Assembly: GCA_036337435.1 (NCBI GenBank)
Contig: JAYZEG010000058.1
Location: 128,001 to 192,000, forward strand
DNA length: 64,000 bases
From: Myxococcota bacterium
Lineage (GTDB): Bacteria > Myxococcota_A > Bradymonadia > UBA7976 > UBA1532
Direction: 5' to 3'
The notes beneath the pieces were generated by a model. It had not been told where the DNA came from, searched no databases, and saw only the letters and a list, made by a program, of their open reading frames with translations. The position numbers were made by a program, and so were the translations under genes. Below, one piece after another: positions 1 to 64,000 of the stretch (the first letter of the stretch is position 1; each line of letters begins with the position of its first letter).

Positions 1-1
1 G

Positions 2-1474
2 AAGGTCTCGCAAGATTGCACTGCGTTCGATAGTGTCTATGTCCGCGTGCAAGTATCGAACGGCGAGACCTAACCCCTGATAGTAGTCGGTCAGGTCCTC
101 GGCCATTCTTTTCGTTAAAGTTGTGACGAGAACTCTAAACGAACCAGATACCGCATCTCGAATTTCGCCGAGTAAGTCATCCACCTGGTCGGTCGCCGGG
201 CGAACCTCGACTTCTGGATCGACGAGGCCTGTCGGCCTGATCAGCTGCTCGATAACAACGCCGTGGCTCTGCTCGAGTTCGTATTGGGCTGGTGTCGCTG
301 AGACAAAGATCACCTGGTTCTGAGTCTCGACAAATTCGTCGAACTTCAACGGGCGATTATCGAGTGCTGAGGGCAACCTAAACCCATGTTCAACCAAACT
401 ACTCTTTCGAGACCTATCGCCACGATACATGCCGCCGACTTGTGGAATTGAGACATGACTTTCGTCGACAAACAAAAGCCAATCCGATGGAAAATAATCG
501 AGTAAGCATGGCGGCGGCTCACCTTCTGAGCGCCCGGTTAGATAGCGGGAATAGTTTTCAATCCCTGAACAATGTCCAATTTGCTCAATCTGCTCCAGAT
601 CGAATAGCGTTCTTTGCTCAAGGCGCTGAGCTTCCAGCAAGCGCTCATCCGCCTTTAACTCCTGGAGCCTTTCTCTGAGTTCATCCCGTATCAAGTGGGT
701 TGCTTCTGCGAGTCGGTTCTGACCGACCACGTAATGGCTACCAGGGTAAACCGCGACCTTATCGAGTTTGTCAATGATCCGTCCGCGGAGCGGATCGATC
801 GTATAAATGCCATCAACCTCGTCTCCGAAGAATTCAATCCGAATCGCTTCAGTGTCTTCATGAACGGGAAAGACTTCTAATACATCTCCGCGAACACGGA
901 AGACACCTCGATGAAAATCGTAGTCGTTTCTTGCGTATTGAATCTCGACTAGTTTGGCCAGAACATCATCGCGGTCGATTTGTTGGCCATGTTCTAAAAC
1001 CAGTAATTGGTCGTAATATGCTTCGGCACTACCAAGGCCATATATACAGCTGACACTCGCCACAATGATGACGTCTCGACGTTCCAGTAGGGCACGTGTC
1101 GCAGCATGCCGTAAACGATCAATTTCATCATTTATCTTCGCGTCTTTCTCGATATATGTATCGGTGGTCGGCACATAAGCTTCAGGCTGATAATAATCAT
1201 AATAACTCACAAAATACTGGACCGAGTTATTGGGAAACAAATGGCGCAATTCCCCATACAACTGGGCGGCCAAGGTCTTGTTATGGGCGAGGATCAGAGA
1301 TGGACGCTGTGTCTCAGCGATAACGTTCGCCATGGTGAAGGTCTTACCAGACCCTGTGACACCCAATAAGACCTGAGACCGAGTCCCCCGATTAAGGCCT
1401 GTGACCAGCTGAGCAATGGCTTGCGGCTGATCACCGCTCGGCGAATGAGGGGAGACAAGGTCGAATGATTTCAT
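2..1474 (-). CDS. uvrB: Excinuclease ABC subunit B, 5' part only (runs off the left edge)
   Basis: Not in the ORF track; translated by hand. ATG at 1474 overlaps the cysS stop (ATGA). It reads [20 protein letters not shown]...[16 protein letters not shown], then [31 protein letters not shown] and [13 protein letters not shown], all UvrB motifs. Confidence 0.97.
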
Positions 1475-2970
1475 TCAGCCTCGGTGGTCTCGGCATCGAT
1501 AGACTCATCAATTGACCAGTCTGTTCCACCAGGACGGTCCATTAAAATGACGCCCAGGCTCTCTAGTTCGTCCCGAATTTGATCCGCCATGGCCCAGTCT
1601 CTTGCTGTGCGGGCTGCAATTCGTTTTGAAATTTGTCTTTCGATTAACTCGATGGAAATTCCTAATCGCATTGCCGCCTTTGTTCGGTGACGCAATAAGT
1701 ACGCTCTCGGCTCTTCACCAAATAAGTTGAGAACGCTGTCCATGCTCCTGAGCTCGTCCAGGAGGCATTGAGCCGAAGCGACCGCAGCAGGCAACGCTGC
1801 TTTCTTTTTCACGGAGACATACTCGTTGAGATACCTAAATAATTCGGAAATCAACTCCATGGCCTTCACGACGCTGAAGTCATCGTCCATCGCATCTCGG
1901 AATCGACCAGAAATGCCATCGATAAAGTCTTGATCTTTGGTCAAACTACCCATGGCGTCTGCGTTCACTTCGACAAAATCTTTCGCTTTTCTCAGCGACT
2001 CGTAAAAGTAGGCCATCCGTGCCGATGCTTCGTCCAATAGGGTGTCGCAGAAGTTCATCGGGTTACGATAATGAGTCGCACACATCAAGAAATACCGCAG
2101 AACGAGTGGTTCGTACCGCTGCAAAATATCTCGCACATTGAAGACGTTACCAATGGATTTAGACATCTTCTGCTGATCAATATTTATAAAACCATTGTGC
2201 ATCCAATAGTTGACATAGCGGCAACCCGATGCAGCTTCAGACTGGGCAATTTCGTTTTCGTGATGAGGAAAAATGAGGTCACGTCCACCGCAATGAATAT
2301 CGAACGTAGGACCCAAATGAGCCATGCTCATGGCTGAGCATTCGATGTGCCAGCCGGGCCGCCCTGGGCCCCATGGACTCGGCCAATTGATTTCACCGTC
2401 CTTAGTGGATTTCCACAGAGCAAAATCCATTGGGTTGCGCTTCCGGGTGTCGACGTCGACTCGGGCACCAGCCATCATGTCGTCCAGTGGACGCTTACTC
2501 AGGCATCCATAGTTTTCAAATTTGGCAACCTCAAAAAAGACATCCCCGTCAACTGAATACGCTAAACCACGGTCTTCAAGAGATTGAACGAGTGCGATGA
2601 TGTCATCGATCGATGTGCTGACCCGAGGTTCGTGATCTGGACGGGCAATACAAAGCGCATCCATGTCTTCATAAAACGCCTGAATATTCTCTTCGGCGAG
2701 CTCCAATGGATCAACGTCTCGTTTTGCAGCCTCGTTGATAATCTTGTCATCTACATCAGTAAAATTTCGAACGTAGGTGACATCAAATCCCCGATATTGG
2801 AAATACCGATAGACGACATCCCAGGCGACGTAACATCGGGCATGCCCAAGATGTGAAAGCGCGTAGGGCGTAATGCCACAGACGTACATTTTGACAGAGT
2901 TTTCTTCGATAGGAACGAATTCCCGCTTGGAGCCACTCAAGGAATCGTAAATTGTTACCGCCACAATCAT
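1471..2970 (-). CDS. cysS: Cysteine--tRNA ligase
   Basis: [13 protein letters not shown]-like [39 protein letters not shown] and KMSKS. Confidence 0.98.
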
Positions 2971-3167
2971 TCTCCCGAAATAAACGCGCTGATGTTCAAT
3001 ATAAAAGCCATTATACTAAACACAGACGGAAATATAGCCAATGATATTCTCGATATTGGACTGTTGAAAGCTTACCAAGGCATTTGGATCCATTGACCAA
3101 GCTACGCCTCCGTGTGAAACTTTATCGACCTTGTTAGAGAAAACCTCACATCGGAGTATTCAATTCT

Positions 3168-4319
3168 ATGATTCCGTGTCCTACATGCGAGTTCATAAAT
3201 GAAGAAGGCACGGCTTTCTGTATCCAGTGCGGACATGATTTCACGTCGACTCCAAATCCGATGAGTCCGGAACAGACAGAGGCTAAAGACGAAGCAGGCG
3301 CAAGGTCCGAAACAATACCTCAGACGGATTCTGAAGGGGCTGCGGCCGACGGTCCGGACGCAGGCCTGTCTGAAGAGGTCAATGAAGACGCCGATGATGC
3401 CAACCAATCAAACCGGACAAGCACAGATTCCGACCAGAATCGGCCCAGCGACCCAATGGATTTAGCGGAGAGTCGTACCGGTAAAAACACAAATGCTGTG
3501 GCACCGGATGTCTCTGAGCCGATCAATGCTGGCTCAGCCCCGAACGACAGTGAGGGGAGCCAAGTTGACGTAAGAGCGAACTTGGATGTTGTTTTGAGTA
3601 CCGAGGACGAAAAAGGCGACCAGATCGCCTATGATGCGGGCCCGGCCCCTGAGCCGGCAGAGGGACGTGAAGTCAGGTCTGATTCGGATAAATCGAGCCT
3701 GGTGAAACCCGAAATCGATGCTATCGAACCATCAGCTAACGGGCCGGCTGACCAAGAATCGACTGCCCAAAAAACCGAAGACACAGTGAATGTGGACGCT
3801 GGACAACCTGCCCAAGAGGCAAATATGAGCAGGTCTGGAGCGCAGAAACACCAAAAGGACGACGGTGCTGCCGATTCAATGGCCGAGGGCGAATTCGTCT
3901 CGGCGATAGAACGTGAAACGATTGCCGACAATGAAAACATGAATCGCGATCCACTGGCGTCACTACCACCGCCACCTGCATCAAGTGCCGTCTCACCGCT
4001 TCAATTCGCTGATTCTGGTGAAGCTGCATTCGGTGAACGTTGGTGGCTGAAGCCAAGTGCCGCGGTACCGGCCGCTGGTGATAAGATTGCGCAAACGGCC
4101 CCAATCGACGTCGTCGAGGACTTTCAGACAGAGGGAGATGACCAAACCGACCCGAAGATAAATCGTCCGGCTCATATCCCTACGAGAGCTGCGGCTGAGA
4201 TTGATCGTCGACGATTCGAGGAGTTACCAACTGTATCTGAGACAGAGCGTAAACCGCTCGCTCTGATAATCGGTCTCGTTCTCGGCATCGCTGTCCTCTT
4301 ATTTGCAGCTTTGAAGTGA
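3168..4319 (+). CDS. Zinc-ribbon protein with long acidic disordered linker and C-terminal membrane anchor (hypothetical)
   Basis: N-terminal CPTC-x10-CIQCG, a D/E/S/A/P-rich low-complexity body, and a hydrophobic C-terminus (LALIIGLVLGIAVLLFAALK). Confidence 0.8.
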   Translation: MIPCPTCEFINEEGTAFCIQCGHDFTSTPNPMSPEQTEAKDEAGARSETIPQTDSEGAAADGPDAGLSEEVNEDADDANQSNRTSTDSDQNRPSDPMDLAESRTGKNTNAVAPDVSEPINAGSAPNDSEGSQVDVRANLDVVLSTEDEKGDQIAYDAGPAPEPAEGREVRSDSDKSSLVKPEIDAIEPSANGPADQESTAQKTEDTVNVDAGQPAQEANMSRSGAQKHQKDDGAADSMAEGEFVSAIERETIADNENMNRDPLASLPPPPASSAVSPLQFADSGEAAFGERWWLKPSAAVPAAGDKIAQTAPIDVVEDFQTEGDDQTDPKINRPAHIPTRAAAEIDRRRFEELPTVSETERKPLALIIGLVLGIAVLLFAALK

Positions 4320-4334
4320 AGGGAGAGATAGCAG

Positions 4335-4823
4335 GTGAGTCAAGGACGGCCATGTACAGAGTCCCATGTCATTATGACCGAGATGGTGTTGCCACCTGAT
4401 ACGAATCATCACGGTACGGTCTTCGGAGGTCGCGTCCTTCAGTGGATTGACATCGCCGGCGCAATTTCGGCACGTCGGCATAGCAAAAGTAAAGTCGTCA
4501 CTGCAAGCATCGACGACATGCATTTTTTGATTCCAATTGGGCTCGGGGACACCGTCGTCATTAAAGCCTCGGTGAATTACACTCATCGAACATCAATGGA
4601 GGTCGGCGTGCGAGTCGAACGGGAGCCTCCCAGTTGCGAGATGCGGGAGCATGCAGCGACGGCCTATCTTACATTTGTGGCCATCGATGATGATGGACAG
4701 CCGATGGAAATCCCTCCGGTACAACCGATGACCGACGAAGAGAAAAGACGTTTTGAGGATGCGTCTACCAGGCGCAAATTTCGCTTGCAGAGGCGGCGTC
4801 TACTCAAAGAACGGCGAGGATAA
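4335..4823 (+). CDS. Acyl-CoA thioesterase, hotdog fold (YciA family)
   Basis: VLPPDTNHHGTVFGGRVLQWID, VVTASID, RTSMEVGV and YLTFVAID. Confidence 0.92.
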   Translation: MSQGRPCTESHVIMTEMVLPPDTNHHGTVFGGRVLQWIDIAGAISARRHSKSKVVTASIDDMHFLIPIGLGDTVVIKASVNYTHRTSMEVGVRVEREPPSCEMREHAATAYLTFVAIDDDGQPMEIPPVQPMTDEEKRRFEDASTRRKFRLQRRRLLKERRG

Positions 4824-4825
4824 AA

Positions 4826-5737
4826 GTGAATCGCTTGAAATTGCCGAGAGCAGCTGGTCAGAGGCCTGTTGTTCGCGTCGTTCTACCAGCCGGTCCCTTA
4901 ACTCGACATGAATCTGATTTCTATGCCGGGTTAAGCAAACTAGAAGCCTATGGATGCGAGGTCCGCTGGGATGATAGCCGCGTGGACGATGATTGGAGGG
5001 GCTATCTCAGTGGACCCGATTTCAAGAGATTGGAAGAAGTCTGTTCAGCATTTACAGAACCAGATGTTGATATCGTCTGGTGTGGTCGCGGGGGCAGCGG
5101 GTGCAACCGGATTGCAGACCCATTGTTGCAGTATGCAAAAACCCTTACGGTGCCAAAGTGTTTGATTGGTTTTTCAGATGTAACAGCCCTTCTGAACCCT
5201 CTGTGCCAGACGCTCGGGTGGGTGGCTTTTCATGGCCCTGTCATCACCAGCTTGGCAAAGGGTGACATCAACACCGACATCGACGAAATACTGAATGTTC
5301 TCAGAGGAGAGCAAACGGAGTTGATACTTCCTGTACCGTTCCAAAGGCCAGCCCTCCGAGGCCGTTTGTTAGGTGGAAATCTAACTGTACTCGCCAGCAT
5401 GATCGGTACGCCAACAGCACCTCGGCCGGCAGCCGATACCATTTGGCTCTTGGAGGATGTCGGAGAGTCGCCCTACCGAATCGATCGCGCTTTCGATCAG
5501 CTAAAGCGTGCCGGTTTGTTTAAGGATGCATGCGCCATCTGGCTGGGAGATTTGGGCTTACCAGATCAAGAGAGTGAGATGCAGATGGCCGCTCAGATTC
5601 GAGAGGATGCCCCGTGTCCTGTTTTGCTTAATGCGCCCGCAGGTCATCGTGCCAACCTCAGCCCATTACCCCTGGGTGCAACGGTGGAGCTTTGTCGCGG
5701 ACGGCTTCGTGCTCAACACCCTTGGGTCGCCCGATGA
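4826..5737 (+). CDS. ldcA: LD-carboxypeptidase (peptidase S66)
   Basis: GRGGSG, GFSDVT (catalytic Ser), FHGP, GGNLTVL, LLEDVGE (Glu) and C-terminal AGH (His). Confidence 0.9.
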   Translation: MNRLKLPRAAGQRPVVRVVLPAGPLTRHESDFYAGLSKLEAYGCEVRWDDSRVDDDWRGYLSGPDFKRLEEVCSAFTEPDVDIVWCGRGGSGCNRIADPLLQYAKTLTVPKCLIGFSDVTALLNPLCQTLGWVAFHGPVITSLAKGDINTDIDEILNVLRGEQTELILPVPFQRPALRGRLLGGNLTVLASMIGTPTAPRPAADTIWLLEDVGESPYRIDRAFDQLKRAGLFKDACAIWLGDLGLPDQESEMQMAAQIREDAPCPVLLNAPAGHRANLSPLPLGATVELCRGRLRAQHPWVAR

Positions 5738-6834
5738 GTACAGCCCATGAAATTGAAAAGGCCATTGACGCGGCCTGTTTGGCGGGCACTGCACCGTCGG
5801 TAGCATTCGCGATTTCCCAGGGTGATGCACCGCCTTACCTCTGGTATGGCGGTCGACATGATCATACGGCGGACTCTGAAACAACCAATCAAGATTCGAT
5901 CTTTGATTTGGCGTCTCTGACCAAACCTCTCACCACCACCTTGTGGTGCCTGCGATTAGTCAATGCTGGGCTGCTACATCTCGACGACACACTGGGTACG
6001 TATCTACCGGTCATCAATCAGCAACTTCGTTCAACGCCACTGTGGAGACTCCTTATACATCAAGGTGCCATCTGCGCTCATCGTGAATATTATCAGGGGT
6101 TTACACATGATGATCCCCGCCTTCAAGATCGTCTAGACGTAAAGAGGGCTATCCGAAAGAAGCTTGCCGCCGAACAAGCAATATACATGCCTCAACTATT
6201 TGAAATGTATACAGATTTAGGATATATGATGATCGAATGGATCTGTGAAATTGCCTCCGGAGTCGAGCTCTCGACGGCCTGGCGGGATTTACCGGGTCAT
6301 GGCTATGATACTCTCCATTTTCGACCCTTACCTGATGACGGTCACAAAGGACATTACGTGGCCACCGAGCAATGCCCTTGGCGGAGGAGACTGATCCAGG
6401 GTGAGGTACATGATGACAACGCTTGGATCATGGGTGGGGTCTGCGGTCATGCAGGGCTTTTTGGCACATTGAAATCGGTTCATACTGCCGCGTACCAATG
6501 GCTCCGACTCACAACAAACCGGTCCAACAAACTGGGTATTGGGCCAGAATTGGCTCGGTTGGCGTTCGGGCCATCACAATATGTTCGCGATAGCAGCAGA
6601 TTTTTTGGATGGGATCGAAGGACCCCTGGCCGAAGTACGTCAGGGCAATATTTTGGCCCGCTGAGTTTTGGTCATCTTGGCTTCACAGGGACAAGTATTT
6701 GGATTGATCCCGTGCAGGAGTTGGTTGCTGTGTTACTGACGAATCGGGTTTGTCCATCGCGTGATAACCCGTTGATAAAGAGTTTTCGGCCGGCACTCCA
6801 TGACCTGGCATTTAAAATGCTCCAGAACAAGTAG
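5734..6834 (+). CDS. Serine hydrolase, beta-lactamase/AmiE-like family
   Basis: FDLASLTK (SxxK), YTDLGY, GEVHDDNAW, GHAGLF, FGHLGFTGTSIWIDP and LLTNRV. ATG at 5734 overlaps the ldcA stop. Confidence 0.9.
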   Translation: MSTAHEIEKAIDAACLAGTAPSVAFAISQGDAPPYLWYGGRHDHTADSETTNQDSIFDLASLTKPLTTTLWCLRLVNAGLLHLDDTLGTYLPVINQQLRSTPLWRLLIHQGAICAHREYYQGFTHDDPRLQDRLDVKRAIRKKLAAEQAIYMPQLFEMYTDLGYMMIEWICEIASGVELSTAWRDLPGHGYDTLHFRPLPDDGHKGHYVATEQCPWRRRLIQGEVHDDNAWIMGGVCGHAGLFGTLKSVHTAAYQWLRLTTNRSNKLGIGPELARLAFGPSQYVRDSSRFFGWDRRTPGRSTSGQYFGPLSFGHLGFTGTSIWIDPVQELVAVLLTNRVCPSRDNPLIKSFRPALHDLAFKMLQNK

Positions 6835-6842
6835 GACTTCGG

Positions 6843-7640
6843 ATGACGACATCACTAGACAAAGAACTGACAGTCGCTGAGGCTGCCGCACGCGCAGCCG
6901 GCAAGCACATTATGACGTTTTGGAACCAAGATGTTGAAATGGAATATAAAGGCGAGGTGGACCTAGTAAGCCACGTTGACCGTGGGGCAGAGCAAATCAT
7001 ATTGAGTCATCTCCACGACGCATTTCCTGCCGATTGCATCGTCGGTGAAGAAGGCGATGGGCATAGCAATAGTTCGAATCGAGTCTGGTTTGTCGATCCG
7101 TTAGATGGCACAACCAATTTCGCACATGGAATCCCACACTTTTGCGTTTCTATTGGCTTGGTCATCGACGACGTACCTAGTCTGGGTGTGGTTTATGATC
7201 CGACGAGAGACTTTTTATTCGTCGGCGATCTTGAGCTGGGGGCCAGTCTGAATGGAAAGTCCATTTATGTCTCGGAGACCGAGGTACTCGGACAAAGTTT
7301 GATGGCCACTGGATTTCCCTATGACCGTCGCACCAACCCAAATAACAACATGGACCGTGCAAGCCACATTATACGTCATTGTCAAGGTCTGCGACGAGCT
7401 GGTGCTGCGGCACTTGACCTGGCCTATGTCGCGGCCGGTTGGCTCGATGGGTATTGGGAAGATAGATTACATCCATGGGATGTGGCTGCGGGCATTGCCC
7501 TGGTCCGGGCCGCTGGAGGTCACGTAACCGATTTTCAAGGGCTGTGTGTGAGCGTTACAGACGGGCGTTGTGTAGCCACCAACGGTCTAATTCATCGGGA
7601 ACTCATTGAACAAATTCACGTTGGTTCACAGAACGAATAG
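6843..7640 (+). CDS. suhB: Inositol monophosphatase family protein SuhB
   Basis: GEE, WFVDPLDGTTNFAHG, TGFPY, GAAALDLAYVA and WDVAAG. Confidence 0.94.
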   Translation: MTTSLDKELTVAEAAARAAGKHIMTFWNQDVEMEYKGEVDLVSHVDRGAEQIILSHLHDAFPADCIVGEEGDGHSNSSNRVWFVDPLDGTTNFAHGIPHFCVSIGLVIDDVPSLGVVYDPTRDFLFVGDLELGASLNGKSIYVSETEVLGQSLMATGFPYDRRTNPNNNMDRASHIIRHCQGLRRAGAAALDLAYVAAGWLDGYWEDRLHPWDVAAGIALVRAAGGHVTDFQGLCVSVTDGRCVATNGLIHRELIEQIHVGSQNE

Positions 7641-7650
7641 GACGGACAAT

Positions 7651-7666
7651 TGTTTCACGTTTTACA
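7651..7666. promoter_or_regulatory. Degenerate parS-like site
   Basis: TGTTTCACGTTTTACA matches the first 10 and last 3 bases of consensus TGTTTCACGTGAAACA (3 mismatches). It is intergenic upstream of rsmG, about 1.3 kb from parA. Confidence 0.45.
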
Positions 7667-7722
7667 TCAGGTCATGGCCCGTGGCTTATATTGGCCGCTG
7701 GAAAATAAAATGGAACCGGACC

Positions 7723-8346
7723 ATGCAGCGTTTTGATCACAGCCAACTTTTGGAGCAGGCGGGTCTAAATACGCGTCTCTCAAGTCGATCAATCGACTTA
7801 ATTGACCAATATTTCTCAGCTCGTGACCGCTGGAGCCGGACGCACAATGTGGCTGGACCTAAGGCACTCATGTCGCCTTATGAAGTCGATCTGGTTGACG
7901 CTGTGGCGTTAGCGGAATGTCTATCTGCATCAGACCCCTTAGTTGACGTAGGAACGGGGAGTGGCACCCCCGGTCTCTTGATCGCATGTCTGCGACCGGA
8001 GCAGCTGGTCATCTTAGTCGAACCAATCGCTAAGCGTACGGCTTTTCTGAGGCACGTCCGTCACGCATTGGGGCTGCCAAATGTTCAAGTGGTGCGCAGC
8101 CGGTGGCCCTGCACATTGTCTGCTGACGCCATTCAGATTGTCAGCCGAGCCGTCGTCGACCCAGAAGACTGGCCAGCCCTCGCAGTCCGAACGGAGGCAA
8201 AGATAACGTGCCTGTATCGTATGCTCGCAGCAAATAGACCGTCTATGACCTTAAGCGCCTGGAGATGTGTAAAAGAAGTTGACTATGAATTGCCAGCAAA
8301 AGGCTTGAGACGAATCGAATGCTGGCGTTTGCCGTCTGGTGGGTAA
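7723..8346 (+). CDS. rsmG: 16S rRNA m7G527 methyltransferase RsmG (GidB), divergent
   Basis: W..THNV, SAM motif VDVGTGSGTPG, LVEPIAKRTAFL and VSRA; located upstream of parAB. Start placed at ATG 7723. Confidence 0.88.
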   Translation: MQRFDHSQLLEQAGLNTRLSSRSIDLIDQYFSARDRWSRTHNVAGPKALMSPYEVDLVDAVALAECLSASDPLVDVGTGSGTPGLLIACLRPEQLVILVEPIAKRTAFLRHVRHALGLPNVQVVRSRWPCTLSADAIQIVSRAVVDPEDWPALAVRTEAKITCLYRMLAANRPSMTLSAWRCVKEVDYELPAKGLRRIECWRLPSGG

Positions 8347-8353
8347 GCTTGAA

Positions 8354-8848
8354 CTATTGGTTCCCAGTCATCTGAACCTGACCTTCGAAGTGAGCACCGC
8401 GCTCGATTACGAGGGCTTGAACCGATAATTCACCAACGACACGAGCAGTCTGCCGCAATTCTAGGGCACCACTTGTTGTGACCTTACCATTCACTTCGCC
8501 GCTGATGTCCGCTGAGGCGACGTTAACCGTACCATCGATGCGTGCTCCAGCGCTTACAACCAAGTGACCTGGAGAGTCAATGTCTCCAAAAAACTCGCCG
8601 TCGATTTGAACAGTGCCCTCGAAGGTTAATTTTCCTTCGAATCGGCAACCTTTACCGAGTAAAGCACCACCACGGCTTGAATTTGCTGCGGTCGAACGCT
8701 GCATATCCTCACGTCTCAGCAATGCGACTCCGGTGTCTTCCATTTGTGCATTCTCCACAGCTCTCTCCTTCGAAGTATCGGCGTCGACGACACCGACATC
8801 TGTACTTGTTTGGTTGATTCCGTCTTTATTATCCCGTCGTCCGAACAT
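8354..8848 (-). CDS. Bactofilin (polymer-forming cytoskeletal protein, DUF583)
   Basis: Beta-helix repeats LLGKGCRFEGKLTFEGTVQIDGEFFGDI...LVIERGAHFEGQVQM, and an N-terminal MFGRR peptide resembling bactofilin membrane-targeting motifs. Confidence 0.93.
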   Translation of the reverse strand: MFGRRDNKDGINQTSTDVGVVDADTSKERAVENAQMEDTGVALLRREDMQRSTAANSSRGGALLGKGCRFEGKLTFEGTVQIDGEFFGDIDSPGHLVVSAGARIDGTVNVASADISGEVNGKVTTSGALELRQTARVVGELSVQALVIERGAHFEGQVQMTGNQ

Positions 8849-8923
8849 TTTGAACTACTCACTTTCAATTCACAAGGGCGACTATCTCATACCAAGCAAA
8901 GATCCGCTATCAGAATTGCCGAA

Positions 8924-8939
8924 TGTTTCATGTGAAACA
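8924..8939. promoter_or_regulatory. parS centromere-like site
   Basis: TGTTTCATGTGAAACA, one mismatch from the palindromic consensus TGTTTCACGTGAAACA, 42 bp upstream of the parA ATG. Confidence 0.9.
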
Positions 8940-8981
8940 TCACTCTAGCGGCATTTGCTCGCATGTGGTAGACACCCGCCC

Positions 8982-9785
8982 ATGTCTACCTATACAATTT
9001 GCATCACCAATCAAAAAGGCGGCGTTGGTAAAACGACAACCGCCGTTAATCTAGCGGCCGGACTCGCCCTCGAGGACCAGGACACACTTCTAATCGATCT
9101 CGACCCACAGGGCAATGCCAGTAGTGGACTCGGTGTTGATACCAATACCATTAAAAGAGGTGTTTACCACACGCTAATCGGCATGGGCGATATAGATGAC
9201 ACCGCAATAAACTCCAAAGATATTAATCACTTAAGAATTTTGCCGGCCAACAGAGCCCTCTTCGGCGCAGAAGTTGAATTGGTCGATGCAATCTCACGCG
9301 AATACCGACTCAAAGAAGCCTTGGGGCGAATGCAGCGTCCCCCAAAATATGTCATTATTGATTGTCCGCCATCCCTAGGACTTTTGACCATCAATGCACT
9401 GACGGCGGCTCAATCAGCCTTGATACCGCTACAGACCGAATACTATGCGCTCGAAGGGCTCTCACAACTCACTAAAACGGTTCAACTCATCCAACGCCGA
9501 TTAAACCCAGAATTGCGCTTAGAGGGGATTCTTCTAACCATGTTTGATACAAGAAACAACCTATCGCATCAGGTTGCGACGGAGGTGAGAAGCCATTTCA
9601 AAGACGCTGTTTTCGACGTGGTCATTCCTCGAAATGTCCGCCTATCAGAAAGTCCATCTTTCGGAAAGCCAATCTATCATTACGACCAGGCGTCCAGAGG
9701 TGCAAAAGCGTATCGAAAGCTGGCGCAATTGGTCATCGACCGTCACGGCCTCAGTTCAGCAAGAAAAGGAAATCAAAACCGATGA
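8982..9785 (+). CDS. parA: Chromosome partitioning ATPase ParA/Soj
   Basis: Deviant Walker A NQKGGVGKTT, DLDPQGNA, IDCPPSLG, EYYALEG and IPRNVRLSESPS. Confidence 0.97.
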   Translation: MSTYTICITNQKGGVGKTTTAVNLAAGLALEDQDTLLIDLDPQGNASSGLGVDTNTIKRGVYHTLIGMGDIDDTAINSKDINHLRILPANRALFGAEVELVDAISREYRLKEALGRMQRPPKYVIIDCPPSLGLLTINALTAAQSALIPLQTEYYALEGLSQLTKTVQLIQRRLNPELRLEGILLTMFDTRNNLSHQVATEVRSHFKDAVFDVVIPRNVRLSESPSFGKPIYHYDQASRGAKAYRKLAQLVIDRHGLSSARKGNQNR

Positions 9786-10654
9786 CACAATCACGACGAA
9801 ATGTCCTTGGACGAGGTCTATCTGCACTCATCCCAGAGGCAAACGAGGCTGTCGAAGCAAACATCCAGGAAATAACACAGCTCCCGCTGGAGCAGATTCA
9901 AGCCGCCGATCACCAACCCAGGCTCGAATTTGACGACACGCGACTGGCCGCATTGTCCGAGTCCATCAAATCCGACGGACTCTTACAACCAATCGTTGTC
10001 CGACGGGTCGGGCAGAACACCTTTTCGATTATCGCTGGCGAACGCCGTTTTCGGGCCTCAAAATTGGCCGGCCTCGGACATGTACCGGTTGTCATCCGAG
10101 ATGTAACGGAGTCCGAATCTTTTGAGTTGGCTCTCATTGAAAATGTACAGCGAGAAGATCTCAATCCCATCGAAGAAGCTGAGGCATTTTCCTATCTTGT
10201 GAAGGAACGACAACTCAGTCATGAAGAGATCGCGCATCGAATGGGCCGCGATAGAGTGACTATCACCAACGGCTTAAGACTACTTAAATTGGCAGAACCC
10301 ATTCGGAAAATGGTCGCCAGTGGTCAACTCAGTGCTGGTCACGGTCGGGCGATACTGATGGCCCCGACCGGGGCGCGATTAACACTGGCTGAACAAACCA
10401 TTAAATCCGGCTGGAGCGTCCGCCGTACGGAGAAAGAAGCAAAGGCTCTTAAGTCTGCTTTGACGGCTGAGCCAACTAAGCCTGCCACGACCAGCCCTGC
10501 TCATAGGGCTGTCGAGGACCAGCTGAGAGCAGCACTCGGTGCCCCAATCAAACTGGTCAATAAAAAGGGCGTCGGTCGCATCGAAATCCGATTCCATAGT
10601 ATGGACGAACTTGAGCGCTTATTGGACCTGATGGCCTCCTTAGAAGGCCAATAA
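9782..10654 (+). CDS. parB: Chromosome partitioning protein ParB/Spo0J
   Basis: LGRGLSAL, QPR, GLLQPIVVR, IIAGERRFRA (CTP-binding box), ENVQREDLNPIEEA and an HTH. Confidence 0.97.
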   Translation: MTQSRRNVLGRGLSALIPEANEAVEANIQEITQLPLEQIQAADHQPRLEFDDTRLAALSESIKSDGLLQPIVVRRVGQNTFSIIAGERRFRASKLAGLGHVPVVIRDVTESESFELALIENVQREDLNPIEEAEAFSYLVKERQLSHEEIAHRMGRDRVTITNGLRLLKLAEPIRKMVASGQLSAGHGRAILMAPTGARLTLAEQTIKSGWSVRRTEKEAKALKSALTAEPTKPATTSPAHRAVEDQLRAALGAPIKLVNKKGVGRIEIRFHSMDELERLLDLMASLEGQ

Positions 10655-10700
10655 ATTCGACGTGACATCTCACCCAGACCGTCTTCGTTGATTGCCCCCC

Positions 10701-10744
10701 AAAAAAAACGCCGCAGTGGAAAACCACGCGGCGTTTCTATTTTG
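10701..10744. terminator. Bidirectional intrinsic terminator between convergent parB and atpC
   Basis: A8 run, stem AAACGCCGC...GCGGCGTTT with an inner GTGG/CCAC pair, and a T-rich tail on the + strand. Confidence 0.8.
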
Positions 10745-10759
10745 ACAAGTCGAGATTGG

Positions 10760-11164
10760 TCAGTGCGCTGTCTGGTCCAACACACTCTCGGCATACCGCT
10801 GATCAATGTTTATTCTCAGAAGCTGGTCATCACCGAGATATTCACTCTCTTCTAGGCGACGATTAGCCTGTTGTAATACGTCTGCGGCTTTATCCCGGTC
10901 GATCTCATCTCGGGTAAGAGCATAGTCGGTCATGATCAATATGCTATCACTCGAAATTTCCGCGACACCGCCACGAATGAAAATTTCACCGTCGCCATCC
11001 AGACCTTGATACGAGAGAACACCCCCACCGAGCATGATTAACGCGGGCTGGTGCTCAGCGTAGACCGTAAACATGCCGGCTGCTCCGGGAACGGTGACCT
11101 CCACAACAACGGCATCCACAACGGAGCCTGTTGGGGTCACGATCGATAGATTCATTTTGGCCAT
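10760..11164 (-). CDS. atpC: ATP synthase F1 epsilon subunit
   Basis: LSIVTP, VPGAAGMFTVYAEH and GGVAEI; last gene of the atp operon. Confidence 0.92.
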   Translation of the reverse strand: MAKMNLSIVTPTGSVVDAVVVEVTVPGAAGMFTVYAEHQPALIMLGGGVLSYQGLDGDGEIFIRGGVAEISSDSILIMTDYALTRDEIDRDKAADVLQQANRRLEESEYLGDDQLLRINIDQRYAESVLDQTAH

Positions 11165-11188
11165 GCTGGCTGCTCCTTACTATGAACC

Positions 11189-12670
<1,482 letters not shown>

Positions 12671-13555
12671 TTATTTAAGAGCCTCAGCTCCGCCGATAAT
12701 CTCCATCAACTCTGTGGTGATTGCGGCTTGTCTTGCTCTGTTCATCTGCAATGTAAGCGCCGAAATCATTTCCGTCGCATTGTCGGTCGCGCTGTTCATC
12801 GCGTTCATTCGCGCTGCATGTTCACCCGCGATTGATTCCAAAATTGCCTCGCGAATCTGGACCTCAACGAAAGCAGGTACAACGTGATTCAGCAGGGTTT
12901 CTTGGTCAGGCTCGTAGAGGTAATCACCTCGTACAGTGTCCGTTTGCTGCTCCTCGTCCGCGATGGCCGAAACAGGCAGCAAGTCAGACGCCCGCGGATT
13001 TTGACTAATGATGCTGTCAAAGCGATTCGAAACAATGACAACGTCATCGAATTCGCCCTGAAGGAATCCATCAACCAAGGCAGCCGTAATCGCTTTGATG
13101 CTGTCAGTACTGGCACCAGCGATGACCTCACCAAACTCACGTCCTACAACCAGTCCGCTCTTGCTAACGAACTGCACCATACGACGACCGAGTGGAAAAA
13201 CAACCGCTTCTCGACCCTCGTCCATGACCTTTTTCGCATACTGCGCAGCCGCTTTTTGGACGTTGCTGTTGAATCCACCACACATACCGCGATCACTGGA
13301 TATCGCGAGGATTGCAACCTTAGCTTGCCCTTCGCGTACCTCGAGTAGCGGATGGGCAGCATCACCCGCACCGCCACTGGCATCCACCAAGGATGACAGC
13401 ATTTCGCGGTACTTTTCAGCGTATGGTCTCAGCTCCATCATCGCACCCTGCGCACGACGCAACTTAGCCGCCGCCACGAGCTTCATCGCCCGTGTTATCT
13501 TCTGGGTGTTCTTGACAGACGTGACCCGCTTGCGAATATCTTTGAGGCTTGGCAT
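12671..13555 (-). CDS. atpG: ATP synthase F1 gamma subunit
   Basis: KITRAMKLVAAAK, SSDRGMCGGFN and NRARQAAITTEL. Confidence 0.98.
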   Translation of the reverse strand: MPSLKDIRKRVTSVKNTQKITRAMKLVAAAKLRRAQGAMMELRPYAEKYREMLSSLVDASGGAGDAAHPLLEVREGQAKVAILAISSDRGMCGGFNSNVQKAAAQYAKKVMDEGREAVVFPLGRRMVQFVSKSGLVVGREFGEVIAGASTDSIKAITAALVDGFLQGEFDDVVIVSNRFDSIISQNPRASDLLPVSAIADEEQQTDTVRGDYLYEPDQETLLNHVVPAFVEVQIREAILESIAGEHAARMNAMNSATDNATEMISALTLQMNRARQAAITTELMEIIGGAEALK

Positions 13556-13573
13556 GCCTCACTCCCTCCGCGA

Positions 13574-15082
13574 CTAGGCGTTGAAGCCTTCGTTAAAATC
13601 GTTCAAACCCGCTTCTAGGCTGCTGACCAAGTCGTCGGTCAGTTTTCCTATTTCCCGGATCGACTTCAAAACATTCTCATGCTTGCTTCTGAAGAACTCG
13701 ATGAGCTCACTCTCGTATCGAGCAAGGTCTCCAACGGCAACATTATCCACAAATCCCTTAACGCCCGCATAGATGACCAAAATTTGGTTCTCCACAGGCA
13801 TTGGTTGGTACTGACCCTGCTTCAAAAGGATCGTGAGTCGCTCACCACGAGCAAGCTGCATCTGCGTTGCCTTGTCCAAATCAGATGCGAACTGGGCAAA
13901 CGCCTGCATCTCACGGTATTGAGCTAAGTCAAGGCGCAGAGTACCAGCAATTTTCTTCATCGCCTTGGTCTGCGCTGAGCCACCAACTCGTGACACAGAT
14001 ATACCTACGTTAATCGCAGGGCGAACACCCGAATTGAAGAGGTCACTTTCCAAGAAGATCTGGCCATCGGTGATCGAGATTACGTTTGTTGGAATATAGG
14101 CGGACACATCTCCGGCTTGCGTCTCGATGATGGGCAAGGCTGTGAGACTTCCGCCGCCATTGTCATCATTCATCTTCGCAGCACGTTCAAGCAAGCGACT
14201 ATGGAGGTAGAAAACATCACCGGGATAGGCCTCACGTCCAGGCGGACGACGAAGCAGCAATGACATCTGTCTATACGCGACGGCTTGCTTGCTCAAATCA
14301 TCATAAATAATAAGTGCATGTTTGCCGTTGTCGCGGAAAAACTCACCCATTGTGCAGCCCGTGTAAGGTGCTAGGAACTGGAGTGGAGCTAACTCAGCAG
14401 CAGCGGCTGCTACGACGGTGGTGTACTCCATCGCTCCATGCTTCTTCAGCTTGTCAACGACCTGTGCAACGGTCGATTGTTTCTGGCCGATAGCAACATA
14501 AATGCAGAAGACATCGGTATTTTTCTGGTTGATAATCGTGTCGATAGCAACGGCTGTCTTGCCCGTTTGACGGTCCCCGATAATCAATTCGCGTTGGCCT
14601 CGACCGATGGGCACCATTGAATCGATGGCTTTGAGGCCCGTTTGCAAAGGTTCACAGACCGATTGCCTCGGCATAATCCCGGGTGCTTTAATTTCAACCT
14701 GCCGTCGATGTGGAGACTCAATTTCACCCAAACCATCAATGGGCTCACCGAGCGCGTTGACAACACGGCCAAGAAGAGATTCACCCACAGGAACGTCAAC
14801 AATACGGCCCGTACGGCGAACTTCATCACCCTCGCGAATCTTGTTGGCCTCACCGAGAAGGGCGACACCGACATTATCTTCCTCGAGGTTCAAGACCATG
14901 CCCTGGACGTTGTTCGGAAACTCTACGAGCTCACCGGCCATCGCCTGTTCCAGACCATAGACACGCGCAATACCGTCACCCGCAGAGAGGACAGTACCGG
15001 TCTCGCTCACCTCGACCTGCTTGTCATAATCTTCGATTTGCTTCCGAATAATTCGGCTGATTTCTTCGACCCTGATATCCAT
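13574..15082 (-). CDS. atpA: ATP synthase F1 alpha subunit
   Basis: [28 protein letters not shown] and SVSRVGG. Confidence 0.99.
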
Positions 15083-15111
15083 CGGTCGGTCTCCATTCTA
15101 ACCGTTTAGGT

Positions 15112-15663
15112 TCAGACCTCGCCCTGCTTTAGGCGCGCCCTGAGCGTATTCAATTGATTACTGACACTACCATCGTAAACACGACCCCCAATATGGGTCA
15201 CTATGCCGGCTACGATTGACTTATCTTCTTCCTGCTCGACGACAACTTTCTTGCCCGTTGCCTTCTGTACAACAGAACGGAGTCTCTCGACATCGCCTTC
15301 TGAGAGTGGGGTCGCAACGCGTACCCGAGCTCTTAGGCGTCCCGCTTCTGCATCAGATAACTCGTTGTACGCGGCGACAACTTCGCCAAGGCGGCCAATA
15401 CGATTCCTGTCGACGAGAAGAAACAAAAACTTTCGACAGATTGGACTGACGGTCACAACGTTGAGTAAGTCCGCCAAAACAGCTTTTCTCACGTCAACAC
15501 CGAACTTGGGGCTTTGAAATAAAACCCGGACTTCGTCCACTGAAAACAGCTCCACCACACGCTCAAGCTCACGGCCCAGCTGCTCATAATTATCGTTGTC
15601 GATCCCGATCCCAAGAAGGGCCTTCGCGTATCGTTCACCGAGCGTTGAAGATCGCACGATCAA
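15112..15663 (-). CDS. atpH: ATP synthase delta subunit
   Basis: RYAKAL, FLFLLVDRNR and GGRVYDGSV; position in the operon. Confidence 0.95.
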   Translation of the reverse strand: MIVRSSTLGERYAKALLGIGIDNDNYEQLGRELERVVELFSVDEVRVLFQSPKFGVDVRKAVLADLLNVVTVSPICRKFLFLLVDRNRIGRLGEVVAAYNELSDAEAGRLRARVRVATPLSEGDVERLRSVVQKATGKKVVVEQEEDKSIVAGIVTHIGGRVYDGSVSNQLNTLRARLKQGEV

Positions 15664-15669
15664 TTCCCT

Positions 15670-16245
15670 TTACTGCGCATTCCGGATGCTCGACTCCAAT
15701 TGACCGAAATAATCCGCCACCAGTCGTCGATGATCATCTTCATTAAGCTGTTCACGTATTGCGGACTGTGCACTCGCGACGGCCCGGTCAACGATTTCCG
15801 ATTCTAACTTAGCTTTCGCTCGAGCTGCTTCGTTTTCTGCAACGCGTTTCGCTTCGTTGCGAATGCGTTCCGCATCGACCTTGGCCGCTGCGATAATTCG
15901 GTCGCGCTCAGCTGCACCCATCGCTTTGAATTCATCTAACAATTCAATTCGCTGGGCTTCGAAGCCAGCTAATTTTTCATTGTACTCAGCTAAGATTTCC
16001 TTCGCCTCGGCGTGTAGGGCTGCGGCCTCATCAATTTCTCGACCGACACGCTCTGCTCGACTCTTAAGCCCGTTTTTAATGTTTGGACCAGCAAACTTGG
16101 CGATAAGTGCAAGCAAAATGACTAGGTTAATAAGGTGATAAACGTTTGTAGACCACGCGTCCCAACCTGTCTTCACTTCGCCGCTGCCTGCCGCGAATGC
16201 CGCGCCAGATATCAAAACAACCAGGACTAGCGTTAAGCGATTCAC
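15670..16245 (-). CDS. atpF: ATP synthase F0 subunit b (with N-terminal signal-like extension)
   Basis: Membrane helix LINLVILLALI, long A/E/K/R coiled coil, C-terminal DDHRRLVADY. Confidence 0.92.
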   Translation of the reverse strand: MNRLTLVLVVLISGAAFAAGSGEVKTGWDAWSTNVYHLINLVILLALIAKFAGPNIKNGLKSRAERVGREIDEAAALHAEAKEILAEYNEKLAGFEAQRIELLDEFKAMGAAERDRIIAAAKVDAERIRNEAKRVAENEAARAKAKLESEIVDRAVASAQSAIREQLNEDDHRRLVADYFGQLESSIRNAQ

Positions 16246-16256
16246 TCCACCACCCC

Positions 16257-16724
16257 CTAAATCGTCCGGCCAATGACTTTTTGCACAACCAAAGCCGACA
16301 GTTCAGCGACCTGAGCATCTACGTTGGGGCGCTCCGCCGCCACTTGGTCGTCGATGGCTTTTTGGGCTTTATCGATCGTCTCATTCGCATCTGACCGAGC
16401 AGATTGAACCAGCGCGTCTTTTTGGTCGATGCCCTCGGTTCTCAAGCTGAGTTTAGCCTCGAGGGCCGCGCTTCTCGCGTCCGCTAGAGAACTTTCGTAG
16501 CGGTCCGCAAGTGCGTCCGCTTCCGCCCTCAACTTGGCCGCCTCATCCTTGGTCGACGCCGTACGGCGGCCTCGTTCATCAACGGCTTTTAGGTAGGGCC
16601 CAAAAACAAACTTGTTTAAGACCACCATCAACGTCAAGACAAACGCAAGTTGAATGGCAAAAGTCAGGTCAAGGTCTAAACTGACCCCGCCCATATAGTG
16701 TATTGTATTCTGCATGGAATCCAT
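16257..16724 (-). CDS. atpF: ATP synthase F0 subunit b'
   Basis: DLTFAIQL...LNKFVFGP followed by a coiled coil ending KVIGR; second b-type paralog. Start is uncertain. Confidence 0.88.
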   Translation of the reverse strand: MDSMQNTIHYMGGVSLDLDLTFAIQLAFVLTLMVVLNKFVFGPYLKAVDERGRRTASTKDEAAKLRAEADALADRYESSLADARSAALEAKLSLRTEGIDQKDALVQSARSDANETIDKAQKAIDDQVAAERPNVDAQVAELSALVVQKVIGRTI

Positions 16725-16937
16725 GGTGCCGGTGGGCTCCTTAGCTCCGAAGTCGCCGGAACCTAACAAAGGCGATAGTATAGGTCAATCGCCTTTAACA
16801 ACTCTGAGTCAATCGGACACGACTCTTAATTATCAGTTCCGCTTATATGTCTGAAAAATATAGATTTTTGTGACACCGTGTTAAAGATAGTCTCGTATAT
16901 TTTGATTCAATTTTCTTGATAAATTTGTCCAGTCACC

Positions 16938-17870
16938 ATGATCAAAGCAATCAATTTAAGTAAATCATATGGACCCGTTGCCGCACTTCGACATGCATCC
17001 TTCGAAATTGGGTCGGGCGAGATTGTCGGTTTTCTCGGACCCAATGGTGCGGGTAAGTCGACGACCATGAAAATACTGACCGGTTTTCTCGCCCCAACCG
17101 ACGGGGAAGCCTGGATCGCAGACCACCCAGTCGACGATCCCAGCGAATCATTTAGATTTAGGGTCGGTTACTTGCCAGAGAACGCACCTCTTTATGGAGA
17201 AATGTCCGTTTCTGATTTTCTTAATTTCGCAAGTCGACTCAAACACATTGAAAAAAAGCATCGAAAGAGTGCTCTTGAGAAAGCCTGTGTTCGATGCGGC
17301 TTAAACGACGTCCTTCACAAGTCCATTGGAGCCCTCTCGAAAGGATACCGTCAACGCGTTGGTCTGGCCCAAGCGATTATTCATGAGCCGAGTGTGCTGA
17401 TCCTGGATGAGCCAACAAGCGGACTTGACCCTAACCAAGTCGAAGATATTCGTCATTTAGTCAGGGAGTATGGCCGACACAATACAGTCCTTTTCAGCAG
17501 CCACATACTCACAGAAGTGCAAGCCGTTGCGACCCGCATACTGGTCATAGATCAAGGCCAAATCGTCGCTGATGATACACCAACAGCATTGATGAATCAG
17601 GTCAGTGCAATCCGTTACGAAATCGCGGTCACTGGCGTATCATCAACAGACTTGTTTGACTGGATGCGTGAACAAGACGGCGTTCTGCACTGTCAATACG
17701 GCGAATCGGAATCCGATAGCGTGCGTGTCATTGTCAGTCTTCAGGATGAGTCTGTAGCACCCTTGTTAGCGAGAGCAGTCATTAACCAAAATTGGGGTTT
17801 GCAGGAATTGGTGAAGGAAAAGGCAGACCTGGAAACTGTCTTTCGGACGCTGACAGGGGGTCCGGTATGA
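16938..17870 (+). CDS. ABC transporter ATP-binding protein, GldA-like
   Basis: GPNGAGKSTT, GYLPENAPLY, LSKGYRQRVG, LDEPTSGLDPNQ and SSH. Confidence 0.92.
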   Translation: MIKAINLSKSYGPVAALRHASFEIGSGEIVGFLGPNGAGKSTTMKILTGFLAPTDGEAWIADHPVDDPSESFRFRVGYLPENAPLYGEMSVSDFLNFASRLKHIEKKHRKSALEKACVRCGLNDVLHKSIGALSKGYRQRVGLAQAIIHEPSVLILDEPTSGLDPNQVEDIRHLVREYGRHNTVLFSSHILTEVQAVATRILVIDQGQIVADDTPTALMNQVSAIRYEIAVTGVSSTDLFDWMREQDGVLHCQYGESESDSVRVIVSLQDESVAPLLARAVINQNWGLQELVKEKADLETVFRTLTGGPV

Positions 17871-18580
17871 CGGTTTTCTGGATTGCAATGCGGGAGCTGG
17901 GGTCTTATTTCAGGCGCCCGATCGCGTACATGGTGGTGTCCGCTTTCCTGATTATGACCGCTCTCTACACCTTTGTTTTGATGCCATTTTTTGTCGTCGG
18001 AAAGGCGAGTCTCGTCTCGTTCTTCGAATTCACGCCGTTTCTATTTACGCTCTTCATTCCGGCGATCACCATGAGGTGCATTGCTGAAGAACGGGCAAGT
18101 GGCATGCTCGAAATCTTGCAAACATGGCCTGTGAGTGACATGAGCTGGGTTCTCGGTAAATTCCTCGGTGCTTATTTACTCGTTTCATTCGCCATCATAC
18201 TGACCTTCGTCTTTCCAATGTGTGTCGCCCCGTTCGGTCCAGTTGATTGGGGCGCGGTCATCGGCGGCTATATCGGTCTATTTCTTCTGGGAGCCGCGTA
18301 TACGGCCCTCGGGATATTTGCCAGTGCTTGGACATCGAATCAAATCATCGGTTTTACAGTCGGATTTACACTGTGCTTCACATTTTTCATCATCGGTCGC
18401 AGCGCCGTATTTCTAGAAGGCGACATACTGTTTCTTGCTGAATTTTTAAGCTTCGAAAGGCGTATTTCGGGGATTTCGCGGGGTGTCTTAGATAGTCGAG
18501 ACCTCGTTTTCTTCATGACCGTAGTAGGCCTGGCACTCGGATTGTCCGCAGAACGGCTGCACGTGAGGCGGTGGCGGTGA
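17867..18580 (+). CDS. ABC-2 type permease, GldF-like
   Basis: RELGSYF..PIAY, PAITMR.IAEER.SG.LE, VLGKF and RGVLDSRD; multiple hydrophobic helices. Confidence 0.88.
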   Translation: MTVFWIAMRELGSYFRRPIAYMVVSAFLIMTALYTFVLMPFFVVGKASLVSFFEFTPFLFTLFIPAITMRCIAEERASGMLEILQTWPVSDMSWVLGKFLGAYLLVSFAIILTFVFPMCVAPFGPVDWGAVIGGYIGLFLLGAAYTALGIFASAWTSNQIIGFTVGFTLCFTFFIIGRSAVFLEGDILFLAEFLSFERRISGISRGVLDSRDLVFFMTVVGLALGLSAERLHVRRWR

Positions 18581-20178
18581 ATCCATCCCGAAAAAAATTA
18601 CGTCGGTCTGCGCTGATTGCCGTGCCCCTCTGGATTCTTGTCAGCCTCCTTGCGAACATCGCTGTCAAAGACACCAGAATCAGATGGGATTTTACATCAA
18701 GTCAACGTCATACCATGAGTTCGGAAAGCATCGAGCTTTTGTCTAGTGCCCGCTCACAAATCTCCGTTAAAGCGTTTCTACCGGGCTCACTCCCACCACC
18801 ATACAGCGATGTCGTCAGGGCCATTAAAACAGGATTAATGACGTTCCGTGCAGAATCACCCGTGCCCTTCGTCGTAGATGTTTTTGACCCATTGGACCCT
18901 GCACTGACAGCTAAGGAAAAAGAAACGCTGGACAAAAATGCTGACGCTTACGGGCTTAAGAAGGCTGATCTTCAAATCATTCGAGCCGATCAGAGAGTTG
19001 GCCTCTCTGTCCATTTTGGACTGGTGATCAACTACGAGTCTAGGCAGGCAATTGTCCCCCTCATTCAAAGACCATCACAGTTTGAGTACGCCTTCGCTCG
19101 AACGCTTCAGGCTGTCCTTAATCGTGACTTCGAAAAGCCTAAAATCGCCTTCAGTCAAGGTCACGGGGAACCCAACGTAGTCGACAGTCCGCTGAAGGCT
19201 GAGTTTTCATCTCTCGGCATGCTCGAATCTATCAAGCTCGATGGAAGCCCAATTCCACGGGATGTAGATGTTCTCGTCATTCTCGGTCCGAAACGATCTT
19301 TCAACAAGGCTGAGCGGTTTGCGATCGATCAGTTCCTGATGCGAGGCAAGAGTTTAGTCGCACTCCTTGATTATCGTCAGCAGAGTACAGTGTATCCGAA
19401 CATCCTGATTAAGAGCCTTACAGGCCTTGAGAGCCTCTTCGAGACATATGGTGTCCAGATTGAAACGGAACTCACTTTTGTCGATCGAATAAATCCATCC
19501 CCCGCACCGATCAAGCGAGATCAAAATGGACAGGTCATCTATTCAAATCATCCCCTTTACTCGCGAATGATGTCTCCGTCACCAGAGCATCCAGCTGTCG
19601 CGAATATGACAAATCTGGTGATGCCTATGGCCAGTCCCATTAAACCGACCGCGTCCGCTCATCAAAATCTCCAAATCGAGCCCATCTTTGTAGGTCCAAA
19701 AGATGTTGTTCTTGCGAACCAAATTGCTCGATTCGAACCCGAGACCTATGTGGTCTCGTCAAATGATGAGGTACCCGGTTACAAAATGGCGGCAGCCATA
19801 ACCCTGAATGGCATTCTGAAATCAGCTCATACCCGTGATGACCAACCCACAAAAATGAACGCTCTACCAGGCTCACCCAATCAAGAGCCGACGGTATTCT
19901 TACCATCGAGCCGTGGCGATTCACGCATACTGATCGCATCCAGTGGAACACGCATGTTGGCGGCCAGTCAGACGGGACTCAGATTTTTTAAAAATGCTGT
20001 TGCTTGGGCATCTATAGATTCAAGCTTAGTGGGCATCCGCGCAAGGGATCGACTTCCTGCGAATCTTGTCAAGACAACATCTACGGATCGGACTGCCATT
20101 CGAATTGTGTCAATTTTTGGACCCGTGCTGCTTCTTGTTTTGGTTGGCTGGATCGCCACCCGGCGTAAGGCGATATGA
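18577..20178 (+). CDS. GldG-like ABC auxiliary membrane protein
   Basis: N-terminal TM, RWDFT...HTMS, FSQGHGE, VLVILGP, AIDQFLMRGK and a C-terminal TM. Start could be 18571. Confidence 0.85.
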   Translation: MNPSRKKLRRSALIAVPLWILVSLLANIAVKDTRIRWDFTSSQRHTMSSESIELLSSARSQISVKAFLPGSLPPPYSDVVRAIKTGLMTFRAESPVPFVVDVFDPLDPALTAKEKETLDKNADAYGLKKADLQIIRADQRVGLSVHFGLVINYESRQAIVPLIQRPSQFEYAFARTLQAVLNRDFEKPKIAFSQGHGEPNVVDSPLKAEFSSLGMLESIKLDGSPIPRDVDVLVILGPKRSFNKAERFAIDQFLMRGKSLVALLDYRQQSTVYPNILIKSLTGLESLFETYGVQIETELTFVDRINPSPAPIKRDQNGQVIYSNHPLYSRMMSPSPEHPAVANMTNLVMPMASPIKPTASAHQNLQIEPIFVGPKDVVLANQIARFEPETYVVSSNDEVPGYKMAAAITLNGILKSAHTRDDQPTKMNALPGSPNQEPTVFLPSSRGDSRILIASSGTRMLAASQTGLRFFKNAVAWASIDSSLVGIRARDRLPANLVKTTSTDRTAIRIVSIFGPVLLLVLVGWIATRRKAI

Positions 20179-21482
20179 TGAATAGCCGGGTTCAGATCCT
20201 TACATGCCTTGCTCTCGGCTTGTTAGCAACCATCGCATTCAACGAGAACCAAGCCTCCAAATCCTCCACAATTCAATTCAGGTTACCAAAGTTGAGCGAT
20301 CTGAATGCCATTAAGATCAGTCAAACCGGCCGTAATGATATCCGCCTGATCCGACAAAACAATGGCTGGACGCTGGGTTCAGGGAATACAGAAATATCCG
20401 AGCGGGCACACACCTCAATGGCAGATTTAATGGCGACACCTCTATCCATGGACATGGACCTGGGCCCTGTGGAAACCCTCGACAAATATGGTCTGGGTGT
20501 CCACTCGCTGACCGTACAGTTCAAAGGTGAATTAACGCAGACAATTCGGGTTGGAAAAGTCGTCAACGATCGGCTCACCTTTATTTATGACGAGAGGTCT
20601 CAGCACGTGTACAGGGCAAGGGGTAATGTACGACGGGTTTTTGATCGAGCAAGAATAGACTGGAGAGAACGGCAGCTCTTTAGCATTGATTACGCATCTG
20701 TCGTCAGCGTGGCATCGAAGACCAAACTCAAACAAACCTGGTCGGCCTCTCGACCAGATTCAGATTCGCTCTGGACCTTTATCGATCCGGAGGACATGGA
20801 CGCCAGTCAGGACGCCATTGCTGCAGTAGTCAATACTTTTGTCCAAGCACGCGCAGCGTCGTTCATGGATGGTTCACAACCCTTCGTGGAAGAGAGGACG
20901 CTCAAAATCATAACGAAGTCCGGCCAGACGTATAAACTCTCATTAGGAAAACCAACCATAGCGGGTCAACTACCCGTTCGGCGCATCACGACAGTCAACG
21001 GCCGAAACCAGACAAGCCCATGGATCGCCATGCTTCCAAAACACCAAGCGATCTTCTTAAATCCGACGCTAGATGACCTCAGAAATAAGCGGGTTTTCGG
21101 ATTCAAGGAAGAGTCAATAGACCGAATCACGTGGACCGGAACCGAAACATTTCAGCTCAGCAAGCGTAATGACAGCTGGATTGTCGACTGGGATAAGAAA
21201 CAAAAAACTCTCGATCGGGCAGCAGCTGATTCATACCGTGAGAATTTTGCCAACCTACGCGCCCTGAAGATCCAATTGATACGACCAGAGAATCCGTTCA
21301 TGAAAAGCAGTTTCACACTGTCTGTCTATCTCAAAAATGGAACAGAGGAACGGGTTTACATCGGACAAAAATATGGGGCTGGGCGACGTATACAAACCCA
21401 TTCGAAACCAAATCAAGTGATGATTTTATCGAAGGCCTCAATGGACATTCTCGTGCCGAATGTGCGTAATTTATTTGATTAA
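20175..21482 (+). CDS. DUF4340-like exported protein
   Basis: N-terminal anchor and repeated W-containing units (LDKYGL, DWRERQLF, DLRNKRVF); usual fourth gene of GldAFG-like operons. Confidence 0.72.
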   Translation: MMNSRVQILTCLALGLLATIAFNENQASKSSTIQFRLPKLSDLNAIKISQTGRNDIRLIRQNNGWTLGSGNTEISERAHTSMADLMATPLSMDMDLGPVETLDKYGLGVHSLTVQFKGELTQTIRVGKVVNDRLTFIYDERSQHVYRARGNVRRVFDRARIDWRERQLFSIDYASVVSVASKTKLKQTWSASRPDSDSLWTFIDPEDMDASQDAIAAVVNTFVQARAASFMDGSQPFVEERTLKIITKSGQTYKLSLGKPTIAGQLPVRRITTVNGRNQTSPWIAMLPKHQAIFLNPTLDDLRNKRVFGFKEESIDRITWTGTETFQLSKRNDSWIVDWDKKQKTLDRAAADSYRENFANLRALKIQLIRPENPFMKSSFTLSVYLKNGTEERVYIGQKYGAGRRIQTHSKPNQVMILSKASMDILVPNVRNLFD

Positions 21483-21520
21483 AATCGAGAGCTGCTCATC
21501 GAGCTTAGGCCAATTGACCA

Positions 21521-22315
21521 TTAACTTCGGATATCTCGACGTAGATCTTTTCCTATGAGTCGGATGGGCTCACACATTTCCATCAGACGCGAATGGATTC
21601 TTACGCCCACTCGATCGATCAGGTTATCCGACTCACTCCCCTCTGCTTTAGGGAGTACCTCAATTCCATAATTGGTTGTAAACAGTGTGGTTTTCTTAGA
21701 ATTGTAGCGTTTTGTAATCAGTTCATCCAAGACACTTAGTTCCCAGTCTGACCCCCGACCCTTACCGAGTTCATCTATCACCAACAAGGGAACATCAACC
21801 AATGGCTGCATGACGACGTCTGCGTGTCCGCGATCTCCGAAGGTTGCTCGCAAATCAGATAGCAGATGCATAAACTCAATAAATCTGGCTCTAATGCCAC
21901 GACTCAGAATCAGGTATCTCAAAATAGCACATGACAAATAGGTCTTGCCTGTCCCAACCGTACCGTATAGCAAAATGCCCGGGGCACCGGGTTGGTATTC
22001 CCTGACGAACCGCCAAGCCATACGACGGGCATTTGCCATATCAACCGAACCAGAATCTGTCTTAATTTTCGTAAACTCGGCATCATGATATCGGCCTGGA
22101 ATCGATGCCTCATTGTACAATTTCGCTCGTTGACCATAGCGCAGACAGCTGCACTCGATCGCATTTCGATAACCAAATTCATCAGTGTCGTAAATATAGC
22201 CCGAGCCGTCACATGTCGGGCATGGATGCATACACTCACAGACCCGAGAGACCGCAATATGATTGGCTTGATGAACATAAACACCAATTCCATTACATCT
22301 TGGACATTCGGCCAT
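21521..22315 (-). CDS. DnaC/DnaI/IstB-like AAA+ ATPase with N-terminal Cys-rich zinc region (putative helicase loader)
   Basis: CPRC..G...CEC and CPTC..G...CSC, IPGRY, Walker A GTVGTGKT, Walker B LLVIDELG, RYN..KTTLFTTN and RIHSRLMEMC. Confidence 0.88.
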   Translation of the reverse strand: MAECPRCNGIGVYVHQANHIAVSRVCECMHPCPTCDGSGYIYDTDEFGYRNAIECSCLRYGQRAKLYNEASIPGRYHDAEFTKIKTDSGSVDMANARRMAWRFVREYQPGAPGILLYGTVGTGKTYLSCAILRYLILSRGIRARFIEFMHLLSDLRATFGDRGHADVVMQPLVDVPLLVIDELGKGRGSDWELSVLDELITKRYNSKKTTLFTTNYGIEVLPKAEGSESDNLIDRVGVRIHSRLMEMCEPIRLIGKDLRRDIRS

Positions 22316-22975
22316 TTACCAGCCACCTCCCATTCTGATCTCCAGCGCGGGTAATCTCACCAACTTACGGACCGAACGCCTGACAAAAGCTCGCTCCGTC
22401 TCGGTTTGTGTCACAGGATCAAGCCGAGGCATTTGGCTGAGCGTGAGCCGCACATCGCTTTCAATCGAGCGTTTTTGTTCCTCACTCATGCGATCCATAC
22501 ACGCCTCAAGAGTTTGGGTCTCTATTAACTCCAGGCTCGCACCCAAGTCGAGTCCTGTGCCCTTATCGTAATTCCGCTGCAGCTCGACCAAATCTGCCCT
22601 AAGCTTGTTGAACACGGGCAGATAGGGACGTGAATCCGCTGCCAAAAGTAAATCATCGATTTGGGCAAGGAAACCATCAAACCCAGCTGTGACTGACTCA
22701 CAATCAAGGTCTGTAGACAGCTTAGAACCCACCCGGCTATCCCGATAGAGTTGTGCTGCTTTATCAACAGACTTAGAGACGAAAGCCAAACTGCTTACGC
22801 GACGATTCGGCGGTACTTCAAATGCCCGCTTTATGCCCTGAATGACCACATCCTTCGGAATTTGGGCTCGATACCAGCGAGCAACCAGGCTGTGGTCTTT
22901 TGGAGACAGCATCAACCCCCGCCCAGTCGCGCGGATGAATGCTGTCGTAATCGCCTCGAGATAGTCCCGATCCAC
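22316..22975 (-). CDS. Hypothetical protein with DnaD/DBH2-like N-terminal domain
   Basis: Clean 219-aa ORF between gyrB (4 bp gap) and the DnaC-like gene (0 bp gap). The pattern F-x4-GR-x3-LSP-x-D-x5-W...I..A...SL.F resembles the DnaD C-terminal domain. Confidence 0.7.
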   Translation of the reverse strand: MDRDYLEAITTAFIRATGRGLMLSPKDHSLVARWYRAQIPKDVVIQGIKRAFEVPPNRRVSSLAFVSKSVDKAAQLYRDSRVGSKLSTDLDCESVTAGFDGFLAQIDDLLLAADSRPYLPVFNKLRADLVELQRNYDKGTGLDLGASLELIETQTLEACMDRMSEEQKRSIESDVRLTLSQMPRLDPVTQTETERAFVRRSVRKLVRLPALEIRMGGGW

Positions 22976-22979
22976 AACC

Positions 22980-25586
<2,607 letters not shown>

Positions 25587-25611
25587 TTAGGGATACGGGA
25601 CATTGGTCGAA

Positions 25612-25640
25612 ACCATATCATGAGCGCGGGTGCTCAACAA
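25612..25640 (-). promoter_or_regulatory. Putative sigma70-type promoter of gyrB
   Basis: Minus strand TTGTTG-N17-TATGGT with an extended -10 TG, 46 bp upstream of the gyrB ATG. Confidence 0.4.
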
Positions 25641-25759
25641 GGCTTTAGGGGTGTTAAACCGAGGGGTTTGAAGCCGAGTTAAACCGTTGCAAAACCAGGT
25701 TCTCGGTGAGTCGAAATGAGAGCTAAAAAATCAAGCGAATGGGTCTGCTGAGACGCGAT

Positions 25760-26212
25760 TTAAACAGAGGCGACGATCAAGCGTCGGACACGTTCGTCAC
25801 CTTCGCTAAAAGTCTCAACGGTTTCATCGTCCTTTAGCTTGGTATGAATGATCCGACGTTCAGTCGAATTGAGACCCTCAAAAACAGCCCGCCGACCATT
25901 TCGCACAACGGCACGAGCAACATCATCTGCAGCGACTTCCAACAATTCGCGTCGTGCTTCTAATTGTCCATCGACATCGATCACACAATTCAGCCGTTCC
26001 TGACCGACTCTGCTAATTGCTTGGGACGTCAATACGGTCAACGCGGATACCAGTGCTGGACGCGTTTTCAGTACGTGCGTCTCACCAGACACTTCATAAA
26101 TCACTCGGTCATCGGTCTCTTTGACGGTGAGTTCAACGTCAACGTCAAGGTGTTCGAGAACAGCGTTCAAGAAGGCTTGGCCTGCATTTGATGGATTGAG
26201 TTGCTCACCCAT
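25760..26212 (-). CDS. jag: Short Jag/KhpB (EloR)-like RNA-binding protein, degenerate KH plus R3H
   Basis: R3H motif LNSTERRIIH...TFSEGD and IDVDG linker; immediately downstream of yidC; AAAGGT RBS before ATG 26212. Confidence 0.85.
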   Translation of the reverse strand: MGEQLNPSNAGQAFLNAVLEHLDVDVELTVKETDDRVIYEVSGETHVLKTRPALVSALTVLTSQAISRVGQERLNCVIDVDGQLEARRELLEVAADDVARAVVRNGRRAVFEGLNSTERRIIHTKLKDDETVETFSEGDERVRRLIVASV

Positions 26213-26223
26213 GGATATACCTT

Positions 26224-27987
26224 TCACCGTTTAGCGCGTGCCTTCTGAGGCACGACCGCGTCCTGCTGTCTGTATGAATACCACTGCTGCCCAATACCGA
26301 GAACGGTGTTGACGAGAATATATAAGACCAAACCGCTCGGCAGAAACAGCATCATCGCTGTAAACATGATGGGCATGACCCACATGAGAATTTTGGTTTG
26401 AGTCTGGTCACCAGCAGATGGATTGAGCCGAAACTGAATGATCATCAAGAGACCCAAAAGAACCGGTGTGACATAATACGGATCTTGTTGAGACAAATCG
26501 GTCAACCACCCACCAAAGTGAGCTTGGTATAGTTCGACGGCCGAGTAGATCGTTCGGTAGAGAGCGAAATAAATCGGCATCATCATGACCATGGGTAGAC
26601 ACCCAGCCAGGGGATTGACTTGATGCTCTTTATAGAGCTTCATCATCTCCTGCTGCATCCGGACTTTGTCTTCTGAATGTTTCTCCTGCAGCGCCTTCAT
26701 CAACGGTTGGATTTTCTTCATGGCTGCCATTGATTTGTACTGCTTAATGGTGAGTGGCAAGGTCAGCAGCTTGACAAAGATCGTGAGAATGATGATCGCG
26801 ATGCCCCAATTGGGGATGTACTCGAACGAAAACCTCATGAGCCAAAGCATGGGGACGCAGATCACCGAGAAGAAACCAAAATCGATCGCGTCTCCGAGAG
26901 GGGGCTGTTGGACATTGAGTTCCGATAGTTTTTTCGGCCCACCGTAGAACTTAAATTTCCGAACAACGGATGCACCAGCTTGCCCAGCGGCAGCGAGCGC
27001 ACCAGGCTGAAGCTCAATCCGAGTATAAAGCCGAGAAAAGCCAGGTGGCGTCGACGCACCACTTTCGCCTAAGGACGCAGCACACGACTTGATCTCTGCG
27101 TTCTCCACAAGCAGTGCCGTCATGAAGTACCGATTGTCCATCCCGGCCCAACGAACACCATCGCTAAAGCTGTTCAAATGAGGTTCGCCGTCGTTGATAT
27201 GTTCTGCGATATCAGAAACCGGAAGTCGCTCAAAATCTTCGTTGCGCATGCACAGTGAGTTGAACAGGTTGAGCGGTGGCATAAACATACTGGGCTCGGC
27301 CTCTTTGTTGTTTTGGAGAGCACCAAAGGACGCGTTTAGCGCGTATGTTCGTTGCCGATTAGCCAGGTTGATCAACTCAATCTCGACGTCAACCGTGTAG
27401 GAACTCTTGTCGAGAGAGTACCGTTTGATAACCTTCAGTTGACGCTGATTATCCGTCCACTCTAAGGCAGCAACCCCATCGCCTTCGGTTTTCGCGACTT
27501 TGAAATCGCCAACGATGTCACGACCATCGAATTTGAGGTCCATCTTCGGCGGCAAAAAGTGACTTGTCAGACCATCCGTTGCGCCTTGGCGTCTCGCGAA
27601 GGCAAATGGAGCGGGCTTCTGTTCTGGATCGGTTCCACGGACGCCGTACTGTTCTTCCAAGAGTGTCCACCGACTGATCTGACCATCTAAATTAGACAAC
27701 TCAATCTGCTGTACTTTGCCTGCGCTAAGCTGGGCAATGGCTCGATGCTCGATGGGTGGCTGTTGGATTGCCGAAGTCTCTGCCTCTGCGGGGGACGATG
27801 AGGTGCCCGGTTGCGGGTTGGTTGACGGCACAGTTGGCTGGTTTTTTTTCTCCGCCGCCACCTTTTGCTTGGGCATTGTCTTTACCGGCGGAGGCATCAT
27901 CGACTGCCAAACCATGAGCACAAGAACACTCAAAGCGATGGCCATGACCAGATTTTTTTGATCTAAGTTATTGTCCGGACCGTTCAT
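26224..27987 (-). CDS. yidC: Membrane protein insertase YidC
   Basis: N-terminal TM, large periplasmic domain, FYGGPK, NWGIAII, PLAGCLP, GWLTDLS..DP and PSGLVLY. Confidence 0.97.
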
Positions 27988-28204
27988 TATTCGCCTCAAC
28001 AGGGTCATATCCACCGGCATGTAACGGGTGGCATTTACAAACGCGTTTCAGCGTCAGAAAGCTGCCCCGAAAGAATCCGAAGCGTCTGTATGCAGTAATT
28101 GCGTACTGAGAGCAAGTAGGTTGAAAGCGACACGTTGGTGGAGTCAACGGCGAGATGTAGCGCTGATAACAGCGAATCAGCCAAATACAGAACCGACTCA
28201 ACAC
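27968..28204 (-). CDS. yidD: Membrane protein insertion efficiency factor YidD
   Basis: [17 protein letters not shown] and [13 protein letters not shown]. Confidence 0.97.
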
Positions 28205-28590
28205 GATTTGCGTCTCCCAGAACGTGGCCGCTGCTCGAGTTTATTTTTCAGTTTCACTATCGATGACATCAGCTGATCTTTGACCTGTTCGAAACTTGCT
28301 TCCCCGCGACCGTGCCGAGCCACAAAAACGACCTGGATGCCAGTAGGTAGCTCAACTTGATTTCTACGGAACGACTCACGTATCAGCCTCTTTAGGCGAT
28401 TTCGCACGTGTGCTTTACCCACCTTACGACTGACCGTAATGCCAATTTGAAGGGCATTTGGCCTTGCCCCACGAGCATAGACCACGAAATGCTGTGTGAC
28501 GATGCGGTAGCGACTACGCTGAACCGACAGAAACTGCCGCCTCTTTCTGAGACGCGCCGACTTAGGAAACCGCTCGCCGGTGTGAATCAC
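28198..28590 (-). CDS. rnpA: Ribonuclease P protein component
   Basis: FPKSARL and [23 protein letters not shown]. Confidence 0.96.
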
Positions 28591-28739
28591 TTCCGGTACG
28601 TTGACACAGTCAGTCGCTTACGACCCTTTTGACGACGTCGTTTGATCACAGCACGACCACTTTTCGTCTGCATTCGAGCACGAAATCCGTGGGTACGTTT
28701 TCTAGACACATTACTTGGTTGGAATGTTCGCTTCGACAT
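28587..28739 (-). CDS. rpmH: 50S ribosomal protein L34
   Basis: Below the ORF-track cutoff; translated by hand as [50 protein letters not shown]. Its stop overlaps the rnpA GTG. Confidence 0.97.
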
Positions 28740-28859
28740 CCTAACTGCTCCTTAATTGGAAAAACCGCCCACGCCACCAGGGGACGTAGAGCGCGGCATA
28801 GAAACACATTCGTGTGTAAAATGTCAACATCTGTATGCACAAACATCGGTATGAAATGA

Positions 28860-29280
28860 AGATCGCTCAAAAGCCCAGGAGAGATCGCATAAAAATCAAA
28901 AACCCCATCGCCATGAGACAGCTATACTTCGATTCGGTTATTCACAGATCTTTGTCCAAACCGGGCTCAAGACACAATGTTGAGTCCACCAGATCCATAG
29001 CAAAACAACGGAAAAATAATCGAGTCAAAGCCAACCATCTTGGGATCCATGCACGTCTTGATCGGCGTTTTAGCAGGCAAGTCAAGATTCGGAAGGTGCT
29101 CTGAACCCCCGACTTCATTATGTTTTTTAAAAAGGATCAAAAAGCGGTTGTGACGCGGCTAATCCGCTGTTACTAGATCGGAATGTCGGCGGCGGTCACT
29201 CACCGTCAGGCGACTTTCATTGTAAATCATGGCCGTGTCCAAAGTTATCCACAAAACTGTGGATAACCCTGGGGATAAGT
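28860..29280. promoter_or_regulatory. rpmH-dnaA intergenic region with DnaA boxes (candidate oriC or dnaA autoregulatory region)
   Basis: TTATTCACA 28938-28946, TTATCCACA 29245-29253, TGTGGATAA 29258-29266, TGGGGATAA 29270-29278 (1 mismatch); short AT tract near 29118-29143; eight GATC sites. Confidence 0.7.
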
Positions 29281-29307
29281 GCGACTTGCAGGAGTCGGAG
29301 AGAGACG

Positions 29308-30660
29308 TTGAGCGGAATTTGGTCGGAGGCATTAGCGGTTATTAGGTCGCAAGTGACTCAAGAAAATTACAAGACATATTTTCGTCCGCTCAGGCTGTCC
29401 GAAATGACTGAAAATCACGTTGTGCTGGAAGTCAATGATGACTTTTTTCGCGATTGGATCAAAGACCACTATTACGATCTGCTGACGCGGGCTCTGACCC
29501 AAGCGTCGGGTCAATCATTTACAGTCGAGTTAAAAGTGTCCGAATGCCCCGTCGTTGAAACGACGGCTCCGTTGAGTGACGACCCGAAATCAAAAATCGG
29601 AATCACTCACATCGATTCATGCACTGCACCGCTGGAAGAATTTCCAATCAATCCACATTATACATTCGAAAACTTTGTCATCGGCCCAGCAAACCAAATG
29701 GCTCACGCGGCGTCACGTTCGGTCGCAGCGAGCCCAAGCCACGCCTTCAATCCCTTGTTTATCTACGGCGGCACTGGGTTGGGTAAGACGCATTTACTTC
29801 ACGCCGTCGCTCATCAGATCAGAAAATCAAATCCTCAATCGCGAATTCTTTACATCAGCGCAGAGGAATTCATGAATCAGGTGATTCAGAGCATCAAAAG
29901 CCGCACGATGGCTGCTCTGCGTGAGCGATACCGTCGAACATGCGACATCTTACTGATGGATGATGTTCATGTATTAGCGGGAAAGGAAGCAACCCAAGAA
30001 GAGTTCTTCCATACCTTCAACGCGCTTCATGCTGCACAAAAGCAAATCATCCTGACGAGCGACCAACCGCCCCAGGACATCTCTCGGCTAGAGAAGCGAC
30101 TTCGATCACGATTTCAATGGGGCTTGATTACCGATATTCAACCCCCACAGTTTGAAACACGGGTTGCAATTTTACAGGAAAAGGCGACTCGAGATGGCAT
30201 TGAGTTACCCGCCGATGTTGCATTGTATTTGGCCCGCATTGTTCAGGCCAACGTGAGAGAGCTCGAAGGGGCTCTGACACGTCTGTCTGCATTTGCCAGT
30301 TTCCGAAGAACAAGACTATCCGTGGATTTTGCCAAACAGGTTCTCAAAGGTCTGTTCGATAAGAAAACCAATGTTTTATCCATCGATCAGGTGATCCAAT
30401 TGGTGGCAGACCATTTTCAAGTCAGCGTCAACGACTTGGTCGGTAAGCGGCGGTTTAGAGCGATCGCTCATCCGCGAAGTATCGCCATGTACTTATGCAG
30501 AAAACATGTGCAGGCGTCATTCCCACAACTGGGCCGAGAATTCGGTGGTAAAGACCACAGTACTGTATTAGCTGCATGCCGAAAGATAGAAAACGCGATC
30601 GTGAGTAACGACAAACTGAGATCCGATATCCAATCTCTTGAGCGTCGTCTCGGCAGTTAA
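29308..30660 (+). CDS. dnaA: Chromosomal replication initiator DnaA
   Basis: YTFENFVIG, NPLFIYGGTGLGKTHL, QEEFFHTFN, RLRSRF, NVRELEGAL and GGKDHSTV. Confidence 0.99.
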   Translation: MSGIWSEALAVIRSQVTQENYKTYFRPLRLSEMTENHVVLEVNDDFFRDWIKDHYYDLLTRALTQASGQSFTVELKVSECPVVETTAPLSDDPKSKIGITHIDSCTAPLEEFPINPHYTFENFVIGPANQMAHAASRSVAASPSHAFNPLFIYGGTGLGKTHLLHAVAHQIRKSNPQSRILYISAEEFMNQVIQSIKSRTMAALRERYRRTCDILLMDDVHVLAGKEATQEEFFHTFNALHAAQKQIILTSDQPPQDISRLEKRLRSRFQWGLITDIQPPQFETRVAILQEKATRDGIELPADVALYLARIVQANVRELEGALTRLSAFASFRRTRLSVDFAKQVLKGLFDKKTNVLSIDQVIQLVADHFQVSVNDLVGKRRFRAIAHPRSIAMYLCRKHVQASFPQLGREFGGKDHSTVLAACRKIENAIVSNDKLRSDIQSLERRLGS

Positions 30661-30780
30661 ATATCGATCTGTCGCCGCGGAGTTGTTTATGTCACCAGTC
30701 TCGAGACCCAGAGAACATCGACGTGCAAGAGAGCTCATGAACATCCCAATTCTAACCCCCAGCTGAAGAACCAAGGTCAG

Positions 30781-31614
30781 ATGGTACTTGCGCATTTACT
30801 CATCCTAATCACGGTCTTGAGCTCACCACTTCAATCCACTGAAAAGGATCTCCGGGTGGTGTCGTTGGCACCCTCAAATACAGAACTCATGTTCGCAATT
30901 GGGGCCGAAGACCTCTTGGTCGGCAGAACCTCTCGCTGTAATTATCCAAGTCAGGCAGAGTCGATCACCAATGTCGGCAGTCTTTTTCCTGCAAACTATG
31001 AAAAGATTATCAGCCTGAGACCGGATCTCGTTCTGATGATCGATGGCGACCTTAAGGTCAAGCAGCGTCTGGAAAGTCTGGGCATAAAGATTGTTGTCAT
31101 CCATCCCAAAACAGTTCGAGAGATTGCCAGTTCAATGCGTTTCTTAGGACAGATCACCAATCGGGGAAAACAAGCCGATGACCGCAGCCAATCATTTCTA
31201 AACGCACTAAAGACACTCGATAACAGCCAAACAAGACCGCGAAGAATTCTCTATGAAGTGTGGAACCAACCCCTGATCATTCCGGGACCAAAAACGTTCT
31301 TGGCAGACCTAATTCGGCTCTCTGGAGGACTCCCAATCGGTGGTCAATTATCAGGATCGTGGCCACAAGTGGATTTAGAATGGGCGATGAGTCAAAACCC
31401 TGAGTTCATTCTCGTTCGAAACGCAGAACGAAAAACTTATTTTCTCAATAGTCCAATCTGGAGAGAGACATCGGCCGTAAAGAAAAATCAGGTTTTAGTT
31501 CTTCCCAACGAAGATATTTTTACGAGACCCGGACCGAGGGTACACACAGCGATCAACTGGTTGTCTCACAAGCTCAACACATCTCAGACACAAAAGATGC
31601 GGACCCATGAGTAA
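30781..31614 (+). CDS. Cobalamin/iron-chelate ABC substrate-binding protein (BtuF-like)
   Basis: Signal peptide, RVVSLAPSNTE, GRT..CNYP, EKIISLRPDLV and RPGPR. Confidence 0.85.
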   Translation: MVLAHLLILITVLSSPLQSTEKDLRVVSLAPSNTELMFAIGAEDLLVGRTSRCNYPSQAESITNVGSLFPANYEKIISLRPDLVLMIDGDLKVKQRLESLGIKIVVIHPKTVREIASSMRFLGQITNRGKQADDRSQSFLNALKTLDNSQTRPRRILYEVWNQPLIIPGPKTFLADLIRLSGGLPIGGQLSGSWPQVDLEWAMSQNPEFILVRNAERKTYFLNSPIWRETSAVKKNQVLVLPNEDIFTRPGPRVHTAINWLSHKLNTSQTQKMRTHE

Positions 31615-32635
31615 GTCATCGAAAATCCGGAAGACCAACTCAACAGTCTATATCTCTGGCTTGATGCTGCTGATCCTCGTCGTTTTAGCACTGACCCATC
31701 TAGCCCAGGGAGCCCATCAAATGAGTATGCACGACTTGTGGGCCTGCTTAACGGGTGAGGTCGGTCAGGGTGGTGATAAGACAACGTACACCATTGTGTG
31801 GTCCATCCGGCTTCCGCGTTTACTGACCGCGATCATCGTTGGAAGTAGCCTAGCGGTCTCGGGAGCCGCACTTCAGGGTCTTTTTCGGAATCCCCTCGCG
31901 GATCCTTACGTGCTTGGCATCGCATCGGGGGGTGCCTTCGGGGCTGCTCTAGCAATGCTGCTTTCAACTCAAGTGATTTTCGGAGCGACCACCGGTGCCT
32001 TTCTGGGAGCTGGTATCGCGGGCATGCTGGTCATTGGTTTAGCCAAAGACAGCGCATCTTATAGACTCAATTCGATTTTGCTGGCTGGTGTCGCCGTGGG
32101 TCTCATTTTTTCAGCACTGCTTTCGCTGGTCTTGGTCTTCGCCGAACGGCAAGCCGGCGATATGTTGTCTTGGTTACTAGGCCATGTAGGCCACACAAAT
32201 TGGACACAATTGTCCGTCATGGCGTCCCTGACCTTAATGGGCACAATCGCGATTCAATCCAATGCCAATGCCCTGGATGTTGCCTTGCTCGGTGAAGGCG
32301 CAGCGCAAGGTATCGGTGTTCAATTCTCAAAATTAAAAATAACCGTTCTACTCGCCACATTCATTCTGGTATCGAGCGCGGTTGCCTATTGTGGAATTAT
32401 TGGTTTTGTGGGGCTGGTCGTGCCTCACACCGTGCGTCTCTTGGCGGGACCATCACATAAATATCTCATTGGCCTTTCAGCCATTGGCGGTGCTATTTTG
32501 TTGGTCGCAGCAGATCTAATTGCCCGTCTAATCCTTCCAGAGCGCGAATTGCCCGTCGGCGTAATTACAGCCTTGATTGGAGGACCTTTCTTCCTATTCC
32601 TCCTAAGAAAGGATAACCAATATGCTAGTCGTTGA
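31607..32635 (+). CDS. FecCD/BtuC-family ABC permease
   Basis: IRLPR, QGLFRNPLADPYVLG, GIIGFVGLVVPH and ELPVGVITALIGGPFF. Confidence 0.92.
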   Translation: MSKSSKIRKTNSTVYISGLMLLILVVLALTHLAQGAHQMSMHDLWACLTGEVGQGGDKTTYTIVWSIRLPRLLTAIIVGSSLAVSGAALQGLFRNPLADPYVLGIASGGAFGAALAMLLSTQVIFGATTGAFLGAGIAGMLVIGLAKDSASYRLNSILLAGVAVGLIFSALLSLVLVFAERQAGDMLSWLLGHVGHTNWTQLSVMASLTLMGTIAIQSNANALDVALLGEGAAQGIGVQFSKLKITVLLATFILVSSAVAYCGIIGFVGLVVPHTVRLLAGPSHKYLIGLSAIGGAILLVAADLIARLILPERELPVGVITALIGGPFFLFLLRKDNQYASR

Positions 32636-33386
32636 CGGGCTTCGAACCCAGTATTGTATCGAGGATCCGCTCAGTTTTACTGTCAACCGCGGTGAGATGG
32701 TGGCCATAATTGGCCCGAATGGTGCCGGTAAAACAACGCTGATTAAAGCGATATCTGCCCAAATAAATCTCGAAGCTGGACACGTTTCGATAGCCAACCG
32801 ATTCATCAGCGACCTATCATTTCGCGATCGCGGTCAGATTTTGGCGTTAGTCAATCAGTATGAGTCCAAACCCCAGGGCTTCACTTTAAGACAATTCGTC
32901 GAGATGGGTCGATATGCACACCGTCCAGCCTGGGGTCCACTTTCGGAAAAAGACCGGCACATGGTCGAACTCAGTTTGAGACGCGCTCATGTCTGGCAAT
33001 TGAGCACAAGCCTGATTACGGCTGTGAGTGGTGGAGAATACCAACGCGCTCGGATCGCACGTGCTCTGGCACAAGAGCCACAGCTTCTGATTTTAGACGA
33101 ACCGATGGCGCACTTGGATATTGCGCATCGGCACCAAGTTGCCAAATTGCTCAGACAGCTCAATCGAGACGAGGAACTGACGGTGATCGCTGCTGTGCAT
33201 GATCTCAATCTAGCCGCCTCATATTTCGACCGAGTGATCATGCTGTGTGATGGAACCATATCGGCCGAGGGCACAATCGAGGATGTGATGACAAGCGAAC
33301 GATTGAGCCAAACCTTTGGAGTCCCACTCACTCATGTGGTCCATCCTACGTCAGGTCGCCCCCAGTTTTTGGGTGTAGATTTATGA
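32622..33386 (+). CDS. FecE/BtuD-family ABC ATP-binding protein
   Basis: GPNGAGKTT, SGGEYQR, LDEPMAHLD and HDLNLA. Confidence 0.92.
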   Translation: MLVVDGLRTQYCIEDPLSFTVNRGEMVAIIGPNGAGKTTLIKAISAQINLEAGHVSIANRFISDLSFRDRGQILALVNQYESKPQGFTLRQFVEMGRYAHRPAWGPLSEKDRHMVELSLRRAHVWQLSTSLITAVSGGEYQRARIARALAQEPQLLILDEPMAHLDIAHRHQVAKLLRQLNRDEELTVIAAVHDLNLAASYFDRVIMLCDGTISAEGTIEDVMTSERLSQTFGVPLTHVVHPTSGRPQFLGVDL

Positions 33387-34459
33387 ATCGTTGGTGGCGG
33401 CACATCGGATGGAGTGCGATTTTAATCATCGGTCTAAATGCCTGTGGTTTTCAGTCAAGCGAAGCACCTGAGCCCCCGAATTCCGGACTGGATTTCCCAC
33501 AGGATGTTTTGTTCGTAGACGATCTCTTGGTCGTTGCCAGCACCGGCTATGATGCCTCGGACTGGCGGATGGGACGCATCGATGTCTACCGGATGCCCTC
33601 GTTAGAGCATGTGGGCCAACACACCGTATCTAAATTCAATCCACAGCACTTGTATGAGGATGGAGATGACATCCTCATAGTTAACACAGGAACCTATGAT
33701 TTCTCTGATTTTGATGACCCTAAAGCGGCGACACCGGGGAGCGTAGACCGAATTGAAAAAAGCGATCTCATAGGCATTGGCCAGGCCAAATTGCTCTACT
33801 CATTCGACCAAGAAAATTTTCCTGCGCCCATTGATTTAATTCGACTTAATGAGACTCAATTAGGGATTACTTCAGGTCTGAAACCCATCTTTGGAGTATT
33901 GGACGAGACATTGACAATCCAAGCGATGGCGTCCCTGAATTCAACCGCCTTGGGGCGCTTTGCGCAGTGGAACGAATTGACATTTATCGTCGACTTCAAT
34001 TCCGATACTGCCCACGTTTATGATTCTGAGAACAGAGCACTTTGCGAAATAGAACTGGGCGAGTTTCCTGATGAAATGGAAGGGGCGACAACGCCTGTCA
34101 TCTTTGAGGATGCTCTCTATTACATCCTCGCACTATCTGGGACTGTAAGGCGAATTTCTCTGAGCGAAAGCGCACCGTGTTCTGGCACAGCAAAAACAAT
34201 TATCGCGCCTTTAGGACAAGTACCGAATGATCTGCATGTGAGGTCAGACGGCATCTTCGTTGTCCATTCAGCGGACAATAACTTAATTCAATATGACCCG
34301 CTGAGCGGCGATGAAATTGAACGTTATCCAATGCCCCTGGGAAGTAACCCATGGGCAGCCGCTTTCAGTCACGATGGACGTTACATCGCTGTCACCGAGT
34401 GGGCTCGTCACCAAATTACCCTCATCGATCGGTCAACAGGACAGCTCAGTCGGCTCTAG
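33383..34459 (+). CDS. Lipoprotein, YncE/BtuG-like beta-propeller
   Basis: Lipobox GLNAC; repeated blade-like motifs (FPQDV, NPQHL, APIDL, VPNDL, NPWAAAF); start overlaps the ABC ATPase stop. Confidence 0.7.
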   Translation: MNRWWRHIGWSAILIIGLNACGFQSSEAPEPPNSGLDFPQDVLFVDDLLVVASTGYDASDWRMGRIDVYRMPSLEHVGQHTVSKFNPQHLYEDGDDILIVNTGTYDFSDFDDPKAATPGSVDRIEKSDLIGIGQAKLLYSFDQENFPAPIDLIRLNETQLGITSGLKPIFGVLDETLTIQAMASLNSTALGRFAQWNELTFIVDFNSDTAHVYDSENRALCEIELGEFPDEMEGATTPVIFEDALYYILALSGTVRRISLSESAPCSGTAKTIIAPLGQVPNDLHVRSDGIFVVHSADNNLIQYDPLSGDEIERYPMPLGSNPWAAAFSHDGRYIAVTEWARHQITLIDRSTGQLSRL

Positions 34460-34468
34460 TCCTAGACC

Positions 34469-35860
34469 TCAACCGGTCTTGAGGAACATCACGAGAGCAC
34501 TGCCGATCAGACCCACAATGACAATTGTTCCGATGAAGTATGTCAGTGCCTTATTGCTGCTCCGGTTCGGACCTGTCTTAGATGTGATTGCTTGACCGTA
34601 GTAGCCGGGTCTGGTTGCGTTCTCGTCAACGGTCGCGCCTGGTGCCCTCAGTTGTGGGTGCTCAGACAGGTCGACACTTTCATCCACGGTTTTCGTCTGA
34701 TTTGCCTCCGAGCGAGACACAATGTTTGGACGGCTAGGAGGCAAGCCTGCCCGTTTAATTCGTGGTTCATCAACGGACGGAGCCTCAATCAATGTGGCAT
34801 CGGATGAATCAACTGGTGGTTGGCTGCTGTAGTTAGATAAATCAGAACCGAAAGATGAATGACTGTCTGGTGTAGGGGGTGGACCAGGATGGGTCATCTC
34901 TGACACCATGTTGACGGGCCGAGGCGGAGGCGGCGGGTGGCCTTTCGTCCTTGTCGATATGCTCTCATCAGCATTTTGTTTAGCACTTGGGGAAAATGAG
35001 AGAGAACGGAGTGCTTCGGCCATCTGTTGAGCACTTGAATAACGGTCTTCAGGTTTCTTCTCCAAGACCTTAAAGATCACATCCTGAAACTGTTGATGAA
35101 GATCTTTTCTGCGTTCGATGAGAGGCGGAGGTGGCTCCTTTATATGCTTTAAGACCAGCGAAAAGGGTGTACCCCCTCGAAAAGGTTGTTCCCCCGTCAG
35201 CATTTCATAAGCGACAATCCCGAGGGAATATAAGTCCGTCTCAGGACTCGGTGGCTGACCTTGAGCATGTTCTGGTGCCATATAGTCCGGCGTGCCAAAT
35301 ACGATGCCTGTCTTTGTCAACGTGTCATTGTCACTCTCTTTGACGATGCCAAAATCCATAATGCTGGTATGACCATCGGGTGCGATCATGATGTTGCCCG
35401 GCTTGATGTCACGATGAATCAAGCTGCGTCGGTGAGCGTGGTCTAAACCACTGCAGAGCTGAATCAGAACATCTCGAACTTCTTCAATGCCAAATGGGTC
35501 AGCCAAACCAAGGCGATGTCTTTTGAGTCTTTCCGAGACCGTCCATCCAGTGAGAAATTTCATCACAAAATAATGAACGCCATACTCGTGTCCAATGGCA
35601 TAAACTGGAACAATATTTGGATGGTCAAGACTGGCCATTGCTCGAGCTTCTCGTCTAAATCGCTCGACGGATTCGTTGTCACTATTGTACCGTTTAAAGA
35701 GCACCTTTATAGCAACTGGACGACCGAGCGATTGGTCGATACCTCGGTAAACAATCCCCATTCCACCACGGGCAACCTCACTGAGGATTTCATATTTACC
35801 TTCGAGTGTTACACCGACCAGCTCGATAGGATTCGCCCCCGATTTCTGATCGATAGTCAC
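34469..35860 (-). CDS. Hanks-type Ser/Thr protein kinase with Pro-rich linker and C-terminal TM
   Basis: GGMGIVY, VAIK, HRDIKPGN, DFG, GTPDYMAPE and DLYSLG. Confidence 0.95.
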   Translation of the reverse strand: MTIDQKSGANPIELVGVTLEGKYEILSEVARGGMGIVYRGIDQSLGRPVAIKVLFKRYNSDNESVERFRREARAMASLDHPNIVPVYAIGHEYGVHYFVMKFLTGWTVSERLKRHRLGLADPFGIEEVRDVLIQLCSGLDHAHRRSLIHRDIKPGNIMIAPDGHTSIMDFGIVKESDNDTLTKTGIVFGTPDYMAPEHAQGQPPSPETDLYSLGIVAYEMLTGEQPFRGGTPFSLVLKHIKEPPPPLIERRKDLHQQFQDVIFKVLEKKPEDRYSSAQQMAEALRSLSFSPSAKQNADESISTRTKGHPPPPPRPVNMVSEMTHPGPPPTPDSHSSFGSDLSNYSSQPPVDSSDATLIEAPSVDEPRIKRAGLPPSRPNIVSRSEANQTKTVDESVDLSEHPQLRAPGATVDENATRPGYYGQAITSKTGPNRSSNKALTYFIGTIVIVGLIGSALVMFLKTG

Positions 35861-36064
35861 GGCCGTTACCTCCCCAAAAGCTAATCAACCCAAGGTCTTA
35901 ATCTATAAAACCAAGCCTGCCCCAACTCGGTTATACTCATCGACCATCAGGTCACGCAAGAGTTGATGGGATTAGAGTCACCTTGACGGCGTAATCACAA
36001 ACATTTCTATGGAAGATCGCACGGTTTGATTGACAAGCCGCAGAGAGCATTGGATTTTCTAAGC

Positions 36065-36400
36065 ATGCAACTCTTAGTGACCATCATCAAAGATTATAAA
36101 AAGGTCGAGGACTTGCTACTGGCGTTTGTTGGTATTGAGATCACAGGATCGACGATTCTCGAAGGTAAGGGTATGGGTCAGCTGCTGGGTGACGTGCCTA
36201 TTATGGCTGATCTGCGTGGTCTATTCCCAGGGTCAGGACTTGATTCCTACCTGGTCCTGACGGTCCTGGATTCATCGAAGTTAACGCCAGCCCTAGACTT
36301 GGTGGAAAAGATCTGTGGCAAAATGGAAAACCCCAGTGAGGGTATCGCTTTTTCTGTGCCCATCGGCCAGGTCCGCGGCATTAAAGGTGGATTAATCTAG
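36065..36400 (+). CDS. PII-superfamily (GlnB-like) protein, non-canonical
   Basis: About 111 aa; LLVTII, ITGSTILEGKGMG and EGIAFSVPI follow the PII fold pattern; no canonical T-loop YRG-x-EY. Confidence 0.72.
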   Translation: MQLLVTIIKDYKKVEDLLLAFVGIEITGSTILEGKGMGQLLGDVPIMADLRGLFPGSGLDSYLVLTVLDSSKLTPALDLVEKICGKMENPSEGIAFSVPIGQVRGIKGGLI

Positions 36401-36482
36401 TCTTCGTCCTTGAACGATGCGTTCGCTTTCACTAAATACGTGACGGTGGATCATTCGTCGCTCCAAATGAGGAGACCAAATA

Positions 36483-37688
36483 TTGAAACTGAGCTTTTAC
36501 ATTTTTCTGATTCTAGCAGCCCTCGGTGCCTATATGGCAGATATACTCATCGATCTGCACATCAGTGTAAATTACGCGGGTGGGGGCGATGACGCCACCT
36601 GTGCGGCAGGGTCTAATTTTTCATGCGCTGAGGTTTTAAAAAGTAGCCTTGCTTCTGTTTTCGGGATTCCCATTGCAGTTTATGGACTGGCTTTCTACGC
36701 CGTCACCGCAATTCTGGTCTGCATTCGTCGGTTTAAGGAAAACTTATTACCAGGACTACCAGACGTTTTCTTCGCCGGTGGATTGATCATTACAGTCTAT
36801 TCAATCTTCTTGCTGATTGGCAGCAAGGTGGTCGTCGGAAAATTCTGCATCCGGTGCATGGGCCTCTACGGGGTAAATATCGCCCTTTTCGCCACCGCAT
36901 GGGTGTCACATCCGGATGGAGGACGTGCGGCGTTAGGACGCGTGGCAAAAGTTGTCACATTGCCTGGCTTTTGGGCCACCGTCTTACTGCTTTCCATCGC
37001 CACCCCATCGACTCAATATCGATATTCACAAGCTGCAGATGCAGCCATCAAAGACCAAATTGAAAAGAAACGGATCGAAATTCAGAACACGGCCGACAAC
37101 ATTACTGTTGACCCTGGAAAGAGTCCGATGCGCGGATCGGAAAACGCACCTGTAACTATCATCGAATGGGCCGATTTCCAATGTGGATACTGCCAACAGA
37201 TGGCCTTCAGCCTGAAGGCCGCCTTATCTAAGGCACCGACAGCATTTAAATATCATTTTAAGAATTATCCGCTGACAAATTGCAGCAGCAATGAGGGAAA
37301 TGTTCACCGGTCATGTGCAGCAGCAATCGCTTTTGAGTGTGCAAAAGATCAAGGCAAAGCATGGGACATGCATGACATGCTATTCACCAATAATCATGCA
37401 CTCGGCGATGACCAGTTATATCAGTACGCGAATATGTTGGGTCTTGATGTGGAAACATTTCGCTCGTGTTTGAAGGATCCCAAAGCACATGAGCGCCTAA
37501 AAGCGGATGTCGAACAAGGCATGAAGCTCAAAATCGAAAGTACACCAACCTGGTACATCAATGGGTCTAGACAGGTCGGACCCGTCACACCAAACGTCAT
37601 CTTGAGCATGGTTCAAACCGCGCGCGAGACCGCTAAAAAACCGTCATCCAAAGACCAATCAACGCCGTCAAAAACCCCAGCTAAATAA
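36483..37688 (+). CDS. VKOR-DsbA (thioredoxin) fusion disulfide-bond formation protein
   Basis: VKOR loop cysteines (TC..GSNFSC.EVL.S), FGIP, active site CIRC; C-terminal G.ENAPVTIIEWADFQCGYC and ESTPT. Confidence 0.9.
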   Translation: MKLSFYIFLILAALGAYMADILIDLHISVNYAGGGDDATCAAGSNFSCAEVLKSSLASVFGIPIAVYGLAFYAVTAILVCIRRFKENLLPGLPDVFFAGGLIITVYSIFLLIGSKVVVGKFCIRCMGLYGVNIALFATAWVSHPDGGRAALGRVAKVVTLPGFWATVLLLSIATPSTQYRYSQAADAAIKDQIEKKRIEIQNTADNITVDPGKSPMRGSENAPVTIIEWADFQCGYCQQMAFSLKAALSKAPTAFKYHFKNYPLTNCSSNEGNVHRSCAAAIAFECAKDQGKAWDMHDMLFTNNHALGDDQLYQYANMLGLDVETFRSCLKDPKAHERLKADVEQGMKLKIESTPTWYINGSRQVGPVTPNVILSMVQTARETAKKPSSKDQSTPSKTPAK

Positions 37689-37690
37689 CC

Positions 37691-38539
37691 GTGACCAACC
37701 AATCGAACTCGTTGTTAGACAGTCTGAATCAAAAGACCGTGGGCATCGTTCTTTCAAGTGCATATTTTGGTTTCTATGCCCATACGGGCTTTATGAAAGC
37801 AATTAAAGAGACTGGACTCAAAATCGGTGCGTACTCAGGCAGTTCGTCAGGTTCATTGATCGCCGCTTTATCTGCTTGTGAAACGTTGGACCAAATCACA
37901 CCAAGTTTACTTCAGTTGCGGCGCCGTGATTTCTGGGATCCGTCTGTTCAAGTAGGACGACCCTGGGGGCTCCTGAAAGGGCGGAAACTTCAAGGACTCA
38001 TCGAGCAGTATCTGCCAGTGGATACATTTGAAGACTGCACGACCCCCCTGGTCACCGTCTGTACAAATTTGGAGACGGGCCGTCGACACGTCGACGACCA
38101 TGGGCCCTTGGCTCCGGCCATTGCATCAAGCTGCGCTCTCCCCTTTCTATTCCAACCGATTTCAAGGCGTGGCGTTCGATTCTCCGATGGCGGAATTATC
38201 GACAAAGCACCCATCGAAGCATTGATTAGACATCATAAACTGGATGCTTTGGTGGTGCACATCATCCATTCGAAGAGCATTGGCAAAAAAGCACCATCGG
38301 CACCAAGACGGTTTTTGAATTGGTCATTAGACCAGTGTCGTCAAAGTGCTTGGCAATCACAAGCTTTGCTTGCGGAGGCAATGGGTGTTGAGACCTACAT
38401 TGTCGAATCTGAGCCCGCATCCATCGGTCCATTCACCATGGGGCGTGGTCAACAAATATTGCAGCGCCAAACCATCCAAGTTCAAGACCAGCTCAAACAG
38501 CCCAGTCACCTTTTTCGAGCCAGTTATCTCCTCAGTTGA
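37691..38539 (+). CDS. Patatin-like phospholipase
   Basis: GSSSG nucleophile elbow, ASSCALP and DGG; variant oxyanion loop SSAYFGFYAH. Confidence 0.88.
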   Translation: MTNQSNSLLDSLNQKTVGIVLSSAYFGFYAHTGFMKAIKETGLKIGAYSGSSSGSLIAALSACETLDQITPSLLQLRRRDFWDPSVQVGRPWGLLKGRKLQGLIEQYLPVDTFEDCTTPLVTVCTNLETGRRHVDDHGPLAPAIASSCALPFLFQPISRRGVRFSDGGIIDKAPIEALIRHHKLDALVVHIIHSKSIGKKAPSAPRRFLNWSLDQCRQSAWQSQALLAEAMGVETYIVESEPASIGPFTMGRGQQILQRQTIQVQDQLKQPSHLFRASYLLS

Positions 38540-38548
38540 AGGCATCCA

Positions 38549-39766
38549 TCAATATCGGCTAATGACGAGACCTGATCGAAGTTTAGGCTCAAACCAGGTC
38601 GATTTTGGTGGCATCACTTGTCCGGCATCAGCGATATCCATCAGTTCAGCCAAGCTCGTCGGAAACAGGGAAAAGGCGACGCCTTCGCTGGAAGATGCTT
38701 TCTTTTCTAGCTCTGCCAATCCACGTATGCCACCGACAAAAACGATGCCGTTATCTGTTCTTGGGTCTGCAATGCCCAACATGGGTTCCAAAACCAGGTT
38801 TTGCAAAACGCTGACATCTAACCTTTCGACGGGATCCGATGGGTCAGGTTTTGACGTGTCTTTTAGGTCGAGTCGGTACCACTGACCCGACAAAAACATG
38901 CTGAATTGCTGACGACTCGACGGGGCAAGTGCCCGGTCTAATTTAGACACCTCAAAGTGATGTTCTAACTTCGCCAGCAAGACGTCGACAGAGTGACCGC
39001 CCGTGTGCAGGACAACGCGATTATACGGCAGAATTTTAAGTTCACTATCTGGAAAGGCCACAGCTAAAAAACGGGCCTTTGCATGGTTCTTGTCGAGACC
39101 TTTTCCAATTCTGGACGCGGCCGCCGCCCGATGATGACCGTCGGCGATATATAAGGCGTCAAGTTTTGAAAAGTTTTCATTGATCAAAGCAACGCTCGCG
39201 ACATCCGATATTGGCCAGACTTGATGTCGGATTCCATCGACCGCCACGAAATCAACTTCGGGGTCGTTCTGGGTAACTTTGGCAATGGTCTGATCGATTT
39301 CTTCCTGCGCACGGTACGCAAGAAACACCGGCCCTAAATGAGCTCGAACGGCATCGATATGACGCATCCGATCGTCTTCCTTCGTCGGTCTTGTGAACTC
39401 ATGCTTTTTAATTCGATCGGCCCAATAATCATCCGCAGTGACCAGTCCGACCAAGCCTGTCTGAACGTGATCTCCCATATGCTGCGCATAGGCATAATAG
39501 TTTGGCTGCTCATCTTCCACCAATACGCCCTGAGAGATTAATCGGTCAAATGCCGCACATGCGCCTTGATAACTCGCTTCTCCATAGAGAGACGAGCCGT
39601 CTGGCAAGTCCACATCCGGTCGAGTCACCCTCAGAAGACTATTGGGGGCATCTTTGACCAGTGCACGTGCTTCTTCTGTGTCCACAACGTCATATGGAAC
39701 AGCTGCAACCTCCTGTGCTAACTCTGTACGGGGTCGCCAAGCCTTAAATGCAATAAAATCTACCAT
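38549..39766 (-). CDS. DUF1015 family protein
   Basis: PYDVV, IKKHEFT..KEDDR, YIADGHHR, ILPYNRV and MPPKSTWFEPKLRSGL. Confidence 0.9.
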   Translation of the reverse strand: MVDFIAFKAWRPRTELAQEVAAVPYDVVDTEEARALVKDAPNSLLRVTRPDVDLPDGSSLYGEASYQGACAAFDRLISQGVLVEDEQPNYYAYAQHMGDHVQTGLVGLVTADDYWADRIKKHEFTRPTKEDDRMRHIDAVRAHLGPVFLAYRAQEEIDQTIAKVTQNDPEVDFVAVDGIRHQVWPISDVASVALINENFSKLDALYIADGHHRAAAASRIGKGLDKNHAKARFLAVAFPDSELKILPYNRVVLHTGGHSVDVLLAKLEHHFEVSKLDRALAPSSRQQFSMFLSGQWYRLDLKDTSKPDPSDPVERLDVSVLQNLVLEPMLGIADPRTDNGIVFVGGIRGLAELEKKASSSEGVAFSLFPTSLAELMDIADAGQVMPPKSTWFEPKLRSGLVISRY

Positions 39767-39779
39767 TCTAAATCCTCGC

Positions 39780-41516
39780 TCAGTCCAAATGAAGTTGTGC
39801 CATTGTCGTCGAGACAAATTGCGCTAAGTGGTCGATGGCACGTCGTCTTACATCGTCGATAGATTCGCCATCCAAAACGGGTTCACAAATTTCAAAATAG
39901 AATTTGATCTTCGGTTCTGTCCCAGACGGACGAACCATTAATCGAGATCCATTTGTCATGTGAAAGCCGAGTACATTGCTCTTCGGCAGATCGATGTTCG
40001 TTTGCTCACCAGACTCAAGAATTTTGGTCTCAGAGATGAGATAATCTTTGATCTCGCTAACATTGCACCCGTCTAGTTCCGTGGGTGGATTTGACCTTAA
40101 TTTATCCATCATTTTGGCCATAATTACCTGGCCTGATTGCCCTGGAAATTTAAAGCTTCGTTGCGTGGTCTCATACAACCCGTGCGTCCGATAGAGTTGA
40201 TTTAAACGGCTTTCTAATGAGTGTCCTTGCGCCATTGACCTCGATGCTAAATCAGCAAAAATCAGGGCCGCTGATACGCCGTCTTTATCTCGAACGATGG
40301 GACCAACAGAATATCCAATCGCCTCTTCAAACCCGACGACGAATGAACCTCCTCGGCTTTGCTGCTTCATCCCCTCATGGGCGAGCCATTTAAAACCCGT
40401 CAGGGTCTCGACGCATCGTGCACCATATTCAGCGGCCACTTTTTGTAACATCGATGTCGACACAATGGTGGTCACAACGAGCGTTTCACCGGGGTATTGT
40501 CCATATTTCAGTAATTCATCAGCCAACAAAATGCCGATTTCATTTCCCGTCAATAAGCGATATCCGCCTGCGATAGGAATGGCGACGCAGAGACGATCTG
40601 CATCAGGATCATTTGCAAACACCACATCCGCATCGATGTCATGAGCAAGCTGTAAGGACAGATCCATCGCACCCGGTTCTTCAGGGTTGGGAAAAGCCAC
40701 GGTTGGAAAATCTGGATCTGGGTCGGCTTGCGCACCGACAATGTTGATGTTCTTGTACCCGTTCTCACGTAGAACGCGCTCAACGCTCAATCGACCGACG
40801 CCATGCATTGCAGAGTAGACAATCTTAAGGTCCGTAGGCCCGTCATACACTCTAAGCTGACTCACTGCATCGTAATATCGGTTCTGCGTCTCTTGCGAGA
40901 TAGGGATCAGACGGCCCTGATCACGGGCTGTTTGCAGGTCACCGAGGGGGACATGACTGGTATCCGAAATCATGTCGACTCGCTTAGAAATCCCTGTGTC
41001 GTGGGGGGGTATAATTTGTGCTCCATCGGCCCAATACACTTTATAACCATTATCCTGGGGCGGATTATGGCTGGCTGTGACCATAATCCCGATGGACGCT
41101 TTAACTTCCAGGAGCGCATGGGCCAGTCGGGGGGTTGGCACAACATCGTCGAATACATGGACCGTGAAGCCTTCAGCAAGCAGAACACGTGCTGCATAAT
41201 CAGCAAACTTGCGGGAGCCATAGCGACCATCAAAACCGATGATAGCAACATAGCCTGTGTCACTTTTGATGGTCGCCTTCGTATACGCAGCAAGGGCCGA
41301 TGTAACTCTAATGACCGTCGCTGAATTCATCCGATTCGGACCCGGTCCAAGTGCGCCCCTCAAACCAGCGGTTCCGAAGGAGAGGCTGCGCCCAAAATGA
41401 CTCATGAGTGCCTCTTCATCATTGGCATCGATGAGTGCCTGCCCCTCTGCTTTTGAATCGATATCTGGATCTTGGTCAACCCAATCCTGAGCGACTTTAT
41501 GGATGTTTTGATTCAC
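39780..41516 (-). CDS. Phosphoglucomutase/phosphomannomutase
   Basis: FGTAGLRG, TASHNP, DPDADR, GFEEAIG and RPSGTEPKIKFY. Confidence 0.95.
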   Translation of the reverse strand: MNQNIHKVAQDWVDQDPDIDSKAEGQALIDANDEEALMSHFGRSLSFGTAGLRGALGPGPNRMNSATVIRVTSALAAYTKATIKSDTGYVAIIGFDGRYGSRKFADYAARVLLAEGFTVHVFDDVVPTPRLAHALLEVKASIGIMVTASHNPPQDNGYKVYWADGAQIIPPHDTGISKRVDMISDTSHVPLGDLQTARDQGRLIPISQETQNRYYDAVSQLRVYDGPTDLKIVYSAMHGVGRLSVERVLRENGYKNINIVGAQADPDPDFPTVAFPNPEEPGAMDLSLQLAHDIDADVVFANDPDADRLCVAIPIAGGYRLLTGNEIGILLADELLKYGQYPGETLVVTTIVSTSMLQKVAAEYGARCVETLTGFKWLAHEGMKQQSRGGSFVVGFEEAIGYSVGPIVRDKDGVSAALIFADLASRSMAQGHSLESRLNQLYRTHGLYETTQRSFKFPGQSGQVIMAKMMDKLRSNPPTELDGCNVSEIKDYLISETKILESGEQTNIDLPKSNVLGFHMTNGSRLMVRPSGTEPKIKFYFEICEPVLDGESIDDVRRRAIDHLAQFVSTTMAQLHLD

Positions 41517-41524
41517 GATAAATC

Positions 41525-42547
41525 CTACCGAAAATAGTGTCTAATGAGTGCGTTTATTTGATCAGCTTGATCGACCATGTCAGTCGCCAAAAACAGCATG
41601 GCTCGAGTCCTGGCAATATTGTGTAACCGGCGCGAGGGATAGCGCTGCGCATCAAACGCAAAATAATCGTCTACCATGACGTCTCGAGCAAAGCGGCACG
41701 CGAGTTCCATTGTAATCGTCCGACCCGCTTGCGGAAGGTAATCAAGTTCGTGGTCGGTAAGCTCAAGACCCTCTGCCGCATATCCCGCCAAGATTGACTC
41801 AAAACGGTCTATCCGAAAGTGCTGTTGCTCATCCTCGCTGCCATCGCGACACCACGACCGAATGGCGTCACCGATGTCCACAAGAACGGTATGGCGATTA
41901 CAGGTATCTAGATCGATCAGCCCAATGGCAGCGTCGCCATCAAACAGGACATTACTAATTTTCGGATCACCATGAACAACGCGTTGGGGCAGGGAATCCG
42001 GCAAGATCAGACTCGGCAGTTGATCAAGAATTTGCTCTACCTCTGGCTTTATCAGATGGAGAGCGGACTCATAGGCAGGTGTTTGTATCGCGTCTTTAAG
42101 ACCAGCTAGGTGCGCTCTCGTGTCATGAAGTGGATGCTGTGATGCAAAGTGGTGATCCAAATCTGCAACGATCTTGTGAAACCGGCCAAGTGCTCGCGCA
42201 CCTTGCTCCGCTTCAACAGCTGACTCAACCTTGGCCTTCGTATAGCCTGGAACCCAGCTCGACATACGCCACCATCGATGATCTTTATCTACGAAAACGG
42301 GTTCATTTGCCGAGGTTCTAATCAGACGGGGCGCGACTAATTTACGGTCATACAAAAAATTCGTCACGGCCTCAAAGTCGCCGATTATTTCGTTGGTGGC
42401 CAACTTCTTGTGTAGCCTTTGTAGCGTAAATTGACCCTCGTCTGAATCGACGAGATAGGTTGAGTGCATCAAGCCGCTTTTAATCTCGGTCACTGTTTTT
42501 AGTCGCCCGATTGGAAACTTTTCAGCGATCTGGTCAATGGCGTTCAT
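41525..42547 (-). CDS. APH/choline-kinase-fold phosphotransferase (N-acetylhexosamine 1-kinase-like)
   Basis: Brenner motif HGDPKISN, IDLDT, DIGDAIRS and ELACRF..D....YF. Confidence 0.82.
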   Translation of the reverse strand: MNAIDQIAEKFPIGRLKTVTEIKSGLMHSTYLVDSDEGQFTLQRLHKKLATNEIIGDFEAVTNFLYDRKLVAPRLIRTSANEPVFVDKDHRWWRMSSWVPGYTKAKVESAVEAEQGARALGRFHKIVADLDHHFASQHPLHDTRAHLAGLKDAIQTPAYESALHLIKPEVEQILDQLPSLILPDSLPQRVVHGDPKISNVLFDGDAAIGLIDLDTCNRHTVLVDIGDAIRSWCRDGSEDEQQHFRIDRFESILAGYAAEGLELTDHELDYLPQAGRTITMELACRFARDVMVDDYFAFDAQRYPSRRLHNIARTRAMLFLATDMVDQADQINALIRHYFR

Positions 42548-42626
42548 GTAGGACTCAACTCAGAATTAGAGTCGACAGTGTGCTGTAAGCAAGAATCGTT
42601 GGCAAGAGCTGTAGAAGTCTAAATGT

Positions 42627-43346
42627 TCACGCTCGCTGTCTTATGGATCGAACAAGTCCGAAAAGAGCAAGACACGCGGTAAAAACCATCAACAGTACGA
42701 CCACCAGGTCCGTCCAACGATCACTGGGCTTCTGGGTCAGGTCAAAGATAAGTAATTTCTCGGAATCAGGAATCGCCCATCGAATTCTTAACGCGGATTC
42801 CGTCTTCCTTAAGTAGGCCAATTTACTTGGGTCGATAAGCCGTCCGGCATCGTCAAATTCAAAACCGGTGATACTGCCCTTTCGCTCTCGAAAGCGCATG
42901 ACATCGTCTCGATCAGCAGGAATTACACCGATGACGTTGGCACCGACAAGCTTGACGTAATATTTTACACCTTCAAGAGACTCCTTCGTCTCAAATTGGC
43001 CATTGCGAAAAGGTTGCTCGCCGTTTTTCTTGGCTGTCGCCAATGCGCTGAGCTGCCCATTTATACCCTTTAATTTGCAAAAAAGATCGTGTTCTAGACG
43101 GGGCGCAGATCCAGGTTCTTTTGCTTCCTGACTGGGTCTCAGGCTTAAATCACCACAATCCGTCGGTTCTGCGAAGAAAAATGAGGCTTTCGGCCAAGTC
43201 TGATAGGCCAAGAACAACGCGCCGATCAATACTCCGACCAAGATGATTGGATGACGCATCGTGAAGCCGCGCTGGTTTCTAAATCGCTCCATGTCATCGA
43301 TGGCGCGAAAGTCTGCCTCTGACCAGTCACTCTCGTGTTTAGACAT
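42627..43346 (-). CDS. Hypothetical membrane protein (two TM helices flanking an extracytoplasmic domain)
   Basis: Long ORF with hydrophobic segments near both termini and two Cys in the loop. Confidence 0.72.
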   Translation of the reverse strand: MSKHESDWSEADFRAIDDMERFRNQRGFTMRHPIILVGVLIGALFLAYQTWPKASFFFAEPTDCGDLSLRPSQEAKEPGSAPRLEHDLFCKLKGINGQLSALATAKKNGEQPFRNGQFETKESLEGVKYYVKLVGANVIGVIPADRDDVMRFRERKGSITGFEFDDAGRLIDPSKLAYLRKTESALRIRWAIPDSEKLLIFDLTQKPSDRWTDLVVVLLMVFTACLALFGLVRSIRQRA

Positions 43347-43496
43347 ATTCAATCTTCCTAGATAGCGTCATCGGCTTTAACCGCCCCAAGAACGATGTTT
43401 TTCATCGAGATGAGACAGCTGTTCGAAGCCAATGTTTCTCGTGTTCAGAGACCAAACAGACGAACCAGCTGATGATAAATCACTCGGTTGTTTAAT

Positions 43497-43943
43497 TCAG
43501 TTAGCGCCCAACGAACTGGTAATTAAAACCCGTTCAGTGAAGCCCGCTGTGTCGCTGACCTCAAACTGAACTTGGAGGCGCGTTCCAGTTTCACCGCAAA
43601 TAATCTGTGGAGTGCTGGCACCACGACGCCACCGGTATTCGACCTCACAGACATCATCTGTTCCGCCACAGTCCGGTAAAGGCTCCAAATCAGTGAGGGG
43701 GACGGTCTCCATATCTAGACTTGTGGCCTCAACAATGGCTCTCACATCAGCGAGGTCATCTGCGCCATCGAGATCGGTGACACGCACTGTGAGAGACGCC
43801 AGCTTAACGACATTGTCAGTTCCAAAGGGGCGACAGGTCGCTGTTGCCTGCGTCACAGTGGGCTTGTTGGGTGGTGCTGGGTCTTCTCCACATCCGCTGA
43901 AAAGGCTCAACGCGATGAAGACTAAAGTAATTTTGTGAAACAT
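43497..43943 (-). CDS. Hypothetical lipoprotein (beta-rich, Cys-containing)
   Basis: Lipobox LFSGC, VTDLDGADDL acidic loop and four further Cys. Confidence 0.72.
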   Translation of the reverse strand: MFHKITLVFIALSLFSGCGEDPAPPNKPTVTQATATCRPFGTDNVVKLASLTVRVTDLDGADDLADVRAIVEATSLDMETVPLTDLEPLPDCGGTDDVCEVEYRWRRGASTPQIICGETGTRLQVQFEVSDTAGFTERVLITSSLGAN

Positions 43944-44084
43944 AATGGGTCCTGACAGAGCACGATACTAAACTGAAGCAGTAGTCCAGGCGGACTTTAT
44001 TGCACCCTTTGGAAGGATCGCAAGCAAAGAACGGTTTTCAAGGATCGGTTGGCGTAAACGGATATTCAAGATACAGTCCAAATT

Positions 44085-45530
44085 GTGAAGTACTTAGTCC
44101 CAATTATTCTCATGGTCAGTTTGGCCCATTCGACGCCGAAGGCACCGGTCTACTGGAATTATCCCGGTCCTCATGGCGATAAAATTCGGGCTGTTTTAGC
44201 GGTCGAACGCACCGACGAGCACGCCCATCATCTGATCTTGCCAGATGAATTAGATGCTTATCTGAGCGACATACCCATTCCAGCACATTTCGATTGCCTC
44301 GATGATTCAGAGGTATGCGAGTCTGAGACCCAGGGTGTTCTACGCTTGCTTGGGTTTGGAGCCCGAGTCGATGCTGACTCGAGACGGACAGACCAAGGCT
44401 ATGAGGTTACGCTTCGCATGACGCTCGCGGATGGGGTCGATAACAAAGTTTTTAAGGGTAACGGCGAGACCATAGAAGAGGCCTCGGTAAGTGCATTCGC
44501 TGCACTGATTGGACAGGGGACATTACTTCTCGACGTCAACCCGAAAACGGCGTCATTTAGAATCGATGGGCGACCCTACGGCCAAGGCAGTGGACGATAT
44601 CTTATCTCCGCGGGCAAACACACCCTGACCATCGAGGCGGAAAATCATCAGCCAACGGAGGAGCCAATCGAAATTAAGCCCTCAGAAACATTAAAAATAG
44701 TCGCTAAGTTAGCAGCCGCCTTTGGCCGACTGTCACTCAAGACAACGCCTGAGCGAACGACGGTTTTTCTCGACGGCAACGAGTGGGCTAACCCTGCTGA
44801 GCTGAAAGACGTAGAGCCAGGGCAGCACATCATTCGCGTAGAGGCACCCGGATATGAGGCCTTCAGCCAAAATGTGACCATCCGGGCGGGTGTTGAGCAT
44901 GCTTTGAAACTGAAGTTGGTTCCCAGTGAACCCATCTGGCGAACAGCCATGAAAACAACCCATAAAGATACCTATGCGAATCACTGGTATGTCGGTCTTC
45001 AGCTGCACACTGTTTCAGCGAGGGGTGGTGGCATTAATCTGAAGACGACCCAGAACTTCGAGATGAAGACTCTCTCGGAATCGGTCGGGATGCTTGGTCT
45101 CGGTCTGACCGCGGGCTGGCGCAGTAAGCATCTAGAAATACTTGGTTTAGGTTTGAGCTTTCAAAATGGAATAAACGAAGCCAAGGTGATCATGGATGAT
45201 GAAACGCCTGGCCGGCTTGATACCCTGGACCGAACGATGATGCGCGTTGGGTGGATGGGCCTAAGATATCCCCTCTGGCGCGTTGACGCCTACACCTTAG
45301 CCGGTCTCGGATTAGCCTTTGAAACATTCGAGGGCGGCGCGATCAATCGAAACTTCCGAGCGACGACAACCAGGCTGTTTATCGGCAGCGAATTCGGTCT
45401 ACGCTACAGTTTCTCAGAGAGTTGGTTTGCAGGGTCATCGATCATATTGGACTATTGGCCGGACGACAGACCAAGTATCACTTGGACCATGAATGGCGAA
45501 TATGCTTTCGACCTGAATGGACTATTCTAG
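44085..45530 (+). CDS. Secreted PEGA-domain protein with probable C-terminal outer-membrane beta-barrel
   Basis: Signal peptide; two PEGA repeats (V.P..A...IDG...G.H.L.I and TTPE...VFLDG...PG.H.IRVEAPGY); amphipathic beta strands ending in Phe. Confidence 0.78.
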   Translation: MKYLVPIILMVSLAHSTPKAPVYWNYPGPHGDKIRAVLAVERTDEHAHHLILPDELDAYLSDIPIPAHFDCLDDSEVCESETQGVLRLLGFGARVDADSRRTDQGYEVTLRMTLADGVDNKVFKGNGETIEEASVSAFAALIGQGTLLLDVNPKTASFRIDGRPYGQGSGRYLISAGKHTLTIEAENHQPTEEPIEIKPSETLKIVAKLAAAFGRLSLKTTPERTTVFLDGNEWANPAELKDVEPGQHIIRVEAPGYEAFSQNVTIRAGVEHALKLKLVPSEPIWRTAMKTTHKDTYANHWYVGLQLHTVSARGGGINLKTTQNFEMKTLSESVGMLGLGLTAGWRSKHLEILGLGLSFQNGINEAKVIMDDETPGRLDTLDRTMMRVGWMGLRYPLWRVDAYTLAGLGLAFETFEGGAINRNFRATTTRLFIGSEFGLRYSFSESWFAGSSIILDYWPDDRPSITWTMNGEYAFDLNGLF

Positions 45531-46502
45531 ATGAAGGTGATGAGATTCACAGTGCCTCCTGTCGGGCTCGTTCTGATGCTCTGCCTGCCCTTTTCGGGAC
45601 TGGCAGAAAAAAGCAAGACACAGTCAGATGATTATCCGAAACACCCCCTCACGACAAAAGCCAAAGATGCCTATAATTCAGGAAAATACAACGAGGCAGT
45701 GCGGTCATTTCGACGCCTGGCAATCTTGTTTCCCGAAAACCCGACTGTCTATCGCGGACTTGCGCGGGCCTTAAGTTGGGCAAACGAACCCGCGTACGCC
45801 TTGCAGGCTTACTGGCACTACCAAGACCTCGCCCCCAGCGCATCGGACCAAGAGAAGGTGAAAGCAGAAATCGAACTCTTACTGAGGCGTGTTAAAAAAC
45901 CGCCATCGCGACACCCATCATCGAAGATCAAAGCTGCGTTTCAGGCTATCGAGGTTCGGGCTAAATCGGGGCGTTTTACCGGCAGAGATGGTGCGTTGGG
46001 AGCCCTTGAGCAAATCATATCGTCGCAGTATTTCGGACCCAAAATAGGCCACGCTAGGCGGCAAATTAGAAAACAGCTCATGGTTCACTCGGACAGAGCC
46101 TCCACCAACTGGTGGCAGGTGACAACCCGGGCCCAACCAAAAACTCTCGTTGAACTCACAAGTGCCTGGGAATTGCTCGATATTGAGACGCTCACAGATG
46201 TTGAGAGAACGACTTTTCTAACCCTCGATGCCATGACACATCTAAGCCATGGAGAAGCACGCGAAGCGGCCAAAATTATTGCACCTGTTGCAGCTGGTCG
46301 CCCACGGGTGCGCTATCTACAAGCGGTCGCGCTCGTTCGGTCAAAACAATATCAGAAGGCGTATGCTCTGCTGAGCGGACTCGCACGGGGTTCAGTCGAC
46401 TCGAGAATTCATATTCTGTTGGGGTTTGCAGCGCAGAAACTCGGTAAGAAAGCTGCATCTGAATCATTTCTCAATGCGCTGAACACTGAGGATGAGCCGT
46501 AA
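45531..46502 (+). CDS. Secreted TPR-repeat protein
   Basis: Signal-like N-terminus and TPR-like helices (AKDAYNSGKYNEAV...P...YRGLARA). Confidence 0.75.
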   Translation: MKVMRFTVPPVGLVLMLCLPFSGLAEKSKTQSDDYPKHPLTTKAKDAYNSGKYNEAVRSFRRLAILFPENPTVYRGLARALSWANEPAYALQAYWHYQDLAPSASDQEKVKAEIELLLRRVKKPPSRHPSSKIKAAFQAIEVRAKSGRFTGRDGALGALEQIISSQYFGPKIGHARRQIRKQLMVHSDRASTNWWQVTTRAQPKTLVELTSAWELLDIETLTDVERTTFLTLDAMTHLSHGEAREAAKIIAPVAAGRPRVRYLQAVALVRSKQYQKAYALLSGLARGSVDSRIHILLGFAAQKLGKKAASESFLNALNTEDEP

Positions 46503-48308
46503 TTAAAGCTGCGTGGGTGGGCTCGCATACTGACAATTCTGGATAATATCGGTGGCCTGATTAAGCTTTGGGCTCACCGCGAGCACACGTTTCATGCTTT
46601 TAACCGCTTGAGCACATCGCCCCGACCGATAGGCCAGTTGCCCCTTCTGTAAAGCTCTACGCATACCGATGATTTGGTTGCGAAGGCGTTTGACCGCCTC
46701 ATTGCGCCGATGGGCTTTATGGAGCTTTTCCACAACGACGGCCGCAGCTTCAAATCGACCATCTTTGAGCATGTCTTTAGCCTTACTCAAACGCGCATTT
46801 AATTGCTTTACGGCTTTCTTCTTTTCGAGTTCGGCTCGCCTCTGCTCGCGTTTTGCCCTCGCCGCACGCTCCTTGGCTGCTAATGTTGCTGAATCGTCTG
46901 TTCCAGGCTGTGTGTCTGGGGGCGTCTGATGGGCATCTGCACCTGCTGGGTCCCTTGACATCCTCTTGGTCTGAGAAAACCGAATGTCACCTGCTCTTTT
47001 CGCGCGTTTTTCTCCAGCCAACTTGGGTTTCGTAGACCCGTCATTAAGCCCACGAGTCGCAGGCTCCTCGCGCGTTTGTTCGCTGGTGGCAACCACACCA
47101 GGTTGTTTGGTTTGAACAGCATCACCGTCGTCTTGAAGAGCAAAAGATAGGACTGCAAAAAGACTGAGGGCCGCAACACCTATAGCCGCGAGAACAGACG
47201 GTCGCTTAAGAGTCACTAGATTGAGTTTCATAGTCGTCATGGTGTGATCGTGCTTCGGCCTGTGTCCAGAAACACGCATGACGATAGAATGAAGTCGAGA
47301 CACCTTGGCTTTTTCATCAGCTGACAGCTGACCAGGAACCGTTGGGGCGGGTACCGTAGCTTTATTACCGCGCAGATAACGGTCAAGAGCATCGATCAAC
47401 GCGTGAGTATCTTTGAAACGGCGGTCCGGTTTCTTCTCCAACGCCTTCATCACAATGCCGTCGAGCTCTTTGTCGATTGAGACACCAGGAATCGCATTTT
47501 TTAGCTTAGGTGGTGCATCGTGAGCCTGTTGATGCATGATGCGTAATTTATCTGAACCCGTGAATGGAGGGTCACCGACAAGCAATTCATAAAGCATCGT
47601 ACCCAATGCATAAATATCGCTCCGGGCATCAACTGTTTTACCACGGGCCTGTTCGGGAGCCATGTATTCCGGGGTTCCAAAAACCATTCCGGCTTGAGTC
47701 AACCTTGGTCCATCATCATCGATATGCTTAGCGATCCCAAAGTCCAGTAAGCGAACATGATATCGGCCGGGTCTAATCTCAGTCAAAATCACGTTTTCTG
47801 GCTTGAGATCTCGATGAACAATCCCTTTTTGATGAGCCTGTCCAAGTCCCTGTGCAATTTGAAGAATCAGGTCAGACGCCAGGTTTGGTTGAATGCGGCC
47901 CTGTTCACGAACCAATTTGGCCAATGACACACCAGGACAGTATTCCAACACCATGTAAAAGGTGCCGGTTTCAGTCCGACCAAAATCGTGAAGACTGACT
48001 AGATTAGGGTGACAGACCTGGCCATACGTCAGAGCTTCTTTCTCGAACCTCTGAATCAACTTATCGTCGCCCGCATACCGTTCATGAAGCACTTTAATGG
48101 CTACGCTTTGACCCAATCGAGTATGCGTACCCAAATAAACAGTCCCCATGCCGCCGACACCGATACGCTCTTCGATCCGATACCGGTTGCCGATGGTTAG
48201 CCCGATAAGCGGGTCCACAGGTTTTCCATCTGTCGAGCGTGCAAGCCCGCACCGACCGCAAAAACGGTCTTGTTCGCACAGCTGACGGTCGCATCGAGGA
48301 CACTTCAT
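46503..48308 (-). CDS. Membrane Ser/Thr protein kinase with N-terminal zinc ribbon and C-terminal TPR-like domain
   Basis: CPRC..FCGRCG, GVGGMGTVY, HRDLKPEN, DFG, GTPEYMAPE and an internal TM helix. Confidence 0.94.
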   Translation of the reverse strand: MKCPRCDRQLCEQDRFCGRCGLARSTDGKPVDPLIGLTIGNRYRIEERIGVGGMGTVYLGTHTRLGQSVAIKVLHERYAGDDKLIQRFEKEALTYGQVCHPNLVSLHDFGRTETGTFYMVLEYCPGVSLAKLVREQGRIQPNLASDLILQIAQGLGQAHQKGIVHRDLKPENVILTEIRPGRYHVRLLDFGIAKHIDDDGPRLTQAGMVFGTPEYMAPEQARGKTVDARSDIYALGTMLYELLVGDPPFTGSDKLRIMHQQAHDAPPKLKNAIPGVSIDKELDGIVMKALEKKPDRRFKDTHALIDALDRYLRGNKATVPAPTVPGQLSADEKAKVSRLHSIVMRVSGHRPKHDHTMTTMKLNLVTLKRPSVLAAIGVAALSLFAVLSFALQDDGDAVQTKQPGVVATSEQTREEPATRGLNDGSTKPKLAGEKRAKRAGDIRFSQTKRMSRDPAGADAHQTPPDTQPGTDDSATLAAKERAARAKREQRRAELEKKKAVKQLNARLSKAKDMLKDGRFEAAAVVVEKLHKAHRRNEAVKRLRNQIIGMRRALQKGQLAYRSGRCAQAVKSMKRVLAVSPKLNQATDIIQNCQYASPPTQL

Positions 48309-48505
48309 TGTATTTCCTACTACCTTTGACTACATTGTGCAGAAAAGTATTCCAGGAGTCAACTTTGGTGCCCTCACTTTTTGAATAGCGGTGACACAAA
48401 AACCGCTTCAGACCGAATCGTAATGGTCATTCAGGGCGTGCAATAGGAGGATGAGAATCAGGGCTGTAAACCCTTTGACGGGGTTTGAATTACCACTTTT
48501 AGAGT

Positions 48506-49105
48506 CTAGAAGTCGCCAAAGAGAACCGTCAACTTAACGCCAAGACCATGGGCGATCTTATAGAGAGAGCTTACAGATGCACTGGATTCAGCGCGCTCGA
48601 TCTGACTCAACAAACTTGGCGATAATCCGGTTCGACGCGCCACTTGCTTCAGGGTGAGAGACTTTTCTTTTCTCAGACGCCTCACGATCTGACCAATGGT
48701 CTGATGCAACCGCTCTTCCATGTCGAGAACGATACCTTTTCTCTTCAAGACATCGCTGATTGTGTTACGAAAACTGTCTATATCAAATGGCTTTTTGACG
48801 TAATCAGAAACATCAAGCTTGAGCGCGTCTATCGCTGTTTCGACGGACGGATAGCCAGTGAATACAATAATCGCAATATCTGTATCAACTCGACGAATTC
48901 TCTGGATGAGCTCGATTCCATCGATCTCGGGCATCATTAGGTCGATGACCAATACATGAAACTCTTGCTCTCTAAGCCGATCTAAGACCAGCGAGGGGTT
49001 TGAGATTGTTGTGACATCATACCCAGATGAGCCCAACATCGTCTGCATGTACGCACAGATGTCTTTATCATCATCAACAATCAATATCTTCGCAGCATCA
49101 GCCAT
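48506..49105 (-). CDS. Response regulator, receiver plus Xre-type HTH (DigR-like architecture)
   Basis: ILIVDDD, VIDLMMP (phospho-Asp), TGY and KPF; C-terminal RRLRKEKSLTLKQVARRTGLSPSLLSQIER. Confidence 0.9.
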   Translation of the reverse strand: MADAAKILIVDDDKDICAYMQTMLGSSGYDVTTISNPSLVLDRLREQEFHVLVIDLMMPEIDGIELIQRIRRVDTDIAIIVFTGYPSVETAIDALKLDVSDYVKKPFDIDSFRNTISDVLKRKGIVLDMEERLHQTIGQIVRRLRKEKSLTLKQVARRTGLSPSLLSQIERAESSASVSSLYKIAHGLGVKLTVLFGDF

Positions 49106-49211
49106 CGATTAATCCAAAACTCTAAAACAAACACACAGGGCGATTCGGTAGCATGTACTCGAGCGAAATTTCAATCAAACTGTTCAATTGAAACAAGAAT
49201 AACAGGTGGAT

Positions 49212-50549
49212 TTACTGTTCAAATTCACGCTTTAGATTTACGAAACGGCTGTGTTCGATAAAGAACTTCAGTTTGACTGTACCCAAAGGTCCGTTTCGCT
49301 GCTTTGCGACGATAAGTTCAGCGAGCCCTTTATCCTCAGAATCCTCGTTGTAGTATTCATCACGGTAAACAAACATGATGATGTCAGCGTCTTGCTCTAT
49401 CGCACCAGACTCTCGCAGATCCGACATCATTGGCCTTTTGTTGGGCCGACTTTCGACGCCTCGATTGAGCTGCGATAATGCCACAACCGGAATACCCAGC
49501 TCCTTTGCCAAACCCTTTAGGTTCCGGCTGATCTCACTGATTTCTTGTTCACGACTCTTGGCTGTCGGTGAGCGCATCAATTGGAGATAATCGATGAGAA
49601 CAAGACCAAGTGGTGGTAAATTGCGGTCGCTTGCGAGCCGTCGACACTTCGATCGAACCTCCATAATTGTCGAACCAGCTGTATCATCTATCTCGATGGA
49701 CCAATCATTCATACGCCTTACCGCAGCGACAAGTCTCTCGATATCCTGGTTGACCAAATGTCCTGTCCTCATAGAACGAGAGTTGACTTCAGCCTCGCAG
49801 GCGAGCATCCGAGCAGCAAGCTGGGCCGTCGGCATCTCAAGACTAAAAACAGCCACCGTACACCCTGACATCCGTGCAGCATTACTGGCCATATTGAGCG
49901 CAACCGCAGTTTTACCCATACCGGGACGTCCAGCCAGAATGACCAAGTCACCCGGGTTTAGGCCACTGGTCAAGTTATCCAGATCCGTGAATCCCGTGGG
50001 CGTTCCCGTCACCGCAATCTTATTCTCAAAGGCATTTCGGACGTTATCAAGGACGTCTTTGAGCGCATCGTTCATGGCGACGAAACTGCCCTGATTTTGC
50101 TTCGCTCCAATCTCAAAAATCAGTTGCTGAGCCTCGTCGAATAAGATGGTTTGATCCTCGTAATCGCCACCCTGGGCTTTCTCGACAACACTGGTACAGG
50201 CGGAGATCAAGCGACGAAGCTCGGCCAGGTCGTGGACGATCTTCGCATGGTGTCCCACGTTGATTGCGGTCGCAGAAGTTTGGTCTAGGGCCAGCAGATA
50301 TTCCATGCCGCCGATATCTTCAAGCTGACTCTGCTGGTCAAGCCTGGTTGCGAGCGTCACTGTATCGATGGGTTTGCTTTCATCCGACAGCGAGATCATC
50401 GCCTCAAAAATGATTTTATTCTGAGGCAGATAGAAATCGTCATGACCCAGTGATTCAGCCACTCGATCAAGCGCGCCATTATCGAGTAAAATCGCGCCTA
50501 ATACGGCTTGTTCAGCTTCCCTAGCCTCTAGATGGCGACCGACAGACAT
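49212..50549 (-). CDS. dnaB: Replicative DNA helicase DnaB
   Basis: EAEQAVLGAIL, GRPGMGKT, FSLEM, IDYLQL, LSQLNR, DLRESGAIEQDAD and KQRNGP. Confidence 0.98.
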   Translation of the reverse strand: MSVGRHLEAREAEQAVLGAILLDNGALDRVAESLGHDDFYLPQNKIIFEAMISLSDESKPIDTVTLATRLDQQSQLEDIGGMEYLLALDQTSATAINVGHHAKIVHDLAELRRLISACTSVVEKAQGGDYEDQTILFDEAQQLIFEIGAKQNQGSFVAMNDALKDVLDNVRNAFENKIAVTGTPTGFTDLDNLTSGLNPGDLVILAGRPGMGKTAVALNMASNAARMSGCTVAVFSLEMPTAQLAARMLACEAEVNSRSMRTGHLVNQDIERLVAAVRRMNDWSIEIDDTAGSTIMEVRSKCRRLASDRNLPPLGLVLIDYLQLMRSPTAKSREQEISEISRNLKGLAKELGIPVVALSQLNRGVESRPNKRPMMSDLRESGAIEQDADIIMFVYRDEYYNEDSEDKGLAELIVAKQRNGPLGTVKLKFFIEHSRFVNLKREFEQ

Positions 50550-50627
50550 CTCTAGATTCCCCCACTGTGAACGCGATGCAGAGGTATGCCATTAGCTCCA
50601 GGCTGAGCAATGTGCATCCATTGCGAT

Positions 50628-50668
50628 AAAAAAAGACGTGAACTGTGGCGACCAAAGCTGGCCGCCAC
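50628..50668 (-). terminator. Possible terminator or stem-loop after rplI
   Basis: Minus strand GTGGCGGCCA-GCTT-TGGTCGCCAC stem; the T7 run starts about 10 nt downstream, which is not the classic spacing. Confidence 0.4.
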
Positions 50669-50679
50669 TGGAGGTAAGA

Positions 50680-51135
50680 CTATTCGCTCTCGCTGCGTGC
50701 GACAACCAAAACCTTAATGGTCGCCACAACATCTCGATGAAGCTTAATGCCTAGGTTGTATTCGCCCAGATTCTTGATGTTTTCATCAAGCTGGATCCGA
50801 CGACGGTCGATGGTAAACCCGTTGTCGCGAAGCAAAGCTTCAATCTCCATGGCTGTCACAGACCCAAACAACTTGCCATTCTCACCGGCCGACTTTTCAA
50901 CCGTGATGACAACCTCATTGAGCTTGCTGGCTTCGTCCTCAGCCCCTTTACGAGCTTTTGCGACGCGCGCTTCGATGATGCGCTTTTCATGCTCTACACG
51001 ACGAACTTGACGGTCGTTTGCCTGTACAGCCAGACCACGGGGAAGCAAAAAATTGCGAGCGTAGCCGGCCTTGACTGTAACCAAGTCTCCAACCTCACCG
51101 AGATGATTTACATCCTCACGAAGAATCACTTGCAT
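50680..51135 (-). CDS. rplI: 50S ribosomal protein L9
   Basis: MQVIL.EDV..LG..GD.V.VKAGYARNFL and GKLFGSVT. Confidence 0.98.
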   Translation of the reverse strand: MQVILREDVNHLGEVGDLVTVKAGYARNFLLPRGLAVQANDRQVRRVEHEKRIIEARVAKARKGAEDEASKLNEVVITVEKSAGENGKLFGSVTAMEIEALLRDNGFTIDRRRIQLDENIKNLGEYNLGIKLHRDVVATIKVLVVARSESE

Positions 51136-51146
51136 CTTGGTACTCC

Positions 51147-51395
51147 TCAGTGGTGATTAATGGTTGTGAAGGGCATGAGAGCCAGCATGCGCGCACGCTT
51201 GATCGCTTGCGTGATCTTACGTTGATTCTTTGCACACAGTCCCGATACTCGTCGGGGAACGATCTTTCCGCGTTCCGTGACGAAATACTTGAGCACTGAT
51301 GGATCCTTATAATCGATGACAAGGCTTTTATCAGCGAGGAATCGGTCTACTTTACGTCGACCACGTCGGCGGCCGTCGAATCGCAAGTCACTCAT
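51147..51395 (-). CDS. rpsR: 30S ribosomal protein S18
   Basis: [14 protein letters not shown] and [13 protein letters not shown]. Confidence 0.98.
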
Positions 51396-51781
51396 GAGGC
51401 CACCTCCTCTGCGGCTGCAGCGTCTTCGTTATCGTCATCGCCCAAAATCGCAAATCGGTCCAAGTGGTCAGGATCAATTTCATCTTCGAGACGAATGGTT
51501 TGGTATCGCAAACAATCGTCTGTGAGACGAAAGACACGCTCGATCTCGTGACTGAGACCAGGCGATGCGATAAATTCGACATAGTAGTAGTACGCTTTGT
51601 TGAACTTTGCGATTTCGTAAGCCAGCTTGCGCTTGCCCCACTCTTCATTTTGAATCAAGTGTGCACCACCATCCTTCAAAATGCCGAGCATGCGGTTCAC
51701 CAAGTGTGTACGCGCATCGTCTTCAGCTTCTGGCTGAATCAAAAACACAAGCTCATAGCGTCTAAGCTTTGCATTTGCCAT
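51392..51781 (-). CDS. rpsF: 30S ribosomal protein S6
   Basis: [21 protein letters not shown] and an acidic tail; GGAGG RBS before ATG 51781. Confidence 0.97.
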
Positions 51782-51790
51782 GGTATTAAA

Positions 51791-51840
51791 CCTCCCTCTG
51801 GGTGTTTGAGTAGCCCGCAATCTACGTTACGAGCAGGGAG
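51791..51840 (-). promoter_or_regulatory. S6:S18 ribosomal protein leader RNA (rpsF leader)
   Basis: Minus strand CUCCCU-GCUC-(GUAACGUAGAUUGC)-GGGC-...ACCC-AG-AGGGAGG. The 5' CUCCCU can pair with the RBS, and the unpaired CCC typical of the S6:S18 motif is present. Confidence 0.75.
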
Positions 51841-51856
51841 TGGGCTTTCACCCAAC

Positions 51857-51887
51857 AAAAAAATGTCCCCCCGAAAACCGGAGGGAC
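51857..51887 (-). terminator. Intrinsic terminator-like hairpin between hppA and the rpsF leader
   Basis: GTCCCTCCG-GTTTT-CGGGGGGAC followed by A and T7 on the minus strand. Confidence 0.7.
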
Positions 51888-51891
51888 GCGG

Positions 51892-51920
51892 ATATTAATG
51901 ATTGTTCACAAAATGATCAA
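51892..51920 (-). promoter_or_regulatory. Putative sigma70-type promoter of rpsF-rpsR-rplI
   Basis: TTGATC-N17-TAATAT followed by a GC-rich discriminator-like stretch. Confidence 0.5.
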
Positions 51921-51974
51921 GTCTTGCGTCAACACGAGCCGAAATCTTATTTTCGACTGCTTTAATTGCGGAGA

Positions 51975-54110
51975 TTAAAGCAGTGGTGCGATGACCAATG
52001 CGATGACACTCATGAGCTTAACCAAGATGTTCAAGGAGGGACCAGCCGTATCCTTGAATGGGTCACCGACAGTATCGCCAACAACGGCAGCGTCATGCGG
52101 TGGTGTACCCTTTTCCAAAATTTCACCTGTCGAGGTCTTGAAACCGCCTCCCTCGAAAGACTTCTTGGCATTGTCCCAAGCACCGCCTGCGTTTGACATG
52201 AAAATGGCCATCAGGACACCACAGACGGTGACGCCTGCGAGCAAACCGCCCAATGCGTACTTGTCGACACCAAAGCCGATTGCCACCGGTGCGATCACAG
52301 CGATCATGCCGGGCAAAACCATTTCCTTAATGGCTGCATTGGTTGAGATGGCAACACAAGTCGCTGAATCAGGATCTGCCTCGCCCTCTTTAAGTCCGGG
52401 AATCTCACGGAATTGGCGTCGTACTTCTTCGATCATGTCCATTGCGGCATTACCAACCGCCTTCATGGCCAGCGACGAGAATAAGAAAGGTAACATACCA
52501 CCGATGAAAATACCGGCCATGACCTTCGGTTCTGTCAGGTCGATAGACTCGATTCCTGCTGTCAGCTTGAAGGCAGCAAACAGCGCAAGGGCTGTCATTG
52601 CCGCACTTGCAATGGCAAAACCTTTACCGATTGCAGCCGTCGTGTTCCCTACAGCATCGAGCTTATCTGTTCGTTCGCGGACGATAGGCTCTTGATGTGA
52701 CATTTCCGCAATACCACCGGCGTTATCGGCAATCGGTCCATAGGCGTCTACCGCCAATTGAATGCCGGTGGTCGACAACATACCCAATGCAGCGATCGCA
52801 ACGCCGTACAGACCGGCAACTGCATGAGTCGACATCACGCCGACTGCGATGAGAATCATCGGTACCGCCGTCGATTCCATTCCAACTGCAAGGCCCGCGA
52901 TGATGTTTGTTGCCTCACCCGTTTTTGACTGTTCAGCGATACTATTGACGGGCTTTTTACCCATGGAGCAGTAGTACGATGTGATCATACCAACGAAGAC
53001 ACCAATGGCGAGCCCGATGACTGTCGCCGTTCCAATCTGCCACCAAACCACAGTCTTTCCTGCAGCAACAAGACCCTCGGCCGGCCACATGACGTTTGCG
53101 ATGCCAAAAGTAGCACCGGCCATAACGAAGGCTGCGCCAAAAGCACCAAAATCGAGTGCATGCTGAATTTTCGTGGTGTCGGCATCATCGCTTGCACGCA
53201 CAAAGAACGTACCGACAATCGAACAGATAATACCGCATGCAGCGATGACCAATGGCAGGAGAACAGGAATCACGCTGAGCTCGCCCTTACCAGATGCAAC
53301 GACTGTCGTGAAACCGAGAGCGAGGACCATCGTACCGATAATGGCACCGACGTAGGATTCAAACAGGTCAGCACCCATGCCGGCAACATCACCCACATTG
53401 TCGCCAACATTGTCAGCGATGACCGCCGGGTTGTTGGGACTGTCTTCTGGAAGACCTTGCTCCACTTTACCGACTAGGTCAGCACCCACGTCAGCCGCCT
53501 TCGTGTAGATACCGCCACCGACGCGTGCGAAGAGTGCGATTGACGATGCACCCATGGAGAATCCAGCGAGGACGTTCAGTGTTGTCTTCATGCCGGCTTC
53601 CTTGACTGTCGCAGCCAATCCTGTGCCGCTAACGGCATCAAACATACCTGTATAAACGAGGTAGAGAACACCAAGACCAACAAGCGCGAGGCCGACAACA
53701 GACATGCCCATGACCGTCCCGCCATTAAACGCAACCTTGAGTGCCGCGGGTAGACTCTTCGCTGCTGCCGCCGTCGTCCGAACGTTTGCCTTCGTCGCAA
53801 CGTTCATACCGACCCAGCCCGCTAGACCACTGGCGATAGCACCGATGACAAACGAGAGTGCAATAATCGGACTCTGGTTGTCTCCACTGGAGTTTGCCCA
53901 AGCGAGAAGTCCAGCGACGACGATCACGAAGAGGGCCAGAACTTTATATTCTGCCTTCAAAAAGGCCATCGCTCCGTCTTGAATGCTGGCGGCAATGCGC
54001 TTCATGTTGTCGCTGCCAGCGTCTTCTTTACTGACGCTTGATGCCTTTATAAAGGCAAAAACCAGCGCGAGCGCACCAGCGGCTGGAGCGCCGTAGATCA
54101 GATATTCCAT
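51975..54110 (-). CDS. hppA: Membrane pyrophosphatase, K+-dependent, probably Na+-translocating
   Basis: [41 protein letters not shown] and [11 protein letters not shown]. Start placed at MEYL after GGAG. Confidence 0.96.
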
Positions 54111-54252
54111 TTGAATCTCCTGCCCACCTACTTGGGCCGAAATGTTGTCTTTACTTCTGATGTCACGACCAATGAACATCTATTTTCTGTAAATTAGTAT
54201 CGGTGACCCGGTCGCGGCCGCCCTTGTTTTCTTTTAGTCGCCCTGGGTCAAA

Positions 54253-54822
54253 TTACGTCCCATTGACATGATTCATCGCACCCCGAGTTCCATCTAACAC
54301 CGCCGATTCAACAGCCTGACTTCCTCGGTCAATAAAATCACCCAGCCAGTCTTTTTCGTCTCCCGCCGAAAACTGGGCTAATACGTAGTTGGACACGCTG
54401 CCTTTCTGGGGCCGCCCAATACCCATTCGAAGCCGATGGTATTGATTTGAGCCCAATTCACCATGGATTGAACGCAATCCATTGTGGCCCGCATGTCCAC
54501 CACCCACCTTGAGCCGAATGGTCCCGAAAGCCAAGTCGAGCTCATCATGAATCACCAAAATGTCTTCAACCAGTACATCGAAGTACCGACTCATCGGAGC
54601 AACGCAGCGACCACTCAAATTCATGAATGTCTCAGGTTTTACTAAAACGACCGAATGGCCGCCGATGGACCCAGTACCGTAATGGCCATTGAACTTGCGC
54701 CGTGTCATGCCAATCCCTGCACGATTCGCCAACTCATCAATCAACATAAAGCCTACGTTATGACGAGTAGCGACGTATTTAGTGCCTGGATTTCCAAGGC
54801 CGACAATCAATCTCCGTGACAT
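54253..54822 (-). CDS. pth: Peptidyl-tRNA hydrolase
   Basis: GLGNPG..Y..TRHNVGF, KPETFMNLSG, HDELD and GGHAGHNG. Confidence 0.98.
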   Translation of the reverse strand: MSRRLIVGLGNPGTKYVATRHNVGFMLIDELANRAGIGMTRRKFNGHYGTGSIGGHSVVLVKPETFMNLSGRCVAPMSRYFDVLVEDILVIHDELDLAFGTIRLKVGGGHAGHNGLRSIHGELGSNQYHRLRMGIGRPQKGSVSNYVLAQFSAGDEKDWLGDFIDRGSQAVESAVLDGTRGAMNHVNGT

Positions 54823-54888
54823 TCTAAATTCGCTTCCGAACGTCTCTTAGTGATGAGAAATCGAACGCCAGCCGTCAAAGGCTCCCGA

Positions 54889-55500
54889 TTACCCTTCGTC
54901 AGAACCAGCCGCTTGCACTTGACCTGTGTCTTCTTGTTTACCGCGAGGCTTCAGAACCTTCGCAATCACAAAATCCCGCTCAAACAGAATCGAAGCACCC
55001 TCACCAAGTTCAATTTCACTGGCCATGATGGCATCGCCAATCCCGAGTGTCCCGAGGTCGACGGAAATCTCAGCAGGAATTGCTGCAGGTTTCGCACTGA
55101 CCTTAACCTCTCGGTAAGGTGTTCGGAGTCGACCACCCAAACCTACGCCGGGTGACTTACCTGAAAAGTTCACATCGACTGTCGCGACCAAATCGGCATC
55201 TGGATTTGGCGAGACAAGGTCTACGTGCAGAATCCGACGACTGACTGAATCTCGTTGAATTTCCCGAACGAGGACAGTGTGGTTTTCGGTGCCGTCGATA
55301 GAAAAGGAAAATAGGGCGTTGGCGCCTTTTGGATTTTCCAAACATTTGCCCAACTCACGAGGGTCAAGAGTCACAGACTTTGTCTCTGCGACACCGTGTC
55401 CATAAAGGGTTGCTGGAATTTTTCCACTCGCCCTTAATCTACGGTTAGACCCTTTTCCGGAGGTGGTTCTTAGAGTCCCTGTCAATGGTAAGGTTTCCAT
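54889..55500 (-). CDS. rplY: 50S ribosomal protein L25 / general stress protein Ctc
   Basis: GKG.NRRLR..GKIPATLYG, ILHVDL and a C-terminal Ctc domain. Confidence 0.95.
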   Translation of the reverse strand: METLPLTGTLRTTSGKGSNRRLRASGKIPATLYGHGVAETKSVTLDPRELGKCLENPKGANALFSFSIDGTENHTVLVREIQRDSVSRRILHVDLVSPNPDADLVATVDVNFSGKSPGVGLGGRLRTPYREVKVSAKPAAIPAEISVDLGTLGIGDAIMASEIELGEGASILFERDFVIAKVLKPRGKQEDTGQVQAAGSDEG

Positions 55501-55533
55501 ACTTTGCGTCCTTACAATACCTGCTCAACACGC

Positions 55534-56472
55534 CTATTCATCGAATAAACTGCTGACCGAATCGAAATCATGTATTCGCCTAATCGCTTCGCCTAAAATA
55601 TCAGCGACCGATAACACGCGAATCTTAGGACATGCCCGACCCGCGCTGCTGAGCGGGACAGTGTCCGAAACTATCACTTCTTCTAAACAACTCTCCGAAA
55701 TCCTTGCGATGGCAGGTCCAGAGAGCACGGGATGTGTTGCACAGCTAAACACCCGTCTCGCACCAAAGTTTTTGAGCGCCTCCGCTGCTTGGACCAGAGT
55801 ACCGCCCGTATCGATCATATCGTCGACCACAATCACGTCGCAGTCTTCAACATCACCAACCAGGTTCATTACCTCGGCCACATTTGGACCTGCTCTTCGC
55901 TTATCCACAATCGCAAGCGATGCATTCAGCTTCTTCGCATAGGCGCGAGCCCGCTCGACACCGCCCGCATCGGGACTAACAATCACGGGCCGAACGAGAT
56001 TCAAGGACTTCAAATACTTCATCATCACAGGTGCGGTGTACAAATGATCCACCGGCCCATTGAAGAATCCCTGAATTTGTCCAGCATGAAGCTCCATCGT
56101 GATCAATCTGTTGACACCTGCGGTCGTCAACAGATCCGTGACCAATCGAGCAGATATCGGTGCCCGAGGTGCCGACTTCCGATCTTGGCGAGCATAGCCG
56201 AAGTACGGAATCACCGCAGACACACTGCCTGCTGATGCCCTCTTCAAAGCATCAACCATGATCAGCAGCTCCATAAGGTTTTCATTGACCGGTGCACACG
56301 TGCTCTGAATGAGGTAGACATCAGCCCCTCGAACCGACTCATCGATTTCAACCCGGATTTCGCCATCCGAGAATCGACCGACTCGTGCGCTGCCTAATTG
56401 CAAACCCAGGTAGTCGCAGATTGAGCGCGCTAACTCAGGGTTTGAATTTCCGGCAAATACGCGGACCGACAT
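55534..56472 (-). CDS. prs: Ribose-phosphate pyrophosphokinase
   Basis: FSDGE, PYFGYARQDRK, VSPDAGG and VDDMIDTGGT. True start is ATG 56472; the longer ORF-track start lies inside the tRNA. Confidence 0.98.
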   Translation of the reverse strand: MSVRVFAGNSNPELARSICDYLGLQLGSARVGRFSDGEIRVEIDESVRGADVYLIQSTCAPVNENLMELLIMVDALKRASAGSVSAVIPYFGYARQDRKSAPRAPISARLVTDLLTTAGVNRLITMELHAGQIQGFFNGPVDHLYTAPVMMKYLKSLNLVRPVIVSPDAGGVERARAYAKKLNASLAIVDKRRAGPNVAEVMNLVGDVEDCDVIVVDDMIDTGGTLVQAAEALKNFGARRVFSCATHPVLSGPAIARISESCLEEVIVSDTVPLSSAGRACPKIRVLSVADILGEAIRRIHDFDSVSSLFDE

Positions 56473-56492
56473 GTCGAGCCTCCAAAAAAGTG

Positions 56493-56564
56493 CAGGGGCG
56501 GCAGGATTCGAACCTACGATAGCCTGTACCAAAAACAGGAGTCATACCACTAGACCACGCCCCT
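56493..56564 (-). tRNA. tRNA-Gln(TTG)
   Basis: Cloverleaf folded by hand: acceptor AGGGGCG/CGCCCCT, D arm GTCTAGTGGTATGAC, anticodon arm CCTGT-TTTTGGT-ACAGG, T arm GTAGG-TTCGAAT-CCTGC, discriminator G. CCA is not encoded. Usual position upstream of prs. Confidence 0.96.
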
Positions 56565-56636
56565 ACAGAACCGTAAGCATTCGGAATTATTGCTATAAAA
56601 TAAGCCCGTGTGCTGCGGTCACTGAAAACGAAGGGC

Positions 56637-56665
56637 CATTTACCACGAGTGTTTCAATCTGTCAA
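56637..56665 (-). promoter_or_regulatory. Putative promoter of the tRNA-Gln-prs operon
   Basis: TTGACA-N17-TAAATG with TG just upstream of the -10. Confidence 0.45.
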
Positions 56666-56770
56666 TGCTAGCTCATCACTATCTGCATTCTCTATTGTAG
56701 CGTTAATGCACCCAACGTGAGATGAGTAGTGAGGCGACGAATCAGAATGAATGATCCTAAGCAAGTGTAG

Positions 56771-58774
56771 ATGAAACCTGTTCAAGACATCAAAAACATA
56801 GGACTTCTGGTCTGCGTTTATCTGGTTAGCTTCGTCATCATAGTGATTGGTGTTGCCCCAGGCCTGACGTGGCTCGATGCAGGCGAATTAACAGCTGCAA
56901 GTAGCGAACTCGGGATTTCTCACCCCCCAGGCATGCCAGTCTTCGCCATGTTGCATAAAGGAATTATGGCCCTATTTCCATTCGGTGACGCTGCATTTCG
57001 AGGGAATCTTGCGTCGGCGATGCTTGGCGCGGCCAGCTGCTGTCTGATGTTTCGAATTTCATTACGACTGGGTGTCCGAGCCATCGCGGCTGGGGTTGGA
57101 AGTTTACTCGCCATTCTCTCACCGCTCTTCCTCATTCATGCAACAGCAGTCGAAGTGTACACAGGGCTGTTATTGATTACGCTCGCAGCAATGGACCTGA
57201 TGATCGTTGGACACCAAAGCAAAGATCACAGGCTTTGGCTTCTACTCGGCGTGATCTTGGGGCTCGGAGTCGCTGGACACCATGCGGAACTGAGGCTAAT
57301 GGCGTTGGCCAGTACGGCTTATTTATGCACACAAGTTAAATCAAAACGGTTCTGGATTCTCAAAGTGCTGGCCCTTATATCGGGGTCGATAGTGATCTTA
57401 TATTTACCAATACGCTCTCTCCAATCTCCCATGAGAAATTGGGGTGATCCATCAAGCCTGACAACACTTTGGGACCATTTCTGGGGTGCCCGCATCCGTG
57501 TCGCCTACGGAGACCAAATCGGCAACTTGGATTTCGACACGTTGACTCTATTCCTCGAACAATTGGTTCTCAATGCACCACTGCTTGCTGGACTTGGTCT
57601 CGCTGGCTTATTGGTTACGGTACGAAAGAAACATGGGTCGTTCATTGTCGCTGTCTTGGTCATCGACCTGTTCTATTCAATTCTCATCAATCCAATGGGG
57701 GTACGAGACCAACAAAATGGTATTTTGACAGTCGCTTGTCTTGGTATCAGCGCAGCTCTCTTAATTGATTCAATGCTATCGAAATTGAAACACAGCCCGC
57801 TCCTTCGTCCAACGCTCCTTACTGGTATTTGCGTGTCCGGATTGGTTTTTTTCCCAGGCTATCCAAGGGCCGATGACCGCGGACTCGACCAACTCATTGA
57901 AATGACCGCTGACAAAGCACCACCAAGCGCATTGCTTTTTGTGGCCAGCGACCATATGGCGTCGGGCTGGGCATATAAGCAAGTGGTTGAATGCGCTCGT
58001 CCGGATTTGGCTGTGATTGTTCGTCAACATATCGGGTATGAGTCATCCGTTGGCCCAGTCAAGTCACGATTGCCCGAGAGTCTCAGTGGATGGACACCTG
58101 GTGGAAAACTCAAGGATCTAGACCACCTCCGGAGTGGGTGGCCGATTCTATGGGAATGGGCATCTGGACTTGATGCTGCTGCCAGACCCAACCCACTTTT
58201 TCCATCTTTTCCAGTTTTTCAGAATCGCCGAGTCGATGGCGAAAGCTTCGGCAATATGCTCAGGCTTTGGGCGAGACCGCACTTGCAAAGCAGCCAGGTC
58301 GCCATCGATGCCGTCGCACATCTCGCGACGGACTTTGGCGCCTACAGCCTCTCGAAAAAGCAGCACAATGTTGCGCTGGACTATCTCAGGTGGGCAACAG
58401 AACTGGGACCATTGGTGCCGTCGAGATGGACAAATTTAGGGGTCGCACTCAATTCGATGGACCAGATTCAAAGTGCCATTGATGTGACGCGTCATGCGCT
58501 CGATATGAACAGGGGCGACAAGACGGCGATTCGCAACCTCGTGCGGTATTTAAGTAGACTCAAAAAATGGGATGAAGCGGAACGACTGGTCGTTCCCCTA
58601 GTGGACGACAACCCGACCGCCACCGATTATGGGCTTCTCGGAGTTATTCGCGCGAATCAAGGTGATCTGATAAATGCCGAAGTCCATTTCGAACGCGCAC
58701 TTAAATTGAATTCGAATCAACCAGAAGCCAAGATTGGTCTGGAGATCATCCGGCGGAAAAAACGCCTAAAATAA
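56771..58774 (+). CDS. DUF2723 (TMEM260-like, GT-C) membrane glycosyltransferase with C-terminal TPRs
   Basis: WLDAGEL......GISHPPGMP, FRGNL.SA, EVY and YLPIRS....NWGDP; many TM helices; TPR tail. Confidence 0.85.
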   Translation: MKPVQDIKNIGLLVCVYLVSFVIIVIGVAPGLTWLDAGELTAASSELGISHPPGMPVFAMLHKGIMALFPFGDAAFRGNLASAMLGAASCCLMFRISLRLGVRAIAAGVGSLLAILSPLFLIHATAVEVYTGLLLITLAAMDLMIVGHQSKDHRLWLLLGVILGLGVAGHHAELRLMALASTAYLCTQVKSKRFWILKVLALISGSIVILYLPIRSLQSPMRNWGDPSSLTTLWDHFWGARIRVAYGDQIGNLDFDTLTLFLEQLVLNAPLLAGLGLAGLLVTVRKKHGSFIVAVLVIDLFYSILINPMGVRDQQNGILTVACLGISAALLIDSMLSKLKHSPLLRPTLLTGICVSGLVFFPGYPRADDRGLDQLIEMTADKAPPSALLFVASDHMASGWAYKQVVECARPDLAVIVRQHIGYESSVGPVKSRLPESLSGWTPGGKLKDLDHLRSGWPILWEWASGLDAAARPNPLFPSFPVFQNRRVDGESFGNMLRLWARPHLQSSQVAIDAVAHLATDFGAYSLSKKQHNVALDYLRWATELGPLVPSRWTNLGVALNSMDQIQSAIDVTRHALDMNRGDKTAIRNLVRYLSRLKKWDEAERLVVPLVDDNPTATDYGLLGVIRANQGDLINAEVHFERALKLNSNQPEAKIGLEIIRRKKRLK

Positions 58775-58806
58775 AAAAAGCCCGAACGCAATGTCCGGGC
58801 TTTTTT
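58774..58806. terminator. Bidirectional intrinsic terminator
   Basis: AAAAAAGCCCG-AACGCAATGTC-CGGGCTTTTTT between the convergent DUF2723 and HU genes. Confidence 0.88.
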
Positions 58807-58837
58807 CCATCCGAAGATGAACTCGCAGTGCGCGCGC

Positions 58838-59122
58838 TTACAGTTTTTCTGTGAGCGTACGCTTCCAACCAGTTGCGACCTTGAAACCAACAGTGTTGCT
58901 TGCTGGAATCGTGATCTTTTCCTTAGTGCTTGGGTTTACACCTTGGCGCTCTGCACGAGCACGGATGTTAAACGTACCAAAACCAGGATAAGTGAACTTA
59001 CCGTCCTTCAAAAGACCAGTGATCTCATTGAAAGTCGTATCGATGATCTCACCCGTAAGCTTACGGCTGAGGTCAAGGTTAGCATTCTCATGAACTGCGT
59101 TGATGAGGTCTTGCTTCTTCAT
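58838..59122 (-). CDS. hup: Histone-like DNA-binding protein HU family (copy 2)
   Basis: MKKQDLI, PGFGTF, RAERQGVNPST and IPA..TVGFK. Confidence 0.93.
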   Translation of the reverse strand: MKKQDLINAVHENANLDLSRKLTGEIIDTTFNEITGLLKDGKFTYPGFGTFNIRARAERQGVNPSTKEKITIPASNTVGFKVATGWKRTLTEKL

Positions 59123-59149
59123 TTTATAATCTCCTCTTCAATCAGTCGA

Positions 59150-59434
59150 TTAGTTAAAAGTGTTCTTCAGGTTCGTCGATGGCTTGAAACCAATAGACGC
59201 TGAAGGACCGATCTGGATCTTAGGCCCGCCGGGGTTTGCAGGGTTGACACCCATGCGCGCGTCGCGAGTCTTGACAGTCCAAGTACCGAATGCTGGATGC
59301 GTGTACTTGTCGCCTGCATTGTTCAACTCGTTGCTGATCGTGTTGAACGTTGCATCAATCACTGTAGAAACCTGCGCTTTTGTCAGGTTTGGATACTTCA
59401 ACGCCACCGCGTCGATAATCTTCTTCTTACTCAT
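59150..59434 (-). CDS. hup: Histone-like DNA-binding protein HU family (copy 1, divergent)
   Basis: AFGTW, RDARMGVNP and GFKPSTNLK. Confidence 0.9.
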   Translation of the reverse strand: MSKKKIIDAVALKYPNLTKAQVSTVIDATFNTISNELNNAGDKYTHPAFGTWTVKTRDARMGVNPANPGGPKIQIGPSASIGFKPSTNLKNTFN

Positions 59435-59492
59435 TACCCTACTTCTCCTACTTTGTATTGAGTTGTAGACAAATGTCCATTTGGGTGGGTGG

Positions 59493-59522
59493 AGAATATC
59501 GACGTATTTTTTTGAGTGTCAA
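59493..59522 (-). promoter_or_regulatory. Putative sigma70 promoter of the HU pair
   Basis: TTGACA-N18-TATTCT, 58 bp upstream of the first HU ATG, preceded by a long AT-rich region. Confidence 0.55.
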
Positions 59523-59772
59523 TGAAGAAATTTCAGATTTTTGATTAACGGATCATCCCGTGTTTATCGGGGTTAGCGGGAGATTCTCATAATTTTGCAT
59601 GTTTTTTTGTTACATCTGGATCAATTTCCAAGGCGAAAAACTGAGCCAAACTAAAATCAGAGAGATCTAAGATGTTGAAAATATTATCTTAAACGATATG
59701 TTCAGTTAAAATCATGCAACACCGAGAAAATTCTTCCGAAAGGTCGAATATAAACCTAATTCCGGTGGGTGG

Positions 59773-60474
59773 ATGCATTCATTTTTTAGTCAAATTTTTT
59801 CTATATTTTTTTCGTCAAATTGCCTGAGTTGTGACGAAAATCTGCGCCATTTTGGGTTTTGTCAGTCGTGCTGGCGTAATTTGGAACCTCGGAGTGGTTA
59901 TCGATGTAAGGTCTGCGACGCGTCCATTAGAGGGCCTGTTTTCAATAGTCGCTGCGGTCAATGTCTTGATAAAGCACCACCCTTCGACAAGGTTCATGGT
60001 TTATTCGACTACTCTGGACCGGTCGGGGATGCCATTCGGCACGGTAAATATAGAGACTGCCCCAGGGCAATCTCGATGGTTGCGAAACTGTGTTCACTGG
60101 CCATACGAGACCGAATTGAAATCGCAACATCAATGACCATCGTGCCCATACCAAGTCATTGGATACGCGTCACTCGACAGCAATTTGAACCAACACTGAT
60201 CATCGCACATACGTTGTCCCGCGAACTAAAGCTGCCTATCAACAAAAGCCTTCTAAAACGAGTCGTGTACACGATGCCTCAAGCGGGCATGAACGCTGTT
60301 GATCGATTAAAGAACATGAACGGAGCATTCAGAGCGACCGGTGAATCACCGAAGAGGGTTTTACTGGTCGACGACGTCTACACCACAGGGGCGACCACAA
60401 AGAGCGCAACACGGACACTTAAACAAGCCGGTGCTCGTGAAGTTCAAATTGTCGCTGCAGCCTATGTCACGTAA
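59773..60474 (+). CDS. comF: ComF family protein (double zinc ribbon plus PRTase domain)
   Basis: Four CxxC pairs, VPIP.H, QAG...DRLKNM.GAF and LLVDDVYTTGAT. Confidence 0.92.
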   Translation: MHSFFSQIFSIFFSSNCLSCDENLRHFGFCQSCWRNLEPRSGYRCKVCDASIRGPVFNSRCGQCLDKAPPFDKVHGLFDYSGPVGDAIRHGKYRDCPRAISMVAKLCSLAIRDRIEIATSMTIVPIPSHWIRVTRQQFEPTLIIAHTLSRELKLPINKSLLKRVVYTMPQAGMNAVDRLKNMNGAFRATGESPKRVLLVDDVYTTGATTKSATRTLKQAGAREVQIVAAAYVT

Positions 60475-61465
60475 GCTTCAGGTGGCCAGTGGCATGAGTC
60501 AACTCTGCAACGATGACCGTAGCGTATGAACCCGATGGCAATTCAAAGGATGTAAATAAATCGTTTCCCTCGATCTCGAGTTGCAAATTTTTGGGTCGAA
60601 TGCGTGCCACTCGCCGACTGCCTTTACCCAAGCGTCCAAGAGTCTCCCAGTCTTTCGCGGCCAAACCAATATCATCGCGCACGGCTGTTTCTCGTTTGGC
60701 CGCATCTGCGAGTGCCATCTTCATTTTGGGCCCATAAATAGGCCCGGTTGGATCGATTTCTAGGTGGTCGAGCCGCAGCTGTTCAATGTCGGGCGTGTCA
60801 GAAGTAAACAGACCACCCGTCTCTGCCTTCTTAAAAATATCTCCGCAAAGTGCTGTGTGAAAAAGTCCATCGTGCACGCGTCGACCTAACCAGATATTAA
60901 ACAGTGCACCTTGAATGACGCTTGCGGAAAATCGGAGATCCCGTTTCTTACGGCGCGAGCGACGACGCAATTGATTCAGGCTGTGATCTGGGCCATCGGC
61001 GTAGATTCCGAATCTCTGATGACCAAAGTAATTGGGGACACCACGCTCAAGACGACCTAGGAGTGCTTGAACGCACTCCTGAGATGTCTCTTTAAGTCCG
61101 GTCATTCTGATTCGAAAGCGGTTCCCCCTCAGGTGTCCTCGTCGTAATTTATGATTGTGTCTGCTGGTCGAAATTAAGCGAATTCGAGTATCGTCAGGTT
61201 CGATTGGCTCGACTGGCAACGATAACCATTGCGATGTCACAGCCCATTTGTCTTTACGTCCTGCCACCCCGATATCACTCGGCGCACAACCAGATGAACT
61301 TGCAAATGCCTTAACCAATTCCGGGGTCGTCATACCGACTTTCCGGACATGAATGTAAATGTGATCGCCGTCGCCAGACGGTTCATAGGCCGGTATTTCA
61401 TCCACAACAAAATCGTCTGGTTCACCTGTTAAATGACCCCCAAGACCAACCAAATCAGATGTCAA
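60467..61465 (-). CDS. truD: tRNA pseudouridine(13) synthase TruD
   Basis: DFVVDEI, AGRKDK.AVTSQW, GNRF.I, GVPNYFG.QRFG and FELPSGSYAT. Start is uncertain. Confidence 0.95.
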   Translation of the reverse strand: MTSDLVGLGGHLTGEPDDFVVDEIPAYEPSGDGDHIYIHVRKVGMTTPELVKAFASSSGCAPSDIGVAGRKDKWAVTSQWLSLPVEPIEPDDTRIRLISTSRHNHKLRRGHLRGNRFRIRMTGLKETSQECVQALLGRLERGVPNYFGHQRFGIYADGPDHSLNQLRRRSRRKKRDLRFSASVIQGALFNIWLGRRVHDGLFHTALCGDIFKKAETGGLFTSDTPDIEQLRLDHLEIDPTGPIYGPKMKMALADAAKRETAVRDDIGLAAKDWETLGRLGKGSRRVARIRPKNLQLEIEGNDLFTSFELPSGSYATVIVAELTHATGHLKLT

Positions 61466-61524
61466 GAAGGGGATATTAGGGGAACCTGGCCTGCAATCCC
61501 CGAAGTATTGCTGTTGGACGGGGT

Positions 61525-63873
61525 TCAGGATGGCGACTCAGCCACATCACCGGCAGCCTCAGGAGAAGAACTGGTATCAGCTGATACTGACTCCGGTTCG
61601 TCATCAAGCACACGCTGCGCAAGTAATTCTGCCAGATCGAGTACTTTGACTTCATCCGCCTTGTCCTTGGACTTAACACCGTCGTCCAGCATGGTCATGC
61701 AGAAGTTGCACGCCACCGCGATGACTTTGGGTTCTGTCTCCAACAACTCGTCTGTGCGGACATTATTCATACGCTGACCGATGTTCATTTCCATCCACAT
61801 TTGTCCGCCACCAGCACCGCAACAAAGTCCAATTTGTTTGTTACGTTTGGTCTCGACGCGCTCGACATCGGGCAGCGCGTCGATGATGTCTCGTTGGGGA
61901 TCGTAAATTTCGTTGTAACGACCTAGGTAGCATGAATCGTGATAGACGACTTTTTCCTTCTCTTCCTTGTCCGCTTTCGGAACAAGTTTGCCCTCTGACA
62001 TCAACTTGGACAAAAGTTCACTATGATGGATGACCTCGTAGTCGCCACCAAACTGCGAATATTCGTTCTTGAGGGTATTGAGGCAGTGTGGACAGTGAGT
62101 CACAATTTTCTTAACCCCATTGGCATTGAGGTTTTCCACATTTTCCATGGCCATATTTTGGAACAAGTATTCGTCACCAAGCCGACGTGCTGAGTCGCCT
62201 GTGCATTTTTCTTCGTTCCCCAGAATTGCGAAGTCAACACCCGCCTTTGCCATGAGCCTGGTCACCGATTTCGTGACTTTCTTCGCCCGATCGTCATAGG
62301 CACCAGCACAGCCAACCCAATACAAATACTCACTGGGTTGTTCTGGATCCCAAAGCTTCGCTTCTGGAACATCCTTGGCCCACTCAGCACGCTCTCTTGT
62401 CGGCATACCCCATGGATTAGCCCGGCTCTCCATAGCCTTCAACGCTTTCTGGCTCCCATGACCCACTTCGCCAAGGCTCATGGTGAGATATCGTCTCATG
62501 TCGATGATGTCGGGTATATGCTCATTACCCACAGGACAAACTTCCATACAAGCCCGGCAGGTTGTACATGACCAGAGCACGTCAGGATCGATGACTCCAC
62601 CGGGCAGGAGAAGAGACTCATCCCCGTCCAAATCCAGTTCTTCACCTCGCCGGTTAAACCGGTCTTCCATGTGATGTTTGATATCGACAATAATATCCAT
62701 TGGCTTGAGTGGCTTGTCGCTGCGAGAGGCTGGACAATTGTCCGTACAGCGGCCACATTCGGTACAACTTAGGCCGTCAAACAACTGCTTCCAACTCAAA
62801 TCTTCCAAATTCCGGGCACCGAAATATTCAGGTGACGGCGGCTCGTATTCAGCTTTGAGAGTCACCCCAGCTTCAGGTCGCTTCGCATCAGGAATCACGA
62901 CCGAATTATTGTCAGCATTGAATTTAAACTTTCGAAACTTCTTCGTGCCGAGGTAGAGGGTCACTCCGCCATCTTCAGCGGGGTTCTTAAGCGTGAATTC
63001 GAGGTCTCCTTCACCCTCAGGAACAACAAACTCTTCCGTCGTCGAATTCTCGTCCGTCAGTCCAAGATCCATTTTCCGAATGGCACCTTTGGCTTCGAGC
63101 GACATGAAGAAAATATTCAACGGTGCCGCAAACACATGACTGTGCTTACTCCATGGCACGTAATTTGTGAACGCGAGGAGCGTAACCAGGTGACACCACC
63201 AAGCCACTTTGTAACCAACAGCCTGGGTAGCGGGGTCGACCCCAGCAACAGCCGAAGCGAATATGGAACTAAACCAGATATGCCCGACATCCTGGGCACC
63301 GCTGTGAGCGATACTAAATCCTTGTTGAGCAACTTCGAAGACCATCAAGCCAAGAATAAAGAAAATCGTGTACATGGCATCTCGGGTCAGTGGCAACCTC
63401 TCCGGCTTGATCACAGTCCGATTGATGAAGGCCATGACGAGTCCGACGATACAAAGGAAGCGAAACGTATCTGCCAATGCCTGATATGCACCACCTAAGT
63501 CGTGAGCACCGCTAAAAGGAAGATGGAAGGTAGACGTGTGCTCGATTAAACCAAAAGCACCGAGTGTCTGGAGAATGCCATCGGTGACAAAGTTCACCGT
63601 ATCCACACTCAGCACCATGAAGGCACCAAAGATGAACATGTGTAAAATGCCGCTGTACAAATAACCGTTTCGCGGCAACCGTTTTTGAGCAACTACGTAG
63701 ATAAAAACGTTCTTGATTCGATCGGGAAATTCATTCCAGCGCATCTCCGGCCGCTTGCCGAGCATGAGTTGCCCAAACCGCATCTTAATCGCCATCACAA
63801 AGGCACCGCCGGCAATCATGAGTAAGAGCGCAAAACTTGCAATTGTTGGTATGCCTGAGATCGTCTCAATCAT
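61525..63873 (-). CDS. Membrane-bound Fe-S oxidoreductase, FadF/HdrD-like (membrane domain, two [4Fe-4S] motifs, two CCG domains)
   Basis: Several TM helices with conserved His; SKHSH; CTECGRCTDNCP and CTTCRACMEVCP; WVGC, CPHC, YHDSCYLGR, CCGAGGG and CNFC. Confidence 0.92.
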   Translation of the reverse strand: MIETISGIPTIASFALLLMIAGGAFVMAIKMRFGQLMLGKRPEMRWNEFPDRIKNVFIYVVAQKRLPRNGYLYSGILHMFIFGAFMVLSVDTVNFVTDGILQTLGAFGLIEHTSTFHLPFSGAHDLGGAYQALADTFRFLCIVGLVMAFINRTVIKPERLPLTRDAMYTIFFILGLMVFEVAQQGFSIAHSGAQDVGHIWFSSIFASAVAGVDPATQAVGYKVAWWCHLVTLLAFTNYVPWSKHSHVFAAPLNIFFMSLEAKGAIRKMDLGLTDENSTTEEFVVPEGEGDLEFTLKNPAEDGGVTLYLGTKKFRKFKFNADNNSVVIPDAKRPEAGVTLKAEYEPPSPEYFGARNLEDLSWKQLFDGLSCTECGRCTDNCPASRSDKPLKPMDIIVDIKHHMEDRFNRRGEELDLDGDESLLLPGGVIDPDVLWSCTTCRACMEVCPVGNEHIPDIIDMRRYLTMSLGEVGHGSQKALKAMESRANPWGMPTRERAEWAKDVPEAKLWDPEQPSEYLYWVGCAGAYDDRAKKVTKSVTRLMAKAGVDFAILGNEEKCTGDSARRLGDEYLFQNMAMENVENLNANGVKKIVTHCPHCLNTLKNEYSQFGGDYEVIHHSELLSKLMSEGKLVPKADKEEKEKVVYHDSCYLGRYNEIYDPQRDIIDALPDVERVETKRNKQIGLCCGAGGGQMWMEMNIGQRMNNVRTDELLETEPKVIAVACNFCMTMLDDGVKSKDKADEVKVLDLAELLAQRVLDDEPESVSADTSSSPEAAGDVAESPS

Positions 63874-64000
63874 CTAATTTGTCCCCGCAAATACGACTGT
63901 TCTTTTGTACCTAAATACCGTGGCAAAAGCGACTATTTATCCGTCCTATGCTATGAGCGATAGGACACGCGATCGGTTGCAAAACCCATCTCATTATCAG

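Follow-up and report, generated by a model that had tools for sequence, protein, structure and literature searches.

The window, meaning here the whole 64-kb stretch of DNA that was analyzed, carries on its minus strand a single run of three genes in the order gyrB, P1, and P2 (Table 1), with 4 bp between the gyrB stop codon and the P1 start and 0 bp between the P1 stop codon and the P2 start. P1 is located 6.3 kb from dnaA, just upstream of which four 9-mers that match TTATCCACA with at most one mismatch start at positions 28938, 29245, 29258, and 29270; such matches number 24 across the window, compared with 12.8 expected. To judge from its sequence, this DnaA-box-like cluster is probably oriC or the dnaA promoter. 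Other neighbors recognized by Pfam are an ATP synthase operon, an ABC transporter, rnpA, yidC, jag, parAB, and gidB, and the setting of P1 and P2 is an origin region. The original prediction had placed two genes after gyrB on the same strand, with gaps of 4 and 0 bp, about 6 kb from dnaA and with no phage, transposase, or integrase neighbors; the coordinates and the measured distance agree with this description, and Pfam scans of 11 + 46 window ORFs found none of the three kinds of gene. Contigs from an RNA library overlap positions 21826-22001, 22333-22489, 22520-22753, and 22776-22988, that is, parts of both P1 and P2, and none of them bridges a gene junction by 31 letters; DNA carry-over is possible, leaving transcription unproven.

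Table 1. Features of the gyrB-P1-P2 locus and of its surroundings in the window
Feature	Position	Strand	Description
gyrB	22980..25565	-	861 aa, first gene of the gyrB-P1-P2 run; Pfam DNA_gyraseB (4e-59), Toprim, HATPase_c
P1, whole gene including stop codon	22316..22975	-	219 aa, GTG start
P1 N-terminal domain, residues 1-90	22706..22975	-	Four-helix, remotely DnaD/DDBH2-like
P1 C-terminal domain, residues 92-219	22319..22702	-	Helical bundle and conserved LPxL tail; predicted P2-binding part
P2, whole gene including stop codon	21521..22315	-	264 aa, ATG start; DnaC/DnaI-type AAA+ ATPase (by sequence)
P2 N-terminal Cys module, residues 1-60	22136..22315	-	CxxCxGxG, CxC, CxxCxGxG, CxC
P2 AAA+ module, residues about 66-264	21524..22120	-	Walker A G121-T125, Walker B D181-E182, N215, R235, R239
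dnaA (context)	29308..30660	+	Pfam Bac_DnaA (2.5e-69), Bac_DnaA_C, DnaA_N
Four DnaA-box-like 9-mers	28938..29278		Just upstream of dnaA; TTATCCACA, at most one mismatch
DnaB-type replicative helicase, presumed client (context)	49212..50549	-	Pfam DnaB_C (3e-105), DnaB (4.5e-32); downstream of rplI

P2 and the mobile-element question

By its sequence, P2 is a DnaC/DnaI-type AAA+ ATPase with an N-terminal eight-cysteine module. It exceeds the gathering score of PF01695 (47.3 bits against a cut-off of 24.1, over residues 112-219) and is the only non-DnaA protein above that cut-off in its own genome. Among the NCBIfam models, the DnaC-like PRK08116 (2e-34) and PRK06835 rank best, followed by DnaI, IstB, and DnaC; P2 stays below both equivalog cut-offs (57.3 against 357 for DnaC, PRK07952; 65.4 against 228 for DnaI, PRK08939), and even the best model, PRK08116, scores 118.9 against a cut-off of 189. 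PHROG 50, "DnaC-like helicase loader," matches at 4.5e-47. When the P2 family profile was compared with solved chains, Aquifex DnaC came out as the nearest relative (E = 7e-39, 137 bits), with P2 aligning lengthwise with its AAA+ domain, followed by E. coli DnaC (4e-27, 98.7 bits), DnaI (5e-22 and 8e-18; 81.9 and 68.1 bits), and, well below the first of these, IS21 IstB (1.4e-13, 54.2 bits). In 34 relatives (alignment A3), the ATPase residues G121, G123, K124, T125, D181, E182, N215, R235, and R239 are invariant, and the eight cysteines, arranged as C4xxC7xGxG, C26xC28, C32xxC35xGxG, and C55xC57, are invariant or at least 90% conserved. The Cys module weakly matches DnaJ_CXXCXGXG (PF00684; 23 bits, cut-off 32.7). 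The family models, the solved relatives, and the conserved cysteines all accord with the earlier description of P2 as an initiator-clade AAA+ protein with two tandem CxxC-x-G...CxC clusters.

Membership of PF01695, a family named after IstB, together with a match to the IS21 helper model NF038214 at 1.6e-17, raises the question of whether P1 and P2 are the remnant of a mobile element, be it an IstB helper of the IS21 type or the replication module of a prophage, without a host function; the closest analogues of the gene pair are indeed phage genes. We consider such an origin highly improbable on several grounds: (i) P2 reaches 63.9 with the helper model, whose cut-off is 200, and with the P2 profile the IstB structures fall far below DnaC; (ii) the best phage identity of P2 is about 31%; (iii) no adjacent IstA or any other transposase is present among the 57 window ORFs, nor does the window hold an integrase or phage gene; and (iv) the pair is single-copy and occupies the same gyrB-adjacent place across many families. 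A search of 50,697 phage records with P1 returned a single weak match (E = 0.5). A grouping of P2 with IS21 IstB or with recent prophage proteins, which would have counted against the original prediction, is thus not seen, given the low rank of IstB, the low phage identity, and the standing of P2 as the sole genomic copy.

P1 and its predicted contact with P2

Residues Y5, F13, and G18, conserved in 133 aligned relatives, precede the first internal Met and speak for the GTG start of P1. A library of 1.84 billion proteins yielded 328 representatives at E ≤ 1e-3. The P1 alignment holds no conserved stretch of 7 to 10 columns, and related loci were collected with the P2 alignment.

P1 itself matches nothing in Pfam or NCBIfam; Pfam DnaB_2 (PF07261) gave no match at E ≤ 0.01, nor at E ≤ 10 in a six-frame search. 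Among the relatives of P1, the Pfam family matched most often is DnaB_2, found at E ≤ 1 in 16 of 116 and above its cut-off in 1 of 113 (22.9 bits against 22). Both of the two best PHROG matches are annotated "DnaD-like helicase loader." With hhalign, residues 20-84 align to residues 167-222 of the DnaD-like protein of phage Palmer, within its DnaB_2 domain (160-228), at a score of 25.8; the reversed template scores 12.3, and none of 120 shuffles exceeds 20.1. Matches of P1 to the DnaB_2 region are in register at P = 0.0014 to 0.0061, which is weak but consistent. The DDBH2 signature YxxxIxxxW is absent from the P1 family, which shows Y/F65-x4-V70-x6-W/Y/H77 (F65, V70, and Y77 in the window) with a spacing of 5 + 7, not 4 + 4.

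The AlphaFold2 (AF2) model of P1 (pLDDT 93.2) is all-helical and lacks the DDBH1 domain of DnaD, so that a DnaD-like N-terminal part is followed by a helical bundle matching no known family, whereas in DnaD a DDBH1 winged helix precedes DDBH2. Searches with the whole model gave nothing at E ≤ 1e-3 in Foldseek and, in VIA-align, only generic helical bundles, for residues 85-217. The N-terminal domain was therefore folded alone; its fold matches, which include DnaD domains, at most hint at a similar fold of these small helical domains. Structure neighbors of P1 in the Atlas include a DnaB_2 cluster, and an Atlas search with the C-terminal domain gave no score of 0.9 or above and no named family. 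For a 138-aa look-alike cluster, the Atlas also indicated Pfam PF29728. Against PDB sequences, the profile of the whole P1 family matched only coiled coils and designed helices, through its C-terminal half, and these matches were discarded as noise.

The original prediction had read the start of P1 (the peptide AFIRATGRGLMLSPKDHSLVARWYRAQIPKDVVIQGIKRAF...VSSLAFV, found at residues 12-66) as following the DnaD/DnaB DBH2 pattern. This reading is supported by the PHROG matches, the sub-threshold DnaB_2 matches of the relatives, and hhalign, and fails at the Pfam cut-off and at YxxxIxxxW; on this evidence the N-terminal domain appears remotely DnaD-like.

Prediction of the P1-P2 complex gave an ipSAE of 0.71, with 0.00 for the best control; of the solved complexes, 116 of 157 attain this value, as do 2 of 215 mismatched pairs, a calibration that is only rough for a model built on our own unpaired alignments. 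The model runs have at least 63% of contacts in common, and the partner pLDDT is at least 79. The modeled interface takes in the conserved P1 tail, and it is the C-terminal helical domain of P1 that is predicted to bind P2.

One could still hold that P1 is unrelated to DnaD, its N-terminal domain being a generic four-helix bundle (e.g., an AAA+ lid-like one) and the protein acting on the P2 ATPase as a regulator or adaptor of other descent. We think this unlikely, since the PHROG matches, Pfam on the relatives, and hhalign with its shuffles agree on one family and one register, a DnaD-like gene followed by a DnaC-like gene is the order found in phage modules, and the N-terminal domain is not the part that touches P2 in the complex model.

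Distribution in the phylum and relation to DciA

Of 251 sampled Myxococcota genomes, searched with the P1 and P2 profiles and for DciA, the P1 profile matches 133 and the P2 profile 141, nearly always in single copy, and hence both are real genes rather than chance ORFs. The two occur together in 130 genomes (80 without and 50 with detectable DciA), while 102 have DciA only and 5 have none of the three; the pair is thus missing from about half of the sample. P2 lacks a detectable P1 in 11 genomes. Both genes are retained even in genomes where they are unlinked. Of 80 named loci, 51 have P1 immediately upstream of P2; the other 29, three of them too short to judge, have no P1 there and carry unrelated upstream ORFs (e.g., YbeY-like by eye) with E ≥ 0.006 against the P1 profile. 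gyrB is directly upstream of P1-P2 in 35 of the 80 named loci and in 23 of 30 phylum loci. Together, the 130 genomes, the single copy, and the recurrent gyrB neighborhood confirm the expectation that the pair is resident rather than sporadic. According to record titles, the carriers of P2 include the cultured genera Lujinxingia, Persicimonas, and Microvenator, and look-alike pairs are found in MAGs labeled SAR324, Dadabacteria, Lambdaproteobacteria, and Oligoflexales.

The anticorrelation of the pair with dciA that had been anticipated is only partial: in keeping with it, DciA is undetected in 91 of the 141 P2 carriers, whereas 50 of the 130 pair genomes hold DciA as well. Within the window's own family, 13 of 14 genomes hold DciA together with the pair, as do 23 of 24 of a further family (f6), compared with 0/20, 0/12, 0/15, and 0/10 for DciA in four families. 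In the own genome of the window, no DciA was found with PF05258 at E ≤ 5 or with the DciA-like proteins of two relatives, and a search for the gene that flanks DciA in one genome (G001) gave nothing convincing; because the assembly is 87% complete, this absence is uncertain. DciA was likewise not found in the closest relative (G002). An in-place swap of dciA for the pair beside gyrB is unsupported, as neither gyrB nor dnaA lies within 1.5 kb of dciA in four genomes that have only DciA, nor in three relatives.

Co-occurrence with DciA in 50 genomes means that the pair need not be the origin loader. It may instead be auxiliary, acting, for example, in PriA-dependent restart or in a special growth state, with DciA or an undetected equivalent loading the helicase at oriC. 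The high frequency of DciA in two of the families would suit such a role, as would the presence of PriA in the own genome and the service of Bacillus DnaD, DnaB, and DnaI in restart as well, described in the text of Marston et al. (2010; PMC2978336). We give this alternative a minor share of the probability, about the same as that of a P1 unrelated to DnaD: most of the P2 genomes are without detectable DciA, four families uniformly so, genomes with neither system are very few, DciA was found neither in the own genome nor in its closest relative, and the pair is located in the origin region beside gyrB.

Discussion

Our preferred reading, which we hold to be reasonably probable, is that in this marine myxobacterium-like genome P1 and P2 make up a two-protein helicase-loading module of phage type that is resident and passed on vertically. 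From family membership and the complex model, we infer a function in which helicase binding, zinc binding, DNA or DnaA binding, and a role at oriC or in restart would be combined as follows: (i) P2 would be the ATP-driven loader, its AAA+ module acting on the DnaB-type helicase encoded in the window; (ii) if DnaI with its zinc-binding N-terminal domain is a guide, the eight-Cys module of P2 would coordinate two zinc ions and touch the helicase; (iii) P1 would be an adaptor that clamps onto the P2 ATPase at the predicted interface, by means of its conserved tail and C-terminal helical domain; and (iv) the DnaD-like N-terminal domain of P1 would guide the loader-helicase complex to its proper site, through contacts with DNA and/or DnaA at the origin or with a restart factor (e.g., PriA). 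For the 91 sampled genomes with P2 and without detectable DciA, the main loader is most likely this module, and the pair and DciA may share loading in the 50 genomes where both are present.

P2 resembles the DnaC/DnaI-type loaders (E. coli DnaC, Aquifex aeolicus DnaC, and Bacillus DnaI) in its PF01695 AAA+ module, with Walker A and B, sensor, and arginines, and differs from DnaC and DnaI in falling below both equivalog cut-offs and in an N-terminal module of the DnaJ-like double-CxxCxGxG kind. To our knowledge, the N-terminal domain of DnaI is not of this eight-Cys kind. P1, for its part, is like the Bacillus DnaD/DnaB co-loaders (PF07261) in that its N-terminal domain is in register with DnaB_2 and its gene is paired with that of a DnaC/DnaI-type loader. 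It is unlike them in having no DDBH1, in carrying the DnaD-like domain at the N terminus and not at the C terminus, in not keeping YxxxIxxxW, in scoring below the Pfam threshold, in a C-terminal helical domain with no counterpart in any known family, and in its host, Myxococcota as opposed to Firmicutes. The pair as a whole is most like phage replication modules such as gp38-gp39 of Bacillus phage Palmer (PHROGs 7498 and 50), in which genes of the same families stand in the same order, DnaD-like and then DnaC-like; P2 shares 26% identity with gp39, which is without the first Cys cluster. Unlike these modules, P1-P2 is chromosomal, lies beside gyrB, and is inherited across families.

In the account of Brezellec et al. 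(2016; PMC5109545), DciA is ancestral, and phage-derived DnaC/DnaI-type loaders took its place on seven or more occasions, spread over five phyla, with no case of both in one genome; dciA lies between recF and gyrB, or adjoins gyrB, in 15 of 23 phyla. P2 is comparable to the "dna[CI]" loaders of that text in being carried on the chromosome as a resident gene, in its apparent phage ancestry, and in occurring in genomes where DciA is often missing. The P2 lineage is absent from the seven domestications listed there, although the per-genome table in the supplement may show the scoring of Deltaproteobacteria, and the 50 of 251 genomes with DciA and the pair contrast with the exclusivity reported in that text. 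The pair shares with DciA (PF05258) the presumed task, and its position beside gyrB recalls that of dciA, but the sequences are unrelated, with no match of either protein to PF05258. A further parallel, drawn by description only, is provided by VdhL1/2 of Vibrionaceae, in which a phage-derived loader takes the role of DciA, and phage homologues of which also adjoin dnaD-like genes, as described in PMC11087808; these belong to a different lineage, and the title of that paper terms the replacements nonhomologous. A literature search for Myxococcota found no relevant helicase-loader paper, and DnaC was absent among the matches listed for Haliangium, Bradymonas, Bradymonadales, and Nannocystis.

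It is conceivable, although we rate it somewhat below even chances, that here, too, a phage replication module was domesticated, on the scale of a whole phylum, with a DnaD-like adaptor of new architecture and a Cys-module DnaC-like loader, and that the process is seen at three stages (DciA only, both systems, and pair only). If true, this would refute the strict exclusivity reported for DciA and DnaC/DnaI-type loaders, and cultured carriers of the two systems would open the way to directly testing what leads to the loss of DciA after the arrival of a loader; the co-occurrence in 50 genomes is testable through the named cultured genera that carry P2. Helicase loading in most bacteria is still an open question, and the pair would add to the picture of loader replacement a large lineage, about half of the 251 Myxococcota genomes, and a DnaD-like partner of new architecture beyond Firmicutes. 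Should its function be confirmed, P1 would be the founder of a new family of helicase co-loaders.

Gene order around gyrB and dnaA

In the metagenome-assembled source genome (4.38 Mb in 95 contigs, 87% complete, G+C content of about 50%), gyrB is followed on its own strand by two genes, P1 and the ATPase gene P2, with 4 bases between gyrB and P1 and 0 bases between P1 and P2. The original prediction had placed here a helicase-loading module made of a DnaD/DBH2-like protein and a zinc-finger DnaC/DnaI-like ATPase, and every element of the underlying observation was confirmed, including the quoted peptide, the cysteine pattern, and the lack of mobile-element neighbors: none of the 57 ORFs scanned in the window encodes a transposase, an integrase, or a phage structural protein. 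Farther out in the window lie parA, parB, gidB, a bactofilin gene, the ATP synthase operon, and an ABC transporter. Since dnaN does not come next after dnaA, and gyrB is flanked by neither recF nor gyrA, the usual dnaA-dnaN-recF-gyrB cluster is dispersed in this genome. Just upstream of dnaA, the rnpA-dnaA interval holds four DnaA-box-like 9-mers (TTATCCACA, at most one mismatch) within 340 bp, a cluster that probably marks either oriC or the promoter of dnaA; window-wide, 24 such matches were found versus 12.8 expected. The DUF4340 gene keeps its place downstream of P2 in several relatives (e.g., loci L052 to L054, L056, L057, L063, and L075).

Features of the window around gyrB, P1, P2, and dnaA
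Feature	Position	Strand	Remarks
Genes for ABC ATPase, ABC-2 permease, ABC_transp_aux protein, DUF4340 protein	16938-21482		converge on P2
P2	21521-22315	minus	264 aa
P1	22316-22975	minus	219 aa; GTG start
P1 residues 1 to 90	22706-22975
gyrB	22980-25565	minus
Jag/R3H gene	25760-26227	minus
yidC	26224-28020	minus
rnpA	28198-28590	minus
DnaA-box-like cluster	28938-29278
dnaA	29308-30660	plus	opposite strand to gyrB-P1-P2
Genes for periplasmic binding protein, FecCD permease, ABC ATPase	30781-33386		after dnaA
DnaB-type helicase gene	49212-50549		behind rplI

The ATPase P2

Judged by its sequence, P2 is a resident AAA+ protein of the DnaC/DnaI type, as originally proposed. PHROG 50, "DnaC-like helicase loader," covers residues 4 to 262 (4.5e-47), and a profile built from 34 relatives matched, among solved chains, Aquifex DnaC best (7e-39), followed by the E. 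coli DnaC chain of the DnaB-DnaC complex entry (4e-27) and DnaI-type loader chains (1e-22 to 8e-18). In the 34-relative alignment, Walker A, Walker B, N215, R235, and R239 are invariant or nearly so, as are all eight cysteines of the tandem clusters (4, 7, 26, 28, 32, 35, 55, and 57). The Pfam family exceeding its cut-off is IstB_IS21 (PF01695), with a weak match to the DnaJ CxxCxGxG finger, and P2 is, DnaA aside, the only protein of its genome to match PF01695 above the cut-off. An IS21 helper was nevertheless rejected, as the IstB chain scored only 1.4e-13, well behind the DnaC/DnaI chains, and the IS21 helper model (1.6e-17) stayed below its curated cut-off. The same holds for the other NCBIfam models, namely, DnaC-like PRK08116 (2e-34) and PRK06835 (9e-26), DnaI (5e-18), and DnaC (1.7e-15), so that orthology to E. 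coli DnaC or Bacillus DnaI was likewise rejected. In a search of 50,697 phage records, P2 reached identities of about 25 to 31% at best; the phage Palmer loader (26%) aligns only from residue 33 of P2 and thus lacks the first cysteine cluster.

P1 and its probable relationship to DnaD

P1 itself matched no family in Pfam or NCBIfam. An exhaustive search of 1.84 billion representatives yielded 328 relatives at E values of at most 1e-3, nearly all of 200 to 250 aa, and a word-indexed search yielded only three. P1 evolves much faster than its neighbors: its identities to three same-genus genomes are 74, 41, and 36%, versus 95, 74, and 62% for P2. The AlphaFold model, computed with 116 relatives in the alignment, is confident (pLDDT of 93.2) and comprises four helices (residues 3 to 84) and a helical bundle (92 to 206) followed by a tail; the structural look-alikes of the C-terminal domain are generic helical bundles only.

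The proposed DnaD/DBH2 character of P1 was borne out in part. In its favor, (i) the top two PHROG matches are both annotated "DnaD-like helicase loader" (3.8e-4 and 0.024; 5e-5 and 0.0096 with the N-domain alone); (ii) the Pfam family commonest among the 116 relatives is DnaB_2 (16 at E values of at most 1, the runner-up having 3), and one relative exceeds its cut-off (22.9 versus 22 bits), with residues 16 to 79 on profile positions 5 to 59; and (iii) hhalign, with a template of 20 DnaD-like proteins retrieved with the phage Palmer protein as query, placed P1 residues 20 to 84 on residues 167 to 222 of the latter (P = 0.005 to 0.006), whose DnaB_2 domain spans 160 to 228. With the N-domain alone, the score was 25.8 (P = 0.0014), versus 12.3 for the reversed template and at most 20.1 for 120 column-shuffled templates. 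On the other hand, PF07261 was not matched in P1 itself, even at E values of up to 10 in a six-frame search; in place of YxxxIxxxW, given as the hallmark of the DnaD/DnaB domain (DDBH2) in PMC2978336, the P1 family has Y/F65, V70, and W/Y/H77 at wider spacing; and, unlike DnaD, the P1 model has no N-terminal winged-helix domain (DDBH1). P1 is therefore not an orthologue of DnaD or DnaB, but its N-domain is likely to be remotely related to the DDBH2 domain. In the ESM Atlas, the structure closest to residues 1 to 90 (TM score of 0.89) represents a cluster of 138-aa hypothetical proteins with 866 members, commonest in Acidobacteriota and tagged PF29728; the N-domain may, by this tag, belong to a wider, only recently named family.

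Predicted complex and proposed mechanism

Complex prediction supports binding of P1 to P2, with an ipSAE of 0.71 (0.67, 0.71, and 0.72 in individual runs) versus 0.00 for the best of three controls; 116 of the 157 solved complexes and 2 of the 215 mismatched pairs used for calibration attain the mark applied, a calibration that is only rough for runs on self-made alignments. At least 63% of contacts agree between runs, with partner pLDDT of at least 79. The predicted interface joins the C-terminal domain and tail of P1 (143 to 149, 178 to 200, and 210 to 219), the tail bearing the nearly invariant P209, to ATPase residues 91 to 109, 138 to 141, 217 to 219, and 250 to 254 of P2. To our knowledge, no such complex has been solved, so memorization by the predictor is an unlikely source of the score.

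If P2 acts as DnaI and DnaC do, its N-terminal cysteine module would bind the DnaB-type helicase, and its AAA+ domain would assemble on the helicase with ATP; the C-terminal domain of P1 would hold P2, and the DnaD-like domain of P1 would touch either the origin (DNA and/or DnaA at oriC) or a restart factor, for which the source genome offers PriA. We infer the contacts with helicase, DNA, DnaA, and restart factor from this analogy, the tools contributing family relations, conservation, and the predicted contact between P1 and P2. The gene order, DnaD-like and then DnaC-like, recurs in replication modules of phages, e.g., phage Palmer, consistent with ancient domestication of an entire phage module. 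The analysis thus supports the original reading of the pair as a resident DnaD-like plus DnaC-like module with a putative function in helicase loading.

Occurrence and expression

A search with the P2 alignment gave loci of which the best 80 belong, by record titles, to MAGs of Myxococcota, Myxococcales, Bradymonadia, and Bradymonadales, including the genera Lujinxingia, Persicimonas, and Microvenator, with further labels of Nannocystaceae and Anaeromyxobacter and a few of SAR324, Lambdaproteobacteria, Dadabacteria, Oligoflexales, and others. Of these 80 loci, 51 have a P1 homologue immediately upstream of P2, preceded by gyrB in 35; among the other 29, 3 are too short to be judged, and many carry a Bradymonadales label and have unrelated genes upstream. 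In L070, L073, L076, L080, L096, and L110, labelled Bradymonadales or Myxococcales, a YbeY-like gene (by eye; LLTDD...ELN..WR....PTDVLSF) precedes P2 in place of P1, and in L091, L093, L105, L115, and L116, a gene for a signal-peptide protein does so. In the window's own family, all 24 genomes have a P1 protein match, and gyrB-P1-P2 is intact in 9 of 11 loci. The two exceptions share one genus (L010 and L012, genomes G010 and G021); there, P1 follows gyrB, and tblastn found no P2 within 1.5 kb downstream.

In three studies, four metatranscriptome libraries contain short contigs with 98 to 100% identity to parts of P2 and P1; none bridges a gene junction, and DNA carry-over is possible. The stretch occurs in marine/seawater metagenomes of at least 10 studies.

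Distribution relative to DciA

The pair was compared with DciA, the usual bacterial helicase loader, in 251 genomes of the phylum (completeness of at least 85%, source genome included).

Profile matches and their combinations in 251 genomes
Match	Genomes
P1 profile	133
P2 profile (E value of at most 1e-30)	141
Pfam DciA	153
P1 + P2 + DciA	50
P1 + P2 without DciA	80
P2 alone	11
P1 alone	2
Weak C-terminal P1 match + DciA	1
DciA alone	102
None of the three	5

The anti-correlation with dciA considered in the original prediction holds in part: the pair is present in many families and often without DciA, but 50 genomes keep both. The pattern is almost uniform inside each taxonomic family. The pair occurs without DciA in f14 (P1 in 20/20, DciA in 0/20), f23 (12/12 and 0/12), and f29 (P2 in 15/15, DciA in 0/15); both systems occur in the window's family, f1 (P1 in 14/14, DciA in 13/14), and in f6 (24/24 and 23/24); and f8, f18, f20, f27, and f28 have DciA only. 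DciA scores are weaker in genomes that also have the pair (about 1e-4 to 1e-16) than in those with DciA only (mostly 1e-14 to 1e-22). Linkage of P1 and P2 is lost in f6: two genomes assembled as one contig have them about 0.5 and 2.2 Mb apart, and at seven f6 loci the 1.5 kb around P1 include neither gyrB nor P2. That both are kept nonetheless suggests that each is under selection. In the genus of the window, the DciA-like gene scores 46 bits in G003 (L133:1312-2001, minus strand) and 24.1 bits, equal to the Pfam cut-off, in G001 (L134:1321-1761, minus strand), and three queries found none in the source genome or G002 (87% and 81% complete). This pattern may reflect ongoing decay or loss of DciA, or else gaps in incomplete MAGs.

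Brezellec et al. 2016 (PMC5109545) count at least seven dna[CI] domestications, in Enterobacteriales, Aeromonadales, Alteromonadales, Clostridia, Bacilli, Aquificae, and Chloroflexi, with Tenericutes unclear, and place dciA frequently between recF and gyrB or adjoining gyrB. Relative to that list, the P1-P2 pair would be a further lineage, with a DnaD-like partner outside Firmicutes, and we found no account of such a loader in these taxa in the open-access literature. The replacement of DciA by phage-derived loaders in Vibrionaceae, as described in PMC11087808, offers a similar theme. In PMC5109545, dciA and dna[CI] occur together in 0 of 1,426 genomes, whereas the pair coexists with DciA in a fifth of our sample. 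The point of greatest interest is the three-state distribution of the pair with DciA.
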